DNA from: a virus
Length of the DNA: 64,000 nt
IMG/VR virus record: IMGVR_UViG_3300027751_000015
Span: 1,813 to 65,812 of that record
Reading direction: 5' to 3' (one strand)
Shown here: positions 1-64,000 of the stretch, in pieces
Layout of the letters: every line of letters begins with the position of its first letter
Position numbering within the stretch: position 1 is the first letter of the stretch
Made by a program: the position numbers and the translations under genes
The notes under the pieces: generated by a model
Told to the model about the DNA's origin: nothing
What the model saw: the letters and a program-made list of their open reading frames with translations, nothing else
The model's database searches: none

Positions 1-651
1 TATTCTACTGCTAGCAGCAATGATACTCTACCTAAGTTTCGTATTGTATTTCCTCTTACAGAAAGGCTTGAAGCGGATAGAATTAAACACTTTTGGTTTG
101 CTCTAAACTCAGAGATTAATTCTCTTGGAGATAAACAGACTAAAGACCTATCTCGTATGTATTATGTGCCTGCAGCTTACAATAAAGCTAATAACTTCAT
201 ATTCTCTAATGACGATGGAGTAGATATAGATCCATCAGCGCTTATGGCTAAATGGGAATACAGCGAAAAACAAAATAGTAAAGACTTTTTAGACAGATTA
301 CCAGATGCTTGGAAAGAACAAATTATTGATTACAGAAAATCTAAACTAGATAATACTAGTTATGTGTGGTCAAGCTATAGCGATTGCCCGTTTGTAAATA
401 AAACCCTTCTACGTGAGTATATGAGCATCGCTAACATTGATGGCACTGGAAGATATAGAATGATTTATAAGATGATGATCTCTATTGCTGGAAACGCTAT
501 TGAAAAGCAATATCCTATTACTGCAAGCCAGATAGTTGATCTAGTAAGACAGCTTGATAAAGATACTGCTAATATATACGAAAATAGGCCATTAGATACC
601 GAAGCTAATAATGCGCTTGAATACGCATATAAAAATGGAGTTATACAATAG
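1..651 (+). CDS. Primase-polymerase (AEP)-like protein, 5'-truncated by window edge
   Basis: Frame is open from base 1 (YSTASSNDTLPKFRIVFPL...DKQTKDLSRMYYVP), upstream of the ORF-track Met. The motifs resemble the prim-pol proteins of T4-like phages. Confidence 0.6.
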   Translation, partial: YSTASSNDTLPKFRIVFPLTERLEADRIKHFWFALNSEINSLGDKQTKDLSRMYYVPAAYNKANNFIFSNDDGVDIDPSALMAKWEYSEKQNSKDFLDRLPDAWKEQIIDYRKSKLDNTSYVWSSYSDCPFVNKTLLREYMSIANIDGTGRYRMIYKMMISIAGNAIEKQYPITASQIVDLVRQLDKDTANIYENRPLDTEANNALEYAYKNGVIQ

Positions 652-842
652 TGTTACCAGATGAAATGGAAGCCGAAAAGAACCGCAAGATAATTGTATC
701 ACAGTCAAATACAATCGAGATTCTTCAACAGAACGTGAGAGAGTTACAAGAACAATTGAATGCTGCGCATAAGCGTATTACTCAATTGACTCCTGAAGAA
801 ACTGAATTTATTGTCCGCAATCATAAAGGATTTGAAGGGTGA
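651..842 (+). CDS. Hypothetical coiled-coil protein
   Basis: Stop/start-coupled to both neighbours; heptad-rich. Confidence 0.6.
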   Translation: MLPDEMEAEKNRKIIVSQSNTIEILQQNVRELQEQLNAAHKRITQLTPEETEFIVRNHKGFEG

Positions 843-1612
843 GAATTATAGCAGGACCTTGTCAACATGAGTCGTTAGCTGAGTCAGCAGATATTGCACG
901 AGAGTGTAAACGAGTGTGCGATAAGTACGGCTTTGAGTATTATTTCAAAGCAAGCTTCGATAAAGCAAACCGCTCAAGTATGCAAGGCAAACGTGGCACG
1001 GGCCTAGAAGCAACACTTACTGACTTTCTTGCAATAAAAACAGAGTTAGGTATAAAGACACTTACTGATGTGCACGACCACGTACAAGTTAGGCGCATTG
1101 AACGACAGTTTAAAGATGCTGTTGATGTCTATCAGATACCTGCATTTTTGTGCAGGCAGACTGATTTAATCCAAGCAGCCTGTGCCACAGACAAGATAGT
1201 AAATATAAAAAAAGGTCAGTTCATGGCCCCTTGGGATATGAAAGGAGTGATAAGTAAGACTGAAGGCGCTAAAGACGTTTGGATAACTGAGCGAGGAACT
1301 AGTTTTGGCTATAACACTCTTGTCGTTGACTATACTGGGCTTATGTATATGCTCGACAATTTTAAACATGATATTGTTTTCGATTGTACGCACTCTGCCC
1401 AAAAACCCGGAGGACAGGGTAATAGTTCAGGCGGTAATAGGGATTACGTGCCTGGGCTGGCTCGTAGCGGGGCTGCTCTTGGGATTAAATCTTTTTTCTT
1501 GGAAGTCCATCCTGAACCTGATCTAGCACCAAGCGATGGTCCTAATATGTTAAAACTAGAAGATTTTGAAAGGACCGTAGATGACATCCACCGCTATTCT
1601 TATACCGGCTAG
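839..1612 (+). CDS. kdsA: KDO8P synthase (3-deoxy-8-phosphooctulonate synthase)
   Basis: IIAGPC, KASFDKANRSS, QIPAFLCRQTDL, NIKKGQF, ERGTSFGY, FDCTHS and EVHPEP...SDGPN motifs. Confidence 0.95.
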   Translation: MRIIAGPCQHESLAESADIARECKRVCDKYGFEYYFKASFDKANRSSMQGKRGTGLEATLTDFLAIKTELGIKTLTDVHDHVQVRRIERQFKDAVDVYQIPAFLCRQTDLIQAACATDKIVNIKKGQFMAPWDMKGVISKTEGAKDVWITERGTSFGYNTLVVDYTGLMYMLDNFKHDIVFDCTHSAQKPGGQGNSSGGNRDYVPGLARSGAALGIKSFFLEVHPEPDLAPSDGPNMLKLEDFERTVDDIHRYSYTG

Positions 1613-2249
1613 ATACGGCAGCACACGTTTTCCTGGTAAGCCACTAACACTTTTAGATGGTGTTCCTATGGTTAAACGAGTATATGATAAGTGTGTAGCA
1701 ACTGGCTACGACACATATGTACTAACAGACGATATGTCTATTGCGCATCTATTTAATGATAATGATTGTAGGATAGATAATACTGATTACCAAAATGGAA
1801 CTGAAAGATGTGCTGGCGCAATAAATCTAATTCGTAAGTATGACCAGTATATTAATGTTCAAGGTGATATGCCTGATGTGACAGAGGAAATGATCGAAAA
1901 GACGATTTGGCATTTAAAAAACTATCCTGTTACTACTATGTGTGCTATGATGCCAGAGGAACAACAGAATGATCCTAATACAGTTAAACTAGTAAGAGCT
2001 GCAGATAAGTGTTTATGGTTTGGTAGAGGCATGACTGGGTATGGTGATTGGCACTTGGGAATTTATGGATACAAGAGGAATGCGTTAGAAATGTATCCTG
2101 GTTTGACAGGCACACGTGAAGAGCGTATTGAAGAACTAGAACAACTCCGCTGGTTAAAAAATGGATGGGATATCGGTGTATTTCCATGTGAGTTTAACGG
2201 AGTAGAAATCAACACACCAGAAGATGCAAAGAAGTGGAATGAAAAATGA
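1581..2249 (+). CDS. kdsB: CMP-KDO synthetase (KDO cytidylyltransferase)
   Basis: IPARYGSTRFPGKPL, NGTERC, INVQGD, HLGIYGY and E-LEQLRWL motifs; adjacent to kdsA. Confidence 0.92.
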   Translation: MTSTAILIPARYGSTRFPGKPLTLLDGVPMVKRVYDKCVATGYDTYVLTDDMSIAHLFNDNDCRIDNTDYQNGTERCAGAINLIRKYDQYINVQGDMPDVTEEMIEKTIWHLKNYPVTTMCAMMPEEQQNDPNTVKLVRAADKCLWFGRGMTGYGDWHLGIYGYKRNALEMYPGLTGTREERIEELEQLRWLKNGWDIGVFPCEFNGVEINTPEDAKKWNEK

Positions 2250-2614
2250 AAGCTGGAAAAGTATGGGGTACGACAGAACTGATTGAAGCAAATGGCGCTT
2301 TAGAGTTTCACCGTATTGAAATGTTTGAAGGCGGTGTATGCTCGAAGCATTTGCACCGCTACAAGTGGAATGGGTTCTATGTAGAGTCAGGCAGAATGCT
2401 TATTCGTACATGGCAACGCGACTACGATTTAGTTGATGTTACTATTCTAGAAGAAGGCGATTATCATAAAGTTAAACCTGGTCTTTATCATCAATTTGAG
2501 TGTGTTGAAGATGGTATAGCATATGAACTATATTGGGCCGAGTTTAATCATAACGATATTGAACGAGAAAGTGTTGGATTTCACCAAGATGAGATTGAGC
2601 ATGATGGTACTTGA
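2246..2614 (+). CDS. Cupin-domain protein (sugar isomerase-like)
   Basis: GKVWG N-terminus, CSKHLH...NGFYVESG and HQF cupin motifs. Confidence 0.75.
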   Translation: MKAGKVWGTTELIEANGALEFHRIEMFEGGVCSKHLHRYKWNGFYVESGRMLIRTWQRDYDLVDVTILEEGDYHKVKPGLYHQFECVEDGIAYELYWAEFNHNDIERESVGFHQDEIEHDGT

Positions 2615-2777
2615 TAAGCTGTTTTTAGATGTAAATAGAGTAGAAGTTATTGATAACAATGGTCGCTCATACACTAAAAACCGAGTAGGTGAGGTGAAAG
2701 TACAGCTTCAAGACGATATGAGAACACTAAAATTGTTTGTTCAGTTTGAAGAAGATGAGGAAATATCAATTGACTAA
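2601..2777 (+). CDS. Hypothetical protein
   Basis: ATG at 2601 overlapping the upstream gene end; fills the operon gap. Confidence 0.55.
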   Translation: MMVLDKLFLDVNRVEVIDNNGRSYTKNRVGEVKVQLQDDMRTLKLFVQFEEDEEISID

Positions 2778-2810
2778 TTGGCAAGCAACATGGAAGGTCT
2801 TAAAAGAGCT

Positions 2811-3248
2811 ATGGCTATAGGAATAACATTTAGCACTTTTGATTTGTTACACGCAGGTCATATCGCTATGCTAAGAGAAGCAAAAAATCAATGTGATTAT
2901 CTAATCTGTGGTTTACAAGTAAATCCTGCCGCGGAAAGATCTGAAAAAAACACACCAGTTCAAACACTAGTAGAAAGATGGATGCAACTACAAGCTGTAA
3001 AATATGTAAATGAAATTATACCCTATGAGACCGAAACAGACATAGAAGATATTTTAAAAATGTTTGATATAGATGTTAGAATTATAGGTCAAGAATATAA
3101 AGACGGAAAATTTACTGGAAGAGCTACTTGCTCTGCCCGAGGAATAGAAATTTATTTTAATAAAAGAGACCATAGATTCTCCACTAGCGATTTACGCGAT
3201 AGAGTGTATGGAGAAGAACTTAAAAAAGACATTGGAGGTCTTACATGA
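2811..3248 (+). CDS. Glycerol-3-phosphate cytidylyltransferase-like (TagD family)
   Basis: FSTFDLLHAGH (HxGH), ER...LQAVKYV and C-terminal R...STS motif. Start could instead be ATG 2790. Confidence 0.85.
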   Translation: MAIGITFSTFDLLHAGHIAMLREAKNQCDYLICGLQVNPAAERSEKNTPVQTLVERWMQLQAVKYVNEIIPYETETDIEDILKMFDIDVRIIGQEYKDGKFTGRATCSARGIEIYFNKRDHRFSTSDLRDRVYGEELKKDIGGLT

Positions 3249-4093
3249 AAATAACTATAGTTGGCTATGGTTTTGTGGGTAGAGCTGTAGAGTATGGATT
3301 TAGAACTCCTAAAGTAAGAATGCAAATTGTTGATCCTAAATACGGTAAAACCTGCTATAACAGTTTAAAGGACGTTAATCTAGAAGAAAATATAACGTTT
3401 GTTTGTGTACCAACTCCTATGAATAAAGACGGTTCTATAGATTCCACCATTCTGGTAGATACAGTTAAAGAGCTAAAAGAACGAATGTCCGGAATAATTG
3501 TTATCAAATCTACGGTAACTCCTGATATAATTAAAAAACTCGTAGTAGGTTCGGGCGGTACTAGAATCGTATATAACCCAGAGTTTTTAACAGAAAAGAA
3601 TGCTATAGATGATTTCATAAATCCTGATAAGCATATCTTTGGCGGAAACGACGGATTTATCGACAACCTAGAATTCTACTATAAAGAATATAGCCTTTGT
3701 AGACCTTGTCCAGTACATCGAATGTCTGCGGTAGACGCTAGTTTTGTAAAATATGGAATTAACTCTTTCTTAGCTATGAAAGTTCTGTTTTTTAATCAGC
3801 TATATGATGTAGTAGAAAATAACGAAGCAGCTTATAATAAGATAGTGAATGCTATAACATCGGATAGTAGAATAGGTAGATCTCATTCTGCAGTTCCTGG
3901 GCTTGATAATAAGCGAGGATACGGAGGAGCTTGCTTTCCAAAGGATACAAGCGCGTTATTTAATTTAGATAAAGGGTTTACATTACTAGGAGAATGTGTT
4001 AGAATTAATAATGAATACAGATCTCAATATGAATTAGACCAAAGGGAAATAGAACAACATGTCGATTATGGACAAACTGAAGAAAAACAGTAA
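3245..4093 (+). CDS. UDP-glucose/GDP-mannose 6-dehydrogenase family protein (short phage form)
   Basis: IVGYGFVG Rossmann motif, FVCVPTP, IKSTV, YNPEFL, K...NSFLA and GYGGACFPKD. Confidence 0.9.
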   Translation: MKITIVGYGFVGRAVEYGFRTPKVRMQIVDPKYGKTCYNSLKDVNLEENITFVCVPTPMNKDGSIDSTILVDTVKELKERMSGIIVIKSTVTPDIIKKLVVGSGGTRIVYNPEFLTEKNAIDDFINPDKHIFGGNDGFIDNLEFYYKEYSLCRPCPVHRMSAVDASFVKYGINSFLAMKVLFFNQLYDVVENNEAAYNKIVNAITSDSRIGRSHSAVPGLDNKRGYGGACFPKDTSALFNLDKGFTLLGECVRINNEYRSQYELDQREIEQHVDYGQTEEKQ

Positions 4094-5105
4094 AATCAAA
4101 ACTTCTGAAGTTCTTGCGGACTCAAAATTCTTTACAGAAGTAGATATGACACCAACTGATGTACCTATGATTAACGTAGCACTTTCAGGTTCTGTCGATG
4201 GAGGACTGGCACCTGGACTTACAGTACTGGCTGGGCCTTCAAAACATTTTAAAACATCGTTTGCTTTACTGATGGCAGCATCGTATCTGAAAAAGCACCC
4301 AGAAGCTGTTATGCTATTTTATGATTCAGAGTTTGGTTCTCCTCAAGCTTATTTCGAGCAGTTTGATATTGATACAACCCGCATTTTACATACACCAATT
4401 ACAAATGTAGAAGAGCTTAAATTTGATCTTATTTCTCAATTAGAAGAAATTTCGAGAGATGACAAAGTAATTGTTGTAATTGATTCTATTGGTAACTTAG
4501 CTTCTAAGAAAGAGCTAGATGATGCAATCAATGAAAAATCAGTAGCAGATATGTCACGTGCGAAAGCTTTAAAAGGTTTATTTCGTATGTCGACACCATA
4601 TCTTACAATGAAGAATATTCCTCTGATTGCTGTTAACCATACGTATATGGAAATTGGCTTGTTTCCAAAAGCCATTGTAGGTGGTGGCACCGGAATTTAT
4701 TATTCTGCAGATAATATTTGGATCTTAGGTCGTCAACAAGATAAAAAGGGTACAGAAATACAAGGTTATCATTTCGTAATTAACGTGGAGAAAAGCCGTT
4801 ATGTTAAAGAAAAATCTAAAATTCCTATCACTGTCTCTTGGGATGGTGGTGTCCGTAAGTACTCTGGCTTGCTCGATTGTGCTCTTGCTGGTAATTATGT
4901 CACTAAGCCTTCCAATGGCTGGTATGCTGCGGTTGATCAAAGTACTGGAGAAATTGGACATAAGGTTCGGCACGCTGACACTCTTGATGAATCCTTCTGG
5001 AGTCCAATCTTTGCTAATACAGATTTTAAAGACTTCTTGAAAAAACAATACAGTATTGGTCATCAATCTCTAGTAGATATGGATAAGATTGTGGAAGAAG
5101 CATAA
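4059..5105 (+). CDS. uvsX: RecA-like recombinase UvsX
   Basis: LAGPSKHFKT Walker A, FYDSEFG, IDSIGNLAS and GGGTGIYYSADNIW. Confidence 0.97.
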   Translation: MSIMDKLKKNSKIKTSEVLADSKFFTEVDMTPTDVPMINVALSGSVDGGLAPGLTVLAGPSKHFKTSFALLMAASYLKKHPEAVMLFYDSEFGSPQAYFEQFDIDTTRILHTPITNVEELKFDLISQLEEISRDDKVIVVIDSIGNLASKKELDDAINEKSVADMSRAKALKGLFRMSTPYLTMKNIPLIAVNHTYMEIGLFPKAIVGGGTGIYYSADNIWILGRQQDKKGTEIQGYHFVINVEKSRYVKEKSKIPITVSWDGGVRKYSGLLDCALAGNYVTKPSNGWYAAVDQSTGEIGHKVRHADTLDESFWSPIFANTDFKDFLKKQYSIGHQSLVDMDKIVEEA

Positions 5106-5377
5106 TGAAAGAAAACACTGATTATGAATTTATTCCAGTTGAGGGTCAAGATAACTGGAATATAAGAATAAAAACAGGAGATTATATAGAGACTGTGTTT
5201 CAGTTCGGAGCTTTAGCAGTAAATGAAGGAGATGAGTCTTTAAGCTTTAATTTTGAAGTAATCTCCTCACCTATAGAAGATTTAGTTCCTGATGAAGATA
5301 TTGGTTTACAAAAGAACGTAGGCAGTATACTATATGATGTATTAGAACAGGCTAGCGCGATGGGGCAAAATGAGTAA
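5105..5377 (+). CDS. Hypothetical protein in T4 gp40 syntenic position
   Basis: Lies between uvsX and gp41, as gp40 does in T4; no diagnostic motif. Confidence 0.5.
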   Translation: MKENTDYEFIPVEGQDNWNIRIKTGDYIETVFQFGALAVNEGDESLSFNFEVISSPIEDLVPDEDIGLQKNVGSILYDVLEQASAMGQNE

Positions 5378-6737
5378 CGTAGAACAAGTAATATTACGAA
5401 ATGTGTTGAATAACGAATCTTATATGCGTAAGGTTCTACCGTTTATTCAGCCAGATTATTTTCAAGGAGTTTACAATCTTCTTTTTAAAGAAGCTGCAGC
5501 ATATGTAGCAAAATTCAATACACTGCCGACTAAAGATTCTCTTAAGATTGAAGTCGATGGATCTGATAGGTTTAATCAAGATATGTATGGTGCAGCCATG
5601 GAGATTATTCCAGTGCTGTTTGAAAAGGATAATGCTGATCAAGAATGGCTTATGAGCACTACTGAAAAATGGTGTCAAGATAGGGCTATTCATAATGCTG
5701 TCATGGAATCAATAAGTATTATTGATGGGAAGCATAAGTCTCTTACTAAGAATGCTATGCCAGATCTCCTAACAAAAGCTTTAGCAGTAACCTTTGATCC
5801 TTCAGTAGGTCACGACTATATTGAAGATGTTGAAAAACGATATGATTTTTATCATGAAGATGAAGAGCGTATTCCTTTTGATTTAGAATACTTTAATCAA
5901 ATCACAAAAGGCGGATTACCTAACAAAACTCTTAACATTGCTCTTGCTGGTACAGGTGTAGGTAAATCATTGTTTATGTGCCACATGGCAGGTAATGTTT
6001 TAACTCAAGGTAAAAACGTATTATACATAACTATGGAAATGGCAGAAGAACGTATTGCAGAACGGATTGATGCCAATCTGCTAAATATCCCTCTTGACCA
6101 GCTACAGCATATCACTAAAGAGATGCTAACTTCGAAGGTAGATAAGCTCGCATCTAGAACAAACGGCAAGCTCATTATCAAAGAATATCCCACTGGTTCT
6201 GCTCATACAGGCCATTTTAGAGCACTGTTAAATGAGCTTAAACTCAAGAAGAACTTTGTGCCAGAAATGATATTTATTGATTACCTTAATATATGTTCTT
6301 CTTCTCGAATGAAAGGAATGGGTGGTGCAATTAACTCTTACACTTATATCAAAGCAATTGCTGAAGAATTACGAGGACTTGCAGTTGAGTTTAACGTCCC
6401 GCTTGTATCTGCAACGCAAACGACGCGTAGTGGTTTTGGTAGCTCGGATCCTGGGCTTGAAGATACGAGCGAGTCTTTTGGATTACCCGCAACGGCAGAT
6501 CTAATGTTTGCCCTTATATCTTCAGAAGAGCTTGAAGCTCAAGGCCAAATAATGGTTAAACAATTAAAGAATAGATATAACGATCCTAATAACAATAAGA
6601 GATTTGTTATTGGAATTGATAAATCTCGTATGAGGCTGATAGATGAAGAAAATGGAACTGAAGGTGTAGTAAATGATGTTCCCACTTTTGATAAAACTGA
6701 AATGAACCAAAGGTTTAAGGACTTTAAAATACAATGA
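5370..6737 (+). CDS. 41: Replicative DNA helicase gp41 (DnaB family)
   Basis: AGTGVGKSLFMC Walker A, YITMEMAE, IFIDYLNI, SESFGLPATAD and QLKNRYND. Confidence 0.97.
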   Translation: MSNVEQVILRNVLNNESYMRKVLPFIQPDYFQGVYNLLFKEAAAYVAKFNTLPTKDSLKIEVDGSDRFNQDMYGAAMEIIPVLFEKDNADQEWLMSTTEKWCQDRAIHNAVMESISIIDGKHKSLTKNAMPDLLTKALAVTFDPSVGHDYIEDVEKRYDFYHEDEERIPFDLEYFNQITKGGLPNKTLNIALAGTGVGKSLFMCHMAGNVLTQGKNVLYITMEMAEERIAERIDANLLNIPLDQLQHITKEMLTSKVDKLASRTNGKLIIKEYPTGSAHTGHFRALLNELKLKKNFVPEMIFIDYLNICSSSRMKGMGGAINSYTYIKAIAEELRGLAVEFNVPLVSATQTTRSGFGSSDPGLEDTSESFGLPATADLMFALISSEELEAQGQIMVKQLKNRYNDPNNNKRFVIGIDKSRMRLIDEENGTEGVVNDVPTFDKTEMNQRFKDFKIQ

Positions 6738-6750
6738 AAGGAAATAAATA

Positions 6751-6867
6751 ATGGCTGTAATAGAAAAAAATAAAAAGACAAGTATCGGAAGTCGTAATGT
6801 TAAAACGTCTTCTATGAACAAATCAAAGAAAAGAAGTTTTAAAAAGTACAGAGGTCAAGGTAAGTAA
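6751..6867 (+). CDS. Small basic protein (38 aa) missed by the ORF track
   Basis: AAAGGA SD, ATG 6751, MAVIEKNKKTSIGSRNVKTSSMNKSKKRSFKKYRGQGK; TAATG stop/start overlap with thyX. Confidence 0.8.
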   Translation: MAVIEKNKKTSIGSRNVKTSSMNKSKKRSFKKYRGQGK

Positions 6868-7553
6868 TGAAAACTCGTCTCCTATCATATACTCAACCAG
6901 TAAGACATGTTCACTCAGGTGATCTTGGTATTATGGGTTTAGATAACATTCAAGATTTGATTGCGTATTGCGCTCGAGTATCAAATCCAAATAATCAAAG
7001 TAATACAAAAACTACAGCAAAACTTCTTAATTATCTTATTGAGCATAAGCATTGGTCTCCGTTTGAAATGGCTTCTGTTACCATGGAAATTGAAACAACA
7101 AGAGATATCGCTAGACAGTTTCTACGTCACCGATCATTTTCGTTTCAAGAGTTTTCTCAGCGGTATGCTGACATCCGTGATCTTAATGATAATTTTGTAA
7201 TTCGTGATGCTCGAATGCAAGATCCTAAAAATCGTCAAAACTCTGTCGTAACAGATGATGCCGATCTACAAGAACGTTGGGCTGAGATGCAAGCCGATGT
7301 GATCGCCTGCTCAAAGGCGGCATACAGCTGGGCACTAGCAAACGGTATTGCGAAAGAGCAAGCCCGTGCAGTTTTACCAGAAGGAAATACTGTCTCTCGG
7401 CTCTACGTAAATGGTACTATTAGGTCATGGATTCACTATATTGATCTAAGATCCTCAAATGGTACACAACAAGAGCACATGGACCTGGCAAAAGAAATAG
7501 CGAACGCCATAAGTATAATATATCCTAGTATCATAGACTTTATAAAGGAGTAA
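6867..7553 (+). CDS. thyX: FAD-dependent thymidylate synthase
   Basis: HWSPFE, RHRSFSFQEFSQRY signature, KEQARAVLP and RSWIHY..LR. Confidence 0.97.
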   Translation: MKTRLLSYTQPVRHVHSGDLGIMGLDNIQDLIAYCARVSNPNNQSNTKTTAKLLNYLIEHKHWSPFEMASVTMEIETTRDIARQFLRHRSFSFQEFSQRYADIRDLNDNFVIRDARMQDPKNRQNSVVTDDADLQERWAEMQADVIACSKAAYSWALANGIAKEQARAVLPEGNTVSRLYVNGTIRSWIHYIDLRSSNGTQQEHMDLAKEIANAISIIYPSIIDFIKE

Positions 7554-7556
7554 AAT

Positions 7557-7799
7557 ATGTTTCACGGTCGTCAAAGAAAGATTAGCACCTTTCACGCAGA
7601 TAGCGGAAAGGGATATGCGGAAGTATGGATGGACTTTAAAGAAGAAGTGGCTTTTATAAAATACTTTGATGATAATGATGTTAAGTTTTTCGAAGAGGAT
7701 TTCCCCAATAAGACCACACGCTATGTTGAAGACGCTGCGCAGAATTGGGCGTTAGGAATTAAAAAACTTGATGGAAACTTTCAGCTTGGATTATTATAG
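7557..7799 (+). CDS. Hypothetical protein
   Basis: AGGAG SD; clean ORF in operon. Confidence 0.65.
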   Translation: MFHGRQRKISTFHADSGKGYAEVWMDFKEEVAFIKYFDDNDVKFFEEDFPNKTTRYVEDAAQNWALGIKKLDGNFQLGLL

Positions 7800-7801
7800 T
7801 A

Positions 7802-7830
7802 TGTACAATGCTTGTAAAATATTGTAGAAT
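7802..7830 (+). promoter_or_regulatory. Early/middle promoter TGTACA-N17-TAGAAT
   Basis: Exact 17-nt spacer; TG extended -10. Confidence 0.7.
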
Positions 7831-7844
7831 AAATTATATTAAAT

Positions 7845-8267
7845 ATGGAGAATAAAATGAGTGATTTTGCTAATGACATGTACATGATGCATAACAAATT
7901 CGGCGTACGTGAGTGGTTTGAAGCCAATAAAGAAAATAAAGATCTTATGCAGAAATATCTCATGTTTCGTATGCTTATGATCGGTGAAGAATACCAAGAG
8001 ACATTGTCTGCTATTAATAATTCTGATGCAGAGGAAGTCGTTGATGGTCTAATTGATATGTGCGTATTTGCTATCGGCACTCTTGATATTATGGGTGTTG
8101 ATGCTAATAAAGCATGGGATGCTATATACCAAGCTAATATGGCAAAAGAGCCAGGCGTAAAGCCTGGTCGCCCTAATCGTTTTGGATTGCCCGATTTACT
8201 AAAGCCAAGTGGTTGGCAAGGGCCATCACACGAAGGCAATCATGGCGATCTGCCGAGTATCGTCTAA
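7845..8267 (+). CDS. MazG-like nucleoside triphosphate pyrophosphohydrolase
   Basis: EEYQE...EEVVDGLID acidic helical motif and ANMAK. Confidence 0.8.
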   Translation: MENKMSDFANDMYMMHNKFGVREWFEANKENKDLMQKYLMFRMLMIGEEYQETLSAINNSDAEEVVDGLIDMCVFAIGTLDIMGVDANKAWDAIYQANMAKEPGVKPGRPNRFGLPDLLKPSGWQGPSHEGNHGDLPSIV

Positions 8268-8749
8268 TGAAAAATGAAGGTGAAAAACTTTGGAAAAAGG
8301 TGAAGAAAATGGATCTAGGAAACCCGATGATAACAGCCCTTGTTGGGCTGGTCATTTTTTATATTGGACTTAAGACATTCTCAGGTGGAATGAAATCTAT
8401 GGGGAATATGGAACACCTTAACTGGTTTCTAGGTAGTCCGATCTATATGTTTTTTGGTGGAATTATCATGACATTGCTATGGCAATCATCTTCACTATCT
8501 ACTACTGCTATTATTGCATTAGTTGCTTCTGGTGCTTTACCGCTGCCTGCAGCTATTGCATGCGTTCTTGGTGCTAATATTGGTACGACAGGTACAATAT
8601 GGCTGGCTGGTTTATTTGTCTCTGATGGAATGCCTAAAGGTGATACGCTACGAATTGCAATGGCACATACTGGAATGAACCTACTTATGGCTCTTATGCT
8701 ACTACCTTTTGTTGGACGAATAGCGCAGTATTTAGCTAGATTTGGATAA
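8267..8749 (+). CDS. Na+/phosphate cotransporter-family membrane protein (single repeat)
   Basis: WQSSSLST and GANIGTT signature motifs; hydrophobic; ATG 8267 overlaps upstream TAA. Confidence 0.8.
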   Translation: MKNEGEKLWKKVKKMDLGNPMITALVGLVIFYIGLKTFSGGMKSMGNMEHLNWFLGSPIYMFFGGIIMTLLWQSSSLSTTAIIALVASGALPLPAAIACVLGANIGTTGTIWLAGLFVSDGMPKGDTLRIAMAHTGMNLLMALMLLPFVGRIAQYLARFG

Positions 8750-8783
8750 AAATTCTAAGTCATTGATTACAAACAAAACAAAA

Positions 8784-8805
8784 ATGCGCTTCGGCGCATT
8801 TTTTT
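8784..8805 (+). terminator. Rho-independent terminator
   Basis: ATGCGC-TTCG-GCGCAT stem with C(UUCG)G loop followed by a T-run. Confidence 0.85.
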
Positions 8806-8806
8806 G

Positions 8807-8835
8807 TGTACATTGCTTTTTAAACGTGTTATAAA
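8807..8835 (+). promoter_or_regulatory. Early promoter TGTACA-N17-TATAAA
   Basis: Directly after the terminator and upstream of a GGAG SD. Confidence 0.75.
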
Positions 8836-8858
8836 GGTTATAACAAAAGGAGAAAACA

Positions 8859-9062
8859 ATGTTTGAAGTTGGAATGGGAATTATTCGTCAATATAGAGAT
8901 TATACTGCAAAAGGTGAAATCACTTCTATTCACGATGATGCGGATGGCGAAACACTTATTAGCGTTATGTACGACGATGGTGCCGTGAAAACTTACACCG
9001 AAAATTGCGTAGAACAAAACTTAGGTCGTCGCATGATTGTAACCGAGGAGGTAATCTGGTAA
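8859..9062 (+). CDS. Hypothetical early protein
   Basis: AAGGAG SD after early promoter. Confidence 0.7.
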   Translation: MFEVGMGIIRQYRDYTAKGEITSIHDDADGETLISVMYDDGAVKTYTENCVEQNLGRRMIVTEEVIW

Positions 9063-9232
9063 TGCTTTATATTCGTGAAATCGAAAAAATGTTCAACTGC
9101 ACATTCGACTATGCAGAAAAAATCTTTGATAACATGGGTGGTCTTGGCTTTGACTTCTCTCAATCTTCGCAAGAAGAGTTCAATGCAACTGCAACTGAAA
9201 TCTTTCAACTTATGGAAAATGGAGTAATATAA
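9062..9232 (+). CDS. Hypothetical early protein
   Basis: GAGGAG SD; TAATG coupling. Confidence 0.65.
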   Translation: MLYIREIEKMFNCTFDYAEKIFDNMGGLGFDFSQSSQEEFNATATEIFQLMENGVI

Positions 9233-9233
9233 T

Positions 9234-9503
9234 ATGGTATTCGTAACTTTTAAAAATCGTTCTTCTGATAGCTATCGTTTTTCTTGTTCTGATATTGATG
9301 ATCCTGCGATTTCAGAATTAAAACTACTGATTCGCAACCAAAACAAATATCTTAATAAATTTAATAAAGCTATTGGCTACAAAAAATATTCTACAAAAGG
9401 TCTTCGTATTCGTCCTCGCGGCCCTCGCCTTTCTACATATGCTCACGACACACCAATTGAAAATGCCACTCACTTTGACGTGTATACAAGAGATTATTGT
9501 TAA
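9234..9503 (+). CDS. Hypothetical protein
   Basis: GGAG SD; operon position. Confidence 0.6.
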   Translation: MVFVTFKNRSSDSYRFSCSDIDDPAISELKLLIRNQNKYLNKFNKAIGYKKYSTKGLRIRPRGPRLSTYAHDTPIENATHFDVYTRDYC

Positions 9504-9925
9504 TGACTCACTTTAAAGCTAAGGTCGATAAAGCTTTTATTATTCAGCGTGACGAAAAGGTCAATAAAGATAATCGACCAAACCCCTATTTTAGATGGGA
9601 TTCTGAATTTGTAGAATTCCATCAAGCAAAGGTTGATCAATTTCAGACTTTATATGATGGCTATGAATATGATACATATCATCAGATACTTGGAGCCATT
9701 GATTATAAAATGTACTCTAAGTCTGGTGTTCATGTATCTGAGTATATTCAAAAACAAATTAAAGCTGGTAAAATCGATCAGCTTGGAATTTGGATGTGGT
9801 CGAGGCCCTGGGGTGGTCCGCTCGAAGAAAATCAAGTAGTAGAATATACAGTCATCGATTATGTTGACGCAAAAGAAGCATTAAAACACATAGATGAAAA
9901 TAATAGATTTACATATCCTCTATAA
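9503..9925 (+). CDS. Hypothetical protein
   Basis: TAATG coupling at 9503. Confidence 0.6.
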   Translation: MTHFKAKVDKAFIIQRDEKVNKDNRPNPYFRWDSEFVEFHQAKVDQFQTLYDGYEYDTYHQILGAIDYKMYSKSGVHVSEYIQKQIKAGKIDQLGIWMWSRPWGGPLEENQVVEYTVIDYVDAKEALKHIDENNRFTYPL

Positions 9926-9936
9926 TATGGTAGAAT
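9908..9936 (+). promoter_or_regulatory. Promoter TTTACA-N17-TAGAAT for the DNA-modification cluster
   Basis: 17-nt spacer; T4-early-like -35; immediately upstream of ATG 9943. Confidence 0.6.
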
Positions 9937-9942
9937 ACAATT

Positions 9943-10251
9943 ATGAAATACGATAATGGCAAACCCCCGATTCACCTTGTACCAACTCTCGCTATTGAAT
10001 CTGCAGCGAGAGTACTAGAATTTGGTGCAAAGAAATACGGTGAAAACAACTGGCGTGATGACATAAACACGACTGAGTGGAGTAGATCTTATTCTTCTCT
10101 TCAGCGTCACTTAATGGCATATTGGAATAAAGAAGATACTGATCCTGAGTCTGGTCTTCTCCATCTCGATCACGCTTTAACGCAACTTATGATTCTTCGT
10201 GTAGCATACGAAGAAGGTAAAGATATGGATGATAGATATGAAAGCAAATAG
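9943..10251 (+). CDS. DUF5664-like dNTP diphosphohydrolase
   Basis: KYDNGKP...GAKKYGENNWR...RHL...DPESGLLHLDHA pattern. Confidence 0.8.
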   Translation: MKYDNGKPPIHLVPTLAIESAARVLEFGAKKYGENNWRDDINTTEWSRSYSSLQRHLMAYWNKEDTDPESGLLHLDHALTQLMILRVAYEEGKDMDDRYESK

Positions 10252-10942
10252 CGTAAACGACGTACGGCAATTCTTTATTAATGAACTTAAAGATGAAGCA
10301 TTCACTATAGATAAAACTGGCGCTAAAACTATTGAATTAATCGGTGCATCTTTTATTGCAACCGAAAAGTCTATATTTGGTGTACCCAACCAGGATTACA
10401 TTAACCAAGAACTGCTATGGTACCATAACATGTCGACTAATATCAATGACATTTTTGGTGAACATCGTGATCCTCCAGCAGCATGGAAGTATGCTTCCAA
10501 TTCACATGGTGAGATTAACTCTAACTATGGCAAACTTATCTTCAGTGATACTTACAATAAACAGTACGATAATGTATTAACAGAACTGCTAGAGAATCCT
10601 GATGGAAGACGTGCTACCATGGTTTATAATCGCCCTAGCATTTGGCTTGATTATAAAGATAACGGCAAAAATGATTTCATCTGTACCAACGCTGTCACTT
10701 ATTATATTCGTGATGGTCTGCTTCATGCTGTAGTCCAAATGCGTTCTAATGACGTAGTCTTTGGTTACAAAAATGATTACGCATGGCAAATGCATGTAGT
10801 ACAAAAACTATGCGACGATTATAACTTCCGACGTTTTGAACGCACTGCAAGCGGCAGTGGCGAGGCTATTGAACCAGCCTTGATGACGTGGCAAGTACAA
10901 AATTTGCACGTTTATGAACGGCATTTTGATATAGTAGTTTAA
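10238..10942 (+). CDS. 42: dCMP hydroxymethylase (T4 gp42-like)
   Basis: DKTG.KTIE.IGASF, GEINSNYG, NPD.RR, DF.CTN (catalytic Cys), MRSNDVVFGYKNDYAWQ (Asp at the specificity position, as in T4 gp42 rather than the Asn of ThyA) and LHVY.RHF. Confidence 0.92.
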   Translation: MKANSVNDVRQFFINELKDEAFTIDKTGAKTIELIGASFIATEKSIFGVPNQDYINQELLWYHNMSTNINDIFGEHRDPPAAWKYASNSHGEINSNYGKLIFSDTYNKQYDNVLTELLENPDGRRATMVYNRPSIWLDYKDNGKNDFICTNAVTYYIRDGLLHAVVQMRSNDVVFGYKNDYAWQMHVVQKLCDDYNFRRFERTASGSGEAIEPALMTWQVQNLHVYERHFDIVV

Positions 10943-10985
10943 AACTGCTATATCTACTACACAACAACAAAACAAGGAACTTAAT

Positions 10986-12377
10986 ATGGAACTTCATAAT
11001 GAAGACCTCGGCCCTGTAACCGAGGATAAAAAAACATGGGGTTGGTTTGAAATTTTCAATGTATGGTCTAACGATATTCAATCACTCTTTGGATATACTT
11101 TAGCAGCATCACTATTCTTATCATATGGCCTTTCTGGCTGGTCTGTCTTTTCTGCTATTTTGGTAGCAGGACTTTTTGTTATGGTGCTGGTAAACCTAAT
11201 GGGTAAACCTTCTGTACAGCATGGCATTCCATTTCCAGTTATGGCTCGAGCGAGTATGGGTGTAAAGGGCGCTAACTTTCCGGCTGTATTACGAGCTGTT
11301 GTAGCCATCTTCTGGTATGGCGCGCAAACTTATTTTGCATCAACAGCTTTGTCTCTCTTAATTAAATCTCTTTTAGGAATTGAGCCATCGAGTATGTGGC
11401 TTGGTATGACTGGCATTGATTGGGTATCGTTCTTAATTGTGTGGGGTTTTCAGATCTTCTTGTTTATGAAAGGCATTGATACTATCGCTAAGTTCTTAAA
11501 TTTTGCGGGAGTGTTTGTATATGCTGTTATGATTGTTCTTGCTCTTCTTATTTGGAATGCGGCCGGATCAGGACTCATGACAGAAGTAGGTACTATCTTT
11601 CAAGGCGTAGGTGATTATAGTGGAACAGCACTCAGTGCGTGGTTCGCAGTAGTTGGTACAATGATTGCATACTTTGCGGCTGTTGTAATTAACTACGGTG
11701 ATTTCTCTAGATTTGTAAAATCACAAAAGGAAATGAGAAAGGGCAATCTACTTGGCTTGCCATTAAACATTGCTTTCTTTTCGTTAATCGCTTTAGTAGT
11801 TACTGCTGGTACTATTGTAGTCTTCGGTGAACCAATGACAAATCCTACTGATATTGTGGCAGCTGTCGGATCTTTACCACTTACTATTGTAGCTGCTATC
11901 GCGTTCTTCTTTGCGACTGTTGGCATTAATATGGTGGCTAACTTTATTCCACCTGCTTATGATCTTGCCAATCTAGCACCAGCTAAGATCGACTTTAGAC
12001 TTGGTGGTTTGATTACATCGGCATTTGCTCTCGTAATTGGTGGTCTTTGGGTTTCAGTAGTAAGTCAAATGGGTATCTTCAATTTTGTAAATACCTTTGG
12101 CGCTGTACTCGCTCCGATCTATGGTATTATGATGGTCGATCACTATATGATCAAGAAAGAAGCACTAGATATTGATGAACTATTTAATGCATCTGAAGAT
12201 GGTGAATACTATTATGACAATGGTTGGAACAAGAAAGCACTCGCAGCTTGGGCATTGCCTGCAGCGTTCTCTCTTGGAACGGTATGGTTGCCAGTTCTTG
12301 GCTTCTTATCAGGATTCGGATGGGTAATTGGTGCCGCACTCGGTGGAATTATTTATTTTACAATCATGAAAAAATAG
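10986..12377 (+). CDS. NCS1-family nucleobase:cation symporter (uracil/cytosine/allantoin permease-like)
   Basis: 463 aa, about 12 TM. NEDLGP...TWG, G.PFPVMARASMG..GAN, FWYGAQT, DFSRF, NMVANF and PIYGIMMVDHY motifs. Confidence 0.92.
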   Translation: MELHNEDLGPVTEDKKTWGWFEIFNVWSNDIQSLFGYTLAASLFLSYGLSGWSVFSAILVAGLFVMVLVNLMGKPSVQHGIPFPVMARASMGVKGANFPAVLRAVVAIFWYGAQTYFASTALSLLIKSLLGIEPSSMWLGMTGIDWVSFLIVWGFQIFLFMKGIDTIAKFLNFAGVFVYAVMIVLALLIWNAAGSGLMTEVGTIFQGVGDYSGTALSAWFAVVGTMIAYFAAVVINYGDFSRFVKSQKEMRKGNLLGLPLNIAFFSLIALVVTAGTIVVFGEPMTNPTDIVAAVGSLPLTIVAAIAFFFATVGINMVANFIPPAYDLANLAPAKIDFRLGGLITSAFALVIGGLWVSVVSQMGIFNFVNTFGAVLAPIYGIMMVDHYMIKKEALDIDELFNASEDGEYYYDNGWNKKALAAWALPAAFSLGTVWLPVLGFLSGFGWVIGAALGGIIYFTIMKK

Positions 12378-12385
12378 TGTATAAT
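12357..12385 (+). promoter_or_regulatory. Promoter TTTACA-N17-TATAAT upstream of dCMP deaminase
   Basis: 17-nt spacer, overlapping the end of the NCS1 gene. Confidence 0.65.
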
Positions 12386-12388
12386 AAA

Positions 12389-12412
12389 CGAGTAGGGCGA
12401 AAGTCCTACTCG
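12389..12412. other. 10-bp GNRA-capped hairpin
   Basis: CGAGTAGGGC-GAAA-GTCCTACTCG; lies at the predicted transcript 5' end, no + strand U-tract. Confidence 0.55.
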
Positions 12413-12433
12413 ACACAAAAAAAGGTTTATATT

Positions 12434-12874
12434 ATGGTTAATAAATGGGATAAGCGATATCTTGATCTAGCATCTGGAGTCGCTAATTGGTCGAAAGATC
12501 CTTCATCTAAAATCGGTGCGATTGCTGTAGGATCAAAAGGACAAGTGCTTGCTCAAGGCTACAACGGATTTCCAAGAGGAATTAGTGATAGTTTTGATCG
12601 ATATGCAAACAAAGATGTTAAGTATAAGTTTGTAGTTCATGCTGAAATGAACTGCATATACAATGCTACATATAATGGTGTATCACTTGACGGTGCAACT
12701 CTCTATGTTCATGGATTACCTGTCTGCTCTGATTGCGCAAAGGGTATTATTCAGGTTGGAATTAAGAGAGTTGTTATGCCGCTAGCAGAATACCCACAAC
12801 GATGGATCGAGTCGTTTGCATATTCATCGGAACTCTTTAGTGAAGCTGGTGTTGATTATGAGTTTATAGAATGA
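12434..12874 (+). CDS. cd: dCMP deaminase
   Basis: WSKDPS.KIGA, GYNGFPRG, HAEMN and PVCSDCAK zinc motifs; AAAGG SD before ATG 12434. Confidence 0.93.
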   Translation: MVNKWDKRYLDLASGVANWSKDPSSKIGAIAVGSKGQVLAQGYNGFPRGISDSFDRYANKDVKYKFVVHAEMNCIYNATYNGVSLDGATLYVHGLPVCSDCAKGIIQVGIKRVVMPLAEYPQRWIESFAYSSELFSEAGVDYEFIE

Positions 12875-13806
12875 TAGTCGGAACCTTTAGTAAAATACCT
12901 AAGAAGACATCAAGCCACAGTTATGGCTATGCCAGAACTTGGTCAGAAAATCTTAATGTACCCATTGACCATACGAATGGAAAGCACAAAGATGTTTATC
13001 TTTTGCCTGGTGCTAATTTTGGTGGTACTATTAATCTTATGGGTGGGTTTAACGAAGTTATTAAGGTTTGGATCGATAACTTGCTCGCTTCAGAAACAAT
13101 AACAGTACTGGACGGCTCTCCAGTTGACTACGGTGCGCAGTTAAAGAAGCGAAAAGACGTAACTGACAAAGATTGGTGCGATGCAATAACTGAGAAGCTT
13201 TCTGAAGCTAAGCCTCTTGTAGGCAGTGATTTACCACACGAATGGTTAGCAATCGGTGACAGTCACGTGTGCGCATATGCACCGAAGAATAGTAGTGTAG
13301 TCAAGCAAGATGGTACTACATTGTTTGGCCAAATCAATGAAGATTTTGCATACATCAGGTCTCATATCAAACCGCATCATAAAGGTGTTACCATATCTCT
13401 TGGCAATATTGATGTACGTCACCATTTATGCAGAGTAGAAACTAGCATCTATAAAATGGTCGAAGCATATAGCGATTTCGGAAAGAGTCTTGGCATTGAA
13501 GTAGAATACGCGGTGCCGTGGCCAATTGAATTCGAAGGCCGTAAACTTCCTCAGACCGGGTATTACAAGAAGCAACCATTTTGGGGCTCAAGAGATGAAA
13601 GAATGAAAGCAGCTTGGGATATGGAAGGCTGTATGAAAATATATGAAATGAAATTAGTAAAACCACCTCAAGCTTGGTATGATATGAATGAAGAAAAATA
13701 TGCTATAGATAAAATGGAAAGACCCCAATCAGTACATCTTAATCCCATGTTTTATCGCCGTATGAATTGGGGTGAGAGCGAAAACACACTAGAAAGTTTT
13801 ATGTAA
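12871..13806 (+). CDS. Hypothetical protein with SGNH/GDSL-hydrolase-like C-terminal region
   Basis: AIGDSH and SLGNIDVRHH blocks; late HLNP. Confidence 0.55.
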   Translation: MIVGTFSKIPKKTSSHSYGYARTWSENLNVPIDHTNGKHKDVYLLPGANFGGTINLMGGFNEVIKVWIDNLLASETITVLDGSPVDYGAQLKKRKDVTDKDWCDAITEKLSEAKPLVGSDLPHEWLAIGDSHVCAYAPKNSSVVKQDGTTLFGQINEDFAYIRSHIKPHHKGVTISLGNIDVRHHLCRVETSIYKMVEAYSDFGKSLGIEVEYAVPWPIEFEGRKLPQTGYYKKQPFWGSRDERMKAAWDMEGCMKIYEMKLVKPPQAWYDMNEEKYAIDKMERPQSVHLNPMFYRRMNWGESENTLESFM

Positions 13807-14876
13807 TGGAATTAGAAAGACGACCAAATTACGATTGTTATGTGGATTATTTCTGGCCTCGTTCAAAATGGCTTGAAGAGAATTGCCTAATCGGCGATGC
13901 TGATTATCTTGGACCTGAAGCTGACGAACACGTGAACGACGAGTTAATGCAAAATATCCCTGCTTACAACTGTGTGTCTAGAACGTATGAAGGATTCAAT
14001 AACGTAAACCAAGATTTAAATCACGGCACTAATCAAGTAGTATTTAAGAAAAGGCCGAAAGAGGTACAAGAACGAGTTCAGAAATATGTGACAAATAAAT
14101 GGACTCTTCGAGAATATGTGTTTGCTTATTATACGCATCGTAGTACTGGATCAGGATTTTATGCTGGCAAACCATGGCACGGATATCATCATAGCATAGT
14201 TAGTCATTTCGGAATGTATGAAACTGCAGATGAGATGGCGAATCTTATGAAGCAGTGGAAAAAAGCTGGTAAAAAGATGTTTTCTACTATTGGTAACCAG
14301 AACCCTACTCCGAAGAAAGGTATGAATCTTCCTGAACATATAACGAGTTTTGGTTTAGAACTAATGGGCGAACTGACAGAACATCTTAAAGAAAACTATA
14401 ATGCAGGTAATCCACCGCTTGAACAAAAGAGTTTAACTGATAGACTTAACCAGAAAAATATAGACAACGGGATTCGTCGTTGGAACTTTCCATATGCACA
14501 AGCCATTGCAGACATTGCTACGTATCATCCACAATATGTAGATCCTAATAGTAGTTTATATTGTGGTAATAATGCTAGACAAGCAATCGAACAAATGTTT
14601 CGAAAGCCAAAAGGGATGAGTCAAGTAGAATATCACGATCGAGCACTAGCAGATCTTACAGAAAACCTTGGTACAAATGCTGTGGCACACGAAGATACCT
14701 TATGCATCTATATCAGGTTTTTAAATAATCTCGATCGTTCTGGCCGAGGTCTTAAAAATGCTTCAGGTTATTATATGATGGATAAAAATGATAAGCCTAT
14801 GTATCCTGATATTTGGCGCCCTGAAGCGCTTGAAGCAAAACAACAAAAAGCAACTTTAGCGGAGTTTCTAGTATGA
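13806..14876 (+). CDS. Putative DNA base-hypermodification transferase (aGPT-PPlase/amino acid:DNA transferase-like, HhH-glycosylase fold)
   Basis: Blocks DELMQ...YNCVSR.YEG, FPYAQAIADI, YCGNNARQAI and EDTLCIYIRF parallel the D..LQ..FCNV.RE, GPGA..GL and E..LCE..KY blocks of that family as I recall them. Genomic context fits. Confidence 0.5.
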   Translation: MELERRPNYDCYVDYFWPRSKWLEENCLIGDADYLGPEADEHVNDELMQNIPAYNCVSRTYEGFNNVNQDLNHGTNQVVFKKRPKEVQERVQKYVTNKWTLREYVFAYYTHRSTGSGFYAGKPWHGYHHSIVSHFGMYETADEMANLMKQWKKAGKKMFSTIGNQNPTPKKGMNLPEHITSFGLELMGELTEHLKENYNAGNPPLEQKSLTDRLNQKNIDNGIRRWNFPYAQAIADIATYHPQYVDPNSSLYCGNNARQAIEQMFRKPKGMSQVEYHDRALADLTENLGTNAVAHEDTLCIYIRFLNNLDRSGRGLKNASGYYMMDKNDKPMYPDIWRPEALEAKQQKATLAEFLV

Positions 14877-15010
14877 CAGAAAAATCATTTGCTCAGATAG
14901 TGGCAGAATATAGACTGCATAGAAGATACATTCTACAAGCATTAAAGCAGTTTAAATAAATTTATTTTACAAGTTGTTGTTTTTAAACGATTTCGATCGG
15001 CGCTTTTTTG

Positions 15011-15039
15011 TGTACATTGCTTTTAATATGCTGTAGGAT
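15011..15039 (+). promoter_or_regulatory. Early promoter TGTACA-N17-TAGGAT
   Basis: Same cassette as 8807 and 52888 (CGGCGC-T-run-GTGTACATT). Confidence 0.75.
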
Positions 15040-15064
15040 GGTATTATCAAATGGAGATAATAAC

Positions 15065-15466
15065 ATGATTTTTACAGTTTGGCAAATTCAATACTCTAAA
15101 GCAGATATCGCAGCCATCAATGCTGGCGAAACTAACGCTAAGCGTGAAGCTAAAACAGAGATGAACTTTGATTTTAGCGGAAATAACATTTCTGGTATCG
15201 CTGATCAAGCTCTTACAGATGGTCTTTATACTCATGTTTCTGACATTCGTGCTGAAACTCCTGAGCATTGCTTTGAAATCGGTAACATTGGCCCTGAGTC
15301 AGCGATTACGCGTTTCTCACGTATGTCTTCACTTTCAGTCGGTGATATCATCGTTGATGTAGAAGGTAATGTAATGGTTGTAGCTAACTATGGTTTTGTT
15401 GCAATCGGATTTAAGCCTGAAATGTCAGCCGCTAATTTAGTTTATAATATGGAGGAAGTAGCGTAA
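15065..15466 (+). CDS. Hypothetical early protein
   Basis: GGAG SD before ATG 15065; contains SLSVGDII motif. Confidence 0.7.
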   Translation: MIFTVWQIQYSKADIAAINAGETNAKREAKTEMNFDFSGNNISGIADQALTDGLYTHVSDIRAETPEHCFEIGNIGPESAITRFSRMSSLSVGDIIVDVEGNVMVVANYGFVAIGFKPEMSAANLVYNMEEVA

Positions 15467-15696
15467 TGATTATTGTAAATGATATTCAAGATGCATTGAT
15501 GATGAGAAAGAAATTGATGAGCATTGTTCGTCGTTCTCATAATTTTGGCCATAGTCGTGCCACTGTTTTAATTGAACTGCTTGATATTGTTGACGATCTT
15601 CAGCAAAACATTGAAAGGATGGAAGCTGAGATGGAACTTCAACATGATCTCTGGAGGACTGAACTTACAATGGAGGAACCTTCTAATGCAGCGTAA
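15466..15696 (+). CDS. Hypothetical protein
   Basis: GGAGG SD; coupled start. Confidence 0.6.
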   Translation: MIIVNDIQDALMMRKKLMSIVRRSHNFGHSRATVLIELLDIVDDLQQNIERMEAEMELQHDLWRTELTMEEPSNAA

Positions 15697-15901
15697 AGGT
15701 AAATCACATAAAGCGGCCATGGGAAACGATGGCCGTGTTGCTCTGCGTGAAGTTATTGATTTCATGAGTGAATGCGCCGGAGTTTTAGAACTTGAAGGCG
15801 AGGAAAAATCTGCGTTTTATTTCGAGCAGATTGCAGAGTTTTTAACTGAAAATCCCTATAAGGGTTTAAAAGAACACGCAGGTCGTGTTCTAGGACTGTA
15901 A
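15686..15901 (+). CDS. Hypothetical protein
   Basis: GGAGG SD before ATG 15686. Confidence 0.6.
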   Translation: MQRKGKSHKAAMGNDGRVALREVIDFMSECAGVLELEGEEKSAFYFEQIAEFLTENPYKGLKEHAGRVLGL

Positions 15902-15905
15902 GGTT

Positions 15906-15913
15906 TATAAATA
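15906..15913 (+). promoter_or_regulatory. T4-type late promoter TATAAATA
   Basis: Exact consensus just upstream of the cell wall hydrolase. Confidence 0.8.
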
Positions 15914-15917
15914 TCCT

Positions 15918-16403
15918 ATGTCAAGAACTTTAAACATAACAAGCGGATTATTAACTATGTCAGTACTAACTGGGGCACTTGTCATAACTCTTTCTATGGG
16001 TGGTCAACCCGATATAGATCCTAAAAGCCAAAATTGTTTGGCGATGAATATATATCACGAGGCTCGCGGCGAGGTCATTGAAGGCCAAATCGCTGTTGCC
16101 CATGTTACCATGAATAGAGTAGAGCATAAGGAATGGCCTAATAGTATATGCGATGTAGTCTACCAACCAAAGCAGTTTAGTTGGACGTTTATGATTAAAG
16201 ATCAGACGCCCAAAGAAAACAAATCGTGGAAGCAAGCTCGGGCTATTGCCAGAGATGTGATGATAGGAAACGTAGATGATCCTACAAAGGGAGCTACATT
16301 TTATCACGCTACGTATGTGAATCCGGTGTGGGCAGATCAAATGGAAGTAAGTAAAATAATTGATAAACACGTGTTTTATGTGTGGGACGGCACTTGGGAT
16401 TAG
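15918..16403 (+). CDS. SleB-like cell wall hydrolase with N-terminal hydrophobic anchor
   Basis: CLAMNIYHEARGE, GQIAVAHVTMNRV, ICDVVYQ..QFSW and GATFYHA. Confidence 0.9.
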   Translation: MSRTLNITSGLLTMSVLTGALVITLSMGGQPDIDPKSQNCLAMNIYHEARGEVIEGQIAVAHVTMNRVEHKEWPNSICDVVYQPKQFSWTFMIKDQTPKENKSWKQARAIARDVMIGNVDDPTKGATFYHATYVNPVWADQMEVSKIIDKHVFYVWDGTWD

Positions 16404-16567
16404 TAAAAGCATCTAGTCCTTGTACTCAGATATGTAAAATTGATGCATTTACTGGTACGTGCATAGGGTGTAAACGCACTTCTCAGGAGATCACTGAGTG
16501 GTCTTCTTATAGTGAAGAACAAAGAATAAATATAATGGAGAAGCTTGAATTATGGCAAAAGAAATAA
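16382..16567 (+). CDS. DUF1289-like small Cys-rich protein
   Basis: SPCTQICKID..TGTCIGCKRT..EI..W. Start uncertain. Confidence 0.75.
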   Translation: MGRHLGLVKASSPCTQICKIDAFTGTCIGCKRTSQEITEWSSYSEEQRINIMEKLELWQKK

Positions 16568-16848
16568 GTAATGTAGAATATAAATTTAACGAAGGCGCAT
16601 TGATTAATGAGTTTCAAGCGTATATCGATGCTACATATGATGGGCATTACGCCACAAATAAATTTCAATCAACAGAAGTAATCATTGAACGTGGTCATGG
16701 CACAGGTTTTTGCATGGGAAATGTCGACAAGTATTCAAATCGTTATGGGAAAAAAGGTAGTCGTGATGACGCCCGTAAAGATTTAATGAAAGTTCTCCAC
16801 TATGCCCTCATCCAACTCTATATCCACGATAGTGAAAAGGAAGAATAA
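16552..16848 (+). CDS. DUF3310-like phage protein
   Basis: HY...GFCMGNV.KY..RYGKKG...DL.K..HY pattern. Confidence 0.7.
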   Translation: MAKEISNVEYKFNEGALINEFQAYIDATYDGHYATNKFQSTEVIIERGHGTGFCMGNVDKYSNRYGKKGSRDDARKDLMKVLHYALIQLYIHDSEKEE

Positions 16849-16917
16849 GTATTACGCTTATACCGAGAACGGAAGTGTAATAATTATATCACAGGACAGA
16901 TACATTGTTGAAAGCTA

Positions 16918-16946
16918 TGTACAAAGTATTGGCTATAAAGTAATAT
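16918..16946 (+). promoter_or_regulatory. Promoter TGTACA-N17-TAATAT upstream of tmRNA
   Basis: 17-nt spacer; predicted start just before the acceptor piece. Confidence 0.55.
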
Positions 16947-16957
16947 ATAAGATGTAA

Positions 16958-17168
16958 GCGTTAATAACGGATGTATGGACCTCGGGGCAGTACCGAGCAG
17001 CTCCACCACAAGTACATAAGGTGTATTTCTGATGGGGCTGAACTAGGATCGACATGTATTCAAGTTTACAAACACAAATGCAAACGACAATTTTGCACCA
17101 TCTGGATTTGCCTTAGCGGCATGATCACAGGGGGTTGGCCACTTACCTAGCAACAGAAAAGTGGCAAC
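16958..17168 (+). ncRNA. ssrA: Circularly permuted two-piece tmRNA (alphaproteobacterial type)
   Basis: T-arm CTCGG-GGCAGTA-CCGAG (16981-16997), then CAGCTCC-A-CCA (16998-17008) and a 25-nt intervening segment. GGGGCTG (17034-17040) pairs with it, giving G3:U70, followed by AACTAGGATCGAC. Tag ORF 17080-17124 encodes ANDNFAPSGFALAA*. Outer ends are approximate. Confidence 0.93.
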
Positions 17169-17204
17169 TTTTATAATGTTTAATTTAATCTAGGAAAAAA
17201 GAAA

Positions 17205-17597
17205 ATGAAAATCGCAGCAATCGCAGCAGCCGCTTTAGTAACGGCAACATCAGTCTCAGCCAATGAGATCGGTGGAACAGGCATCACTTGGGGTGTAACA
17301 TCAGAAGCAGCATACACAATTAACGATGCTGCAGGTAACGCAGTAGATGATTTCGGTGTAAAGGTAACTCCTGAAATCGGTTATTCAATGTTCGGTATTG
17401 GCTTGTCAGCTGATATGGACTTGCCAGTTTATAACAATGAAGAGTTTCAATTGAGCAACGCGTTTGACGACCCAAAAGTCAATCTTGGTGCCACATATGA
17501 AGTGTTTGGCGGCTTTGAGTTGTTCGGTGAAACAACTTGGGATTTTGACGCATCAGACAATGTAGCTACTAAAGTAGGTGCTACTTTCGCCTTCTGA
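17205..17597 (+). CDS. Small outer-membrane beta-barrel-like protein
   Basis: Signal peptide (MKIAAIAAAALVTATSVSA), alternating beta-strand pattern, C-terminal ...VGATFAF aromatic BAM-type end. Confidence 0.7.
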   Translation: MKIAAIAAAALVTATSVSANEIGGTGITWGVTSEAAYTINDAAGNAVDDFGVKVTPEIGYSMFGIGLSADMDLPVYNNEEFQLSNAFDDPKVNLGATYEVFGGFELFGETTWDFDASDNVATKVGATFAF

Positions 17598-17605
17598 TAT
17601 AAATA
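17598..17605 (+). promoter_or_regulatory. T4-type late promoter TATAAATA
   Basis: Exact consensus immediately after the OMP stop. Confidence 0.7.
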
Positions 17606-17634
17606 CCATAGGGTCACTTACTTAATAAGTGCGC

Positions 17635-17664
17635 GGGGGGCCATGGTGAGCCCCCCTTTTTTTT
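17635..17664 (+). terminator. Rho-independent terminator
   Basis: GGGGGG-N10-CCCCCC followed by T8. Confidence 0.75.
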
Positions 17665-17682
17665 ATGAGAAAGGACTATACT

Positions 17683-18039
17683 ATGAAAAAACTATTATTG
17701 GCCTTAGGATTCATCACTGCTTGTGCTCCAGCGCACGCTGATATGTTACAAATAAATGTGCCATGCGATCCATCGCCCGAAGTAATGAGAATAATGATAC
17801 AGTATAAGAACTCTTTATTGCTTAGTGGAACAGGTACAATATCTGCTAAAAATGGAAAGACATTTACTTCCGAAGCTGGAATATTCTTAAACCAAGACAC
17901 TGGTACTTTAGCTGTTGTCTTATCTTTTCCCAATGGAGACAAGCCTCCAATGTCATGCTTAATTATTGCTGGAGCAGAGTGGGAGCCATATGCTGGACCT
18001 CAGCCGTGGGATAAAATAAAAACAAAAGAAGATCTATAA
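17683..18039 (+). CDS. Secreted hypothetical protein
   Basis: AAGGA SD; MKKLLLALGFITACAPAHA signal peptide. Confidence 0.7.
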   Translation: MKKLLLALGFITACAPAHADMLQINVPCDPSPEVMRIMIQYKNSLLLSGTGTISAKNGKTFTSEAGIFLNQDTGTLAVVLSFPNGDKPPMSCLIIAGAEWEPYAGPQPWDKIKTKEDL

Positions 18040-18043
18040 GGTA

Positions 18044-18051
18044 TATAAATA
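18044..18051 (+). promoter_or_regulatory. T4-type late promoter TATAAATA
   Basis: Exact consensus ahead of the secreted-protein operon. Confidence 0.8.
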
Positions 18052-18083
18052 CTGTATGACTTACAATGATTGGTGGTATTTAA

Positions 18084-18674
18084 ATGTATAAAAAGTTGCA
18101 TAGATTATTTTTGTTAATGGCATTAAGTTTGTTTACGCTATTGATAGTTGCTATTCAGGTTAAAGCCCAAGATGCAGCAGAATGTCCTGTCGGGTATGTC
18201 TGCACATTATCAGGGACTGATTCCAATATAACAACTGATGGTCAAATGACCACAACCATAAAACAACCTCCTCCTTCTGCGATTGCGCCACAATTTAGTG
18301 CAGGTAATAATTCTGATCTGTGTACTATCGGAGCTTCTGCTTCAGTACAAACTCAGATTTTAGGCATATCTGCAGGAGGCACTTATACTGAAGAGAATTG
18401 TAAAAGATTAAAAAATGCAAAAGTCTTATATGATATGGGAATGAAAGTGGCTGCGGTATCAACTATGTGTCAAGATGAAAACGTGTTTAAGGCAATGATG
18501 AATGCTGGTACGCCATGCCCGTATAATGGTTTAATCGGTGATGCTGCTAAGTTGGGTTGGGAAACTCACGTTGAAGAAACTGAAAAAGAACTTAATTTGA
18601 TGGGACCTATAGATGCTGAAAAAGCTGCTCCTGCCGTTAGCGCTGGTATTATCGCCCTCTTACTCTTACTCTGA
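18084..18674 (+). CDS. Secreted Cys-containing hypothetical protein
   Basis: Signal peptide (VKA-QD), several Cys and a C-terminal hydrophobic tail. Confidence 0.75.
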   Translation: MYKKLHRLFLLMALSLFTLLIVAIQVKAQDAAECPVGYVCTLSGTDSNITTDGQMTTTIKQPPPSAIAPQFSAGNNSDLCTIGASASVQTQILGISAGGTYTEENCKRLKNAKVLYDMGMKVAAVSTMCQDENVFKAMMNAGTPCPYNGLIGDAAKLGWETHVEETEKELNLMGPIDAEKAAPAVSAGIIALLLLL

Positions 18675-19521
18675 AAGTATTGCTCCGTACTTTGGGTATA
18701 CTGGAAATGCTATAACGGACCAATCTCTCGCTTGGTCTATGCCAAACATATTGCCTGATCCATCTGGATTAGATATACAGAATGTAATATACAGTTATAA
18801 GATACAGAAAGAAACTGGTGAATGGGTAACAGTACATGTGCAGAATGAAAATGCTAATGCCACTGGTTATATTTTTAGAGAGACTGACGAGTGGAAACCA
18901 GGATCAGTAGCCGGTACTGGAATTAGTAAAGCAGTTCCAGTAGGCAATTTACCCAGAGCATTATGGGGAGAGGGAAGCATAGATGTAGATGGCAACGGAT
19001 CAGTATACGATGCAAGTATAGTATATACGTATAGAGTCGATCCTTGTTTTAATCCGCAGTTTAATACTAACTGCCCAGGATATGTAGAGCCAATCCCTGA
19101 CATACCAGAAGTTGGCTTAGAAGATGTTTATGATGTATTCGATGACGATAATGTTAACATGGAACGAAATAAAACAATCGAACAAGATAAGATAAATAAG
19201 GCTAAAGCAAAAGAAGAAGATGAAGAAGAAGAGGAAGAGCGTAAAAGAAGGTACAGACTTGAAAAGGTTTTGTCAGATCTGCAAGCTTCTCAACTTTTAG
19301 CTGAGAATTCTATAATAGAACAAATGAATAACAATATGCAAAACGAGATAAATAAGACATATCTAGTAATGAAAATACCAGGCGGAGAATATAAAGATAG
19401 CGTGGTACTGGCAGATTCAAAGTTGCCAGACTCAAAGAATGGATTACGTAATGGACTAGCCCAACAGTTATTGCACAACCAGATGGTTGAGATGCAATAT
19501 CAAATAAACGAAGAGAACTAA
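18613..19521 (+). CDS. Secreted hypothetical protein (beta-rich N-half, acidic/helical C-half)
   Basis: Signal peptide; VDPCFNPQFNTNCPGY linker; poly-E tract. Confidence 0.75.
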   Translation: MLKKLLLPLALVLSPSYSYSESIAPYFGYTGNAITDQSLAWSMPNILPDPSGLDIQNVIYSYKIQKETGEWVTVHVQNENANATGYIFRETDEWKPGSVAGTGISKAVPVGNLPRALWGEGSIDVDGNGSVYDASIVYTYRVDPCFNPQFNTNCPGYVEPIPDIPEVGLEDVYDVFDDDNVNMERNKTIEQDKINKAKAKEEDEEEEEERKRRYRLEKVLSDLQASQLLAENSIIEQMNNNMQNEINKTYLVMKIPGGEYKDSVVLADSKLPDSKNGLRNGLAQQLLHNQMVEMQYQINEEN

Positions 19522-19532
19522 GGAAACATAAT

Positions 19533-20057
19533 ATGAATATGTTTAAAATTAAGACTAGTCTGTTTGCACTATCTACTATGGTTGTGGCAAGTCAGGCTTT
19601 AGCACAACAAGAAGGATCAGTTCCTATTAACGGCACTGTTCAATCGCGTTGTGTAATTCAAGCAGATACCGCAGGAACATACGGCAACCCTAATGCGTAT
19701 GAATTAAATACAGCCGCAACAGCTGGTGGGAACAACGCTGTAATTCGCGTTGATGTAACACTGGCCGATTCATATTATGTTAATATTACTGCACCATCGT
19801 CATTTTCAAACAGCCCAACTTTACCTGACACTGTAACTTGGACTGGAGATACAACTGTTAAAACGCTATCAGATGCGACAGGAATGAGTGGGTACGAAAC
19901 TGGTAAGCAGGAACTAGGAATGGTAGATAAGTATGACCTAACTGTTGTTGGTTCTACATGGTTTGAAACAGAGTCAAAAGCTACTCTTGGAGGTTCAAGA
20001 GCATTTCCCGGCGGAAACTACACTGCATTAGTAGAAGCTGAGTGTATTGCAAAGTAG
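19533..20057 (+). CDS. Secreted fimbrial-subunit-like protein
   Basis: Signal peptide (ALA-QQ), INGTVQSRCVI N-strand, C-terminal GGNYTALVEAEC; Thr/Gly/Ala-rich. Confidence 0.55.
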   Translation: MNMFKIKTSLFALSTMVVASQALAQQEGSVPINGTVQSRCVIQADTAGTYGNPNAYELNTAATAGGNNAVIRVDVTLADSYYVNITAPSSFSNSPTLPDTVTWTGDTTVKTLSDATGMSGYETGKQELGMVDKYDLTVVGSTWFETESKATLGGSRAFPGGNYTALVEAECIAK

Positions 20058-20060
20058 GAA

Positions 20061-20468
20061 ATGACTATGCTACGTTATGGTTTATTCTCAGTCTTTATAG
20101 CTATTTTTTTAACATGCGCTTTAAGTGTTAAGGCCCATGAGATGGTTCCAACATACCCAAAATTGGAACCATCTCATATACAAGGGCTATATAAAACAAA
20201 GGTAACAATATTCAATAAAAGACCAGAAGTTGAGTATTATGAAATTGGGGTATTTACAGAAGATTGGGAATCAATACCGTTTGTTTCTACATACAAAATC
20301 TTTCCAGTCCCCTTTTTAAGCACAGTAACAAACGAGCTGTTTATACGTAATATTGATAGAAAAAAAGTAAGGTATATATGCTCTAAATCGAAACTGCGTA
20401 GGTCATATGAAACGCGAACTATAGTGTCTTCTAGGATTTGCTCAAAGATAAAAAGGCTAGGTGAATGA
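20061..20468 (+). CDS. Secreted protein, pilus-chaperone-like
   Basis: Signal peptide (VKA-HE); MVP...TIFN...YEIGVFTEDW pattern reminiscent of PapD-like N-domains. Confidence 0.45.
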   Translation: MTMLRYGLFSVFIAIFLTCALSVKAHEMVPTYPKLEPSHIQGLYKTKVTIFNKRPEVEYYEIGVFTEDWESIPFVSTYKIFPVPFLSTVTNELFIRNIDRKKVRYICSKSKLRRSYETRTIVSSRICSKIKRLGE

Positions 20469-20890
20469 AAAAGTGTATTATATTATTAACCTTATCAATG
20501 TTTCCTATTACAGCATTAGCAGATAACAGTGGGATTGGACTAACACTACCTGGAGCTTCTGTCTCATATGGTAGTGATAGCATCAAAGCTGGAGACTTAA
20601 ACTGCTCAAATTCTATTGGCGGCGCCACAAATTTTGAGTTTGGTATAACAGGCGTTATCGATAACTATAGTAGTCCATTCAACTCTCCAGATTACGGTAA
20701 CACTGAAAAGGATGTTGGAGTATATGCTAGAATAGTTATACCACTCGATAAGCCTAAAGAAAGAATTAATTGTAACAGCTTGTATCAATTAGAGCTGAGA
20801 AAAAAAAGATTAGAAGTGCTAAAGCTGCAACAAGAACTGGAAGCGTTAAGACGTTTAAACAATTCTGAAGCAAGCACATTTGAGAACTAG
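20465..20890 (+). CDS. Secreted hypothetical protein
   Basis: Signal peptide (ALA-DN), beta-rich core and C-terminal coiled coil. Confidence 0.7.
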   Translation: MKKCIILLTLSMFPITALADNSGIGLTLPGASVSYGSDSIKAGDLNCSNSIGGATNFEFGITGVIDNYSSPFNSPDYGNTEKDVGVYARIVIPLDKPKERINCNSLYQLELRKKRLEVLKLQQELEALRRLNNSEASTFEN

Positions 20891-20900
20891 GAGTTAATAA

Positions 20901-21479
20901 ATGTCAGAGCTAGAATTTGGAGGAGTTAAGTTTAAAGGCGGCAAGATGTTTGCTGTTCTTACGGCGCTATCAACGTTAGGTGGCGCAGCTTGGGGAGGCT
21001 TTGAGTTCTACAATGATTATAGAAATATGAAAGAGATTGTAGAAAATATTGATGTAGATTCTATTGCAGCCGAAAACGAAAAAGTTATTCTTAGAATGGA
21101 AGAAAATATGGTTCGTATTAACGAGGCCATTGAATATACTCGTGATATTAAAACTGGTCTTAGAGATGATATACTTGGTATTGAAAAGCAAGTGGATCGC
21201 ACAGAAGATGAGTTGCGGGAAAGCGAGCAAACGACAAGAGAGATTGTACAGAATGCAGAAGAGCGCTTTGAAAACAAGCGAGACGCATTATCTAATGATT
21301 ATGACACAAAGGCGAATAGTTTAAGAAACTCAAATAACAGTCGTATGAACGATCTAGAAACTAAAGTAGAACGCGACTTAGAATCACTGCGAGCGATGAT
21401 CGAGAGAGACATGAGAGAGCTTGATACTCTATTAAATGATAAATTACAAAGAGCCCTAAATAATCCACTAGCAAACTAA
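20901..21479 (+). CDS. Membrane-anchored coiled-coil protein
   Basis: N-terminal TM (FAVLTALSTLGGAAWGGF) followed by long heptads. Confidence 0.7.
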   Translation: MSELEFGGVKFKGGKMFAVLTALSTLGGAAWGGFEFYNDYRNMKEIVENIDVDSIAAENEKVILRMEENMVRINEAIEYTRDIKTGLRDDILGIEKQVDRTEDELRESEQTTREIVQNAEERFENKRDALSNDYDTKANSLRNSNNSRMNDLETKVERDLESLRAMIERDMRELDTLLNDKLQRALNNPLAN

Positions 21480-21490
21480 CGGAGATCTAA

Positions 21491-21757
21491 ATGGCCGAAG
21501 AAGAAAAAGTTAAAGCTAAACTAGTAGCTAAAGCGCCGCATGCAATTAGAGATGAAGATACACCAGAAGGTAAAATGGAACTTCAATTCCGAGTTTTAGG
21601 TAATGAAATGATCGGCATTAAGATGATAGTCGATGACATGAAAATGAAATGGGTTTTTATTGGATTACTTGCTATTTTAGTAATGACATGGGCCGCTGCA
21701 GAATTCGGCAATGCTATTACTGGAACAAGTCCTGGAGATGAATGGTCAGAAGGCTAG
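21491..21757 (+). CDS. Small membrane protein
   Basis: GGAG SD; one TM segment (WVFIGLLAILVMTW). Confidence 0.65.
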   Translation: MAEEEKVKAKLVAKAPHAIRDEDTPEGKMELQFRVLGNEMIGIKMIVDDMKMKWVFIGLLAILVMTWAAAEFGNAITGTSPGDEWSEG

Positions 21758-22005
21758 TCATAGTGACCACCTAATACAGCAACCTTAGTTATTTCTCTAT
21801 TATATACTTCTACTTCTCGTTGCTTGTAAGCTGTTTCAAATCCGATCGAACCGTATTCGCTTCTTTCAGTGTTATTCCAAAGTCTTTTAAAATATGAATC
21901 GTATAACTGTTCAACAGTGGCGTCTGATTCGTTTATGTTGATTAGTTGCCCCTTAACTAGCCAGTTAAGTCGATTGGCTTCTTTACGAACGAATGGCGTA
22001 CACAT
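21754..22005 (-). CDS. Hypothetical protein
   Basis: AAGGAG SD on the minus strand; occupies an otherwise empty gap. Confidence 0.65.
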   Translation of the reverse strand: MCTPFVRKEANRLNWLVKGQLININESDATVEQLYDSYFKRLWNNTERSEYGSIGFETAYKQREVEVYNREITKVAVLGGHYD

Positions 22006-22079
22006 AGCTACTCCTTTACATAAGATAACTTATCTATAAAATGGTAGTGCTAACTTTTGCGCTATTAAAAAAATAAACG

Positions 22080-22108
22080 TGTACATATGGTTTGTAACAG
22101 TGTAGAGT
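22080..22108 (+). promoter_or_regulatory. Early promoter TGTACA-N17-TAGAGT
   Basis: 17-nt spacer; AGGAG SD downstream. Confidence 0.7.
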
Positions 22109-22131
22109 ATACTTATCAATAGGAGATAAAC

Positions 22132-22347
22132 ATGACTTACACTATACAAACCGATATCGCACATACCGCAACACAATCCGAAATTAAACAATTCGCTTCC
22201 GAACACAATTGTATTCTATCAAAATTCCAACCTCTCGGCCCTGCCGGCGGAAATCACTTATGCGATTTCACATCTAATTCTCTCGATTCTATTCAAAAAT
22301 TGTGCGACCAACTTTCATATCCCCATAAAAACATCGAAAAAATTTAA
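22132..22347 (+). CDS. Hypothetical early protein
   Basis: AGGAG SD; GPAGGN motif. Confidence 0.7.
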   Translation: MTYTIQTDIAHTATQSEIKQFASEHNCILSKFQPLGPAGGNHLCDFTSNSLDSIQKLCDQLSYPHKNIEKI

Positions 22348-22366
22348 AAAAAAGTGAAATTAACTG

Positions 22367-22395
22367 TGTACAAACAGTTTGTAATGTAGTAAGAT
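22367..22395 (+). promoter_or_regulatory. Early promoter TGTACA-N17-TAAGAT
   Basis: 17-nt spacer. Confidence 0.7.
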
Positions 22396-22423
22396 ATACT
22401 TATCAAATGATGGAGATTATATA

Positions 22424-23380
22424 ATGGCACACGAAGTAGAAATGATTAACGGTCAAGCTCAACTAGCATACGTTGGTGATGTACCTTGGCACGGTCTTGG
22501 TGTTGAAGTTCGGAACGATATGACACCTGAGCAGATTATGGTAAAAGCTGGCCTTGATTGGACAGTTGAAAAAGAAGAAGTACAAACAGTATCAGGTGTA
22601 AAAATTCCTGGTAAAAAAGCTTTGGTTCGTTCTTCTGACGGTTCAGTTTTAGATATGGTCGGTGACGACTGGAATCCTGTACAAAATACACAAGCTTTCG
22701 AATTCTTCTCAGATTTCGTAATGGCAGGTGATATGGAAATGAATGTGGCAGGATCTTTAAAGGATGGAAAAAATGTATTCGCTCTCGCAAAAGTCAAAGA
22801 GTCTTTCACTATTCTCGGCGAAGACCAAGTTGACTCCTATCTTTTGTTTAGCAATCCTCACCAATATGGTAAAGCTGTTGATATTCGCTTTACTCCCATT
22901 CGTGTTGTATGCAATAACACGCTCACATTTTCTTTAAATTCAAAGTCTAAAAACTTTGTAAAAGTTGGCCATCGTTCAGTCTTCGATGCTGATATGGTTA
23001 AAGAGCAAATGGGACTTGCTTCTGAAAAGTTTGCACAGTATAAAGAGATGGCAGAATTCTTGTCAACTCGTCGTTATAACGCAGAATCGCTGATTCAATA
23101 CTATAACGAAGTATTCCCACATCGTGAGCAGCGTACTGTTTCAGCGTTCGATGATTTATCACGTACAGCTCAGTTAGCAGCTTCCAACATCGAAACTCAG
23201 CCTGGTGCAGAGTTTGGTCAAGGAACTTGGTGGCAGGCATTTAACTCTGTTACATATATGACTGACCACATTCAAGGTCGTAGTGCAGAGAGTCGTTTGA
23301 ATAACCAATGGTTTGGTTACAATCAAGGACGAAAAATTAATGCTGCTAACAAAGCAGTAGAATTTGCGACAGCAGCATGA
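22424..23380 (+). CDS. DUF932-family phage/plasmid protein
   Basis: MAHEVE..AYVG..PWHGLG, AGLDW, QN.QAFEFF, AGSLK.G, FTPIRVVCNNTL and GTWWQAFN motifs. Confidence 0.88.
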   Translation: MAHEVEMINGQAQLAYVGDVPWHGLGVEVRNDMTPEQIMVKAGLDWTVEKEEVQTVSGVKIPGKKALVRSSDGSVLDMVGDDWNPVQNTQAFEFFSDFVMAGDMEMNVAGSLKDGKNVFALAKVKESFTILGEDQVDSYLLFSNPHQYGKAVDIRFTPIRVVCNNTLTFSLNSKSKNFVKVGHRSVFDADMVKEQMGLASEKFAQYKEMAEFLSTRRYNAESLIQYYNEVFPHREQRTVSAFDDLSRTAQLAASNIETQPGAEFGQGTWWQAFNSVTYMTDHIQGRSAESRLNNQWFGYNQGRKINAANKAVEFATAA

Positions 23381-23559
23381 AAATTATAAATGATAAAAAG
23401 AACCCCTCGTTGTTAGGGGTTCTTGAACCTGCTGATCGCATTGATGAATACGAAAAATGGGTAGATAATCTTAATCAAGATCTAAAAGATTCTGGTTACG
23501 ATCAATATGAGTACAAAGTTGTAAAAAAGAGAGATAAGCTTTACATCAACCGTTTGTAG
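23377..23559 (+). CDS. Hypothetical protein
   Basis: ATGA coupling; followed by a terminator. Confidence 0.55.
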   Translation: MKIINDKKNPSLLGVLEPADRIDEYEKWVDNLNQDLKDSGYDQYEYKVVKKRDKLYINRL

Positions 23560-23568
23560 ACTAAATTT

Positions 23569-23591
23569 AGAGGCTTTTGCCTCTTTTTTTT
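23569..23591 (+). terminator. Rho-independent terminator
   Basis: AGAGGC-TTTT-GCCTCT followed by a T-run. Confidence 0.8.
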
Positions 23592-23593
23592 AT

Positions 23594-23601
23594 TATAAAT
23601 A
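23594..23601 (+). promoter_or_regulatory. T4-type late promoter TATAAATA
   Basis: Exact consensus heading the putative internal-protein operon. Confidence 0.85.
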
Positions 23602-23626
23602 CACTATATACTTTAGAGGTTCTAAC

Positions 23627-24622
23627 ATGCATTCTTTTATAAAATTTTTATCAGAAGGCTTTGGTAATAACGAAGCTGGTGTCTATCATGAAATACTGGT
23701 GGGTAAGCATTTATCGAACGGTAAACATATGCACGATCCAAAGGGACGGCCAGGTGAATCATCTAAGGATGCACATGATAAATTAGAAAAAGCAGCTAAA
23801 GCACATGGCGGTGATGCACTGGTAAAAGATCATCTGGAAAAAGCTAAAGTAGCAGCTGAAGATATAAAAAGGCAGGTTAAAAAAGCAGGCCATACCATAA
23901 AACATGTACATTGGACTTCAAAACCAGGGGACGTAGAGAGAGTAACTGGAGTTAAGTCTTCTCAAAAAGAAGATCCTTCTGATATTATGGTTACAACCCA
24001 TAAAGGTAAACAGATAGGGATATCTTTGAAGGTATCTAAAAAAACATCTAAGGTTCCTGCTTCGAGTTTAGGGCAGACTTCAGGCGGACGTAAGGCCGCA
24101 AGATTAGGAACTGCGCATAAGAAAGCTATTGCAGATAGACATAAAGGTTTAGCAACTACGTCTAATAAACAGAGTAGAAAAGATTGGGCAAAAGAAAATC
24201 CTAAAGCTCATGCTGATATCAAAGCCTCTAATAAAAAGTTTCTAGGAGACGTTGCTAAAAAGCAAGCGAGAGAGCTTAATGCTAGGATTCGTGTTGGCCA
24301 TGTAGACCACGTTATAGATCATATGCGTCAAGTTATGCATGCAAAATCTACTCCGATGCAATCAAAAGGACACGACCATATTAAGCACACGACATGGCGT
24401 TCTTCTAAAGGTGTTCAGACCAAATCAGCAAATCCAGGAAAAGATCATGAACATATATTTGCGGCCATTCGCAAAGAACCTCATAAGCTAAAGATTACTC
24501 ACACTGCAGGAGGTTCAGTTAACTTTCATCATAACGGTAAAAAGGTAGTAACGCAATCGCACAAATTTGATTCGCAATCAGATCCCTTATCCACGTTAAA
24601 AAGTGCTGGACACATAGCTTAA
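23627..24622 (+). CDS. His/Lys-rich protein, PD-(D/E)XK nuclease-like, with capsid-targeting-like N-terminus
   Basis: MHSFIKFLSE start; HE near N-terminus, PSDIMV and GISLK core. Confidence 0.55.
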   Translation: MHSFIKFLSEGFGNNEAGVYHEILVGKHLSNGKHMHDPKGRPGESSKDAHDKLEKAAKAHGGDALVKDHLEKAKVAAEDIKRQVKKAGHTIKHVHWTSKPGDVERVTGVKSSQKEDPSDIMVTTHKGKQIGISLKVSKKTSKVPASSLGQTSGGRKAARLGTAHKKAIADRHKGLATTSNKQSRKDWAKENPKAHADIKASNKKFLGDVAKKQARELNARIRVGHVDHVIDHMRQVMHAKSTPMQSKGHDHIKHTTWRSSKGVQTKSANPGKDHEHIFAAIRKEPHKLKITHTAGGSVNFHHNGKKVVTQSHKFDSQSDPLSTLKSAGHIA

Positions 24623-25323
24623 TGGCACGCAATCAATACTTAGAACTCATAACACTACAAATAGCAGCCGGCCAAGTACTTAAAACTTCTTCAATAGATA
24701 AGTTTGGATACAACAGTGCGCTTGGTAATACTTACGAAACTATTTGGAGTGGCAACAACCGTTACACTTATATAACTACTCCAGGAACAGCTATTGTAAC
24801 AAGTGGAGATTCAGATGATAATGGTGGAACAGTTCTTATCCAAGGATTAGATGCAGAATATAATGAAATTTCAGAAACTCTTACTGTAGGTGGGCCTGCA
24901 GGTTCTGCTGTATTTCACAGAGTGCATAGAGCATCGCTTGCGACAGCAAACACTGGTGATACAAACCAAGGGGCCATCACGGTAACTGTTGATTCAAAGT
25001 CAGTGGCAATCATACCAATTGGTTATGGTCAGACACTGATGTGTTTATACACTATCCCGAGAAGAAAAAGAGGTTATCTATTTCAACTAGATATTGGTTG
25101 TTCAAAGGATCAGGAGCTAGAAGCTAAAATAGTTGAAAGAAATGGTACAACTAATGTTTGGCAAACAAAGGCGTTTATTACAACCCGTGGTGGGTTTTTA
25201 GAAAAGAACTTTAATATTCCTATTGAGATAGATGAGAAACACGACGTCGAAGTTAGAGCAAAGGCAAGTGCCGGATCGGCTGCAGTTAGCGCAGGATTTG
25301 AACTTGTATTGGTGGACAAATGA
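24622..25323 (+). CDS. Late hypothetical protein (beta-rich, possibly structural)
   Basis: KFGYN...ETIW; Gly/Thr-rich; coupled in late operon. Confidence 0.6.
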   Translation: MARNQYLELITLQIAAGQVLKTSSIDKFGYNSALGNTYETIWSGNNRYTYITTPGTAIVTSGDSDDNGGTVLIQGLDAEYNEISETLTVGGPAGSAVFHRVHRASLATANTGDTNQGAITVTVDSKSVAIIPIGYGQTLMCLYTIPRRKRGYLFQLDIGCSKDQELEAKIVERNGTTNVWQTKAFITTRGGFLEKNFNIPIEIDEKHDVEVRAKASAGSAAVSAGFELVLVDK

Positions 25324-26546
25324 GTTTTAAAGAATACATAACTGAACAAAAGAATACGCATATGACCCACATAGAAGACAAAGTCATCTATGGCGGAGTT
25401 AAAGGTACGAGACAAGCAATTATGGCTTTACGTGAATTGAGAGATATGCTAAAAGGAGAACATAATGGATCTGTCAGTGTTAAGTGGGACGGAGCACCTG
25501 CCATCTTTGCTGGCGTTGATCCCCGCGATGGCAATTTCTTTATTGCTAAGAAGGGAATCTTCAATAAGAATCCTAAGGTTTATAAGTCTGATGCTGACGT
25601 GGACGCTGACACTTCTGGTGATCTTGCAGTTAAACTTAAGCTGGCTCTTAAGCACCTTCCGTCTTTAGGAATTAAAGGTGTAATACAAGGTGACTTCTTA
25701 TTTAGTCCAGGAGACGTAAAAACCAAAAAAATTAAAGGGCAAGCATACGTTACATTTCATCCTAATACTATAGTCTATGCTTTACCAGCCGATTCTGCAG
25801 GTGCAAAAGCTGTTAAGTCTTCTAAAATCGGAATTGTGTGGCATACAACTTATACTGGTAGAACTTTTGAAGCAATGAAAGCTTCTTATGGAGTTGATGT
25901 TTCGAAGCTTAATTCATCTAAAACGGTGTGGTCACAAGACGCAATGCTTAGAGATCTAACAAAAGCCACAATGAGTAAGAAAGATACTGAATTGGTAAAT
26001 GAGTACCTTTCTCAGGCTGGATTTATTTTTAACAAAATTGCGGGATCCACTTTACGTCAGCTGGAGTCTAATCAACAGCTAGCACAACTTGTAGAACAAT
26101 TTAATAATACTTATGTTAGAGATGGTAAAGTTATCACTGATACCAATAAGCATGTAGCACTTCTTATTTCTTGGATTAATAAGAGGTATAAAAAAGAGAT
26201 AGATAAGAGGAAGTCAGTTAAAGGTAAAGCAACTCAACAAGATAAATTAGATAGTATTCTATCGTTTTTCTCAGAAAAAAATAGAAATAGTTTAAAATAT
26301 ATGTTCGATTTGCAAAAAGTCTTGGTTTTAGCAAAATTAAAACTTATAAATAACCTTAACAAACTTGGTAATATTGATACCTTCGTAAAAACAAGTAAAG
26401 GTTATAAAGTAACCGGAGCTGAAGGTTATGTAGCAATTGACAAAATAGGCGGTGATGCAGTGAAAATTGTTGATCGTATGGAATTTTCATACAACAACTT
26501 TTCACCAGATATATTAAAAGGATGGGATAAGCCAGCAAGGAACTAA
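25320..26546 (+). CDS. Conserved T4-like protein (DUF6267-like), possible nucleotidyltransferase/ligase fold
   Basis: NTHMTHIED, SVKWDGAPA (KxDG), QGDFLF, EGYV and KIVDRMEFS; MSFKEYITE N-terminus. Confidence 0.7.
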   Translation: MSFKEYITEQKNTHMTHIEDKVIYGGVKGTRQAIMALRELRDMLKGEHNGSVSVKWDGAPAIFAGVDPRDGNFFIAKKGIFNKNPKVYKSDADVDADTSGDLAVKLKLALKHLPSLGIKGVIQGDFLFSPGDVKTKKIKGQAYVTFHPNTIVYALPADSAGAKAVKSSKIGIVWHTTYTGRTFEAMKASYGVDVSKLNSSKTVWSQDAMLRDLTKATMSKKDTELVNEYLSQAGFIFNKIAGSTLRQLESNQQLAQLVEQFNNTYVRDGKVITDTNKHVALLISWINKRYKKEIDKRKSVKGKATQQDKLDSILSFFSEKNRNSLKYMFDLQKVLVLAKLKLINNLNKLGNIDTFVKTSKGYKVTGAEGYVAIDKIGGDAVKIVDRMEFSYNNFSPDILKGWDKPARN

Positions 26547-26547
26547 A

Positions 26548-26997
26548 ATGGCAGTAGGATTTAAAGATTTTCTAACAGTTGATTATACGCAAACTGGCGA
26601 TGGGCAACTAGCACGTAATGCTAAAAAGCGTAAAATGGATACACCAACAGGTAATACAGCTGAAACTGTAGAGCCAGCTGATGAAGCATTGAATATGCAG
26701 CAAAGGCGAAAAAGAGCTATTCAAATGAAGAAGTTTGCAGCACGACTTAAAATAGGTCGTAAAAAAGCTTCTATGAAAATAGCAACAGGCCCGGTTCTTG
26801 CAAGAAGAGCGCGTAAGGCTGCTAGAAATGCTATGGCCAAAAAGATGACTAAAGGTATAGCTAAAGTAGATCTTACCCCCGCAAGAAAGCAAGAGATTGA
26901 AAAAAGGTTGGATAAAATGCAGCCTAGAGTCAATCGTTTAGCCAAACGCTTGCTCCCAAAAATACGTAAAGCAGAAATATCTAAAAAGCGCGGGTGA
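26548..26997 (+). CDS. Basic late hypothetical protein
   Basis: Very K/R-rich; MAVGFKDFL N-terminus. Confidence 0.7.
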   Translation: MAVGFKDFLTVDYTQTGDGQLARNAKKRKMDTPTGNTAETVEPADEALNMQQRRKRAIQMKKFAARLKIGRKKASMKIATGPVLARRARKAARNAMAKKMTKGIAKVDLTPARKQEIEKRLDKMQPRVNRLAKRLLPKIRKAEISKKRG

Positions 26998-27004
26998 CAT
27001 CTAT

Positions 27005-28474
27005 ATGATTAATAAGTTTAGCCAATTTCTTGTTGAAGAAGAAAAGTCTATTTATTTTACGTTTGGTAGAATGAATCCTCCTACTATTGGCCATGGAAAA
27101 TTACTAGATGCTCTTGCCTCGAAAGCAGGACGTAGTCCTTATCGTGTGTATGTATCTCAATCGCAAGATAAGAAAAAAAACCCATTACAATATAAAGATA
27201 AAATAAAACATGCTAGAAAAATGTTTCCTAAGCATGCTAGATCTATTGTATCAAATAAAAAAGTAAAAACTATTATTGATGTTTTGGCAACACTTTATGA
27301 TGAAGGCTACCGTAATGTTTCTGTCGTCGTTGGCGCAGATAGACTTTCAGAATTTGATATACTATTAAATAAGTATAACGGTAAAAAGGGTAGGCATGGT
27401 TTTTATAACTTCAATAAAATTGATATAGTATCGGCCGGACAAAGAGATCCAGACGCTGAAGGGGCAGAAGGCGCTTCTGCTACTAAGCAAAGGCATGCAG
27501 CAAGTGAAGATGATTTTGTTTCATTTGCGCAAGGTCTTCCAAAGGCTATGTCTAATCCAGAAGCTAAAAAGTTATTTAATGATGTACGTAAAGGGATGGG
27601 CTTAAAAGAGGCCAAAGAGTTTAAAAACCATATTCAGTTAGATCCTGTATCAGACATAAGAGAAGCATATCTTAGAGATGATATATTCAAAACTGGCGAA
27701 GAAGTGGTAATGACAAGAAACGGTATTGTTGGAAATATTAAGTATCTTGGCACTAATTATTTAATCATCGAATCGAAGGGTGAGACCTGGAGATGTTGGT
27801 TAAATGACGTATCTAAAGTTAACCCGAACGATATTCCCCCTAAACACGCTACTGCAGATTTTGGCGCGACACCCGAAGATGGTCCGTACAGAAATATGAT
27901 TAGTGAAGAACGTCAGCCAGATTGGGGGACACCCGAGTCTGTAACCAAAGCAAAAGCAATGACTCCAGGCCAAGCCGACGAAGCTTGTTGGGATACTCAT
28001 AAACAAATTGGTACGAAGAAGAAGGGAAACAAGATGGTTCCTAATTGCGTACCAAAAGAGTCTCAAGACCAAGATATAAAAGATCGGCCAGGTTCTCAGC
28101 CTAAAAAATATCATGTAGGTTTGAGTAAAGCTCAAAAAATATCTAGAGACAGGCAGTTTAAAAAACAAGCTAATATGTCTGATAAAGATCCAGGTGCATA
28201 CAAACCTGCAGCAGGTGACGCCACAGCTAAAACAAAAACTTCAAAACACACTCTAAAATTTAGAAAAATGTTTGGTGAATCTTTAGCCACTACAGCAGCT
28301 AAAGATAAGATAAGTAGAGAAAAAGAAGCTGATAAAAAGAAACACGATAGAATGCTAGACCGTGCACGCTTAAAAGATGTAAAGGTAGCTAATATGAAAG
28401 AATATGGCGGGCCTCCGATCTCTAGAGCAGAATACTTAAAGCAAAAGCCAATGAAAGGGCCTAAGAATGGTTAG
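27005..28474 (+). CDS. HxGH nucleotidyltransferase (phage cytidyltransferase-like) with long C-terminal extension
   Basis: FTFGRMNPPTIGH, KNPL, VVGADR and SAGQRDPDAEG..G.SATK; MINKFSQFLVEE N-terminus. Confidence 0.8.
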   Translation: MINKFSQFLVEEEKSIYFTFGRMNPPTIGHGKLLDALASKAGRSPYRVYVSQSQDKKKNPLQYKDKIKHARKMFPKHARSIVSNKKVKTIIDVLATLYDEGYRNVSVVVGADRLSEFDILLNKYNGKKGRHGFYNFNKIDIVSAGQRDPDAEGAEGASATKQRHAASEDDFVSFAQGLPKAMSNPEAKKLFNDVRKGMGLKEAKEFKNHIQLDPVSDIREAYLRDDIFKTGEEVVMTRNGIVGNIKYLGTNYLIIESKGETWRCWLNDVSKVNPNDIPPKHATADFGATPEDGPYRNMISEERQPDWGTPESVTKAKAMTPGQADEACWDTHKQIGTKKKGNKMVPNCVPKESQDQDIKDRPGSQPKKYHVGLSKAQKISRDRQFKKQANMSDKDPGAYKPAAGDATAKTKTSKHTLKFRKMFGESLATTAAKDKISREKEADKKKHDRMLDRARLKDVKVANMKEYGGPPISRAEYLKQKPMKGPKNG

Positions 28475-28721
28475 ATTCGGCGCATACATTGCAGAAGATG
28501 CAACGGCTGGTTTAAAGAAAAAAGCCGAGAAATCAGGAATGCCATTGAGCGTTCTTCGTTCAGTTTATAATAGAGGTGTGGCCGCATGGAAAACCGGTCA
28601 TAGACCTGGTACGACTCCACAGCAATGGGGTTTTGCAAGAGTAAATTCATTTGTTACCAAATCATCTGGTACATGGGGAAAAGCAGACAAAGATCTAGCA
28701 GCGAAAGTAAGAGGCAAGTAA
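28467..28721 (+). CDS. DUF5824-like small protein
   Basis: KAEKSG...L..VYNRG.AAWKTGHRPG.TPQQW..ARVNSF; MVRFGAYIAE N-terminus. Confidence 0.7.
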   Translation: MVRFGAYIAEDATAGLKKKAEKSGMPLSVLRSVYNRGVAAWKTGHRPGTTPQQWGFARVNSFVTKSSGTWGKADKDLAAKVRGK

Positions 28722-30308
28722 ATGACCGTAAAATCAGCAGATAAAAAACCTGAAAAATATGTAGGACCTGATGGAAAACCAAAGATTCGTATGGTTTCTG
28801 TAGATAAAGAAGTTGTGAAGAATGAAGCATACGATGAGCCACAAGGCCAAGCAAAACGTATAGCGTCTCCATTACAAAAGGCTCGCATGGATAAAGAAAA
28901 AGCTGATCGCGATCGGGAGGGTAAACTAAAATCAGAAGGTAAAACTTTTGACCAAATTCGCAATGAAGCTTATTCTATGAAAGAAATGGTATGCGAATCT
29001 TGCGGTGATACATATGGTAAACCTACAAACGAAACCTGCATGTATGATGCTTATGATATGGCCGGAGAAAATTGGTGCAGCAGAAAAGAATATATTGCGG
29101 CTCAAAAGAAAAATGAAGCTAACACATATGTAGGTCAACGTGACAAAATGAAAATCATCGATCGTAAGCCTCACCCCGATGGTGGTCATATTGTGACTCT
29201 GCAAACACAAGCTGGTAAAACTATTAAGCGCCATTTAAAGAATGGTAAAGTCAAAGACATGAACGAAGCAAAACTGATGTCGGATGAAGATGTTGCCAAA
29301 ATGGTTGCTAAAAGATTAGATAATAGGAGAAATGCGGACAGCTATGACCAAATTGCAGTGATTAAAGATATTATGAATAAATCACCAAAGCAAAAAAGTC
29401 TTGCTACCGATAGAGAATTTATTGATGACGTCTTAGACATTCTATTCAAGAAATATAGATTCAGATCAAACCAGAGAAGAGAATCTGTTGAACTTGATGA
29501 AGCAAAGTTTTCGCCTAAACACGTCAAAATGGCAATAGGTATTGCATCCGATAAAAGATATAAGGGCGGCAATATGACTGGCGCTGTAAAAGCAATGGAC
29601 AAAATGAAACCTGGCATTTCGAATCATCCACAAGTTTCTGCTGTTTTGAAAAGACAAAATGAAGATATGAATGAAGAAACTCTCGATGAGTTAACAGCAG
29701 CCGAAAAGAAACTTGTCAATCAAATGTATGACAAAAAAGGTAACCTTACTCCACTAGGTAAAAGGGTTATGGATCATGGCAAAAAAGCAGCAGGCATCAA
29801 AGAAACATTTGGTCGTGCACGGTTTGCTCAACAGCTAAAGAAAAAGGGCGTTGATGTAAGTAAGTTGCATAATCAAAATGTTAAAGATGCTGCAGCGGCA
29901 AAAGAACGCCAAAAAGCAGCACAAACAGACTATGATAACTTTAAGAATAAAAAAGAATCGGTTGATGAAGTATTAGATACACCAAAAGCAATGGATAGTT
30001 ATCATAACAAAGCTAAAGCTCAAAGTGATCGTGCACGTAACTCTGCAACTGCAAAGATTGTAAGAGGAAATAAAGACATCTCAAAAGAAAAAGATGTTAT
30101 TCGCAAGCGCGAAAAAGGTATGGACATGGCTACGAACGTGAGAGCCAAGCAGTTTCGTAAATCAATTGGCAGAGGTTATAGCGGAGAAGCTACTATCCCT
30201 GATGGTCAGACAGCGCTTACTAAAAGAGACCCTATCAAGAAAAGTGATATGGATAAACTATCTGCAATTCGTAAAATGCTAGACAGAGAAAAGGCTATTA
30301 AGAAATAA
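28722..30308 (+). CDS. Modular basic/acidic late protein, probable internal head (poly)protein
   Basis: Repeated NE-A / LDE motifs separating short modules. Confidence 0.6.
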   Translation: MTVKSADKKPEKYVGPDGKPKIRMVSVDKEVVKNEAYDEPQGQAKRIASPLQKARMDKEKADRDREGKLKSEGKTFDQIRNEAYSMKEMVCESCGDTYGKPTNETCMYDAYDMAGENWCSRKEYIAAQKKNEANTYVGQRDKMKIIDRKPHPDGGHIVTLQTQAGKTIKRHLKNGKVKDMNEAKLMSDEDVAKMVAKRLDNRRNADSYDQIAVIKDIMNKSPKQKSLATDREFIDDVLDILFKKYRFRSNQRRESVELDEAKFSPKHVKMAIGIASDKRYKGGNMTGAVKAMDKMKPGISNHPQVSAVLKRQNEDMNEETLDELTAAEKKLVNQMYDKKGNLTPLGKRVMDHGKKAAGIKETFGRARFAQQLKKKGVDVSKLHNQNVKDAAAAKERQKAAQTDYDNFKNKKESVDEVLDTPKAMDSYHNKAKAQSDRARNSATAKIVRGNKDISKEKDVIRKREKGMDMATNVRAKQFRKSIGRGYSGEATIPDGQTALTKRDPIKKSDMDKLSAIRKMLDREKAIKK

Positions 30309-30309
30309 A

Positions 30310-30507
30310 ATGATTAGTAAGAAATGTAAACTGCATCTAGAAGAAGCAAATATGACAAGATGGCAGCACTTTAAGCATGCTTGTCATATTAGTTGGAGAC
30401 TTGAAAAAGCAGCATGGGCTGTATTTTTGCATGCCTTTGTTCCTAGATGGTTTACATCTACTGCTACAGATACTTGCAAAGATATAGTTAAGAGTGCTAA
30501 AAAATGA
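30310..30507 (+). CDS. DUF6356-like small protein
   Basis: HLEE.NMT.WQHFKHA...AVFLHAFVP..F pattern. Confidence 0.65.
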   Translation: MISKKCKLHLEEANMTRWQHFKHACHISWRLEKAAWAVFLHAFVPRWFTSTATDTCKDIVKSAKK

Positions 30508-30737
30508 TAGGTTTTAAGAGGTTCGTATCAGAAAAAAAATCTGAGACTTGGGAAGCCGGCTATAAGCGCCGTGTTATTAAGACTACAGATGCCGACCATA
30601 AAGCTGACGGGTATAATTGGAGAATCAAAGGTAAGGAACGTCCTGAGATTTCTATCAAGTTATATAAGTCTAAGCCTGATCAGGCAGAATTTAATAAGCA
30701 GATGCAAAGAGTAGCGGGGCACGAGTTCGGTGGATAA
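30504..30737 (+). CDS. Small late protein with capsid-targeting-like N-terminus
   Basis: MIGFKRFVSE start. Confidence 0.7.
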   Translation: MIGFKRFVSEKKSETWEAGYKRRVIKTTDADHKADGYNWRIKGKERPEISIKLYKSKPDQAEFNKQMQRVAGHEFGG

Positions 30738-31038
30738 ATTTAAGACATTCTACGAGAAAAAAGATCCTAGACTAGCAAAGGCTGGTGTATCAGGTTTTAA
30801 TAAAGCAAAGGGAACACCTAGCCATCCAACTAAATCTCATATTGTAGTAGCTAAAGATGGTGATAAAGTAAAAACAATTAGGTTTGGCCAACAGGGCGCT
30901 AGTACTGCAGGTGATCCAAAGGCTGGTGAATCGGCAAAAATGAAGGCAAAAAGAAAATCGTTTAAAGCACGTCATGGTAAAAACATTGCTAAAGGTAAAA
31001 TGTCAGCAGCTTATTGGGCTGATAAAGTAAAGTGGTAA
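30730..31038 (+). CDS. Small basic late protein (DUF6321-like)
   Basis: KTIRFGQQG...KSFKARH...SAAYWADKVKW; GTG start after GGAG-like SD. Confidence 0.7.
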   Translation: MDKFKTFYEKKDPRLAKAGVSGFNKAKGTPSHPTKSHIVVAKDGDKVKTIRFGQQGASTAGDPKAGESAKMKAKRKSFKARHGKNIAKGKMSAAYWADKVKW

Positions 31039-31042
31039 ATAG

Positions 31043-31050
31043 TATAAATA
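31043..31050 (+). promoter_or_regulatory. T4-type late promoter TATAAATA
   Basis: Exact consensus. Confidence 0.8.
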
Positions 31051-31078
31051 GTGTAAATAAAAGAATTGGAGCGGGCTG

Positions 31079-31372
31079 ATGCCTACTACAAAAAATACAG
31101 ACGTCTCAGACGCGCGGCTCGAACGAATAGAGGATAAAATGGATAAGATGGCCGAAGCTTTGGTTAGTCTAGCCAGATTTGAAGAAAAGATGGAAGCGTA
31201 TAATAAGTATCGCGAAGATTCTTGGGATAGAATGAATAAGTTCAGTGAAAAGCTTGATAGAATAGAAGATCAAGTAAAAGATAATGCACACACTGTGCAC
31301 GTAATTAACAAGTTGTTCTGGATAGCTATAGCTGTAGGCGCCAGTGCAATCGCAGCCCAGATATGGATGTAA
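31079..31372 (+). CDS. Coiled-coil protein with C-terminal TM segment
   Basis: RLERIEDKMD heptads; LFWIAIAVGASAIAAQIW. Confidence 0.7.
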   Translation: MPTTKNTDVSDARLERIEDKMDKMAEALVSLARFEEKMEAYNKYREDSWDRMNKFSEKLDRIEDQVKDNAHTVHVINKLFWIAIAVGASAIAAQIWM

Positions 31373-31381
31373 GGAAACACA

Positions 31382-32350
31382 ATGAATAAACACACAATTA
31401 GCAAAATGGCTGCGGCGTTGCAACAAGTCGCAGAAAGTAAACTTAACGAATTTGAGATCCCGGAAACTATTCAAGCTGCAGAACGCACTGCGTTTCACGG
31501 CGCGGCCGCTGGTGCTCATAAAGCTGGTAAATCTCATTTTAATTTTTCTGGTAAAAAATACCCAGTTACTATGAAAAAAGATACAGCAAATGCTATTGCT
31601 GACCAAAAAGAAAACAAGGGCGAAGAAGAAGTGGTAATGAATCCTAAAAAGGATAAGAAAGATAAAAAAGATCCCAATGTAGAAGCTGAAATGGCTACTG
31701 AAGAAACAGTAAACGAGCTTGATAAAAAGACTCTAGGCTCTTATATTAAAAAAGCAGGAGTTGATAGAGAAGTCCAGAAAGCCAAAGCTGCTCGTCATGC
31801 GGATGCTGGTGATATGGCTGATAAAGATAAAGACATGTATAAGCATTATGCTAAGTCTCAACGTGCTACGGATAAATCTAACAATCGTGTAAAGGGTATT
31901 AACAAAGCTGTGGATAAGCTTACTGCTAGCTATAAGAGTGAAAATAGTAAGGCGTCTTTAATGAAGAAGATTGCAAAAGCAGCTGCCACTACAGAAAAGG
32001 GTAAAGCTGCAGTAACACTTCCAAAGGCTCCTTTTGAAATTCCGAAAAAGGAATCAGTAGAATGGCCAGTATATTCTCGTATTATGGAAAAGCGTGCTGA
32101 TCACTATAAGAGCGCCACAGCTCCTGAAGATTGGAACGAAAAAGAAAAAAATAATGCCGGTTCTATGAAAATGAAAGCTGATATGAAAGCGAATAGTCCA
32201 GACGTTATTGATATAGAAAAAGATGGACATGATGATGCATCTAAAGCAGCAAGATCAGGGCCTGCTACAAAGGCTAGATCTAATGATAATAAAGCTGGTG
32301 ATAAAAAAATAATCAATCCAGCTAAAGGTGTAGTAACTAAAGAAACCTAA
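31382..32350 (+). CDS. Probable internal head protein
   Basis: K/A/E-rich; VNELDKKTLGSYIKKA module. Confidence 0.6.
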   Translation: MNKHTISKMAAALQQVAESKLNEFEIPETIQAAERTAFHGAAAGAHKAGKSHFNFSGKKYPVTMKKDTANAIADQKENKGEEEVVMNPKKDKKDKKDPNVEAEMATEETVNELDKKTLGSYIKKAGVDREVQKAKAARHADAGDMADKDKDMYKHYAKSQRATDKSNNRVKGINKAVDKLTASYKSENSKASLMKKIAKAAATTEKGKAAVTLPKAPFEIPKKESVEWPVYSRIMEKRADHYKSATAPEDWNEKEKNNAGSMKMKADMKANSPDVIDIEKDGHDDASKAARSGPATKARSNDNKAGDKKIINPAKGVVTKET

Positions 32351-32362
32351 GGAGATTTATAT

Positions 32363-32743
32363 ATGGCTATGATTAAACCACCTGCATGGTGTGCTGACGC
32401 GATTCCAGGTAAAAACGGTTGGACTGATGCCAAAACTGGAGAAGTTTATCAGTCTAATCGTTTTACTAAAGCTCAGATTGATGAATTTATGGGAGTATCT
32501 ACACCTCCTGCTAAAGTTCAAAAGCCTGTACTAGAAGATTTAACAGATCTTATTACTGAAGGCAAAATTCGTGCAGCTGAAATTGAAATGGAAAAAGACT
32601 TAGAGTATACTAAGGATCCAGATGATATATCTAATATGAATAAAAAAGAACTAGAAAAACTAGCTCGTGAGCATGGAGTTGAACTCGATCGTCGTAAATC
32701 TAAAAAAGCACTACTTACACAGCTTCGATCTATTCTAAAATAA
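32363..32743 (+). CDS. Hypothetical protein with C-terminal Rho_N/HeH-like domain
   Basis: MNKKELEKLAREHGVELDRRKSKKALL. Confidence 0.65.
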   Translation: MAMIKPPAWCADAIPGKNGWTDAKTGEVYQSNRFTKAQIDEFMGVSTPPAKVQKPVLEDLTDLITEGKIRAAEIEMEKDLEYTKDPDDISNMNKKELEKLAREHGVELDRRKSKKALLTQLRSILK

Positions 32744-32749
32744 AGATTA

Positions 32750-33118
32750 ATGAAATTATTTGATAAACTGAGTGAGGACAATTTTGTCTTGTACGCAGCA
32801 AGACATTATTATAAACCCAATGTCATTGACGCTGAAGAATTCTATGATGATTTAAAAAGATTTATTTATCTTAGAAGATTGCTTAAAAAATATTATGGAG
32901 GCGGCGAGCTATCAGAAAGATTGATACTAAATCATATAATAGTTATTTTTAACTTATTTGATGTTGAGGCCTCGCTGAAAATGTTAGACTATCAAATAGA
33001 AAATAAGTATTGGCCTATAGTAAAACCGTTTTTAGTATATTTAAGGCATATCCATAATAATCAGTATACGCAAATTGATATGGATAAAGAAGTAATAGAG
33101 AGACTAAGGAAAATATAA
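32750..33118 (+). CDS. Conserved T4-like hypothetical protein
   Basis: L..DNF.LYA..HY..P...EEF.DDLKRF.Y..RL...ERLILNHII pattern. Confidence 0.75.
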   Translation: MKLFDKLSEDNFVLYAARHYYKPNVIDAEEFYDDLKRFIYLRRLLKKYYGGGELSERLILNHIIVIFNLFDVEASLKMLDYQIENKYWPIVKPFLVYLRHIHNNQYTQIDMDKEVIERLRKI

Positions 33119-33717
33119 TGGGTATTATAAAAAGAGCTGGTGACTTAGTTTACACCTTCAGGTTTCTTAGATTGCTGACAACTGCCTTCGAAGATACAGA
33201 AGCTTATAAGCTTGGTATTATAGATAAGGATGGTAAAAGAATTAAAAGCTATGATCTCGATAATATGGAAAAACGAGATGACTATAGAAACTACTTTACG
33301 CCGTTCCATCGATTAGTTTTTAATATTAAAAAGTTAATGGCCAAAGTACCAGGCGGAAAAACCAAGTTTGCATCATATGCAGCTGCTCTTTTTTTATTGA
33401 AAGAAAAGTATAGTATAACTGATAAACAAATTAAAGAGGGAATGCTTCATTTTGGTATCGACACTCTAGATTTTTTAGACGAGCAAAGTGACTGGTTTGT
33501 TCTGGAGGATACAAGTCTATCTCCTGGAATTTACAAAGTTTTAAACTCTAAAGTTTTAAATGATACTATGTCTGAAATGGTTATGCCACGAGATAAAATA
33601 CGAGTTAACGATAAATGCTATCCTATAGGTGAAATGTTTGGAATAAATATATACGAAGCTACTCATATAAGAACTAATTCTAAAATATATGTTTCAGTTG
33701 GTGAATTAGCCAGATGA
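33118..33717 (+). CDS. Conserved T4-like hypothetical protein
   Basis: DLVYTFRFLRLL...AYKLGIID..G...TPFHRLVFNIK...SYAAALFLLKE. Confidence 0.75.
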   Translation: MGIIKRAGDLVYTFRFLRLLTTAFEDTEAYKLGIIDKDGKRIKSYDLDNMEKRDDYRNYFTPFHRLVFNIKKLMAKVPGGKTKFASYAAALFLLKEKYSITDKQIKEGMLHFGIDTLDFLDEQSDWFVLEDTSLSPGIYKVLNSKVLNDTMSEMVMPRDKIRVNDKCYPIGEMFGINIYEATHIRTNSKIYVSVGELAR

Positions 33718-34181
33718 CACCTAAATGGAAAAAAGCTGGGCCCAACGGTGAACAAGAAATAAAATTTCCTACCGGTCGTAAATTCCTTGTTGAAAAACAG
33801 TTGGACGCAAATTTGCGACATAGGGGAGAGTGGAAAGTAATGGAGTGGGATGCTCGTACTAATGATTGGGAATGGGGCGACACGTATAGTCCTAAAGGAT
33901 ATGCCAAAGAAATGGTAATGAAAATGGGTCAATACGATAAAAGAGGTAAAAAGGTGGCAGACTATTCAAAAACATTTAAGTTCGAATCTGTAGATGAAGA
34001 AGTCACTACTACAGCTGATGCTGGCATACCTCACGATACAAAGGATATGGGCCCAAGTAGATTACCTACGAATATATTGCGTAGGGATATTGGGCGGCCT
34101 ATTAACGTTACTGATAGGCGGCGGAGAAAGGATAAGACTCCTAGAATATTAAAAAAGTTTAGGAAATATATAGATGGCTAA
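33714..34181 (+). CDS. Late hypothetical protein
   Basis: Coupled ORF; internal ESVDEE motif. Confidence 0.65.
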   Translation: MTPKWKKAGPNGEQEIKFPTGRKFLVEKQLDANLRHRGEWKVMEWDARTNDWEWGDTYSPKGYAKEMVMKMGQYDKRGKKVADYSKTFKFESVDEEVTTTADAGIPHDTKDMGPSRLPTNILRRDIGRPINVTDRRRRKDKTPRILKKFRKYIDG

Positions 34182-34593
34182 ATTATATTTAATTATTATT
34201 GTAGTAAGCTTATTAAGCGGCGTCGGTTATGGCGGATATAACTATTATATCTGGTCAGAAGCTACAATAGGGACTTTAAGAGAGAATAATGTAAAACTTA
34301 AAACTGCAACAGAAACGCTACAAGATACTATTGTACAGATTGAAGCTAATGCAGAAAAAAATGAAGAACTAAATAAAAATTTAACAAAACAACTGCAACA
34401 ATCTCAGCAACACTTAGATAAACTCAGAGGTGTATTTGCTAAGATAGATTTGACTATGGAGGCGTTAACAAATGCACAAGGACTTGAAGACAGAGTTGAC
34501 CGGGCGGTCGGCAGATTACTCGAAAAAATTGAATCTGAAACTACTCCTGCCAGCGATGAGCCTGATGCTCCTGACGGGGTGTCTGGGAGGTAG
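34174..34593 (+). CDS. Putative i-spanin (Rz-like)
   Basis: N-terminal TM plus periplasmic coiled coil; overlapped by a downstream lipoprotein gene. Confidence 0.65.
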   Translation: MAKLYLIIIVVSLLSGVGYGGYNYYIWSEATIGTLRENNVKLKTATETLQDTIVQIEANAEKNEELNKNLTKQLQQSQQHLDKLRGVFAKIDLTMEALTNAQGLEDRVDRAVGRLLEKIESETTPASDEPDAPDGVSGR

Positions 34594-34918
34594 AGCACCC
34601 GAGACTGAAGTAGTACTTCAAACAGAATATTCTAAACAAAACGTTCCTATTCAAGAACGTCCTAAAGCTGTACAGTTTCCTCCTGTCGATTGGTATGTGG
34701 TAACTGAAGAAAATTTAGACGAAAAACTAGCAGAGCTTGAGGCCAAGACTGGCAATGTAGTGTTCTTTGCAATTACTCCGAAGGGGTATGAAAACTTGGC
34801 GTTAGGTATTGCTGAAATGCGTAGATATATAAAAGATACTCAAGCTATTATTGGATATTATGAAGAAGCGCTGACTGAAGAAGCTCCAGAAGCACCTGTA
34901 AATCAAAATACAGAATAG
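34529..34918 (+). CDS. Putative o-spanin (Rz1-like lipoprotein)
   Basis: Signal LNLKLLLPAMSLMLLTG-C lipobox in a different frame, overlapping the i-spanin 3' end. Start is TTG 34529 or ATG 34556. Confidence 0.65.
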   Translation: MNLKLLLPAMSLMLLTGCLGGRAPETEVVLQTEYSKQNVPIQERPKAVQFPPVDWYVVTEENLDEKLAELEAKTGNVVFFAITPKGYENLALGIAEMRRYIKDTQAIIGYYEEALTEEAPEAPVNQNTE

Positions 34919-35031
34919 ATCTATCCACTCCAAAAAACTCTTAATTTATTATACACGGATTTCCAGGTTTGTAAACCCATAAAACGCATAAAAAAATAAT
35001 ATTTTTATTTTAAATATTACTCTTTTTGCCG

Positions 35032-35060
35032 TTTCCAATTCCGTGAAAATGATATATAAT
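35032..35060 (+). promoter_or_regulatory. Promoter TTTCCA-N17-TATAAT upstream of RNR
   Basis: 17-nt spacer; consensus -10. Confidence 0.5.
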
Positions 35061-35145
35061 CCTACCAATAAAATAAATTATTACACACCCGTGCAAAGAT
35101 ACGCTTTGCGCGTACAATGTTTCTTTCCAAAACCGAGGTTATCAT

Positions 35146-37374
35146 ATGCTAAAAGTAGTTACTAATTCCCAAGATATTAATACCAGACATCTAATGTCAC
35201 AAACAAAATTTTACGAAGGCTATAGTAGATGGAGTGATGATGAATCCAGATACGAAACTTGGGAAGAATCAGTATCGCGTGTTATGGACATGCATAGAGA
35301 CACTTACAGCGATAAGATGTCAGAGGATTTAGAACTACTAATTAATGAAGCAGAAGCGTCTTATAAACTTAAGTACGCGTTAGGAGCTCAACGTGCTTTA
35401 CAGTTCGGTGGAGAGCAGCTTAAAAAGCACCAGATGAGAATGTACAACTGTACTTCTTCTTATGCAGATAGAGCAGCTTTTTTCGGTGAGTTGTTTTATA
35501 TCTTGTTATGCGGCGCAGGTGCTGGTTTCTCAGTGCAAACTCACCACATTGATAAGCTGCCAAACGTTGCTGAAAGAAAGAAGCAAGCAAAAGGTTATGT
35601 GGTAGAAGATTCTATTGAAGGTTGGGCAGATTCATTAGCTGTTCTTATGTCTTCGTTCTTTGCAGACAAAAGCACTCATCCTGAGTTTGCAGGTCGTAAA
35701 GTTTATTTTGATCTAAGTCATGTTCGCCCTAAAGGAGCTAAAATTAACGGTGGTTTTAAAGCGCCTGGTCCAGAGCCACTACGGCGTGCACTCGATAAAA
35801 TCGAACACATGTTACAAGGTATAGTTCTTACAGGCCGTGACCGCTTAAAACCTATTGAAGTATATGACATTTGTATGCATGCTGCGGACGCTGTGTTAGC
35901 CGGTGGTGTACGTAGGTCTGCAACTATATGTTTGTTCTCATCTGATGATCAGGAGATGATTAATGCTAAAACAGGGAATTGGTTTATCGATAACCCTCAA
36001 AGGGGCAGAAGCAATAATTCAGCTGTTATCGTCAGATCCGAAATTACTCGTGAAGATTTTAAGAAAATCATGGGATCAATCAAAGAGTTCGGAGAGCCTG
36101 GATTCTACTTTGTCGAAAACAGAGACTTTACGACTAATCCGTGTGTTGAGATTGGTATGTATCCGCAAATTGATGGAGAGTCAGGTTGGCAGGGATGTAA
36201 CCTCACAGAAATCAATGGAGGAAAATGCACATCGAAAGAGGAGTTCTTTAAAGCCTGCCGAGCAGGAGCAATTATGGGAACACTCCAAGCAGGATATACA
36301 AACTTTAAATATCTCGGAGAAACCAGCCAGCGTATCTTTGAAAGAGAAGCTTTACTTGGCGTCTCAGTCACAGGATGGATGAATAACCCTGAAGTTTTGC
36401 TTGATAGTGATATTCAGAAACAAGGCGCAGAGATAGTAAAAGCAGTTAATAAAGAAGTTGCTGATTTAATTGGTATTAATCCAGCAGCTAGAACAACCTG
36501 TGTTAAGCCCTCAGGTAATGCTTCAGTGCTGCTGCAGACTGCCTCAGGCATCCACGCTGAGCATGCACCAATGTATCTGCGCCACATTCAGTTAAATAAG
36601 GAATCCGAAGTTGCGCAGCTTATTGCTAAAACAAATCCATACATGGTTGAAGAGTCTGTATGGTCAGCTAGTAACACTGATTATTGTGTAGGTTTTCCTG
36701 TAATATCACCAGAAGGGTCTCTTTATAAAGAAGACTTGTACGGAACAGAGCTTCTCGAAAAAGTAAAAATGGTTCAGCAGAACTGGGTAGAAGCTGGAAC
36801 AAATGAAGATCTATGTGCCGACTCTCGTATTAGGCATAACGTATCAAATACTGTAACCGTACTTCCGCACATGTGGCCGCAAGTAGAAGATTATGTTTTT
36901 GATAATAGAGACGCATTTGCTGGTATTAGCTTCTTGGCAGGGTCTGGCGATAAAGATTTTGCTCAAGCTCCTATGACAGAAGTATTATCGCAGGATCAGA
37001 TCGTAGAAAAATACGGTAAGGCTGCGCTGTTTGCTTCTGGATTAATTGTAGATACTCGTAAGTGTGGATTTAGAGATTTGTGGGAAGCTACCTCAACTGC
37101 TCAAATGCCAGAAGAGTACCTCGGTGAAGTATCAGATATTAGAGCGGAATGGATTCGGCGCTTTAATAAATTCGCTGATAACTATTTTATGGGAGATCCT
37201 AAAGAAACTGAGTACTGCTTGAAAGATGTATTCCTTCTACACAAATGGACAAAAATTCAGCAGAACTTTGAAGGTGTTGATTTTGTAGCTCAGCTCAATG
37301 AGAAGAGATTTACGGATATCGACACAATGGGTGCTATTGCCTGTCAAGGTGGCGCATGTGAAATTTCTTTCTAG
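35146..37374 (+). CDS. nrdJ: Ribonucleotide reductase, class II (B12-dependent monomeric RTPR-like)
   Basis: YNC, GAGAGFS, GGVRRSA, TNPCVEI, GCNLTEIN, TTCVKPSG and C-terminal ACQGGACEI; no nrdB in window. Confidence 0.85.
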   Translation: MLKVVTNSQDINTRHLMSQTKFYEGYSRWSDDESRYETWEESVSRVMDMHRDTYSDKMSEDLELLINEAEASYKLKYALGAQRALQFGGEQLKKHQMRMYNCTSSYADRAAFFGELFYILLCGAGAGFSVQTHHIDKLPNVAERKKQAKGYVVEDSIEGWADSLAVLMSSFFADKSTHPEFAGRKVYFDLSHVRPKGAKINGGFKAPGPEPLRRALDKIEHMLQGIVLTGRDRLKPIEVYDICMHAADAVLAGGVRRSATICLFSSDDQEMINAKTGNWFIDNPQRGRSNNSAVIVRSEITREDFKKIMGSIKEFGEPGFYFVENRDFTTNPCVEIGMYPQIDGESGWQGCNLTEINGGKCTSKEEFFKACRAGAIMGTLQAGYTNFKYLGETSQRIFEREALLGVSVTGWMNNPEVLLDSDIQKQGAEIVKAVNKEVADLIGINPAARTTCVKPSGNASVLLQTASGIHAEHAPMYLRHIQLNKESEVAQLIAKTNPYMVEESVWSASNTDYCVGFPVISPEGSLYKEDLYGTELLEKVKMVQQNWVEAGTNEDLCADSRIRHNVSNTVTVLPHMWPQVEDYVFDNRDAFAGISFLAGSGDKDFAQAPMTEVLSQDQIVEKYGKAALFASGLIVDTRKCGFRDLWEATSTAQMPEEYLGEVSDIRAEWIRRFNKFADNYFMGDPKETEYCLKDVFLLHKWTKIQQNFEGVDFVAQLNEKRFTDIDTMGAIACQGGACEISF

Positions 37375-37404
37375 TATAGATACTATCGACTATAAGGAGA
37401 AAAA

Positions 37405-37542
37405 ATGGAAGAAGAGTATTGGACAGAATGTATAGCCTGCGACACTGAGTCCCAGGTCTTAGTAATCGATAGCGAGGAAACACCTCAGTATTGTCCTCTT
37501 TGCGGTTCTCCAATGGATTTTGAAACAGTTGAAGATGATTAA
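37405..37542 (+). CDS. Zinc-ribbon protein (45 aa) missed by the ORF track
   Basis: AAGGAG SD; MEEEYWTECIACDTESQVLVIDSEETPQYCPLCGSPMDFETVEDD (two CxxC). Confidence 0.8.
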   Translation: MEEEYWTECIACDTESQVLVIDSEETPQYCPLCGSPMDFETVEDD

Positions 37543-37556
37543 GCGGAGACAACGCA

Positions 37557-37988
37557 ATCTGGTACTATAAAGAAAATGAATTTAACGAAACCCCTGAGGA
37601 ATATCAGGGGTTCGTTTACCAAATAACAGAAAAAGATACCGGTATGAAATATATTGGAAAAAAGTTTTTCTGGAAACCTAAAACTTTACCTAAAAACTCA
37701 AAGAGAAAACGCCGTGTTAGAACAAGAGTAGAATCTGACTGGCGTAAGTATTATGGATCGAGCAAAGAAGTAAAGCTTTTAGTAGAAGAAAAAGGACCTG
37801 ATAATTACCACAGAGAAATATTAAAACTGTGTAAAACCAAGGGCCAGTGTAATTACTATGAGATGAGATACCAATTTAGATATGACGTTCTTCTTAAGCC
37901 AGAAGAATATTATAACGCTTTTATTGGAGGAAAAATTCATAGAAAGCATATTTTAAGTGTACATTGTGCAGAAGACGTGTTAGAATAG
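37557..37988 (+). CDS. GIY-YIG endonuclease
   Basis: GFVYQIT...KYIGKK bipartite motif extends upstream of the track ATG (37644); WRKYYGSS and REIL..C..KG. The only plausible start is ATC 37557 behind a GGAG SD. Confidence 0.8.
   Translation: MWYYKENEFNETPEEYQGFVYQITEKDTGMKYIGKKFFWKPKTLPKNSKRKRRVRTRVESDWRKYYGSSKEVKLLVEEKGPDNYHREILKLCKTKGQCNYYEMRYQFRYDVLLKPEEYYNAFIGGKIHRKHILSVHCAEDVLE
37958..37986 (+). promoter_or_regulatory. Promoter TGTACA-N17-TAGAAT for rnh
   Basis: 17-nt spacer, embedded in the upstream gene end. Confidence 0.7.
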
Positions 37989-38010
37989 TTTTATGTAACC
38001 GGAGATTATT

Positions 38011-38853
38011 ATGATTATTATTGATTATTCTGCAATTGCTATCAGCAACATTGTAACACAGAAATTAGACATTCAGGAGGATATGATTCGTCATATGATC
38101 CTTAATTCAATCCGCATGTATCGTGCAAAGTTTAAAGATAAATTTGGTGAAGTTATTATGACTGGTGATGCTGGTAATAACTGGAGATACAATGAGTTTC
38201 CTCAGTATAAAGCTGCACGTAAGAAAAATCGTAAAGAATCTAAAATGGATTGGCAAGAAGCCTTTCGGATTATCAATCTGGTTTGGGAAGAACTTGGTGA
38301 GCATTTCCCATATAAAACTATTAAGATTGATGGCTGTGAAGCTGATGATGTGATTGGAGTTCTTGTAGAACAGACACAAGAATTTGGCCAACACGAAGAG
38401 GTAATGATTATTTCTGCTGATAAAGATTTCGCTCAGCTTCAGAAATATGGAAACGTTTCTCAGTTTTCTCCAATGACAAAAAAGTTTATTAAAGAAGACC
38501 ATCCAAGAAAGCAGTTGCTTGAGCTTATACTAAAGGGCGATACGTCTGACGGCGTTCCAAATGTATTAAGCGATGACAACGTGTTCGTAAACGGTGTACG
38601 CCAGACCCCATTACGAAAACCTATTATTGAGGCACTTATGCAGGATCCAAATTCTCAAGGTGAAAATGTATTACGTAATATACAGCGTAATAGAATTCTT
38701 ATTGATCTTGAATCTACACCTCAAGTACTAAAAGAAAAAATTATATATAGTTATGACAACCAAAATAAAGCAAACAATAGAGGAAAGGTATTCCCCTATC
38801 TTGTTGACAAACGATGTCGTAGATTATTAGAAGACGTAAAGGACTTCATTTGA
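38011..38853 (+). CDS. rnh: T4 RNase H (5'-3' exonuclease, FEN family)
   Basis: IIIDYS, EADDVIG, ISADKDFAQL and GDTSDGVPN. Confidence 0.95.
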   Translation: MIIIDYSAIAISNIVTQKLDIQEDMIRHMILNSIRMYRAKFKDKFGEVIMTGDAGNNWRYNEFPQYKAARKKNRKESKMDWQEAFRIINLVWEELGEHFPYKTIKIDGCEADDVIGVLVEQTQEFGQHEEVMIISADKDFAQLQKYGNVSQFSPMTKKFIKEDHPRKQLLELILKGDTSDGVPNVLSDDNVFVNGVRQTPLRKPIIEALMQDPNSQGENVLRNIQRNRILIDLESTPQVLKEKIIYSYDNQNKANNRGKVFPYLVDKRCRRLLEDVKDFI

Positions 38854-38854
38854 T

Positions 38855-39292
38855 ATGGTAAATAAACCACGCGTACCTTATTGCTTTGAAATTTTAGAAA
38901 AAGTTTCGAAAGCAAAATCTAAAATAGATAAAATTGCTATATTGCAAGAACAGCGAAACAACTGGCCTCTTCAAGATATTTTAAGAGGAACTTTTGATGA
39001 TACTGTCCAATGGCTTCTGCCTTCTGGATCTGTACCATACGAACCAGCTGAAACTCTATCGCACGCATCTGATTGGACCTCAAATAATAAGAAGCTGGCT
39101 TACTTTGTAAAAGGTGGCCCAGGCGAAAAAGTCATGCGGGCAAAAAGAGAAAAAATGTTTTTAGATATTCTCGAGACTATCCACCCTCGAGATGCAGAAT
39201 TATTAGTCGGTATGATTAATAAGAAGATACCCTTAAAGGGTATAACTAAGAAATTAATACAGGAGGCATATCCGAAGTTAATTCTTAAATAA
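38855..39292 (+). CDS. Conserved T4-like hypothetical protein
   Basis: LP.G.VPY...KREKMF..ILE.IHP.DAELL pattern. Confidence 0.75.
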   Translation: MVNKPRVPYCFEILEKVSKAKSKIDKIAILQEQRNNWPLQDILRGTFDDTVQWLLPSGSVPYEPAETLSHASDWTSNNKKLAYFVKGGPGEKVMRAKREKMFLDILETIHPRDAELLVGMINKKIPLKGITKKLIQEAYPKLILK

Positions 39293-39315
39293 CTAAACAG
39301 GAGAATTTAGAATTT

Positions 39316-39468
39316 ATGAGTAAAATCCAACTTGATAGACTACAAAACGATTTACTAGAATTAAATAACTATATAGAAAGGGTTAAAATGAAGAACAATG
39401 AGGACCTATTATCTAAGTTAAAACGAAAACGTGAATTCTTAAAATCAAGATTGGAACCAGTTTCATAA
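39316..39468 (+). CDS. Small coiled-coil protein (50 aa) missed by the ORF track
   Basis: AGGAG upstream; MSKIQLDRLQNDLLELNNYIERVK...RLEPVS. Confidence 0.6.
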   Translation: MSKIQLDRLQNDLLELNNYIERVKMKNNEDLLSKLKRKREFLKSRLEPVS

Positions 39469-39504
39469 AAGAAAGGATGGGGGCGAAAGCCCCCAATATC
39501 TAAG

Positions 39505-39732
39505 ATGCCATCATATACAATGATCAATAAAGAAACGGGTGAGGAACATGATATGGTTCTATCGCTCGCAGAACGAGAAGAGTTTCTAGCTGATGATAAG
39601 TGGGAGCAAAAGTTATCTACAGCAAAATTTGTAGCAGATACTACTAGCACTCTACGCAGAGCTGGAAGCGAATGGAACAACATGCTGGGTCGTATTAAAT
39701 CAAACAATCCGAACAGCACAATTAATAATTAG
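39505..39732 (+). CDS. Conserved small protein (FmdB-like start MPxY, without Cys)
   Basis: MPSYT...TGEE...REEFL; upstream of phoH. Confidence 0.65.
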   Translation: MPSYTMINKETGEEHDMVLSLAEREEFLADDKWEQKLSTAKFVADTTSTLRRAGSEWNNMLGRIKSNNPNSTINN

Positions 39733-39735
39733 GTT

Positions 39736-40431
39736 ATGCATCGTAAAAAAACAACAAATAATTCTATGACGGTCAGACTGGATGATCTTCTTCAGTTTGA
39801 CCCTCTCACGCTAAATCAAGAAAAAACTTACAAATCATGGGACGACGGAGATAATTTAGTTCTTACTGGTTCTGCAGGAACTGGTAAAACTTTCATGGCT
39901 CTTTATCTGGCATTAGAAGATGTCCTAGATAAAGAAACAGAGCATGACAAACTTGTAGTAATACGTTCTATGGTTCCTACCAGAGATATGGGGTTTTTGC
40001 CTGGAACTAAACAAGAAAAAGAAGATGCTTTTACGTTGCCCTATAAAAATATATGTCACGAGTTATTTGGTGACAAATCTTCGTATAATAAAATGATTAG
40101 CGCTAATCAAATGCAGTTTGATTCTACATCGTTTATAAGAGGAACTACATACGACAATACTGTTATTGTGGTTGATGAAATGCAAAACTTAAATTTTCAT
40201 GAACTAGACTCTGTGATTACTCGAGTAGGTAGACACAGCAAGATTATTTTCTGCGGAGACTATAAACAGAGCGATTTTAAATATGATGATGAAAAAGCAG
40301 GAATTGTCAAGTTCTTACAAATTGTAGAACAACTCAAGAATTTCACTATAGTTAATTTTGGGTGGGAAGATATCGTAAGATCTGATTTTGTAAGAGACTA
40401 CATAATGACAAAAGAAATGCTAGGTTATTGA
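39736..40431 (+). CDS. phoH: PhoH-like ATPase
   Basis: GSAGTGKT, MGFLPG, FIRGTT, VDEMQN, TRVG, CGDYKQSD and IVRS. Confidence 0.95.
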   Translation: MHRKKTTNNSMTVRLDDLLQFDPLTLNQEKTYKSWDDGDNLVLTGSAGTGKTFMALYLALEDVLDKETEHDKLVVIRSMVPTRDMGFLPGTKQEKEDAFTLPYKNICHELFGDKSSYNKMISANQMQFDSTSFIRGTTYDNTVIVVDEMQNLNFHELDSVITRVGRHSKIIFCGDYKQSDFKYDDEKAGIVKFLQIVEQLKNFTIVNFGWEDIVRSDFVRDYIMTKEMLGY

Positions 40432-40451
40432 TTTTAAACAAAACTTAAACG

Positions 40452-40480
40452 TGTACATTCCATTAGTTATAGTGTAGAAT
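40452..40480 (+). promoter_or_regulatory. Promoter TGTACA-N17-TAGAAT
   Basis: 17-nt spacer; extended -10. Confidence 0.75.
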
Positions 40481-40504
40481 AGCATTGTAATTAAGGAGAA
40501 ATAT

Positions 40505-41089
40505 ATGATTGATAATTTGAATAAAGTAATCCTCACAGATTGTGATGGAGTCCTAATGAATTGGGAATATGCATTTAATACGTGGATGCAAGCTCATGGT
40601 TATGAAATGACTGCAAGCGGTCCAGGCCATTATGATATGGGTGATCGTTACGGACTAACTAACACTGAAAAGAAAGGACTAGTTAAGTTTTTTAATGAAT
40701 CAGCTGCTATCGGTTTTCTTCCTCCGCTGCGTGATGCTATGTACTATGTCGACTTATTGCATCGTAAGCATGGATATGTCTTTCATATGATTACTTCTCT
40801 ATCGCTTGATCATAATGCTCAGGCTCTTCGTATTCAAAATACCAAGAAGTTATTTGGAGAAACAGTATTCGAGAAGTTTATATTCTGTGATACCGGTGCT
40901 GATAAAGACGAGGTTCTAGAACCTTACAGGGACTCTGGCCTTTTGTGGATAGAAGATAAATTAGAGAACGCTGAGCTAGGTGATAGCCTTGGTTTAGAAA
41001 GCATTTTGGTCGAGCATGGCCATAACATGAATAACGAGAAGTTTCCGTTAATGAAAAACTGGAAAGATATATACCATTATATAACTTAA
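40505..41089 (+). CDS. HAD-superfamily 5'-nucleotidase-like protein
   Basis: LTDCDGVL motif I, ITS, K and WIEDK. Confidence 0.8.
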   Translation: MIDNLNKVILTDCDGVLMNWEYAFNTWMQAHGYEMTASGPGHYDMGDRYGLTNTEKKGLVKFFNESAAIGFLPPLRDAMYYVDLLHRKHGYVFHMITSLSLDHNAQALRIQNTKKLFGETVFEKFIFCDTGADKDEVLEPYRDSGLLWIEDKLENAELGDSLGLESILVEHGHNMNNEKFPLMKNWKDIYHYIT

Positions 41090-41100
41090 GGAAAGGCAAG

Positions 41101-41286
41101 ATGGCAAAATATTCTAGATATGATCCTCGCAATAAAAAAAATGGTAGACACAAATCAATGTCTCTACAGAAAGATCCTCGAATAAAAGAATTTAGCGAAG
41201 GACCAAGCCGACACATGATTAATGAAGTAATGTTCGATAATGAAAGCGATAATGACGAGTATGAAAACCAAGATCTCAAAGGCTGA
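41101..41286 (+). CDS. Small hypothetical protein
   Basis: MAKYSRYDPRNKK; AAAGG SD. Confidence 0.6.
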   Translation: MAKYSRYDPRNKKNGRHKSMSLQKDPRIKEFSEGPSRHMINEVMFDNESDNDEYENQDLKG

Positions 41287-41533
41287 TATTTTTACTATTT
41301 TAAATCTTAGAACCCAGTGGGAAGCTATTGTTTATCAAAAAAACTATAGTATGCCAAGTTGCGATAGCGATGTACGTAGTTTAGAGAATTTCGTGAAAGA
41401 CGGCCATAAAAGTAATAGATTCAAAGAAGGCTTTAGTGAGGCTATGAGTCTAGCCAAAAAAATTTTAGAGAGTTATGAAAATGAAAAAACTAATTTATCA
41501 AGTCTACATCGGAAAGCGCTCGAAACTCTATGA
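41240..41533 (+). CDS. Hypothetical protein
   Basis: Operon position; start uncertain (ATG 41261 likely). Confidence 0.5.
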   Translation: MKAIMTSMKTKISKADIFTILNLRTQWEAIVYQKNYSMPSCDSDVRSLENFVKDGHKSNRFKEGFSEAMSLAKKILESYENEKTNLSSLHRKALETL

Positions 41534-42260
41534 TCATTGTGTTCAGTCAGTAGCAGAATACTGTAAGGCGCATGGTATTGCACATGAAGTGCAAAGAAAC
41601 CCCATACTTATGATTAAGCCTGACGTGTTTTCTACGAATCGTAGTCGTGAGTCATATGAAAAATATGGTGGGTACCTACCGATTTATGAAAAAGAAAATG
41701 CATTTTCATATCTTAAGACTTATGACCAGGTGGCAATAGTAGATGCTGACGTGTGGATTCGTCCTGGTGCACCAAATATCTTTGATGACTTAGAACCACA
41801 GTACGATTTTGGTGGCGTGGTTGAACGTGAGATGCCTATTACAAAACAGTACCAAGGTAAAATCACAAACTACTCACGCATGCAGTATCAAACAATTAAG
41901 AAAGTAGATTGGAAGTGGAACAATCTTGGTGCCGAGTTCATGAACATGGGCATTATGGTTATGAATCAAAAAATCCAAGAATACCTAAGGGGTCAAACGC
42001 CGGCTCAGTTTCTTCGTCGTTCTGAGTTTAAACCTTTCGTTGATGGTATGGGCGCTTGGAAATGGTCTACTGACCAGACACTTTTAAATACGTGGATCCG
42101 TGAAGAAAACATGAAGATTAAAAATATGGATTGGAAGTGGAACGGTTTGTTTACTGCAAATACACGTATTAAAGAATGTCACTTTGTTCACTTCTTTCTT
42201 AAGGATAAACTCCCAAATAGGGGTGAAGATGTGAATGAACTTATGAAAGCAATAGAATGA
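41475..42260 (+). CDS. Glycosyltransferase (GT-A, GT8-like)
   Basis: IVDAD DxD, NMGIMV, DQTLLN, WKWN and HFVHF. Confidence 0.8.
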   Translation: MKMKKLIYQVYIGKRSKLYDHCVQSVAEYCKAHGIAHEVQRNPILMIKPDVFSTNRSRESYEKYGGYLPIYEKENAFSYLKTYDQVAIVDADVWIRPGAPNIFDDLEPQYDFGGVVEREMPITKQYQGKITNYSRMQYQTIKKVDWKWNNLGAEFMNMGIMVMNQKIQEYLRGQTPAQFLRRSEFKPFVDGMGAWKWSTDQTLLNTWIREENMKIKNMDWKWNGLFTANTRIKECHFVHFFLKDKLPNRGEDVNELMKAIE

Positions 42261-43012
42261 ATGTCATTTTCCAATATTGGTTAGATAAAAATGACATGCA
42301 TGTTGGTAAAAACCATGATTTTTATAATTATGTTGATAAAGTTGTTGATATAAGTAAAAACTATTTTAAAGAGTATGCTGATGTACATAATGCAGAATAT
42401 TTTTTTTCTAATGAAAGAACAGTAAAAACCAAATCTAATTACTTTGAAGCTTGTAGAATTTACTTAGACCCATATTTTGATAAATTTGACAAATTGTTAT
42501 TTGTTGATATCGATGTTATACCTAAAAATATGAAAGAAAATATTTTTAATTTAGATGTTAAAGATGTGGCAGGTTGGCCTGAACACAATCACCCTGCCAG
42601 AAAAGATCCAAACGGATGGAGACTTTCCGTTCCATTAGAAAACCGTTTTAAAAAGTTTGGTGCTCCTATTATAAAACCTAAAACTGTAGAAAATAGTATT
42701 AGAATTATTAATACAGGCGTTATGATATGGTCTAGAGATGCCAGAATAAAAGCTAGAAAATTATTTGATAGTCATGAAGACTATTTTAATTATAATAATC
42801 CATTTTTAGATAAAACTCTTAAAAATGTAGGACATTCTTCACATTGCTATGACCAACCATTCTTAAATGTAATGTTTAATAAGTATAATTTTGATGTTAA
42901 AGAACTAGGAATAGAATGGAATAGAACACCAACAAGGGATGAAGATTATCCTTGTAATTTTGCTCATTATACGGGCAATAATAAGAAAAAAATTATAGAA
43001 TTATACGGGTAA
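42257..43012 (+). CDS. Glycosyltransferase (GT-A, GT8-like)
   Basis: FVDID, INTGVMI, DQPFLN, EWN and FAHY. Confidence 0.8.
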   Translation: MNVIFQYWLDKNDMHVGKNHDFYNYVDKVVDISKNYFKEYADVHNAEYFFSNERTVKTKSNYFEACRIYLDPYFDKFDKLLFVDIDVIPKNMKENIFNLDVKDVAGWPEHNHPARKDPNGWRLSVPLENRFKKFGAPIIKPKTVENSIRIINTGVMIWSRDARIKARKLFDSHEDYFNYNNPFLDKTLKNVGHSSHCYDQPFLNVMFNKYNFDVKELGIEWNRTPTRDEDYPCNFAHYTGNNKKKIIELYG

Positions 43013-43018
43013 TTAATT

Positions 43019-43804
43019 ATGAATCATGCAATAGTTTGTGTATCAATTGGTAAAAGACCTTGGACAAAATATACCTTTAGTGCAATGGAAAGATATGCTA
43101 AAAATATTAATAGCGATTTTATTGTAGAAAGTGAATGTAATTATGAATCTATAAATAATTTTGAAAATAAATTTATAAATGTGGGAAGACCAAATAAAAA
43201 AGGTTATATTGCTAAAGCTTTAGTTGTAGAAAAATACTTAAAAAAATATGATAGAATAGCTGTTATAGATGATTCATATATAATTAAGTCTAAAGCAGAT
43301 AATCTATTTCAATTAATACCAGAAGGTTACTTAGGATTTAATCCAGAATTACATATGAATCTAAAAAAAGGAATGCCAACGCCATCCAGTAATGTTTCAT
43401 TTGAATCTATAAAAAAATATATAAAAGAAAATAATCTAATGGAGGTATATTATGATTGGACCAAATACGCGAATAGCAGTTTAGTTTTATATGATAGATC
43501 ACATATAGAATATTTTTCACAAGATCATATTTTTAATAATTTAAATCTTTTTAATTGTAGACAGCCACACCAAAGTTTTTTATATTATACGTGTGCAAAA
43601 TTTAATATAAAACAAAAAGAAATACCTCAAAGCTTTCACGTTATACCCGGAATATGGGAAAAATTGCAAAGAGAAAGAAGTGGTTTTACCTCAGGCAAAT
43701 CTTATATAAATTTAGATGGAGTGAATGGTGTTCATTATACAGGAACTTATAGACATAGAGAATCATTACTTAAGGAGGCTCATGATTTATGGATAAACAA
43801 TTAA
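43019..43804 (+). CDS. Glycosyltransferase-like protein
   Basis: VIDDS, ANSSLVL, HQSFL and VHYTG (degenerate GT8 pattern). Confidence 0.65.
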   Translation: MNHAIVCVSIGKRPWTKYTFSAMERYAKNINSDFIVESECNYESINNFENKFINVGRPNKKGYIAKALVVEKYLKKYDRIAVIDDSYIIKSKADNLFQLIPEGYLGFNPELHMNLKKGMPTPSSNVSFESIKKYIKENNLMEVYYDWTKYANSSLVLYDRSHIEYFSQDHIFNNLNLFNCRQPHQSFLYYTCAKFNIKQKEIPQSFHVIPGIWEKLQRERSGFTSGKSYINLDGVNGVHYTGTYRHRESLLKEAHDLWINN

Positions 43805-44331
43805 TCTTAGATGCTATATCAAATAATAAGCAAATGGAAAGACACGAATACGAATTTATAGCTTCTCATTTAGGAAGTAAAAGTTTTCTTGTTTTTGGAA
43901 CAGGCAAAGATACAGACTATTGGAGAATTTGTAATAATAGTGGAATAACTTACTTTCTTGAAGATGACGATAGATGGATGCAAAATGAAAAAGATGTAAT
44001 TAAAGTAAATTATAAAACTAAAAGATTTGAATATCAACAGCTGTTGGATGAGTTTAAAGAGCATAACTATAAAAATTTAGAAATGATTCTTCCTAATAAA
44101 ATAACTAAAACTGCATGGGATGTTATATTAGTAGATGCTCCACAAGGTTCTAAGGATAGCGCGCCAGGAAGAATGCAAAGTATATTCACTGCTTGGAAAT
44201 TAGCAGATAAATCTACTACTGTCTTTATACACGATTGTAATAGAGAAGTTGAAAAATTGTACACTAATGAATTATTTTCAGAATCTAAGTTCGTGAAAAA
44301 TTCTAAAACATTGAAAGTTGCTAAAAAATGA
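43789..44331 (+). CDS. Polysaccharide O-methyltransferase-like (DUF579/GXM-like)
   Basis: FLVFGTG.D...W...N...T.FLEDD..W, WDVILVDAPQG and APGRMQSIFTA. Confidence 0.75.
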   Translation: MDKQLILDAISNNKQMERHEYEFIASHLGSKSFLVFGTGKDTDYWRICNNSGITYFLEDDDRWMQNEKDVIKVNYKTKRFEYQQLLDEFKEHNYKNLEMILPNKITKTAWDVILVDAPQGSKDSAPGRMQSIFTAWKLADKSTTVFIHDCNREVEKLYTNELFSESKFVKNSKTLKVAKK

Positions 44332-44361
44332 TATTTTCAGAAATATTTTTAGAGTAAAAAA

Positions 44362-45054
44362 ATGAAAACATATGCTATAGTAATTAAAGACCACGATATT
44401 TCTGAATATGGGTTTAATGGATTGCTCGCAAGCTCTTTTAAAGTCGACAACAACTTTGAAATTAATAGGTTTGATGCTATTATTCCAAGCCAAGTTGATG
44501 CTCTTTTATTAAAACAAAAGTTACGGTGGAACTATCCTTGGAAAGGTGAAGTAACTGATTTCGCAACAGGTCTAACTAAAAGAGCATATGTAACGGCCAG
44601 ACCTAAAGCCAGGATAGCTACAGCGCTAAGTCACTACTCCTTATGGTTAGAAGCAGCCACGCTTAATGAAACAATACTAGTATTAGAGCATGACTCTTGT
44701 TTTATAAACAAATTAGATATTGATCCAAATGCATGTAAAGGTCAGATCATAGGAATTAATAATCCTCTTGGATGTACAAGAAAATCCAGAGTATATCATC
44801 ATAAAATTACTAGTAACCAAAATATATTTCAGCTTGCTCCTAAAGTAGATAACGAGAATGTACCTCAGGGATTAGCTGGAAATAGTGCATATATAATTAA
44901 ACCAAGTGGAGCTATAAAGATGCTTAAGCTTGTAGAAGAATTTGGACTGTGGCCCAATGATGCTATAATGTGTAAACAGCTATTTCCTAATTTATACGTT
45001 ACGCAGAAATTCTATACTACTATTCAAAATTTAAAGAGTACTACTACACAATGA
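44362..45054 (+). CDS. Glycosyltransferase family 25-like
   Basis: RFDAI, ALSHYSLW, LVLEHD and SAYIIKP..A. Confidence 0.8.
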   Translation: MKTYAIVIKDHDISEYGFNGLLASSFKVDNNFEINRFDAIIPSQVDALLLKQKLRWNYPWKGEVTDFATGLTKRAYVTARPKARIATALSHYSLWLEAATLNETILVLEHDSCFINKLDIDPNACKGQIIGINNPLGCTRKSRVYHHKITSNQNIFQLAPKVDNENVPQGLAGNSAYIIKPSGAIKMLKLVEEFGLWPNDAIMCKQLFPNLYVTQKFYTTIQNLKSTTTQ

Positions 45055-45692
45055 AAAATTATGTTATTACAATACTTACGAATCGTAAATCTGTTGAATC
45101 GGCTGAAAGATGTATAGAATCCGGTAAAAAAAGAGGAATCTCGATTACCAAATGGGGTGCTACTGTTCCTAATACTCTTTTGCCTAGTTTACTTGAAGCA
45201 TCTGGCATTAAAGAAGAAGGCTTTAAAGAAAAATATTCTAGACTTGAAAATTGTATGGCAGCATTTCACTCTCATTGGTCTTTGTGGAAACACTGCACAG
45301 AGATAAAAGAAGAAATTACAATCTTTGAACACGATGCTGTAGTGGTTGATTACATTCCCAATATGGCATTTAATGGATGTATAAGTTTGGGCAAGCCTTC
45401 ATACGGCAAATTTAATATTCCGCCTCTACTGGGTAAAAACAAGCTAGTTTCTAAAAGATACTTTCCTGGTGCTCACGCATACAGAATTAATCCTTGGGGA
45501 GCTCAGCAGCTTATAAATCAAGCTCAAAAGTATGCAAGACCTACCGATGTCTTTCTACACATAGACACCTTTCCCTGGCTTGAAGAATATTATCCCTGGC
45601 CTGTAGAAGCAAGAGATACCTTTACTACTATTCAAAAAGAACAAGGTTGCTACGCTAAACATTCATGGAATGAAAATTATGAAATTATATAA
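45051..45692 (+). CDS. Glycosyltransferase family 25-like
   Basis: FHSHWSLW, IFEHDA, GAHAY.I.P.GA and PTD. Confidence 0.8.
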   Translation: MKNYVITILTNRKSVESAERCIESGKKRGISITKWGATVPNTLLPSLLEASGIKEEGFKEKYSRLENCMAAFHSHWSLWKHCTEIKEEITIFEHDAVVVDYIPNMAFNGCISLGKPSYGKFNIPPLLGKNKLVSKRYFPGAHAYRINPWGAQQLINQAQKYARPTDVFLHIDTFPWLEEYYPWPVEARDTFTTIQKEQGCYAKHSWNENYEII

Positions 45693-46311
45693 TAAACTTT
45701 TTATAACTGGTTGCGATTCAAATACTAAGTGGATGCTACCATGGTTTAAAGAAAAATTCTATAAGCATATGCCAAATGCGCATCTCGAAGTGTTTGATTT
45801 TGACACCAGGTTTTTAGGATGCCAGACATGGTTTAAAAAGCCTTCATCCATGATTGCAGCTTCTGGTATGGCTCGTAGTGTTTGCTGGCTAGATACTGAC
45901 TGCGAAATCAGATCTAACATTGAAGATATTTTTAACTATGCAGAACATAATAAATTAAGCTTAGTAGAAGATGTTCCGTGGACAAAACGCAGAGGCGAAA
46001 CGTGGCACAACAGCGGAGTGGTGGTATTTAAAGGACTACCTTCTATTTTAGCAAATTGGGCTAAAGTCTGTAAGATAAAAAGTAGTGAGTCGACTCACCC
46101 AATGTATGGTGACCAAGATATACTTCACGAACTAGTTGGCCAAAATTTAAATAGAATTGTAAGCATAATAGATATCCCAAGAGGTTATAACGTACTACGC
46201 CTAGATCTATTAGATAATACCAACCCTCCAAATATAAAGGTTATGCACTGGACTGGAGCTAAAGGTAAAGCAGAAATTAAAAAGCAAATGATTAGTGAGA
46301 CAATTAAATGA
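45670..46311 (+). CDS. Glycosyltransferase (GT-A)
   Basis: WFKKP, WLDTD, NSGVV, GDQDIL, YN..R and HWTG.KGK. Confidence 0.8.
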   Translation: MKIMKLYNKLFITGCDSNTKWMLPWFKEKFYKHMPNAHLEVFDFDTRFLGCQTWFKKPSSMIAASGMARSVCWLDTDCEIRSNIEDIFNYAEHNKLSLVEDVPWTKRRGETWHNSGVVVFKGLPSILANWAKVCKIKSSESTHPMYGDQDILHELVGQNLNRIVSIIDIPRGYNVLRLDLLDNTNPPNIKVMHWTGAKGKAEIKKQMISETIK

Positions 46312-46907
46312 GTAAAGTAGCGCATCTTATAGGAAATGGTGATAATGCTTCAATGTATAAACCGGCCAAAGGAATAAAGATAACATGTAATTTGCCTCCG
46401 TTTACTGTGCGTAATACTTATGCCACTACAATTGTTGATTTTAAAATGTGTAAGGCTATTACTGAAGGTAGTGTTGTTATACCTGGAGATTGGATTATGG
46501 GCTATAGGCCATCTATCTGGTATGATAAAAATGAAGGTAATTTTAAAATGAGATTTGGTTCTCAAATAAGAGAATTCTATAAGGTACTACCTGAGTATGC
46601 TAAGAATTACACAAACCTAAATTGCGGCCATTTCGCAGCTCACTATATTGCAAATAAAATAAAAGCTACAGAGATCCATTTGTATGGTTTCGATTCGCTT
46701 TTTGATATGAACCTAAGAAGCAGTACAGATTTTGTTCTTAACTCAGACCGCGGTGCAACAAATAACGTCAGATTAAACGATAATTGGAGGCCAATCTGGC
46801 AAGGGATTTTTAATGAGTTTAGCGATACACAATTTGTTTTATATCACAAGCACAATAATATTAAATTTAGTGTTCCAAAAAATGTTGAAATAAGAACAAA
46901 AAGTTAA
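46308..46907 (+). CDS. Glycosyltransferase/sialyltransferase-like protein
   Basis: LIGNG, CN, NCGHFA and IHLYGFD pattern. Confidence 0.55.
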   Translation: MSKVAHLIGNGDNASMYKPAKGIKITCNLPPFTVRNTYATTIVDFKMCKAITEGSVVIPGDWIMGYRPSIWYDKNEGNFKMRFGSQIREFYKVLPEYAKNYTNLNCGHFAAHYIANKIKATEIHLYGFDSLFDMNLRSSTDFVLNSDRGATNNVRLNDNWRPIWQGIFNEFSDTQFVLYHKHNNIKFSVPKNVEIRTKS

Positions 46908-46916
46908 AATTAACTG

Positions 46917-46945
46917 TGTACATTATCTTTCAGATGCTGTAGGAT
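46917..46945 (+). promoter_or_regulatory. Early promoter TGTACA-N17-TAGGAT
   Basis: 17-nt spacer. Confidence 0.7.
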
Positions 46946-46951
46946 CTGACT

Positions 46952-47320
46952 ATGATGATAGAGTTTGAAAATATACGATCCGTTAAGTTTCAAGATTTAA
47001 TCTGTGACGTAATGGAGTTTGGACGTAAAAAATTATTTCCGCGCCATAAACACGTTTATATAAATATTATTGCAATGCGCAATAAAGGAGTATATGGCGA
47101 CTGCATGTATGAAGACGATCGTGACTTCACGATCCGCTTTGATACAACCCTTTCCCAAAAAGAAATCGTAACCACACTTTTGCATGAACTCGTTCATGTT
47201 AAACAGTATCTCTATAAAGAAGAGATGGATTATGATCTTCCGTATGAGAAAAGGCCGCATGAAATTGAAGCGCTTGTAAAGGAGAAACAATTAACGGAGG
47301 CTTACTATGGCCAAACGTAA
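46952..47320 (+). CDS. Zincin-like metallopeptidase-motif protein
   Basis: TLLHELVHVKQY (HExxH) and PHEIEA. Confidence 0.7.
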   Translation: MMIEFENIRSVKFQDLICDVMEFGRKKLFPRHKHVYINIIAMRNKGVYGDCMYEDDRDFTIRFDTTLSQKEIVTTLLHELVHVKQYLYKEEMDYDLPYEKRPHEIEALVKEKQLTEAYYGQT

Positions 47321-47615
47321 AGAAGATCGAATATTTGACAAAGACTGTGGAGATCTAATTGACGACAATATTAATATGACAGTACCATGGTATCTTATGG
47401 CTTCATATGCATATTATGAAGAAGATCGTCCTATACTGTCGGATAGCTATTTTGACAGACTAACAAAGAAAATGTTAGAATATTGGGATAATATTGATCA
47501 TTTCCATAAGGATTGTATAAGTAAAGATATGCTACAAGCTGGTACATTTTTAGGTGAGTACCCAAGTAGAGTAAAATATGGACTTCAAGCATTAAGAGGT
47601 AAAGATGGCAGATAG
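47307..47615 (+). CDS. Stand-alone NAD-dependent DNA ligase domain Ia-like protein
   Basis: ASYAYYEEDRPILSDSYFD resembles YY..D.P.ISD.EYD. Confidence 0.6.
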   Translation: MAKRKEDRIFDKDCGDLIDDNINMTVPWYLMASYAYYEEDRPILSDSYFDRLTKKMLEYWDNIDHFHKDCISKDMLQAGTFLGEYPSRVKYGLQALRGKDGR

Positions 47616-47752
47616 CGATGATCCTTGTGATGACGTAACTGATAGTCCAGCAGAATGGTTAGGTTGGGTAAAAATTAACAAAGAATATAAAAAAGAAGAA
47701 GTGGAAACAGTACCGCCTTCATATGCTCGTTTTGAACACGGATAAAAAAATT

Positions 47753-47840
47753 ATAAGCCGTTGTTTCTAAACTAAACAAAAACGCATAAAAGCGAAAATA
47801 AACGTGTACATTGCTTTCAACATGCTGTATAAAGGTTATA
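47753..47840 (+). repeat. Early-promoter cassette repeat, copy A (TGTACA 47805, TATAAA 47828)
   Basis: 79/88 identical, ungapped, to 55229-55316 (hand alignment). Confidence 0.85.
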
Positions 47841-47856
47841 TCAAAAGGAGAAAACA

Positions 47857-48114
47857 ATGTCAAAATTCGGAATCAACTTTGTAAATGCTTGTAACGCTGG
47901 TCTTAGCTTTCGTATTCAAACCGCTGAAGGTGAAATCGAACGTCGTGCAGATGATACTGCTGATGGTGTATATTTGGTAGAGCGTTACGGCATTGCTTCT
48001 GATTGCTATCTTTCTTCAGATATGGATTTCGCATCTGAAGAAGGTTTTGCTGATGACGATGGAGCTAAAAAGTTTTTTAACCGTATCATGAACAACGTAT
48101 GTGAGGCAGCTTAA
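47857..48114 (+). CDS. Hypothetical early protein
   Basis: AAGGAG SD. Confidence 0.7.
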   Translation: MSKFGINFVNACNAGLSFRIQTAEGEIERRADDTADGVYLVERYGIASDCYLSSDMDFASEEGFADDDGAKKFFNRIMNNVCEAA

Positions 48115-48314
48115 TGTTTGATTCTGAATTCGTAACCGCCTTTGAAAAAGCGTGCAATAACTATGTTAACCAAACTCCTGATGGCACAGTCATATGGAAC
48201 TATGTTGAGTCTGATTTGGCTCTTGACGGTTGGATAGAAAAATTAGGTGAAAGCTTTAATTCGTTCTTTGACGATATGGCAGATCAATTCTTAGCTGCTA
48301 AGAGGGCTGTGTAA
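48114..48314 (+). CDS. Hypothetical early protein
   Basis: TAATG coupling. Confidence 0.65.
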   Translation: MFDSEFVTAFEKACNNYVNQTPDGTVIWNYVESDLALDGWIEKLGESFNSFFDDMADQFLAAKRAV

Positions 48315-48553
48315 TGAAGCCTTGGATTCAATCAACTCGTAATGGATTTGAAATGTCTGTAGATGAAATCGAACGCATATATGCTGAGACTGTTCAAGGT
48401 GAACAATCTATTATGGTTCAAAAAGACATGAAGCAGTGGGCTCTTAAAGAAGGTATGTGGCCTCATAGTCATTATGATAATATCAAAAGCGGGCATGCTG
48501 ATGCTCGTGGCTGGACTCAAGAAGGATTCACCGGAATGGAGATATGCGAATGA
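48314..48553 (+). CDS. Hypothetical early protein
   Basis: TAATG coupling. Confidence 0.65.
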   Translation: MKPWIQSTRNGFEMSVDEIERIYAETVQGEQSIMVQKDMKQWALKEGMWPHSHYDNIKSGHADARGWTQEGFTGMEICE

Positions 48554-48765
48554 AAATAACTGATTATTCAAGTATGGCCATGAATATTATATCGAATGGT
48601 TGGCATTTGCCTTTAGTTAATGGCAAAGTTAACAGTAGTAATATTGAAGATAAAATTGTAATAGGCATATATAATAAAGATCTTGGCCCGATACTTGCTG
48701 AAGAGGCTGATTTAGTAATTCAGCTAGTGGAAGAATTAGTAGCCGAGTATGGAGAAAAAACATGA
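48544..48765 (+). CDS. Hypothetical protein
   Basis: Coupled ORF. Confidence 0.55.
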   Translation: MRMKITDYSSMAMNIISNGWHLPLVNGKVNSSNIEDKIVIGIYNKDLGPILAEEADLVIQLVEELVAEYGEKT

Positions 48766-49202
48766 AACTAATATTAGCCAGTGCGGCACTGTTTGCCGCC
48801 ACTTCTGTTTCTGCAGAAGTAACTAAGATCAAAATTTATGATCACACTAAAACCGTGACACAATCCGTGCCGGTATCCGAACGGAGATGTCAAGACATTA
48901 AGGTTCCTATCTACCAACAAGGTGGCCAAGCATCTGGTGGTGACGTACTACTTGGTGCTATCCTCGGCGGTTTACTTGGCGGAGGAGTATCTGGTAAAGA
49001 CGAAGGTGCTGCTATTGGTGCTTTAGGTGGCGCAATCATTGCGAATGAATCTGCTAAAGGTCCTAAGGTAACTGGATATGAAATTCAGCGGCAATGCAGT
49101 GATGTAGTTGTATATCAGAATTCTAATGTAGAAATATATAGTCATTCTACCATCCGCTTCTTCGTAGACGGAAAACGGTATGTAGTACCGTTTCAGAAAT
49201 AA
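48762..49202 (+). CDS. Secreted glycine-zipper protein
   Basis: Signal peptide; GAILGGLLGGG...GAAIGALGGAII. Confidence 0.75.
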   Translation: MKLILASAALFAATSVSAEVTKIKIYDHTKTVTQSVPVSERRCQDIKVPIYQQGGQASGGDVLLGAILGGLLGGGVSGKDEGAAIGALGGAIIANESAKGPKVTGYEIQRQCSDVVVYQNSNVEIYSHSTIRFFVDGKRYVVPFQK

Positions 49203-49210
49203 TTGAATAA

Positions 49211-49287
49211 GCTCCGATAGCTCAATTGGTTAGAGCGCCCCGCTCATAACGGGTCGGTTGCAGGTTCGAGTCCTGCTGGGAGCACCA
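49211..49287 (+). tRNA. tRNA with CAT anticodon (Ile2 or elongator Met)
   Basis: Cloverleaf with CTCATAA loop, GTTCGAGTCC T-loop and encoded CCA; G:G mismatch in acceptor stem. Confidence 0.85.
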
Positions 49288-49292
49288 TAAAT

Positions 49293-49369
49293 GAATACGT
49301 AGCTCAGCTGGATAGAGCAAGTGCCTTCTAAGCACTAGGTCGAGGGTTCGAATCCTTCCGTGTTCGCCA
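49293..49369 (+). tRNA. tRNA-Arg(TCT)
   Basis: GAATACG/CGTGTTC acceptor, AGTGC-CTTCTAA-GCACT anticodon arm and CCA. Confidence 0.93.
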
Positions 49370-49375
49370 AATAAA

Positions 49376-49452
49376 CTCGGTGTAGCGCAGTCTGGTAGCG
49401 CGCCTGCTTTGGGAGCAGGATGTCAGAGGTTCGAATCCTTTCATCGAGACCA
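49376..49452 (+). tRNA. tRNA-Pro(TGG)
   Basis: CTCGGTG/CATCGAG acceptor, CCTGC-TTTGGGA-GCAGG anticodon arm and CCA. Confidence 0.93.
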
Positions 49453-49473
49453 ATCACAAACAGGAGAAATAAA

Positions 49474-49749
49474 TTGGAAATAATTGTAGTATGGTTCTTG
49501 TCAATGGCGGCAATGAACACAGAAATAGAAAAAAATAAAAGTAGTATTGAGAACTTAAATGCAGAGATAGTAATGCTTCAAGTTGAAAATACCATTATTA
49601 ATGAACAACTTGCTGATCACGAACAAACTATTATTAATACTGCTGCATCGCACTCTGCGTTCTATGCTCGTCAGCAAATTGATAATGATGTGTTTGAGGA
49701 TTCTATTGAAATCCTTAATCAAAGGTTAAATATGCTAGAAAAGCCCTAA
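49474..49749 (+). CDS. Membrane-anchored coiled-coil protein
   Basis: AGGAG SD then TTG 49474; the track start lies inside tRNA-Pro. Confidence 0.6.
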   Translation: MEIIVVWFLSMAAMNTEIEKNKSSIENLNAEIVMLQVENTIINEQLADHEQTIINTAASHSAFYARQQIDNDVFEDSIEILNQRLNMLEKP

Positions 49750-49750
49750 T

Positions 49751-50353
49751 ATGAATTATTTTGAGCTATATGGATTACAGAGGTCTGGTACAACTTGGTT
49801 GAAATCTCTTCTTGAACTAAACTTTGATTGTTCCGAACTTAATTCATATCACAAGCATACGCTAGATCCTAAATCATTTTCTTATCCGACTTGCGTGATA
49901 TTTAAATCCCCATATACTTGGGTAGAGTCTATAGTTTATAGGGAACCAGCAGATCTTCCTGTTCGGTTCCCTAAAATTTTAGAGCCAGGTAATTTCATGA
50001 TTGATAATTCTTATGGCGAATGTAATATCAACTTAGAAAATTTGGTGGATCTCTATTGTTCTTTTTATGATAATCATTCTTCAGTTGCTGATTATACATT
50101 TATATATGAAACGTTACTAGATGACATAGATCTACAGATTAAAGCTGGTGAGAATTTAGATTTGATAAGAAAAGATCAAGAGTGGCTAGAACCTCCACTA
50201 GGAGGATTTATGCAAGAAGCATTTACTAAAGATATGTACCCGTATTATAAAGCGCAAAAGCCTGAAAAACTTAGTAATTGCCATATTGAGATTATTAACA
50301 ATTTAATACCTAAAGATTTTTGGCTACAAACTAATCTTAAATATTGTAGTTAA
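49751..50353 (+). CDS. Sulfotransferase-family protein
   Basis: YGLQRSGTTWL PAPS-binding loop, K.PY.WVES and YETL. Confidence 0.75.
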   Translation: MNYFELYGLQRSGTTWLKSLLELNFDCSELNSYHKHTLDPKSFSYPTCVIFKSPYTWVESIVYREPADLPVRFPKILEPGNFMIDNSYGECNINLENLVDLYCSFYDNHSSVADYTFIYETLLDDIDLQIKAGENLDLIRKDQEWLEPPLGGFMQEAFTKDMYPYYKAQKPEKLSNCHIEIINNLIPKDFWLQTNLKYCS

Positions 50354-50357
50354 AACC

Positions 50358-50365
50358 TATAAATA
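50358..50365 (+). promoter_or_regulatory. T4-type late promoter TATAAATA
   Basis: Exact consensus. Confidence 0.7.
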
Positions 50366-50399
50366 TAGTTTAATCATAATAATAAAGATAGGTTAAACT

Positions 50400-50894
50400 A
50401 TGTCAATGAATCAAAATAAGTACGATGTAATTGTAATAAAAGTAGTAGATGGCGATACTGTCGATGTAGATATCGATTTGGGTTTTGGCATATGTTTGAA
50501 AGACGAACGTGTAAGAGTGATGGGTATCGATACTCCAGAATCTCGAACGTCTGATAGAGTTGAAGACTTATTTGGCGAAGCTGCAAAAGCCCGTTTAAAG
50601 GAACTTATGAAACACGGTGGGAAACTTATCACCACAGAAAATAAGCATGGCGAAGATATGAAGGGTAAATTCGGACGTATTCTTGGAGATTTTGAAGTAG
50701 ATTACCACGGTGAAATGAAAAGAGTCACTGAAATTATGACTCTTGAAGGTCACTGTGTACCATATTTCGGTGGTAGTAAAGAAGAAACCCAAGCAGCTCA
50801 TATGGTAAACAGAGCACGCCTCATTGCTGAAGGCATAGTCTCTCAAGACGATGTTGATGCTGCTCAGGCTAAAATGGATAAAAAGAAGAAATAA
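50400..50894 (+). CDS. Staphylococcal nuclease (SNase/thermonuclease)-like protein
   Basis: VVDGDT, RVMGIDTPE and GKFGRILG. Confidence 0.9.
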   Translation: MSMNQNKYDVIVIKVVDGDTVDVDIDLGFGICLKDERVRVMGIDTPESRTSDRVEDLFGEAAKARLKELMKHGGKLITTENKHGEDMKGKFGRILGDFEVDYHGEMKRVTEIMTLEGHCVPYFGGSKEETQAAHMVNRARLIAEGIVSQDDVDAAQAKMDKKKK

Positions 50895-51269
50895 TTACTT
50901 CTTATCTTCTTTAGGACTTTTTCCCTTTGAATAGGCTTGGGCTCCAAAGAATGCTGCTACTAGGCCGGCGATTGCTACAAAGTATGTAGGAGCAATATCA
51001 CCTACTATTTTAGCAGCGCTGTCTACGCCTAATATACTAGTAAGTAGAATAAGTACAGGATAAAGAAGCATGCCCCATAGAGCAAACCATGCCATAGACC
51101 TTATCTGGTCTTCCTTAGCATCTTCGTTCTCTTGCATTTTCTTTTTATGTTCCCATTCTGCTATTTCTTTAGCGCGGGACATTTCTTCGTCAGTAATAAT
51201 TCCGTCGCCATCAGTATCGAGGTGGGCGTAGATGGAATCAGCTTCCATTACTTTAGCTTTTTTAGCCAT
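50895..51269 (-). CDS. EF-hand-containing membrane protein
   Basis: DTDGDGIITDEE canonical loop plus two TM segments; AGGAG SD. Confidence 0.75.
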   Translation of the reverse strand: MAKKAKVMEADSIYAHLDTDGDGIITDEEMSRAKEIAEWEHKKKMQENEDAKEDQIRSMAWFALWGMLLYPVLILLTSILGVDSAAKIVGDIAPTYFVAIAGLVAAFFGAQAYSKGKSPKEDKK

Positions 51270-51295
51270 ATTATTCTCCTATTCCTTTTCAATTG

Positions 51296-51303
51296 TATTT
51301 ATA
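51296..51303 (-). promoter_or_regulatory. T4-type late promoter TATAAATA (minus strand)
   Basis: TATTTATA on + strand, upstream of the EF-hand gene. Confidence 0.7.
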
Positions 51304-51332
51304 AGAAAGTAACATTATGCAGGAAAGATACC

Positions 51333-51554
51333 ATGAGTATATCAAAAGAAAATTCAAAGAAGAGCGTGAAAGATTGGAACTGGCTGCAGATAGATCGTTA
51401 TCTGTGGGAGCTGATATCGAAGTGGAACGGGAAACCTACTACCAAAAAGAAGATACTTGAAGTAGTAATGAAGAAATTTTCGTGGACAGAAAAACAAACA
51501 AAAATAGCATGCGCTATGCATTTTAAGGTGTACAATAGTCGTAAAACAAAGTAG
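51333..51554 (+). CDS. Hypothetical protein
   Basis: AGGAAAG SD before ATG 51333. Confidence 0.55.
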   Translation: MSISKENSKKSVKDWNWLQIDRYLWELISKWNGKPTTKKKILEVVMKKFSWTEKQTKIACAMHFKVYNSRKTK

Positions 51555-51557
51555 AAT
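51529..51557 (+). promoter_or_regulatory. Promoter TGTACA-N17-TAGAAT
   Basis: 17-nt spacer. Confidence 0.7.
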
Positions 51558-51580
51558 AATCCCAGTGAAAAGGAGTTATC

Positions 51581-52150
51581 ATGAATATATTTGTACTACA
51601 CGAAGACCCAAGAATTGCTGCCGAATTACAGTGTGATAAACACGTAGTAAAGATGATCGTAGAATCTGCTCAGATGTTATCCACGGCGCACCGTATGCTT
51701 GATGGCTATATGGAAATGCGACCATCTAAATCTGGTAAGCGCATGGTCAAATACTGGGTTCATAAAAATAGTAATCTTGAAAACGTGTTATATCGAGCTG
51801 TTCATCATGGGCATCCTTGTACCGTATGGACAATGAAAACAAATGCTAACTATGAATGGCATTACAAACACTTTGTATCCTTATGTGACGAATATCAGCA
51901 TCGCTATAATAAAGTGCATTCAACTGATACTCTTCTTCGAGAAGTATTACGTCGAGCACCTACAAATACTAATTGGTCAAATCAATACACGCCATTTGCT
52001 CTTGCTATGCAACACGAACCACAATGCATTCACGAAGATGATCCGGTTCGTTCATATCAAGAGTATTATCAAACCAAACAAGATCGATTCAAAATGGTTT
52101 GGACAAATCGCAACGTACCTAAATGGTTTAATTTTGCTGTAAGTGCTTGA
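51581..52150 (+). CDS. Pyrimidine-dimer DNA glycosylase-like (DenV family)
   Basis: MNIF.L..DP..AA...CDKHVVKMI.ESAQMLSTAH and HPCT.W. Confidence 0.8.
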   Translation: MNIFVLHEDPRIAAELQCDKHVVKMIVESAQMLSTAHRMLDGYMEMRPSKSGKRMVKYWVHKNSNLENVLYRAVHHGHPCTVWTMKTNANYEWHYKHFVSLCDEYQHRYNKVHSTDTLLREVLRRAPTNTNWSNQYTPFALAMQHEPQCIHEDDPVRSYQEYYQTKQDRFKMVWTNRNVPKWFNFAVSA

Positions 52151-52172
52151 AAACAAACGAGGAGGAGAGTTT

Positions 52173-52871
52173 GTGAATAAATTTGTATTTGATGTAGACG
52201 GTACACTTACACCAAGCAGACAATCTATTGATCCAAAGTTTAGTGAATTCTTTCTTGAATTCTGTAATACACATGATGTATACTTAGTTACGGGTTCTGA
52301 TAAAGATAAAACTGTCGAACAGTTAGGAGAAGAGTTATACAATATAGTAAAGGTTGCGTATAACTGTTCCGGTAATGATGTTTACAGTCACGGCGTTAAT
52401 ATACGCTCTAATAACTGGACTGCACCAGAAAGTTTAATAACATTTTTGCAAGGTCGGTTGCAAACTAGTAGCTTTCCATTAAGGACAGGCAACCATATCG
52501 AACAACGTCCTGGATGTTTGAATTTTAGTATTATAGGACGTAACTGTACATTAGAACAACGAAAAGATTATATTAAGCATGACTTATCATACAAAGAACG
52601 TGAAAGTATTGCATTTCACGTTAATTTTGATTATGAAGACTTAACAGCAGCAGTCGGAGGCGAGACTGGTATTGATATCTATCCTACCGGATTTGATAAA
52701 TCGCAAATTATAAAAGATTTTAATTCTTTCGATCGAATCATATTCTTTGGTGATAAAATAGAACAAGGCGGAAATGATTATCCGCTGGCTAAAATATTAA
52801 AGCACCCAAGTAGGTCGCACACTGTAAAGGACTGGCAAGATACGTGGAGGATTTTAAAAGAAAATTACTAA
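52173..52871 (+). CDS. HAD-IIB phosphomannomutase-like protein
   Basis: FDVDGTLTPSRQ, VTGSD, E.R.G.LNFSIIGR, FFGDK and GGNDYPL; GGAGGAG SD then GTG. Confidence 0.85.
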   Translation: MNKFVFDVDGTLTPSRQSIDPKFSEFFLEFCNTHDVYLVTGSDKDKTVEQLGEELYNIVKVAYNCSGNDVYSHGVNIRSNNWTAPESLITFLQGRLQTSSFPLRTGNHIEQRPGCLNFSIIGRNCTLEQRKDYIKHDLSYKERESIAFHVNFDYEDLTAAVGGETGIDIYPTGFDKSQIIKDFNSFDRIIFFGDKIEQGGNDYPLAKILKHPSRSHTVKDWQDTWRILKENY

Positions 52872-52887
52872 GTTCGGCGCTTTTTTG

Positions 52888-52916
52888 TGTACATTCACTT
52901 CGTAATAGTGTAAGAT
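52888..52916 (+). promoter_or_regulatory. Early promoter TGTACA-N17-TAAGAT
   Basis: Preceded by TTCGGCGC-T6, as at 8790 and 14997. Confidence 0.75.
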
Positions 52917-52922
52917 GTATAT

Positions 52923-53348
52923 ATGAAAAGGAGAAATACTATGGAATTTACTTACTCAGATGATCTTTGGTCAGACCTTCACAAAGACGTTCATGGCTTC
53001 CGGCCTTCTGAAATTTTCATGAAAAACCTTTTAGCGTTTGACGATGAAACAAAGCAAAATCTTTGGGATGCTCTGTGTGAGCAACTCGAAGAAAATACTA
53101 AAGCTAAGAAAGCAGCTGAAGTAGTTGCTGTCGAGAAGTTCGAAGCTCGTATCCAAGATATTATTAAGCTTGGTGCTGGTAATCGTACTAACGCTCTTTT
53201 GTGGATGTCTGGTACGGAGACTTTCTATCACATTCAAGATGTAGAGCATTTTGTCTGGGAACAAGGTATCTTGTTTACTAATTATGGTAAGCAGCTAGTT
53301 AAAGATCTTGCAGCGATCGTAGATTATAAGGAGTATGACTATGCGTGA
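52923..53348 (+). CDS. Hypothetical early protein
   Basis: Likely start ATG 52941 after AAGGAG; SDLHKDVHGFRP motif. Confidence 0.7.
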   Translation: MKRRNTMEFTYSDDLWSDLHKDVHGFRPSEIFMKNLLAFDDETKQNLWDALCEQLEENTKAKKAAEVVAVEKFEARIQDIIKLGAGNRTNALLWMSGTETFYHIQDVEHFVWEQGILFTNYGKQLVKDLAAIVDYKEYDYA

Positions 53349-53526
53349 TAAGAATGAGAATAAGTACTGGACTGTAAAGGCTTTCTTTTTCAAAAACGGA
53401 AAGTATGAATTACAAGAGTTCGCAGCTGGTCTTGCTCATAAGCAGGCTGGTGATTACTTTCGTAGGCTGCATGATACTAATGAGTATGCTAAGCTTACTA
53501 TGAGACCTACAGGAGGGGTAGCGTAA
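53335..53526 (+). CDS. Hypothetical protein
   Basis: AAGGAG SD. Confidence 0.6.
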   Translation: MTMRDKNENKYWTVKAFFFKNGKYELQEFAAGLAHKQAGDYFRRLHDTNEYAKLTMRPTGGVA

Positions 53527-53675
53527 TATGCAAATTAAAGGTGCAATGACTGTTTTAAATAAACAGTGCAATTTTCTAGGAATGGACTTTGATCAACTCA
53601 TCGAGTTCATTCAACGTGCCCCTTTGGCACAAACTGATTTAACTATCAGGGCTTATAAAGTTTGGAGAATTAATA

Positions 53676-53945
53676 ATGGCAGATCCTGAATACTTCGAAT
53701 ATCAAGGTAAAACATATGATGTTACCTTTAATGAATCAGAAACGGTCCGCCATGGTGGTCCATTCGATCGTGGATCTGCTGACAGTTATTACGGTCGTGA
53801 GATATGCCCTCATTATTTCGTTGGCGATACATTTAGATCTCATCGTATAGAAAAAAGTGAGATGACTAAGCGAGAATTGGGTGAGTATTATGCTGGATAC
53901 GAGTATAATGAAACTGTTAACAAAGATTTTAAGGATTGGGGATGA
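53676..53945 (+). CDS. Hypothetical protein
   Basis: RHGGPFDRGSADSYYGR...PHY motif common in phage early genes. Confidence 0.7.
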   Translation: MADPEYFEYQGKTYDVTFNESETVRHGGPFDRGSADSYYGREICPHYFVGDTFRSHRIEKSEMTKRELGEYYAGYEYNETVNKDFKDWG

Positions 53946-54030
53946 TAGAAGTCAACGGAGTAAGATTTGAATGTGTGTTTGACGCTATAGAATTTAGAGA
54001 TATTCTTGATGCGCATTATATAAAAGTGAC

Positions 54031-54273
54031 ATGGAAATGTTTACAGTAGAGTTTGAAGAAGATGAGACGTGTATTACTGTACTAGATAACACAGGAGAAT
54101 TAGAAGATGTTGTAGCTCTTCTTTACGATGATTACTGTCATTTTAGACAGTGGAATGCAAAAGCAAACAAATTCGAAGTGATAACTCTAAAACCAGAAAT
54201 GTATTTAAAGTTAATGAAAGCGTGGGACCTACAGGAAGGAGCCTACGATATTGTAACAGTGGAGAGAAACTAA
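54031..54273 (+). CDS. Hypothetical protein
   Basis: Clean acidic ORF. Confidence 0.6.
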   Translation: MEMFTVEFEEDETCITVLDNTGELEDVVALLYDDYCHFRQWNAKANKFEVITLKPEMYLKLMKAWDLQEGAYDIVTVERN

Positions 54274-54275
54274 AT

Positions 54276-54917
54276 ATGATACAATTACAGCCGCTATTTC
54301 CTAACGCAATTGGGTTCGAAAGCGCACCAGACTTGGTAACTTATGATCTGGTTAATGATGTTAAATCTTTATCCCAAGGTCAAAATACTCACAACAGGGT
54401 AAGCATTGAAAACAGGATTTTAACTACCGATCAAAACGAATTTAAAACTAAGCATTCTCAGCTAGTTAAGTTTTTAGAAGATTCTCTCGAAAACTTCTAC
54501 TATCATGCTTTAGGAGTTCCATTTGAAGATGGCAACATCAAATCAGTAATAACACAAAGCTGGTTTACTTATTCTGTTAAGGGAGAAAGTATGCATGGGC
54601 ATAAGCATCCCAATAGTATTGTTAGTGGTGTTTTTTATATTAATGCTAAAAATGAAGATCAAATTATTTTTACGAAACAGCATGAATATAAGAACCTTGA
54701 GTGGTATGCAAAAGAAAGAAATGAATACACAGGTAAAGAGTTTATAGTCCCAGTTAAAACCGGAGATTTAATTTTATTTAACTCTAATCAACATCACCAT
54801 TTTAATGATATAGAGCACGATGAGGAAAGAATTAGCTTGGCCTTTAATTCGTGGCTTGGTGGAGAATTTGGTACAAAAGATGCACTAACGCATCTTGTTA
54901 GTAATAACACATATTAA
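54276..54917 (+). CDS. 2OG-Fe(II) oxygenase (TIGR02466-like)
   Basis: LFP, QSWF, HGHKHPNS.VSGVFY, GDLILF.S..HH and ERISLAFN. Confidence 0.85.
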   Translation: MIQLQPLFPNAIGFESAPDLVTYDLVNDVKSLSQGQNTHNRVSIENRILTTDQNEFKTKHSQLVKFLEDSLENFYYHALGVPFEDGNIKSVITQSWFTYSVKGESMHGHKHPNSIVSGVFYINAKNEDQIIFTKQHEYKNLEWYAKERNEYTGKEFIVPVKTGDLILFNSNQHHHFNDIEHDEERISLAFNSWLGGEFGTKDALTHLVSNNTY

Positions 54918-54926
54918 GGAAGTAAA

Positions 54927-55232
54927 ATGTTTAATAAAGATGATATCGTTTCTGCAGTAACTCCTGTAGGCGAATTTGTAGGTAAATTTGTAAGTTTTGA
55001 AAATAATATTCTTACACTAGCAAAGCCAAAAGGAGTAGGGCAATCACAAGAAGGTATTGGATTAATGGATGGAGTATGCATCTCTGGTACACGTAATCCG
55101 GAAGAAGTAAAGATACTAAATGTTGTTTTAGTGGCTCAAACAAATCTTGAACTAGCTAATGGGTATAGACAGGCTATTGGTTCAGTACTAGCTCCTATGA
55201 CAAATATCGACATGTCTAAATTTAAATTATAA
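54927..55232 (+). CDS. Conserved T4-like hypothetical protein
   Basis: DIVS..TPVGEFVGKF; AAGGAAG SD. Confidence 0.65.
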   Translation: MFNKDDIVSAVTPVGEFVGKFVSFENNILTLAKPKGVGQSQEGIGLMDGVCISGTRNPEEVKILNVVLVAQTNLELANGYRQAIGSVLAPMTNIDMSKFKL

Positions 55233-55316
55233 GCCGTTGTTTTTAAACAAAACAAAAACGCATAAAAATGAAATTAAACGTGTACATTGCTTTCTACATG
55301 CTGTAGGATGGTTATA
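55229..55316 (+). repeat. Early-promoter cassette repeat, copy B (TGTACA 55281, TAGGAT 55304)
   Basis: 79/88 identical to 47753-47840. Confidence 0.85.
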
Positions 55317-55339
55317 GAAACAAAGAGAAAGATTATATT

Positions 55340-55594
55340 ATGACACCTTCACAAAAAGCTGACCGTTTAGCTCTTATCAAAGAAATCGCTGAGCGCAAGA
55401 AGAAAATGTCTAAGATCCGTAAACGGACTGCATCGGTTATCTCTCGTGCTAAGACTGCTTCACGTAAAGCCAAAGAAATTAAAATTCCTAAGGAGTCTAA
55501 TATCTATCAGTGGACTGATGCTTCTAAATATGCTCAAGAGTATTATGGCGAAACGCTCCACTATACAACGAAATTCGATAACGATTGGGATTAA
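55340..55594 (+). CDS. Basic hypothetical early protein
   Basis: Follows promoter; K/R-rich N-half. Confidence 0.7.
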   Translation: MTPSQKADRLALIKEIAERKKKMSKIRKRTASVISRAKTASRKAKEIKIPKESNIYQWTDASKYAQEYYGETLHYTTKFDNDWD

Positions 55595-55650
55595 TCTTAG
55601 TTGTTATCGAAAAACCCTGTTTGCTTTAAACCCTCGAGGTGCATTACAGG

Positions 55651-55869
55651 TCGGTATAGGCACTGGTACCGAATTAAACCCAGTCGGTTGCTGCATACGT
55701 GAAATGCAGATAAGGGGAGAGCCACTGCAGAAAGGCTCTCCCACGAAAACTTCTTAATACTGCATAGTACGAGCAAAGAAACGTAACAGGTAGGTAGGTG
55801 CTAGCAACCGAACCCGTAAAATCCTGGTGAGGGACTAAGTTAAGACTACTATTCAGTATTAAGAAGTTT
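55651..55869 (+). ncRNA. Candidate structured non-coding RNA / leader
   Basis: Several perfect helices, including a 16-bp stem 55747-55762/55854-55869 and a crossing 9-bp pairing 55684-55692/55803-55811. Confidence 0.5.
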
Positions 55870-55879
55870 GGAGGATGTT

Positions 55880-56089
55880 ATGAGGACTGTACACTATGTA
55901 GGATTTAGAGGCGACGAGTACGTCCGCGCTCATAGGATCTTCGGTGGACCGGTTTATATCCACCGCGATTATGATGATCGTGTGTTTAGTGAAGTTGGCG
56001 ATGATGATGTCGTTATCTTTGGACCAAAGTATAAGAAGCTGCCATATGTGTGGGATGCATCTGCAGTTGATAGGAGATACACAGAATGA
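55880..56089 (+). CDS. Hypothetical protein
   Basis: GGAGG SD 55870-55874, ATG 55880; HYVGFRGDEY..A.RIFG.P. Confidence 0.7.
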   Translation: MRTVHYVGFRGDEYVRAHRIFGGPVYIHRDYDDRVFSEVGDDDVVIFGPKYKKLPYVWDASAVDRRYTE

Positions 56090-56292
56090 TTTTTAGTACC
56101 AGTCTCATCGATACTAAGGGCCATTGGATGGTAGGCACCGAGTGGCAATATGCCAAAGGTATTGTCACCATGCATCCTGAAGGTTTCAGCTGTTCTTGTA
56201 AAAAAGCACCGCGCAAACCATGTAACCATATTCGTAATGTTAAGTTACGTATCTATGGCACATTTGATCAGTATTATAAGGATGCAGCGTAA
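56086..56292 (+). CDS. SWIM-like zinc-finger protein
   Basis: FSCSC...PCNHI. Confidence 0.65.
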   Translation: MIFSTSLIDTKGHWMVGTEWQYAKGIVTMHPEGFSCSCKKAPRKPCNHIRNVKLRIYGTFDQYYKDAA

Positions 56293-56633
56293 TGTCTATG
56301 CATATGATTAGAGGAGTTCAGGTCCATGGTGTAGGGAAACGCCGTAAGGCGAAACGAAAATCGAATAAATTATTGAAGGCGGAAGCCGAACATCAAAAGT
56401 TTTTAGATAAACTTATTTCAGGTAAGTCAAATTATAGACCTGACTTACCTGACTATAATTGCGGTCCTAGTATGACGAGTGATCGTATAGCAGGCAATGG
56501 TCTTGCAAAAGAACGTAAGCAATATACTGGTACCGAGATTGCTGGAATTGTTACTACACACAAATCAAACCTTATGCCAGTACGTAGAGATAACAAACAA
56601 GCAGCTATAGATGCTGCATCAATGAGGAGATAA
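56292..56633 (+). CDS. Basic hypothetical protein
   Basis: Coupled ORF; GI.T.HKSN..PV motif. Confidence 0.7.
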   Translation: MSMHMIRGVQVHGVGKRRKAKRKSNKLLKAEAEHQKFLDKLISGKSNYRPDLPDYNCGPSMTSDRIAGNGLAKERKQYTGTEIAGIVTTHKSNLMPVRRDNKQAAIDAASMRR

Positions 56634-56635
56634 TA

Positions 56636-56770
56636 ATGTGGGCACTTAAATTAAATGCACAGGGTCAGCCAGGGCCTGCAGTTGCTCGTAGGCTTAAACA
56701 AGTCAAGATCGAGCTAGACTCTCACTCGTCTCGGTTAGAGTTCGGCTATTGCTATCTGGAAATGGTGTAA
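56636..56770 (+). CDS. Small hypothetical protein (44 aa) missed by the track
   Basis: AGGAG SD; MWALKLNAQGQPGPAVARRLKQVKIELDSHSSRLEFGYCYLEMV; TAATG coupling downstream. Confidence 0.5.
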   Translation: MWALKLNAQGQPGPAVARRLKQVKIELDSHSSRLEFGYCYLEMV

Positions 56771-56928
56771 TGGCTAAAAGAATCCCCATGAAGGGAGGAG
56801 ATGAATACGATGCTCTAACTAAACGTTCACGTAAATTTTTTATGTGGAGCAGAGGGCAAATTAAAAAAATTAAACGCGGATATAATAAACGATTCCGCAA
56901 AGCAGGAAAGATTATAGATAATGAATGA
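56770..56928 (+). CDS. Small basic protein (52 aa) missed by the track
   Basis: MAKRIPMKGGDEYDALTKRSRKFFMWSRGQIKKIKRGYNKRFRKAGKIIDNE. Confidence 0.65.
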   Translation: MAKRIPMKGGDEYDALTKRSRKFFMWSRGQIKKIKRGYNKRFRKAGKIIDNE

Positions 56929-57187
56929 AATTGATTCAAGTTCTCGTGAATACATGGTTGCTCAGCTCAAAGAGCGAGTTTGCCGTGTCATATTTAAAAA
57001 AGTAAACGGTGAAGAGCGTGATATGACTTGCACTCTTATGGCAGATGTTTTGCCAGATGCTAAGAAAGATGAGCCACTTACTCAGAAAAAAGTTAGAGCT
57101 ATTAATGAAGAAGTAATAGTAGCATTTGATCAAGAAAAATCTGAGTATCGCTCTTTCCGTGTGGCAAATGTTATCTCTTTTACCTAG
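56921..57187 (+). CDS. SH3/WYL-like small phage protein
   Basis: VIFKKVNGEERDMTCTL...AFD.EK..YRSFR. Confidence 0.7.
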   Translation: MNEIDSSSREYMVAQLKERVCRVIFKKVNGEERDMTCTLMADVLPDAKKDEPLTQKKVRAINEEVIVAFDQEKSEYRSFRVANVISFT

Positions 57188-57195
57188 TATAAATA
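57188..57195 (+). promoter_or_regulatory. T4-type late promoter TATAAATA
   Basis: Exact consensus. Confidence 0.7.
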
Positions 57196-57215
57196 TACCG
57201 TACAAAGGAGTTTTT

Positions 57216-57437
57216 ATGTATCAAGATTATATTTCCTCTGAAACTGGCCTATGGCTAACACTACTCGGGTCTTGCATATGCTGGTACGCTATAGGTAAGA
57301 TAAGAGGAAGTAAGTCTCAAGAAGAAGTAATAGACAGTACTATAACTTATCTTATACACGAAAACTTCATTCGATGGAAGCGTGACGAAAACGGTGATAT
57401 AGAAATATTGACCATCGATGAAAAAAATCATAACTAA
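57216..57437 (+). CDS. Small membrane protein
   Basis: AAGGAG SD; one TM segment. Confidence 0.6.
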   Translation: MYQDYISSETGLWLTLLGSCICWYAIGKIRGSKSQEEVIDSTITYLIHENFIRWKRDENGDIEILTIDEKNHN

Positions 57438-57461
57438 TTGATATCTAACAAAAAGAAAACG

Positions 57462-57490
57462 TGTACATTACTATCACGATGTGGTAGAAT
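57462..57490 (+). promoter_or_regulatory. Promoter TGTACA-N17-TAGAAT
   Basis: 17-nt spacer. Confidence 0.75.
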
Positions 57491-57501
57491 AGTAGTATAT
57501 T

Positions 57502-58119
57502 ATGAAGGAGATCAATGTGGCCCGTAAATCTAAACTGAATCAAATGCGCGAAGAATTCTCTAAAACCTCAACTGTCAAGCCGGTTAAAAAAACGCGTAAA
57601 AAGCGTACTCTTACACCAGAGCAAAAAGCAGTATTAGTTGATCGTATGGCTAAAGCAAGAGAAGCTCGTGGTCCTGCTAAGCACCTTTCGATACACGAAT
57701 CAATCCGCAACTTGCCAGATAGTGACAAGTTATCACCTACTAAAGTTAAAGAGTGGCTAAAAGAACAAAAGGATATGCTGAGGTCTATAAAGCCCCAGAA
57801 AGACAGTAAAGATTCTGCTCTACGACAGCAGTATTGGGATACTGAGGCATATGTTTTTAACTTGCAAAAGTATCTCAATGATGGGATATACCGCGATCAT
57901 CGCTTTGGCAATGAAAAACAAGGCAAAATCCGTTACCGTTCTGTAGCTATGGCATACCACGCAGACGGCACACCTAAACGAACAGTTGGAGTATTTTATG
58001 CTGATATTGGAGAAGAGTATACAAACGAAATGGCAGATCAAGACTATGGAACAGCAAAAGCAACCAGCCCAATTCCTAACAAAAAGCGAGTTCGGAAGAC
58101 TAATAGAAAAGACAGTTAA
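57502..58119 (+). CDS. Conserved hypothetical protein upstream of gp33
   Basis: Basic N-terminus; AY.G.PKR..G motif. Confidence 0.65.
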   Translation: MKEINVARKSKLNQMREEFSKTSTVKPVKKTRKKRTLTPEQKAVLVDRMAKAREARGPAKHLSIHESIRNLPDSDKLSPTKVKEWLKEQKDMLRSIKPQKDSKDSALRQQYWDTEAYVFNLQKYLNDGIYRDHRFGNEKQGKIRYRSVAMAYHADGTPKRTVGVFYADIGEEYTNEMADQDYGTAKATSPIPNKKRVRKTNRKDS

Positions 58120-58288
58120 GTCTCATAAGTCTTCCTACATGGACGCAATCATTTGGTTGTGTGACAAAAACGATGTCGATTTAGAGGACGTGAAGAAATT
58201 CATATCTCCTATCATAAAGACAAAGTTAGAGGCAGAAGCAATGAATTTAAACTACTTGCCTCGACAAAACAGTTTACCTTTTGAGTAA
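58046..58288 (+). CDS. 33: Late promoter transcription coactivator gp33
   Basis: F...IEK.V.....YMDAII.LC.....D.E.V.K.ISP.IK.KLEAEA..LN.L; next to gp32. Confidence 0.85.
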   Translation: MEQQKQPAQFLTKSEFGRLIEKTVKSHKSSYMDAIIWLCDKNDVDLEDVKKFISPIIKTKLEAEAMNLNYLPRQNSLPFE

Positions 58289-58356
58289 ATTGTGGTAGAA
58301 TATTATTATGAATACAGTGGATAAAAAATACATATTAACATATAAGGAAAATACAT

Positions 58357-59277
58357 ATGTCGTTCGCAGCACTAAAACGTAACCGTACAGATCTCAGCAG
58401 CTTGATTAGTCAGGCCCAAGAGAATAATACCCAACAAAGCACAAAAATGTCAGAGGATCCTCGGTTCTGGACACCTACTCGTGATAAGGCTGGTAATGGT
58501 TATGCTGTAATTCGTTTCCTACCAGGAGACGCAGAAGCCCCAACACCATGGGTTCGGTATTGGGATCACTTCTTCAAAGGCCCAACAGGTCAATGGTACA
58601 TTGAGAAATCTCTTACATCTATTGGTCAACAGGATCCACTATCCGAAAGTAATAGCAAGCTATGGAATGAAGATGGCTCTGACGAAGCCAAACGTACCGT
58701 ACGTGAGCGTAAGCGTAATCTACGTTATATTGCAAACGTACTTGTTATTGCAGATCCTGCAAATCCGGAGAATGAAGGTCAAGTTAAACTTTATCGCTTT
58801 GGTAAGAAAATCTTTGATAAGATTATGGATAGCATGCAACCTCAGTTTCCTGACGAAGCACCAGTCAACCCATTCGATATGTGGGAAGGTGCAGACTTTA
58901 CATTAAAGATTCGTAAGGTTGAAGGTTATCCAAACTATGATGCTTCATCTTTTAAACCATCAACAGAACTATGTGCTGGAGATGATAAAAAGAAAGAAAC
59001 CATCTATGAGAAGCAACACGAAATGACTGAATGGACTGATGCTAAAAACTTTAAATCGTATGACGAACTTAAGTCACGTCTCGCTTTGGTTCTTGGCGAG
59101 TCTTCAATGCCTATGAATGCAAAGGTAATGGAGTCTCTTGATAATAGTATGCCAATCAGTGATTTTAAATCTCATACTCCGCCTAGTGCTCCTAGCGCGC
59201 CACCTCCTTCTGCAGCTGAAGTTGCTGAAAGTGATGATACTTTATCGTATTTCGCTAAGCTTGCAGCAGAAGATTAA
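58357..59277 (+). CDS. 32: Single-stranded DNA-binding protein gp32
   Basis: D.RFW, DKAGNGYAVIRFLP, GQWYIE.SL, GKKIFDKI, NPFD.WEGADF.LKIR, NYD.S.F; acidic LAAED tail. Confidence 0.97.
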   Translation: MSFAALKRNRTDLSSLISQAQENNTQQSTKMSEDPRFWTPTRDKAGNGYAVIRFLPGDAEAPTPWVRYWDHFFKGPTGQWYIEKSLTSIGQQDPLSESNSKLWNEDGSDEAKRTVRERKRNLRYIANVLVIADPANPENEGQVKLYRFGKKIFDKIMDSMQPQFPDEAPVNPFDMWEGADFTLKIRKVEGYPNYDASSFKPSTELCAGDDKKKETIYEKQHEMTEWTDAKNFKSYDELKSRLALVLGESSMPMNAKVMESLDNSMPISDFKSHTPPSAPSAPPPSAAEVAESDDTLSYFAKLAAED

Positions 59278-59284
59278 CTAATAA

Positions 59285-59310
59285 CTGAGGGCGGCTAATG
59301 CTGCCCTCAG
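59285..59310. terminator. Probable bidirectional terminator between gp32 and the convergent baseplate operon
   Basis: CTGAGGGCGGC-TAAT-GCTGCCCTCAG hairpin. Confidence 0.7.
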
Positions 59311-59320
59311 CCACTTTTTA

Positions 59321-61180
59321 TTATTGTATAAGACCGTTGCCTACAATAAAATCACGCATCGTAAGTTTTTTAGCACTATGTTCATCAATAGAGCCAGTGG
59401 CCTCAACAGAAAAGGGCGCTGCTTGTGCTGTAGCTGGAGCAGTTTGTATACTAGAGTTATCAACATTGTTTATTGTCAGCGAGTAACCTTGCATTAGATT
59501 TCCGGCCTGCCCGATCGTTCCGCCTCTCAGTTTATCTAATTCATTTATATTCTTAGCAAGTTCAGAGTTTTTTCCCATTCCAAACTTGTCAAAACTTAAA
59601 GCTTCTTTTTTTGTTAATATCCCATCACCATTTGCATCTGCTTTTAATATAGCTTGTATTAGGTCGCTTTCTCTCGTAGATTTTTTATTAGCGGCCGCAG
59701 CTATTTCTTCTACAGATGCATTTGACCTTGCAAGACCTAAACTTTCTACCAGCCAATCAGGTAACAAGCCAGTAATAGATGCAGTTAAATCTGATGCTAG
59801 CTTTGAAATATTTGGTAAAAAGCCTCCTAACCAATTAAAGAAATCACTCACCCAACCTGTGATTGTTTCTCTTAAGTTAAACTCCTCCAATTCTTTATCA
59901 TCCCAACCAAACATTTTACTGGCCCATCGCACAACTGCGTTGATTGGAAAAAACAAAATATCTAAGTAAGTTTTTCCAGCAAAACCTAACGCGGATAGCA
60001 AATTAGTGAAAGCAGTTGTAAGAGCCTCTTTTGGATCTGAGAATAAAAGTTTAACCCACTCTATGGCACCTTCAACAACACCAAATATTCCGCTGGTTAT
60101 CTTTTTTATAGTTTCTTCAAAGCTAAATGATTCGAGTTGTTTTACGACCCAACCAGCCATACCCTGACCTTCTTTCACCTTACCATCAGCATCAGTTTCT
60201 ACACCAAATAGCTTTTTGATTACCCATGAGATCCCCTTCTTGAGCAAATCGAATGGAGCACCAATCAATGAACCTAAGAAACCGCCAACACCATCTCCAA
60301 GTTTTCCTATAAGGCCATCCGCATCTGATTCTTGGTAAGCTTTTACGCCATCAAATAAACTTACGATAAATCCAATAGGCCATAGGATCTTTGCGAATAA
60401 TGCGCCAAACTTTCCGCCAAATGATGTTATTGTTTTTAAGAAAGCCCCTGCCTTACTAGTAGCAAACTTCGCCACGCCCTCTGAAACGGCAACAAGTGGT
60501 CTTAAGATTCTGCCAATTTGAAATGTTACTCTACCAATTATATTCTTTTTAAATAGGCCATCACCGCCTTTAATTGCTAGTAACTTCCCATCCGCACCAA
60601 TACCAAACATTCTTAATGCCCTAATTCTTAGAGCATTCATTCTCATTCCAATTTGAGTTGTTATAGGTGCGGCTTTTTGAAACCTTCCCTTTGCATCGCG
60701 TGTTAAAAGACCTTCAGGAGTCAGCCCAAACATGGCAAAAGCTGCATTCCTCATTCTTATGAGGCCATTACTCATAGTTAATGGTACTTTTACCATGCTA
60801 TTTATTTTTTTAATGGCAGAGAGTTCCCATCCTCTAAGACCAGCAAAAGCTGCCGCTACTGCCGCAATTCCTGCAGTGAGAGGAAGGAGCATTGCTCCTA
60901 TGCCTTTCATTCCTCCAAAAAGACCTAATAAGCCAATCTTACTATTATTGTTTGTAACGCTTCCACCAGCCTGCTGCTGTTGCTGATTTTTAGCTTTACT
61001 AGTCTCTAGCTTTTCTTCTCGTTTATCTTTCTCTTGCCGTTTAAGATATTCGAAATGATTTGCCATAGTAGCGTTAAGCTTTTCTATAGCATCAGTCGTT
61101 TCTTCTTGCGCTAAAAGCAAATCTCTATTACCGGCCAAAGCCTTAATAATCTTTTGGAAATCTTTAAAATCATCTGCCAT
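59321..61180 (-). CDS. Baseplate hub / tail-length determinant (gp29-like)
   Basis: 619 aa, Gly/Ala-rich amphipathic helices; directly downstream of gp26/gp51. Confidence 0.65.
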   Translation of the reverse strand: MADDFKDFQKIIKALAGNRDLLLAQEETTDAIEKLNATMANHFEYLKRQEKDKREEKLETSKAKNQQQQQAGGSVTNNNSKIGLLGLFGGMKGIGAMLLPLTAGIAAVAAAFAGLRGWELSAIKKINSMVKVPLTMSNGLIRMRNAAFAMFGLTPEGLLTRDAKGRFQKAAPITTQIGMRMNALRIRALRMFGIGADGKLLAIKGGDGLFKKNIIGRVTFQIGRILRPLVAVSEGVAKFATSKAGAFLKTITSFGGKFGALFAKILWPIGFIVSLFDGVKAYQESDADGLIGKLGDGVGGFLGSLIGAPFDLLKKGISWVIKKLFGVETDADGKVKEGQGMAGWVVKQLESFSFEETIKKITSGIFGVVEGAIEWVKLLFSDPKEALTTAFTNLLSALGFAGKTYLDILFFPINAVVRWASKMFGWDDKELEEFNLRETITGWVSDFFNWLGGFLPNISKLASDLTASITGLLPDWLVESLGLARSNASVEEIAAAANKKSTRESDLIQAILKADANGDGILTKKEALSFDKFGMGKNSELAKNINELDKLRGGTIGQAGNLMQGYSLTINNVDNSSIQTAPATAQAAPFSVEATGSIDEHSAKKLTMRDFIVGNGLIQ

Positions 61181-61364
61181 TTGACATCTTTTGCCTTTCA
61201 GCTTCTTTTTGTTGTTCTTTTATCTGATCCAGTAACATAGATAAGTATATTTCTCTCTCCCACGGTATCATATTTTCAACTTCAGCTAAAGAATAATTAT
61301 GGTTTTGTATCAGCTGAAAATTCACTTGGTAATAATTAACGAGTGTATCATGAGAAAGAGACAC
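61170..61364 (-). CDS. 51: Baseplate hub assembly protein gp51-like
   Basis: L.NYY..NF.L.Q.H.YSL.E.ENMIPWER.IY. Confidence 0.85.
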   Translation of the reverse strand: MSLSHDTLVNYYQVNFQLIQNHNYSLAEVENMIPWEREIYLSMLLDQIKEQQKEAERQKMSNGR

Positions 61365-62071
61365 TAAAAAAAATCAGACATGCCTTTTAGTAATAAATCA
61401 TTTTTGTGGCCACAGCTCTTACAGGTGTAAGAGGCATCATGTGATATTTGAGGCATAGATTCAATGAACTTACGAATCGAATCAAATTGTTCTGAGCTTA
61501 ATGATTCAATAAACTCCATTTGTGATTCGCGAGTCTCATCTTTAAATGCCATATTTTCGTCTTCGGTCATTACACTTTCAATACACTTTAAAATCATAGC
61601 AAATGTCTGGTGAGTAGTAGACTTAGATTCTAAGATATCCTTATCTAACATACTAAGGTATGACGGATATTTCATTTGAATACTAATATCTTCATTCAAT
61701 TCAATGATGCTAGCTGCATCTGGTTTTTTTACATCTAGTGTATCTAGACTTATTTTTAATTCATTTCTTTCTTCACACTGGTTGCATTCTGGAGAAATAG
61801 TTATACTTTCTCCTACAGACTTTGATCTAATCTTAACGAACATATATTCTACGTCAAAACTAGCGAGAGCTTGCTTGTTGATATCTCCATCAACACAAGC
61901 CTCGATTGTGTCAACAATGGCAGAGAACATAGATACCTGATCTTCGCTTTCCATTGCCATCATTAGTACCTTTTCTTCTTTTACAAGATAAGGCCTAAAT
62001 CTTACGGTCTGTCCTGTTGAAGGTATTACAAGTTCATATTTTGGTTTATCATTTAGTTTAGGTAGTGCCAT
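61364..62071 (-). CDS. 26: Baseplate hub subunit gp26
   Basis: MALPKL..P.Y.L..PSTG..V.FRPYLVKEEK.L, FD.EY.F..IRSKSVGE, two CxxC and L.G..DFF. Confidence 0.92.
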   Translation of the reverse strand: MALPKLNDKPKYELVIPSTGQTVRFRPYLVKEEKVLMMAMESEDQVSMFSAIVDTIEACVDGDINKQALASFDVEYMFVKIRSKSVGESITISPECNQCEERNELKISLDTLDVKKPDAASIIELNEDISIQMKYPSYLSMLDKDILESKSTTHQTFAMILKCIESVMTEDENMAFKDETRESQMEFIESLSSEQFDSIRKFIESMPQISHDASYTCKSCGHKNDLLLKGMSDFF

Positions 62072-62084
62072 TTCAATTCATCCT

Positions 62085-62804
62085 TTAATTAAATATTTTT
62101 CCTAAGGCTGTTCCAATTTGCGTTTGAACGAATCTATCTGCATTACTAGTAGCTTCGGCCTCGTTTGCAACCCATTTTGTATACGACATCTGTACGTTTA
62201 GTTCTACAGTACCGTTTTGTTCGTTATTAAGGCTTATATCATTCATCGTAGTAGGAAATGCATCTTGAAGTGTGCACGAATAAACAACATCAGCGCTCGT
62301 AATAAAATCTAAGTCTAGTTGACCTTGAGCAAAATCAAATGGACCTAGTTTAGGTAAGCGACTCTGAATCTCCGCTGGTAAAGTAGGAATACCAAGAGGA
62401 GTAGAATATACAGGAAGCCCTATTCCCTTTCTAAGTTGTTCTATTACAATTTGCTTTCCATACCCCGATTGACCTCTTAAATAACCACTTGATTGACCAT
62501 TTTGGTCTATGGCTAATCTTTGCCAAGTATCAAAATATTTTCTAATACCATAATCGTTAAGAACGTGGAATGTCATAGAAATATCTGTAACAGCATAGCC
62601 GTACGGAACTTTCTGTATTTGCATTCCTATTCTTCTTTCAGTAGTAAGAATCTGCTTTCCAGGAAGAACTATATCCTTGCACAGTAAATTTACATCAGAT
62701 GAAGAAGCACCAGGTATAGATGGCATCTTTACTCTAAAGATGTTATTTCTGGCAGCACCACCTTTTTGTGAAACTAAGCTTTTAAATTGGTCGAGACTAG
62801 CCAT
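62085..62804 (-). CDS. 54: Baseplate tail-tube initiator gp54-like
   Basis: GGAAR.N.F.V, LC....LPG, .PYG, F..W and AFP tube-fold motifs. Confidence 0.7.
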   Translation of the reverse strand: MASLDQFKSLVSQKGGAARNNIFRVKMPSIPGASSSDVNLLCKDIVLPGKQILTTERRIGMQIQKVPYGYAVTDISMTFHVLNDYGIRKYFDTWQRLAIDQNGQSSGYLRGQSGYGKQIVIEQLRKGIGLPVYSTPLGIPTLPAEIQSRLPKLGPFDFAQGQLDLDFITSADVVYSCTLQDAFPTTMNDISLNNEQNGTVELNVQMSYTKWVANEAEATSNADRFVQTQIGTALGKIFN

Positions 62805-63388
62805 TAAATCATTCCTCTAGAGTCTTTATATACTTGAGTACCATTACCCTTTTGCCAGCTAGCCGTAGGTAGAAACGTTGCAATTTCCCATTCCGGTGCT
62901 GGCACTCTTGCGAATCTACTTCTTACTTGCTGTGATAGGTAATGTTTTACACAAGGCTTAAAATACTTATATTTTGCAGCTCTTTTTAAAGTGTTATATG
63001 TTACACTAAATCTTGTTGAGTCATCATATTTTTTATTATTTGTAATGTCCATTAGCGCATCTAAAAACTTAGCTCTAAGAGCAGGAGGCAAATAATGTAG
63101 GTTTAATCCTAAGAATCCTCCTTCTGCCGGACCTATAACAATTGTCAAAGGAAACGCGTCATAGTACGGCAAAGTTTTTTTGTTCTTAGCGTCGTAGAAA
63201 AACATCTGCATAGATCCTACTAATTGACGGTTAGCCAAATTAAGAGAATCATCTTTCAATATTTCATTACGATTAACCCTACGAATACGCGTAAGTTTTT
63301 TACGGAACCACTCTCTAGACTCTTGCGTTCTAGGTGTAATTCCAGCTCTAAAAGCTTCTATTTCTAAATTCTTAAATAAATCTGCCAT
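62804..63388 (-). CDS. 2: DNA end protector protein gp2
   Basis: G.M..F.YDAK.K.TLPYYD.FPL, GF.GLNLHYLPP..R and CVK.YL. Confidence 0.92.
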   Translation of the reverse strand: MADLFKNLEIEAFRAGITPRTQESREWFRKKLTRIRRVNRNEILKDDSLNLANRQLVGSMQMFFYDAKNKKTLPYYDAFPLTIVIGPAEGGFLGLNLHYLPPALRAKFLDALMDITNNKKYDDSTRFSVTYNTLKRAAKYKYFKPCVKHYLSQQVRSRFARVPAPEWEIATFLPTASWQKGNGTQVYKDSRGMI

Positions 63389-63392
63389 ATCG

Positions 63393-63890
63393 TTATTTAT
63401 ATGTGTTTTTGGGCTTCCGAAGTGGCTTTAACGGTTTAATCTTTTTCTTAGGCTGAGGTAGTATGCCCATAGCTCCTAATTCATTTTCAGTCCATATCTG
63501 AAATGCCCAACCTCTATCAGCAGCATAGCTTTGCGCTGCTTTCCACTTATTTACGTTTTTAACATACGTCATGCCTTCATTGATATATCTCTTGGTTTTT
63601 CGTCCACTAAACTTAGGAGGAGCTGTTTCTTTATTTGGTTTTATTTCAACCAGCACAGTCTTACCGTTGTTATAGGTCAATTTAAGGTCCATAAAGTATC
63701 TATGGTACTTTTTATCAACTTCATAGAAATACGGTATTACAACCTCTTCACTTGACCAATACTTTATATCACGCGAATCATCGCACCATTTAAAGGCATT
63801 TCTTTCCCATAATGACCTAAATACTACACCATCGGGGTTACCTTTGTATTTAGATCTGTTTTTAACCTTATACTTACCTGAATATGCCAT
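63393..63890 (-). CDS. 4: Head completion nuclease gp4
   Basis: MAYSGKY...N..KY.G, RSLWE, WSSEE..IPY, HRYF.D, VEIKP, N..KW.AA and WTE. Confidence 0.95.
   Translation of the reverse strand: MAYSGKYKVKNRSKYKGNPDGVVFRSLWERNAFKWCDDSRDIKYWSSEEVVIPYFYEVDKKYHRYFMDLKLTYNNGKTVLVEIKPNKETAPPKFSGRKTKRYINEGMTYVKNVNKWKAAQSYAADRGWAFQIWTENELGAMGILPQPKKKIKPLKPLRKPKNTYK
63394..63401 (-). promoter_or_regulatory. T4-type late promoter TATAAATA (minus strand) for gp2 operon
   Basis: TATTTATA on + strand, just upstream of the gp2 start. Confidence 0.75.
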
Positions 63891-63899
63891 AGATACCTT

Positions 63900-63907
63900 T
63901 ATAAATA
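63900..63907 (+). promoter_or_regulatory. T4-type late promoter TATAAATA (divergent)
   Basis: Exact consensus upstream of ATG 63941. Confidence 0.75.
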
Positions 63908-63940
63908 ATGTAAACTTTATATATTTATCAAGGACTCCTT

Positions 63941-64000
63941 ATGTCATATAAAAATAAAAGAAACTTTAAGTTTCCCATCGAGGACGAAGGCTATCAGGGT
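63941..64000 (+). CDS. Partial late gene, possibly gp48 baseplate tail-tube cap
   Basis: AAGGA SD; MSYKNKRNFKFPIEDEGYQG runs off the window. Identity inferred from synteny only. Confidence 0.4.
   Translation, partial: MSYKNKRNFKFPIEDEGYQG

Follow-up and report, generated by a model that had tools for sequence, protein, structure and literature searches.

The window analysed here, a stretch of 64,000 nt, belongs to a 69-kb contig of a marine T4-like myovirus, Kyanoviridae-like and far from the T-evens, which has a GC content of 37% and about 117 genes, counted over its full length by simple longest-ORF calling. Its completeness is about 35%, and its head module is missing. The operon considered here, with the control signals on both sides, contains the following features:

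23569..23584, + strand: intrinsic terminator, an AGAGGC-TTTT-GCCTCT hairpin then T8, ending the upstream unit
23594..23601, + strand: candidate T4-type late promoter box TATAAATA, a sequence match directly after the terminator
23627..24622, + strand: 331-aa basic protein, pI 10.1; leader MHSFIKFLSE (codons 1-10), then a predicted PD-(D/E)xK restriction-endonuclease-like body
24622..25323, + strand: 233-aa acidic protein, pI 5.4, phrog_8198, no leader (0/27 homologues in related loci have one)
25320..26546, + strand: 408-aa DUF6267 protein; leader MSFKEYITE, then a predicted RNA-ligase-like nucleotidyltransferase, KxDG being K55-D57-G58
26548..26997, + strand: 149-aa very basic protein, pI 11.4, 28% K+R; variant leader MAVGFKDFLTVD
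27005..28474, + strand: 489-aa cytidylyltransferase/NMNAT-like nucleotidyltransferase; leader MINKFSQFLVE, HxGH core (TIGHGK), Cys-rich segment, basic tail
28467..28721, + strand: 84-aa DUF5824 protein (PF19141 at 1.8e-18); own leader MVRFGAYIAE
28722..30308, + strand: 528-aa basic, Lys/Glu-rich protein, no leader (0/28 homologues)
30310..30507, + strand: 65-aa DUF6356 protein (PF19883 at 1.5e-11), no leader
30504..30737, + strand: 77-aa basic protein; leader MIGFKRFVSE, present on 5/6 homologues
30730..31038, + strand: 102-aa basic protein (phrog_7595), GTG start; leader MDKFKTFYE, with F-Y-E and not L/I-x-E
31043..31050, + strand: next TATAAATA box, just past the last leader gene, opening the following unit

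The first TATAAATA box lies 25 nt upstream of the first ATG of the operon, and none of the genes of the unit starting at the 31043 box carries a leader. The six leader ORFs and the partial match listed by the earlier note are all seven in the sequence with the N-termini it gave. Its description of a single TATAAATA promoter followed by leader ORFs stands only in part: the box at 23594-23601 is there, but a second TATAAATA is found inside the operon, at 26345, and three leaderless genes (24622-25323, 28722-30308 and 30310-30507) are interspersed.

The strict leader pattern, M-x(1-3)-[FY]-x-x-[FY]-[ILVY]-x-E, occurs in six of the 117 genes of the longest-ORF call on the whole contig, all six within this one 7.4-kb operon with the terminator and late-promoter box upstream, and in none of the 199 spurious ORFs of the contig. 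Chance, modelled with random N-termini of the same composition as the proteome, would give 0.34 matches per 117 genes, and six matches would share some run of ten neighbouring genes with a probability of about 7e-6; the core motif elsewhere has only 12 other occurrences in 21,695 residues. The motif is enriched and clustered in this operon. The leaders use varying synonymous codons (TTT/TTC, GAA/GAG, TTA/ATA/CTT/ATT/GTA), and their conservation is therefore at the protein level.

These N-termini are in register with the capsid-targeting sequence (CTS) of the T4 internal proteins (IPs). As read from the T4 genome, IPII and IPIII start with MKTYQEFIAE and IPI with MKTFKEF; mutations reportedly show that residues 4 and 7 of this sequence govern targeting and that residues 8 and 10 govern processing by gp21, which cleaves after L/I-x-E (PMC9026906). 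The operon leaders likewise place aromatics at 4 and 7, then I/L/V-x-E at 8-10: F/Y is found at 4 and 7 in three of them, the same spacing with a one-residue shift in two more, and five end with L-S-E, I-T-E, L-V-E, I-A-E or V-S-E, the sixth with F-Y-E. In MAVGFKDFLTVD (26548) only the targeting half, F..FL, is kept, and the Asp/Glu is shifted one residue downstream of its canonical place. The variant [GS]FKD[FM][LMI]xV[DE]Y recurs across the 68 homologues of the 149-aa protein. This leader may provide targeting without cleavage at that site. Among 258 unique related leaders F serves as the first aromatic in 95%, F or Y occupies position +3 in 92%, Met stands three residues upstream of the first aromatic in 80%, and position +4, which the search pattern did not impose, is L/I in 86%. 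Some relatives carry MKTFKEFLSE, to be compared with T4 MKTYQEFIAE and MKTFKEF.

The leader is maintained far beyond this contig. In 80 related loci (IMG/VR metagenomic contigs) the leader is present on 50/79 DUF6267 proteins, 53/66 cytidylyltransferases and 35/48 stand-alone DUF5824 proteins, and on 0/27, 0/28 and 0/42 members of the leaderless families; the DUF6267 homologues outside the strict 50/79 are, by eye and uncounted, mostly start-codon miscalls or an F..H variant. It is borne by ten or more additional unrelated families of cargo; overall, at least 16 unrelated families have it. Genes with the leader occur only from -4 to +6 kb of the DUF6267 gene and on its strand (0/191 on the opposite strand). 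A complete 157-kb relative has four convincing leaders, all in this operon, a loosened pattern having also flagged two doubtful matches elsewhere. The family profiles from the Pfam and PHROG searches start downstream of the leader, which is disordered (pLDDT <50) in the two confident models, of pLDDT about 94, obtained for the 331-aa and DUF6267 proteins. The leader behaves as a transferable module that does not depend on how its cargo folds. The phage's own gp21-type protease is not seen (no Peptidase_S77 match on the contig) because the contig lacks the head module and reaches a completeness of about 35%; Peptidase_S77 (gp21) was found in 4/4 long relatives with the same operon, at 1e-40 to 1e-42, adjoining portal, gp22-like and gp23-like genes. 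The leader is nevertheless not universal: the P-HM2 versions of both enzymes, DUF6267 and cytidylyltransferase, are leaderless, and the HTVC008M cytidylyltransferase has a degenerate one, MKTLKELLRK.

The enzyme-like labels proposed earlier for three of the cargo proteins stand up reasonably well. For the 331-aa protein, modelling predicts a PD-(D/E)xK nuclease-like protein resembling MspI and HinP1I. Its AF2 model (pLDDT 94.8, leader disordered) has as best fold matches MspI (Z 6.7) and HinP1I (Z 6.5) over about 200 residues, the identity being 10-12% and Z below 8; Foldseek gives an E-value of 1.6e-3, with probabilities of 1.0 and 0.9 for MspI and HinP1I. The top matches are all PD-(D/E)xK proteins: MspI, HinP1I, Dna2, RecE, Cas4-like and Hjc (Z 4.7-6.7). 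Among 104 homologues, of 36-96% identity, E22, D119, S133 and K135 are invariant, and F4 and E10 of the leader are at least 90% conserved. In the model D119 begins strand 120-124 and S133-x-K135 lies in strand 129-136; E22, S118-D119 and S133-x-K135 sit at the catalytic positions of the fold, with Ser in place of the middle acidic residue. MspI and HinP1I too have a non-acidic residue in the x-K motif. Unlike these monomeric type IIP enzymes of cellular defence, the phage protein has extra helical regions and is predicted to be packaged in the virion. No methyltransferase partner is evident for it.

The DUF6267 protein (Pfam PF19782 at 3e-101, matching from residue 12) is predicted to be an RNA-ligase-like covalent nucleotidyltransferase. 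RNA ligases are the only long fold matches of its AF2 model (pLDDT 94.4, residues 1-9 below 50), with Z 6.6-8.3 over 155-204 residues, values near the background ceiling; Foldseek returned no significant E-value for the model, and comparison of the sequence with solved ligases no sequence-level match. The model aligns with the ATP-dependent RNA ligases T4 Rnl2, T. brucei REL1, the Naegleria nick-sealing ligase and the fungal Trl1 ligase domain (Z 7.6-8.3, 163-204 residues), from which it differs by a helical insertion of about 130 residues between the N-terminal and C-terminal motifs. Motif I (KxDG), motif IV (EG) and motif V (K) are all present: in 111 sequences of 34-62% identity E368, G369 and K382 never vary, while conservation of K55, D57 and G58 is 90% or higher.

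The 489-aa protein, which had been called an HxGH nucleotidyltransferase, passes the Pfam cytidylyltransferase-like threshold (PF01467, residues 19-117, 24.6 bits for a cut-off of 21) and matches phrog_395 at 6e-74 from residue 12; TIGHGK, at residues 27-32, fits the (H/T)xGH motif. It is homologous to cyanophage T4-GC190 (34-42% identity to S-SZBM1 ORF140 and S-SSM4), whose gene lies in a comparable uvsX/gp41-to-gp61 region. The version described here differs in being longer, with the Cys-rich segment and basic tail, and in having DUF5824 split off as a leader-bearing gene, the start of which overlaps the end of the 489-aa gene by 8 nt. In HTVC008M (residues 520-595, 82% identity) and Melnitz, DUF5824 is a leaderless internal domain of the cytidylyltransferase: the leader is found on DUF5824 only where the module is a separate gene.

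Among the smaller genes, the profile of phrog_7595 begins at residue 9 of the 102-aa protein, whose homologue in a complete T4-like relative (G002) starts with MIKFKEFLEE; the homologues in the podoviruses P12053L, CRP-1 and Vibrio phage D274 have no leader. For the leaderless 528-aa protein, Pfam and PHROG searches found no family.

Published virion proteomes bear indirectly on the fate of these proteins. Purified virions of cyanophages have repeatedly yielded cytidylyltransferase homologues (PMC3037559, PMC9146016, PMC10665884, PMC9602691), with 25 peptide counts in S-SM1, where products of neighbouring genes were detected too (PMC3037559 Table S8); cytidylyltransferase/NMNAT-like proteins are also in the published virion proteomes of S-CREM2, S-SCSM1 and S-CBWM1. 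We read the leader on the cytidylyltransferases of S-SM1, S-SSM4, P-SSM2 and S-SZBM1: the S-SM1 protein starts with MKKFSAFLNE, and S-SZBM1 ORF140, detected in virions in the published proteome, with MRFRQFIIE. The adjacent DUF6267 homologue, leaderless, is absent from the S-SM1 and S-SZBM1 virion lists, a weak negative as these mass-spectrometry lists hold 30-40 proteins. On the other hand the leaderless neighbours GC1453, GC1454 and ORF139 are also in S-SM1/S-SZBM1 virions; therefore the leader is not the sole route into the virion. The cyanophage virion literature that we examined treats the presence of the cytidylyltransferase as unexplained and mentions no targeting leader, and literature joining "capsid targeting" and "T4-like" yielded nothing on cyanophages.

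Altogether, the ten-residue N-termini are in our opinion likely to be T4-type capsid-targeting propeptides, borne by packaged internal proteins with a new enzymatic cargo. The capsid-targeting reading of the earlier note is thus upheld by the match in register with T4, by a conservation restricted to the operon and by the leader-bearing homologue in cyanophage virions. As unrelated proteins share the same T4-type tag, they are probably carried by the virion and delivered with the DNA. The operon would be transcribed late in infection from the TATAAATA promoter; polypeptides translated on their own and starting with M-x-x-[FY]-x-x-[FY]-[LIV]-x-E would be recruited through the two aromatics into the prohead's scaffolding core during assembly; a phage gp21-type serine protease would then cut the leader after Glu, at the L/I-x-E site, and the mature basic proteins would remain in the head with DNA and exit with it when the next cell is infected. 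The proteins so packaged would be the PD-(D/E)xK nuclease-like, RNA-ligase-like DUF6267 and NMNAT/cytidylyltransferase-like ones, the DUF5824 module and two that are small and basic. What we infer is the binding to the core, the cut after Glu, the ejection and the roles of the enzymes in the new host cell.

The leader might direct proteins into the prohead that are components of assembly, of the core or of DNA condensation, degraded or retained there and not delivered as active enzymes. In T4, gp22, gp67 and gp68 of the core likewise go to the prohead and are mostly degraded, and T4 IPIII influences head morphogenesis (PMC9026906); several of the cargo proteins are moreover small, very basic and without enzyme family. 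We nevertheless regard this explanation as unlikely: three cargo proteins are enzyme-like in predicted fold and keep their putative catalytic residues, mature virions purified on CsCl contain the cytidylyltransferase with counts like those of structural proteins present in 12-18 copies, and the T4 IPs and Alt, which have the same kind of leader, are ejected (PMC9026906).

That the shared N-terminus is some other signal, unrelated to head packaging (a peptide docking to a chaperone or partner, a membrane or periplasm address, a degron), appears quite improbable. The short leader could adopt an amphipathic helical shape (H2-8 in the 331-aa model), and its binding is something that we infer; but its hydrophobicity is too low for a signal peptide, four functionally mapped positions of the T4 CTS are matched by it, leader-bearing homologues are present in virions, and it occurs only in T4-type phages with a gp21 protease, the podovirus homologues being without it. 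Finally, it is hardly credible that the similarity is the by-product of an AT-rich codon preference aiding translation initiation or of a cassette-shuffling recombination boundary, the peptide having no role: the codons of F, K, I, N and Y are AT-rich in this 37% GC genome and T4 IP loci are known as cassette-exchange regions (PMC3012670), but no early or late gene other than these six of 117 has the leader, its residues are fixed while synonymous sites vary, F4 and E10 stay conserved at 36% body identity, and AT bias does not explain why L/I is specific to position +4 and Glu to +6.

The closest known system to these putative propeptides is the CTS of T4 IPI, IPII and IPIII together with Alt, which likewise has a short propeptide. 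In both cases a propeptide of about 10 residues, putative in the operon, precedes otherwise unrelated, basic, late-expressed proteins, and the leader is conserved while the cargo set varies, as in T-even phages (PMC3012670). The leader proteins of the operon resemble the T4 internal proteins in being basic without exception, their pI lying at 9.7-11.4. The differences are that the residue following Glu is not Ala in these leaders, and that the cargo genes are gathered in one operon, the T4 loci being scattered. The cargo differs as well: T4 IPs are small and of inhibitor type, whereas the operon encodes three enzyme-like proteins of 36-55 kDa (RNA-ligase-like, NMNAT-like and restriction-endonuclease-like), which in size stand above the T4 IPs and below T4 Alt.

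The seven N-termini that an earlier note had singled out in the operon at 23594-31038 are all present at their positions: they open the genes at 23627 (331-aa protein), 25320 (DUF6267), 26548 (149-aa, very basic protein, a partial match), 27005 (489-aa cytidylyltransferase/NMNAT-like protein), 28467 (DUF5824), 30504 (77 aa) and 30730 (102 aa, phrog_7595). With a simple gene call on the whole contig, the pattern M-x(1-3)-[FY]-x-x-[FY]-x(1-2)-E is matched by exactly six genes out of 117, each within the operon and none elsewhere, and no spurious ORF of the whole contig matches it. Composition-matched random N-termini give a chance expectation of 0.34 matches per 117 genes, and all six would land in any one run of ten neighbouring genes with a probability of about 7e-6. 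The synonymous sites of the leaders differ in codon, so that the peptide is what is conserved.

The window makes up most of a 69.5-kb contig of estimated completeness 35%. It comes from a marine T4-like myovirus and encodes UvsX, gp41 helicase, gp32, a class II ribonucleotide reductase and a thymidylate-synthase-family enzyme. Among cultured phages, it is closest in DNA sequence to Phage C48C1, Pelagibacter phage HTVC008M and Methylophilales phage Melnitz, which are all assigned to Kyanoviridae. The operon is delimited by the following elements:

23569-23584: terminator, a hairpin and T8, directly ahead of the operon
23594: TATAAATA box, 25 nt 5' of the first ATG of the operon
31043: next TATAAATA box, after the last leader gene

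Three operon genes (24622, 28722 and 30310) are leaderless. An additional TATAAATA box at 26345-26352, within the DUF6267 gene and about 200 nt ahead of the start of the very basic protein, could be, to judge from sequence, a late promoter within the operon or a coincidental match. Just upstream of terminator and promoter lie a DUF932 protein (22424-23380; PF06067, 5e-41; phrog_1221) and a 60-aa ORF (23377-23559), which many related contigs also keep beside the operon (42 homologues of the first, 14 of the second), none with a leader. The first gene past the second late promoter (31079-31372) encodes a protein of 97 aa that ends in a hydrophobic C-terminal segment and weakly resembles a holin family (phrog_689, 1e-3).

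The leaders of the window are built like the capsid-targeting sequence (CTS) of T4: F/Y at positions 4 and 7, I/L/V at 8 and E at 10, in the same register or with a one-residue shift. Read directly from the T4 genes, IPII and IPIII start MKTYQEFIAE and IPI starts MKTFKEFTSTTTPVSTITE. As reviewed from Black's work (PMC9026906), packaging needs no more of IPIII than its first ten residues; the targeting information resides in residues 4 and 7 and the processing information in 8 and 10, an Asp at position 10 stops cleavage and not targeting, and the prohead protease gp21 cleaves after L/I-x-E. Across 258 unique related leaders, F accounts for 95% of the first aromatics, F/Y for 92% of the residues at +3 and L/I for 86% of those at +4, a position outside the search pattern; some relatives carry MKTFKEFLSE or MKTFKWFITE. 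The family of 26548 has a conserved variant, [GS]FKD[FM][LMI]xV[DE]Y, in which the targeting half is kept and the acidic residue displaced. In the complete relative G002 (L087:1432-2088 and 3156-3428), the gp21 homologue starts MKLISEYVE, and VLNE occurs close to the N-terminus of the gp23 homologue; the two sites are of the L/I-x-E type, like those noted for the T4 gp21 and gp23 propeptides.

The same leaders are found in the syntenic operons of C48C1 and Melnitz, more weakly, in degenerate form, of HTVC008M, and on the cytidylyltransferases of the cyanophages S-SSM4, P-SSM2, S-SM1 and S-SZBM1. Across 80 IMG/VR loci, retrieved with the DUF6267 protein, they are carried by 50 of 79 DUF6267 proteins, 53 of 66 cytidylyltransferases and 35 of 48 DUF5824 proteins; on our reading most of the misses can be put down to miscalled start codons or to an F..H variant. 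In these loci the homologues of the leaderless genes never bear a leader (0/27, 0/28 and 0/42). At least ten more unrelated families of the related loci do; Pfam, applied to ten representative proteins of these families, gave a match in one (DUF6321) and nothing in eight. Leader genes are confined to a region from -4 to +6 kb around the DUF6267 gene and to the same strand, the opposite strand having a leader on none of its 191 genes. In a complete relative of 157 kb, the four convincing leaders all lie within the operon, and loosening the pattern yields two doubtful matches elsewhere. In 104 sequences of the 331-aa family F4 and E10 are conserved at 90% or more, the body identity ranging from 36 to 96%, and the linker behind the leader is variable in length. 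The DUF6267 family itself counts 2,559 matches among the 50%-identity cluster representatives of the library searched. Two annotated starts lie too far downstream: that of the C48C1 cytidylyltransferase (MNPPTIGHGK; L001:7593-9023; OQ984149 CDS0089), upstream of which the open frame continues as (V)IKNFSQYLLEEE, a complete leader starting at GTG, and that of the DUF6267-like CYXG_00144 of S-SSM4 (L005:4836-5759), placed at a TTG inside the conserved N.HLEH.ED box.

The leader behaves as a module. The Pfam/PHROG profiles of DUF6267, cytidylyltransferase, DUF5824 and phrog_7595 all begin after residue 8-19, and the first 6-9 residues have a pLDDT below 50 in two AlphaFold models of mean pLDDT 94. 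In 104 sequences of the 331-aa family F4 and E10 are conserved at 90% or more, the body identity ranging from 36 to 96%, and the linker behind the leader is variable in length. For the 102-aa protein, a T4-like relative starts MIKFKEFLEE, and the homologues in podoviruses P12053L and CRP-1 and in Vibrio phage D274 align over the body, without leader. DUF5824 has its own leader as a separate gene (window, C48C1). In HTVC008M it forms, without a leader, the C-terminal domain of the cytidylyltransferase (82% identical), and in Melnitz it lies inside the enzyme; where DUF5824 joins these fused enzymes, a search showed no internal leader. A targeting tag would be expected just once in each polypeptide. 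The comparison of the window gene (28467-28721) with the loci L002:5777-7567 and L003:4825-6777 of relatives looks like gene fission or fusion with the targeting leader gained or lost.

Published virion proteomics bears on the fate of these proteins. According to Sullivan et al. 2010 (PMC3037559), S-SM1 virions contain the cytidylyltransferase (T4-GC190), whose N-terminus is MKKFSAFLNE, with 25 peptide counts, as many as gp6 or gp9; its neighbours GC1453, GC1454, GC1455, GC425 and GC426 are detected too. GC71, the DUF6267-like protein next to the cytidylyltransferase, has no leader and is missing from the parts of Table S8 consulted (PMC3037559). The 30 proteins detected for S-SZBM1 include the leader-bearing ORF140 (MRFRQFIIE), and the leaderless DUF6267 ORF141 goes unmentioned (PMC9146016). 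Cytidylyltransferase/NMNAT-like proteins also occur in the virions of S-CREM2, S-SCSM1 and S-CBWM1, on which the authors remark, offering no mechanism (PMC10665884, PMC9602691). According to Table S8 (PMC3037559), six of the ten consecutive genes in the syntenic S-SM1 block L107:2447-9354 have products in virions (SSM1_188, 190, 191, 192, 195 and 197); the canonical leader is present only on SSM1_190, and a degenerate one on SSM1_192 (MLSFKELQE). Since leaderless neighbours are in virions as well, the leader is not the sole way in, and there seems to be a second route into the particle that needs no leader. The leaderless 528-aa protein of the window (28722) has no detectable similarity to the virion proteins SSM1_191 and SZBM1_139. 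In P-HM2 both DUF6267 and cytidylyltransferase are leaderless, so that packaging appears lineage-specific. That leaderless DUF6267 proteins belong only to non-T4-like phages is rejected, as the T4-like S-SM1, S-SZBM1 and P-HM2 have them; for two leaderless representatives the contigs are too short to assign a phage type.

A Peptidase_S77 (about 1e-41), flanked by portal, gp22-like and gp23-like genes, is encoded in all four long operon-bearing relatives; the head module is absent from the contig of the window, itself about 35% complete. A predicted complex between a relative's gp21 protease and residues 1-40 of its cytidylyltransferase scored 0.00, without controls, and is uninformative either way.

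Altogether, the match to the T4 CTS, the operon confinement, the modularity and the virion-detected homologues support the capsid targeting proposed in the earlier note. The leader-bearing operon products are best interpreted as internal proteins targeted to the capsid in the manner of T4; their cargo is new and in part enzymatic, and the phage clade is an abundant marine one. Their cleavage, ejection and biological role are inferred. We found no paper connecting the CTS with cyanophage or pelagiphage proteins, in a literature coverage that is incomplete and leaves room for an earlier description.

The T4 CTS is the classic route for loading proteins into a phage head and delivering them with the DNA, and also an engineering tool. 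If the leader works here, its conservation at the same functional positions across a very large marine T4-like clade would mean that the CTS-core-protease system is ancient and portable; the recurrence of a cytidylyltransferase/NMNAT-like enzyme in purified cyanophage virions, unexplained in several papers, would be accounted for, and a ten-residue rule could predict the injected proteins of uncultured ocean phages from sequence alone. Leader gain and loss between lineages provides ready-made natural controls.

The leader proteins are all basic (pI 9.7-11.4). The model of the 331-aa protein has a probable PD-(D/E)xK fold. Its best matches are MspI, at Z 6.7, and HinP1I, at Z 6.5 and a Foldseek E of 1.6e-3; Dna2, RecE and Cas4-like nucleases come next; E22, D119 and S133-x-K135 are invariant in the family and lie on the expected fold elements. 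For the DUF6267 model, RNA ligases are the only long structural matches of an exhaustive aligner (Z 7.6-8.3 over 163-204 residues), scores near background which make the fold assignment moderate; Foldseek against the PDB gave nothing significant, DNA ligases appearing only at E of about 0.2-0.6. K55-x-D57-G58, E368-G369 and K382 are conserved, the motifs being stronger evidence than the fold. The 489-aa protein exceeds Pfam's cytidylyltransferase-like threshold and contains TIGHGK. Sequence searches against solved structures returned nothing for DUF6267 or the cytidylyltransferase and only noise for the 331-aa protein; NCBIfam added nothing.

The predicted injected set includes ligase-like, nucleotidyltransferase-like and nuclease-like members, which would be plausible takeover or counter-defence factors. 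A bolder reading, which we consider rather unlikely, is that the operon forms a pre-made enzymatic kit, injected and active before any phage gene expression. The restriction-endonuclease-like nuclease would then hit unmodified host DNA and spare the possibly hydroxymethylated phage DNA; the RNA-ligase-like and NMNAT-like enzymes would mend cleaved tRNA or restore NAD+, and anticodon-nuclease and NAD+-depleting abortive-infection systems would thereby be defeated. The thymidylate-synthase-family gene suggests that the phage DNA may be hydroxymethylated, which would fit an injected nuclease sparing it. If this reading were true, the leader would be a sequence rule for the injected proteome of abundant ocean T4-like phages, ten codons gained or lost switching proteins between cytoplasmic and injected among lineages.

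In some metagenomic proteins (P0246, P0333 and P0362; phrog_455, a 764-position profile), DUF6267 and the HxGH nucleotidyltransferase are fused, in either order, which argues that the two enzymes work together.

What the first reader, a model, noticed from the sequence alone, without database searches (positions are those of the whole stretch)
55651..55875. Highly structured ~220-nt intergenic RNA with a long stem and crossing (pseudoknot) pairing
Seen: hairpins 55651-55656/55667-55672, 55691-55696/55704-55709 and 55715-55723/55734-55742 (GGGAGAGCC/GGCTCTCCC). A perfect 16-bp stem 55747-55762/55854-55869 is extended by 55764-55769/55847-55852 and ends exactly at the GGAGG SD of the next gene. 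A 9-bp match TCGGTTGCT (55684-55692) to AGCAACCGA (55803-55811) crosses into the loop of that stem. This is an unusually long gap in a gene-dense genome, and I do not recognise the family. Inference: an undescribed ncRNA, riboswitch-like leader or processing element. A miniature inverted-repeat element is the alternative.
Basis: seen in the sequence. Interest (0 to 1): 0.7.

Follow-up and report, generated by a model that had tools for sequence, protein, structure and literature searches.

The report
Two new structured phage RNAs
The long gap between two small genes of this marine T4-like phage holds two adjacent non-coding RNA modules: a ~140-base pseudoknotted RNA of an uncatalogued family found in many uncultured marine phages (often among their tRNA genes), and a long-stemmed hairpin module that probably serves as an RNA-cutting site.

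Summary
All the hairpins and the long stem are at the stated coordinates. The stretch is not one ~220-nt RNA but two modules.

RNA-1 (55612-55750) belongs to a new family:
- At least 84 copies lie on distinct contigs of uncultured marine T4-like phages, one per contig.
- It matches no Rfam family, no GenBank phage, and no prokaryotic genome (one subgroup's pattern scanned).
- It has four covarying helices and a real H-type pseudoknot, which a divergent subfamily keeps with entirely different letters.
- Its last hairpin loop always carries a 6-nt palindrome (CUGCAG, CCUAGG or CCGCGG).
- Relatives sit inside same-strand tRNA clusters, or after gene 32 with a terminator. This points to a stable, processed RNA rather than a leader of the next gene.

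Module 2 (55747-55869) is a 23-bp AU-rich stalk with a 77-nt insert.
- It is the best inverted repeat in the window.
- Relatives share the stalk base with compensatory and G-U changes, with different inserts or none.
- I infer that it is an RNase III-type processing site ending at the next gene's ribosome-binding site.

ORF 55446-55757 is not conserved either.

RNA-1's function is unknown. I favour a self-pairing stable RNA, at low confidence. By sequence look-up the scan had not seen this family before, but it noted similar tRNA-island RNAs with self-complementary loops in other phages.

The parts
55281..55309 (+). Promoter-like motif TGTACA-N17-TAGGAT, the probable start of the transcription unit that carries the RNAs
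   Evidence: The pattern TGTACA-N17-TAnnnW occurs 16 times in the window against 1.8 expected, 14 of them on the + strand. No sigma-70-type promoter or terminator lies inside the gap on the + strand. Function is inferred.
55340..55594 (+). Upstream 84-aa gene of unknown function
   Evidence: ORF. 64 tblastn relatives in IMG/VR. No significant Pfam or PHROG family.
55574..55611 (+). Hairpin spanning the stop codon of the 84-aa gene, ending just 5' of RNA-1
   Evidence: Inverted repeat I13, 19-nt arms, 79% complementary. The 3' arm GTTGTTATCGAA is conserved in relatives with the same upstream gene. Not studied further.
55612..55750 (+). RNA-1, a member of a new ~140-nt pseudoknotted RNA family
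   Evidence: The covariance model R1 scores the window copy (55608-55756) at 128.9 bits, E = 2.7e-28. There are 81 hits and 56 distinct sequences, one per locus, with more. 93.7% of cells are paired, 16 pairs change on both sides, and 0 of 500 shuffles reach this.
55616..55650 (+). P0, a variable hairpin (base CCTGT 55616-55620 with ACAGG 55646-55650) whose apex holds the palindrome CCTCGAGG at 55632-55639
   Evidence: Three of five base pairs change on both sides. The longest perfect palindrome in P0 is 6 nt or more in 78% of distinct P0 sequences, usually near the apex, against 38% of shuffles.
55652..55683 (+). H-type pseudoknot. S1 is 55652-55656 with 55667-55671. S2 is 55663-55666 with 55680-55683.
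   Evidence: The S2 pair 55664:55682 switches U:A to C:G in 13 of 56 sequences with no exception. The outer S1 pair is C:G in 27 and U:A in 7. The divergent subfamily L027/L024 keeps both helices in the same crossing order with other letters: GUGUG/CACRU and CCUCA/UGAGG.
55685..55709 (+). P2 hairpin (55691-55696 with 55704-55709), plus a possible third crossing pairing of CG 55685-55686 with CG 55698-55699 in its loop
   Evidence: The P2 pair G:C changes to A:U in 18 of 56 sequences. L250 changes the otherwise invariant outer pair to U:A. The loop pairing is 4 bp and covaries in the CGUU/AACG subgroup, but only 2 bp are present in the window copy.
55714..55743 (+). P3 hairpin (55715-55723 with 55734-55742) with the palindromic loop CTGCAG at 55725-55730
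   Evidence: Eight of nine pairs change on both sides and 99.6% of cells are paired. The loop palindrome is CTGCAG in 42 and CCTAGG in 9 of the distinct P0/P3 combinations, and CCGCGG in L027/L024. In many relatives a T-run follows, making it terminator-like.
55747..55869 (+). Module 2, a 23-bp AU-rich stalk (55747-55769 with 55847-55869) around a 77-nt insert (55770-55846). The insert has a small hairpin with the loop palindrome GCTAGC at 55800-55805.
   Evidence: Inverted repeat I1. The stalk base AAACU.../...AGUUU is shared by five stalk types with compensatory and T-G changes. An empty stalk occurs in L169 and L204. The insert is found only in near-identical copies.
55870..56089 (+). GGAGG ribosome-binding site (55870-55874) and the downstream 69-aa gene (ATG at 55880)
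   Evidence: Sequence. 158 tblastn relatives. No family match.

Best explanation
The gap encodes two consecutive non-coding RNA modules on the + strand. They are probably transcribed with the flanking small genes from the promoter-like site at 55281.

RNA-1 (55612-55750) is a compact, stable RNA of a new family carried by marine T4-like phages.
- It has a variable hairpin (P0), an H-type pseudoknot, a second hairpin (P2) and a 9-bp terminal hairpin (P3).
- It is one of the phage's stable-RNA genes, like the tRNAs it often sits among.
- It is released from longer transcripts by the tRNA-processing enzymes, by an intrinsic terminator or, in this phage, by cleavage in the neighbouring stalk.
- It acts away from its gene rather than on the next gene.
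- Its two end loops are self-complementary, so I propose that copies pair loop to loop into dimers or larger assemblies.

Module 2 (55747-55869) is a double-stranded stalk of RNase III size.
- It separates RNA-1 from the downstream message.
- It leaves the ribosome-binding site free, one base after the stem.

What is shown: the family, its fold, its strand, its lack of coding capacity, its genomic settings and the palindromic loops.

What is inferred: the processing steps, the stability, the self-pairing and action away from the gene.
For: Family and fold
- R1 finds 81 copies, 56 distinct, one per locus. More are found.
- 93.7% of cells are paired, 16 pairs change on both sides, and 0 of 500 shuffles reach this. 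Slid controls give 36-48% paired.
- The pseudoknot is kept with different letters in L027 and L024.

Strand
- G-U pairs occur at several positions and are readable only on the + strand.

Non-coding
- 36 of 54 distinct cores have stops in all six frames, and no frame is open in more than 8.

Not tied to one gene
- 10 of 80 loci with the 69-aa gene carry RNA-1 directly upstream of it.

Stable-RNA setting
- 28 of 81 copies have a same-strand tRNA within 600 nt.
- All 35 loci that hold any tRNA have it on the RNA's strand.
- Some copies lie 13-47 nt after one tRNA, and one abuts the next tRNA.
- Other copies follow gene 32 and end in a hairpin plus T-run at a convergent junction.

Palindromic loops
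- Three different hexamers occupy the same P3 loop position.
- The chance per loop is 0.015-0.08.
- P0 apexes are mostly palindromic.

Stalk
- It is the best inverted repeat in 64 kb.
- Five stalk types share the base, with compensatory changes.
- An empty stalk exists, and tandem stalks occur in relatives.

Transcription hint
- Contigs from RNA libraries cover 55676-55870 without a break and, in relatives, run on into a tRNA.
- 12 metatranscriptome runs hold part of the stretch.

Precedent
- The manA RNA, found in cyanophages among other places, forms kissing-loop cages (preprint 10.64898/2026.07.01.735769).
- T4 has stable RNAs of unknown role in its tRNA region (PMC3014915).
Against: - No RNA ends were mapped. 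Contigs from RNA libraries cannot exclude carried-over DNA and show neither ends nor strand.
- The window copy has no tRNA within 6 kb, so the tRNA-linked release is argued from relatives.
- RNase III cleavage is inferred only from stem length and composition.
- Self-pairing is inferred only from loop palindromes. About ten family members have a P0 loop (AAGUGGC) that is not palindromic at the apex.
- In one subgroup the P0 loop TGTACA, followed 17 nt later by TATACT or TATAGA, also reads as a promoter. If that is real, P0 would be left out of the RNA in that subgroup.
- No partner protein, target or ligand is known.
Confidence: 0.55

Rival explanations
1. A cis-acting leader or riboswitch. 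RNA-1 senses a ligand or factor, and P3 or the stalk controls transcription read-through or translation of the gene that follows.
For: - The core has many invariant junction nucleotides and a compact pseudoknot, as aptamers do.
- P3 is a terminator-like hairpin in many relatives, while other copies lack the T-run and read through.
- The stalk ends one base before the ribosome-binding site here and in 8 of 19 distinct stalk variants.
Against: - The downstream neighbour varies: the 69-aa gene, a 113-aa gene, other small ORFs, tRNAs, or no same-strand gene at all at the convergent junction after gene 32.
- Only 10 of 80 loci with the 69-aa gene have RNA-1 directly upstream of it.
- I found no conserved alternative pairing between the core and the 5' strand of P3.
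- The ribosome-binding site itself is not sequestered.
Confidence: 0.12
2. A DNA-level element: a recombination or shuffling cassette like the PeSLs of T4-type phages, a miniature inverted-repeat element, or a set of protein-binding palindromes and promoter elements. On this reading any RNA is incidental.
For: - The modules sit at gene-cassette boundaries in a variable region.
- The window's RNA-1 is a mosaic. Its core is 55-57 of 61-62 positions identical to one subgroup and its 3' end 40 of 45 to another.
- Stalk modules occur empty, filled or in tandem.
- Many loops are perfect DNA palindromes.
- One subgroup's P0 loop equals the phage's promoter hexamer TGTACA.
- PeSLs are known to mediate such shuffling (PMC2839356, PMC4122927).
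Against: - Compensatory changes keep the helices while the sequence changes.
- G-U pairs make sense on the + strand only.
- The crossing pseudoknot, kept with other letters, has no meaning in duplex DNA.
- There is one copy per contig, and no second copy in the window's own 69-kb record.
- No promoter or terminator consensus lies inside the window copy.
Confidence: 0.12
3. A self-cleaving ribozyme or other self-processing RNA that cuts the polycistronic transcript.
For: - The core is a small, highly conserved pseudoknot.
- It is placed among RNAs that must be cut apart.
- There is a very weak match to the CPEB3 (HDV-like) ribozyme at 55706-55754: 13.6 bits, E = 1.1.
Against: - The match is far below the gathering score of 35.
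- By my own reading, no strand complementary to the stretch before P3 exists upstream. The crossing helices also pair in a different order from the HDV fold.
- No Rfam ribozyme class matches.
- Contigs from RNA libraries run unbroken through 55676-55870. This is weak evidence, because contigs hide cleavage.
Confidence: 0.06
4. Part of the stretch codes for protein: ORF 55446-55757 (103 aa), or the minus-strand ORFs 55597-55776 and 55604-55744.
For: These frames are open in the window.
Against: - No frame is open in more than 8 of 54 distinct cores, and 36 have stops in all six frames.
- Insertions and deletions between copies are not multiples of three.
- No family matches.
Confidence: 0.02

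Closest known systems
Phage T4 stable RNAs rnaC (species 1) and rnaD (species 2) in the tRNA region
   Same: They are small (119-139 nt) non-coding RNAs of a T4-type phage, encoded on the tRNA strand next to tRNA genes, with unknown roles (PMC3014915). Relatives of RNA-1 sit in the same setting.
   Different: There is no homology: model R1 finds nothing at rnaC or rnaD (best score in the region 8.8 bits, elsewhere). As I read its sequence, rnaC has a tRNA-like T-arm, which RNA-1 lacks. The window copy is not beside tRNAs.
manA RNA motif (Rfam RF01745), and the GOLLD and ROOL RNAs
   Same: They are structured RNAs of phages and prophages with no known function. Recent cryo-EM work shows that they assemble into homo-oligomers through kissing loops (preprint 10.64898/2026.07.01.735769; PMC12286853). 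RNA-1 carries self-complementary loops in both end hairpins.
   Different: No Rfam model matches RNA-1. RNA-1 is smaller and has a different fold. Its loops are self-complementary, whereas the solved manA pentamer pairs different loops (L5 with L7', L8 with L9'). Assembly of RNA-1 has not been tested.
HIV-1 dimerisation initiation site (kissing-loop hairpin)
   Same: From my own knowledge, the site is a 6-nt palindrome shown in a 9-nt loop flanked by unpaired purines. The P3 loop (A-CUGCAG-AAA) and one subgroup's P0 loop (AA-UGUACA-A) have that layout.
   Different: The biology is unrelated and this is a structural analogy only. The calculated 6-bp self-duplexes are -4.8 to -8.2 kcal/mol. Dimer formation was not tested.
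RNase III processing stalks (rRNA operon stems, T7 early-mRNA sites)
   Same: From my own knowledge, these are double-stranded stems of about two helical turns, formed by sequences flanking an RNA or lying between cistrons. Their cleavage separates RNAs and can free a downstream ribosome-binding site. The window stalk is 23 bp with one mismatch and ends one base before GGAGG.
   Different: Cleavage has not been shown. The host and its RNase III are unknown. The stalk carries a 77-nt insert of unknown role.
PeSLs, the promoter-early stem-loop cassettes of T4-type phages
   Same: They are short conserved stem-loop motifs at cassette boundaries in the variable regions of T4-type genomes, and they are linked to modular shuffling (PMC2839356, PMC4122927). 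The stalk base is likewise shared by otherwise different modules in front of different genes.
   Different: PeSLs combine a terminator with an early promoter and are multi-copy. The window stalk has no promoter or terminator consensus and occurs once in the window.

Membership tests
Any Rfam 15 family | A covariance-model match at or above the family's gathering score | tested here: not met
   No family reaches its gathering score in the gap. With E up to 10 on 55500-56000 only chance-level hits appear, the best at 15.6 bits. Relatives give the same result.
T4 rnaC / rnaD | Sequence and structure homology to the T4 RNAs | tested here: not met
   R1 with filters off on T4 68000-75000 gives nothing at 70908-71171.
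T4 rnaC / rnaD | Encoded on the tRNA strand within or beside the phage tRNA cluster | tested here: inconclusive
   Met in 28 of 81 relatives. Not met for the window copy, whose nearest tRNA is 6.2 kb upstream.
HDV-like / CPEB3 ribozyme | A nested double pseudoknot (P1, P1.1, P2, P3, P4) and a model score above gathering | tested here: not met
   13.6 bits against a gathering score of 35. By my own reading of the alignment, no upstream strand is complementary to the stretch before P3, so there is no P1.
Riboswitch or cis-regulatory leader | A consistent position upstream of the same gene or pathway | tested here: not met
   Downstream neighbours differ, and some copies have no same-strand gene downstream.
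Riboswitch or cis-regulatory leader | Ligand-dependent alternative structure | not testable with these tools
   This needs in-line probing or reporter assays.
Miniature inverted-repeat element | Many dispersed copies with terminal inverted repeats and target-site duplications | tested here: not met
   There is one copy in the 69-kb record and one per related contig. The window holds no other stalk-like long inverted repeat. I saw no direct repeats flanking the stalk, only the shared AAAC and GTTT that pair with each other.
PeSL cassette | A stem-loop terminator joined to a sigma-70-type early promoter, in many copies per genome | tested here: not met
   No promoter or terminator consensus on the + strand in 55595-55880. 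Single copy.
RNase III processing site | About 20 bp or more of nearly uninterrupted double-stranded RNA | tested here: met
   23 bp with one mismatch. The helix is kept by compensatory and G-U changes across five stalk types.
RNase III processing site | Cleavage by RNase III | not testable with these tools
   This needs an in vitro cleavage assay, or RNA ends compared between rnc mutant and wild-type hosts.
Kissing-loop self-pairing RNA | A self-complementary sequence exposed in a hairpin loop and kept palindromic when it changes | tested here: met
   The P3 loop holds CUGCAG, CCUAGG or CCGCGG at the same place. P0 apexes are mostly palindromic.
Kissing-loop self-pairing RNA | Dimer or oligomer formation | not testable with these tools
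   This needs native gels, size-exclusion or cryo-EM with loop mutants.

The most novel reading that the evidence does not exclude
RNA-1 is a small self-assembling RNA. Its two different self-complementary end loops (P0 and P3) each pair with the same loop of another copy. The phage would then make RNA-only dimers, rings or chains from its stable-RNA gene set. This would be a new, compact natural example of RNA quaternary structure in an abundant group of ocean viruses. The neighbouring stalk module would be the cutting site that frees it.
Probability: 0.2. Interest if true: 0.8.

Novelty: new variant of a known kind. Interest (0 to 1): 0.58.

Why it matters
No small RNA of T4 has a functionally characterised role, and the roles of its own tRNA-region RNAs remain unknown (PMC3014915). 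This work defines a new, well-supported RNA family with a model, a fold and more than 80 copies in uncultured marine T4-like phages. Its clear features make it directly testable: a pseudoknot kept across divergent subfamilies, and end loops that stay palindromic as they change. If the loops mediate self-pairing, it would add a small natural member to the recently discovered self-assembling phage RNAs. The stalk module also suggests how these phages insulate messages from neighbouring structured RNAs, and how RNA cassettes are swapped in variable genome regions.

Tried and rejected
- **Rfam.** Gathering and E-value modes on the window and on 20 related loci found nothing except tRNAs and tmRNA.
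- **GenBank phages.** blastn of the gap and of three family members against 50,697 phage records gave no match.
- **Prokaryotic genomes.** A pattern for the commonest subgroup gave 0 matches in 185,579 species genomes. The pattern covers one subgroup only.
- **T4 rnaC and rnaD.** They are not homologous.
It is not conserved. A first regular expression for this test matched nothing and was rewritten.
- **Diverged homologues of the 77-nt insert.** Only near-identical copies were found, so the inside of module 2 has no covariation data.
- **A promoter inside the gap.** None was found.
- **A group I intron reading of the longer inserts in relatives.** The resemblance was recalled from memory, and no Rfam intron model matched.
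- **Pairing of the P3 loop with P2 or P0 within one molecule.** Possible partners are not consistent across subgroups (reading).
- **RNA-library contigs.** They are consistent with transcription but prove neither it nor the RNA ends. Parts without cover mean nothing.
- **Earlier findings by sequence.** No look-alike stretch was found.

Full report
**Setting**

The window is part of a 69-kb IMG/VR virus record, estimated about 35% complete.
- It is a marine T4-like myovirus. It carries a gene 32 homologue (58357-59277) that is at most 52% identical to cultured phages. The nearest are Phage C48C1, the OM43 phage Melnitz and cyanophages.
- It also carries a two-piece tmRNA, three tRNAs and a 2OG-Fe(II) oxygenase.
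- The finding lies in the 285-nt gap between an 84-aa gene (55340-55594) and a 69-aa gene (ATG at 55880). Both genes are conserved in many uncultured relatives.

**The observation**

All the listed hairpins and the long stem are present at the stated coordinates.
- The gap folds better than all 200 shuffles on the + strand (z = -2.9).
- The 23-nt arms 55747-55769 and 55847-55869 form the best inverted repeat in the 64-kb window.
- G+C peaks at 0.48.
- Rfam has nothing, even at E = 10.

**Two modules, not one RNA**

Comparison with 144 related loci splits the stretch in two.
- About 55608-55756 is conserved at roughly 73-94% identity in many loci, including loci where the flanking genes differ.
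- The long-stem part is found only in a few close relatives.

**RNA-1, 55612-55750**

I aligned 16 copies (A1) and built a covariance model (R1). A pattern scan of IMG/VR then supplied candidate loci.
- R1 found 81 copies, 56 of them distinct, exactly one per locus. The window copy scores 128.9 bits.
- One search added further copies, including a divergent subfamily.

The fold has these parts:
- P0, 55616-55650, a variable hairpin.
- An H-type pseudoknot. S1 is 55652-55656 with 55667-55671. S2 is 55663-55666 with 55680-55683.
- P2, 55691-55696 with 55704-55709.
- A possible pairing of the CG before P2 with the CG in the P2 loop. It is four pairs and covaries in one subgroup, but only two pairs are present here.
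- P3, 55715-55723 with 55734-55742.

Support for the fold on the 56 distinct sequences:
- 93.7% of cells pair and 16 pairs change on both sides.
- No shuffle out of 500 reaches this, and slid controls pair only 36-48%.
- The S2 pair switches U:A to C:G without exception.
- Eight of nine P3 pairs covary.

The strongest single result concerns the pseudoknot. The divergent subfamily (L027, L024) keeps both crossing helices in the same order with entirely different letters: GUGUG/CACRU and CCUCA/UGAGG.

The 5' partner is simply a conserved motif of one RNA-1 subgroup, which is present also where module 2 is absent.

**Non-coding and strand-specific**

- 36 of 54 distinct cores have stops in all six frames, and no frame is open in more than 8. 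ORF 55446-55757 is therefore not a gene.
- G-U pairs occur at several helix positions. These would be A-C mismatches on the other strand.

**Where the family lives**

- No match in 50,697 GenBank phage records.
- No match to the commonest subgroup's pattern in 185,579 prokaryotic species genomes.
- Within uncultured marine phages the setting varies:
  - between the 84-aa gene and various downstream genes;
  - inside same-strand tRNA clusters, in some cases 13-47 nt after one tRNA and about 200 nt before the next, and in one case abutting the next tRNA;
  - directly after gene 32 at a convergent junction, where P3 is followed by a T-run and looks like a terminator.
- 28 of 81 copies have a same-strand tRNA within 600 nt. 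All 35 loci with any tRNA have it on the RNA's strand.
- Only 10 of 80 loci with the 69-aa gene have RNA-1 directly upstream of it.
- This argues against a leader of that gene and for a stand-alone stable RNA gene that moves within the variable region.
- The window copy is a mosaic. Its pseudoknot-to-P2 core matches one subgroup (55-57 of 61-62 positions), its 3' end matches another (40 of 45), and its P0 is unique.

**Self-complementary loops**

- The P3 loop always holds a 6-nt palindrome at the same place: CUGCAG, CCUAGG or CCGCGG.
- A shuffled loop of the same make-up holds one with probability 0.015-0.04, and a random loop of that length with about 0.08. Three independent variants are therefore unlikely by chance.
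- P0 apexes are also mostly palindromic, with many different sequences: UGUACA, CGUACG, CUGCAG, CCUCGAGG in the window, and others. A group of about ten copies with the loop AAGUGGC is an exception.
- The layout resembles the HIV-1 dimerisation hairpin, a palindrome flanked by unpaired purines in a 9-11-nt loop. That comparison rests on my own knowledge.
- Small phage-linked RNAs have recently been shown to assemble through kissing loops (manA, preprint 10.64898/2026.07.01.735769; GOLLD and ROOL, PMC12286853).
- I therefore propose, as an inference, that RNA-1 pairs with itself.
- An unexplained coincidence remains. One subgroup's P0 loop, TGTACA, is also the upstream hexamer of a promoter-like motif that is strongly enriched in this phage (16 sites against 1.8 expected).

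**Module 2, 55747-55869**

- The stalk is 23 bp, AU-rich, with one C-U mismatch that is C:G in L009 and L010.
- In relatives, RNA-1 is followed by similar modules with the same base (AAACU.../...AGUUU).
- There are five stalk types. They differ by compensatory and G-U changes.
- The inserts differ too:
  - the window type, 77 nt;
  - three types sharing a GAGGG-hairpin-CCUAAA(A) motif;
  - none at all, so that the module is a bare 40-nt hairpin, in L169 and L204;
  - two or more modules in tandem in some loci.
- The stalk is often followed at once by GGAG and a start codon of different genes, or by a tRNA.
- A helix of this length between a stable RNA and a message is what RNase III sites look like (my own knowledge). 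I infer a processing and insulating role. This has not been shown.
- The window-type insert has only near-identical copies, so its internal fold is untested. It contains a small hairpin with the loop palindrome GCUAGC at 55800-55805.

**Transcription**

- No promoter or terminator consensus lies in the gap.
- The promoter-like site at 55281-55309 lies upstream of the 84-aa gene, and the next such site is at 57462.
- Contigs from four metatranscriptome runs cover 55676-55870 without a break. In relatives they continue into a tRNA.
- Twelve RNA runs hold 8-44% of the sampled words of the stretch.
- In four of those runs the count of words held on the 750-nt stretch (0.14 of 77) equals the count held on the 261-nt RNA stretch (0.44 of 25). 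By my arithmetic, all the words they hold lie in the RNA part.
- This is a hint only. Contigs cannot show strand, ends or level, and DNA may be present in RNA libraries.

**Verdict**

- The interpretation 'undescribed ncRNA' is right for RNA-1, and 'processing element' is plausible for module 2.
- The 'riboswitch-like leader', MITE and ORF readings are not supported.
- Function remains open. I favour a processed, stable, self-pairing RNA, with low confidence in the last step.

**Earlier notes of this scan**

These notes describe other phage tRNA-island RNAs with self-complementary loops in other genomes. I did not test them and they are not independent support. By sequence look-up, this family had not been seen before.

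Noticed in passing
window 7802-57490 (16 sites, e.g. 55281-55309, 57462-57490): The promoter-like motif TGTACA-N17-TAnnnW occurs 16 times against 1.8 expected, 14 of them on the + strand. It is often followed by TTGCTT after the first hexamer and has TGTAGRAT at the second. It looks like this phage's main early or middle promoter class.
   Followed up: partly
window 16914-17169: A two-piece (permuted) tmRNA gene, matching Rfam RF04321 and RF01849. A related locus (L004 1-540) also has one, 2.1 kb upstream of its RNA-1.
   Followed up: no
window 49211-49452: Three adjacent tRNA genes (Met-CAT, Arg-TCT, Pro-TGG) on the + strand, 6.2 kb upstream of RNA-1.
   Followed up: no
L184 10083-10237; L161 about 380-720 (minus strand); L228/L015 about 560-710: A longer stalk insert of about 110-170 nt in relatives. 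It has a conserved stretch (...GAGCGGCAACGUCAAUAAGGCCGUGCG...GAGAUACU...) and the GAGGG-hairpin-CCUAAAAG motif. It matches no Rfam family. It is probably another undescribed structured RNA of these phages.
   Followed up: partly
L109 5455-5530; L250/L251/L253 just 5' of RNA-1; L028 5986-6010: A conserved stretch (...GGGGAAAGCCUGACAAU...CGAAUGUACCCAA...) precedes RNA-1 in copies that lie after gene 32 and in some others. RNA-1 may be longer at its 5' end there, or this stretch may be a promoter.
   Followed up: no
window 55574-55611: A hairpin with 19-nt arms spans the stop codon of the 84-aa gene and ends right before RNA-1. Its 3' arm is conserved in relatives.
   Followed up: no
window 20137-20177: A perfect 15-bp inverted repeat with an 11-nt spacer. 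It is the only other perfect long hairpin reported in the window.
   Followed up: no
L004 2908-2978; L016 2906-2976; L250-L253: In several relatives a tRNA follows the stalk module directly. By my reading its anticodon is CCA (Trp). The order there is RNA-1, stalk module, tRNA.
   Followed up: partly
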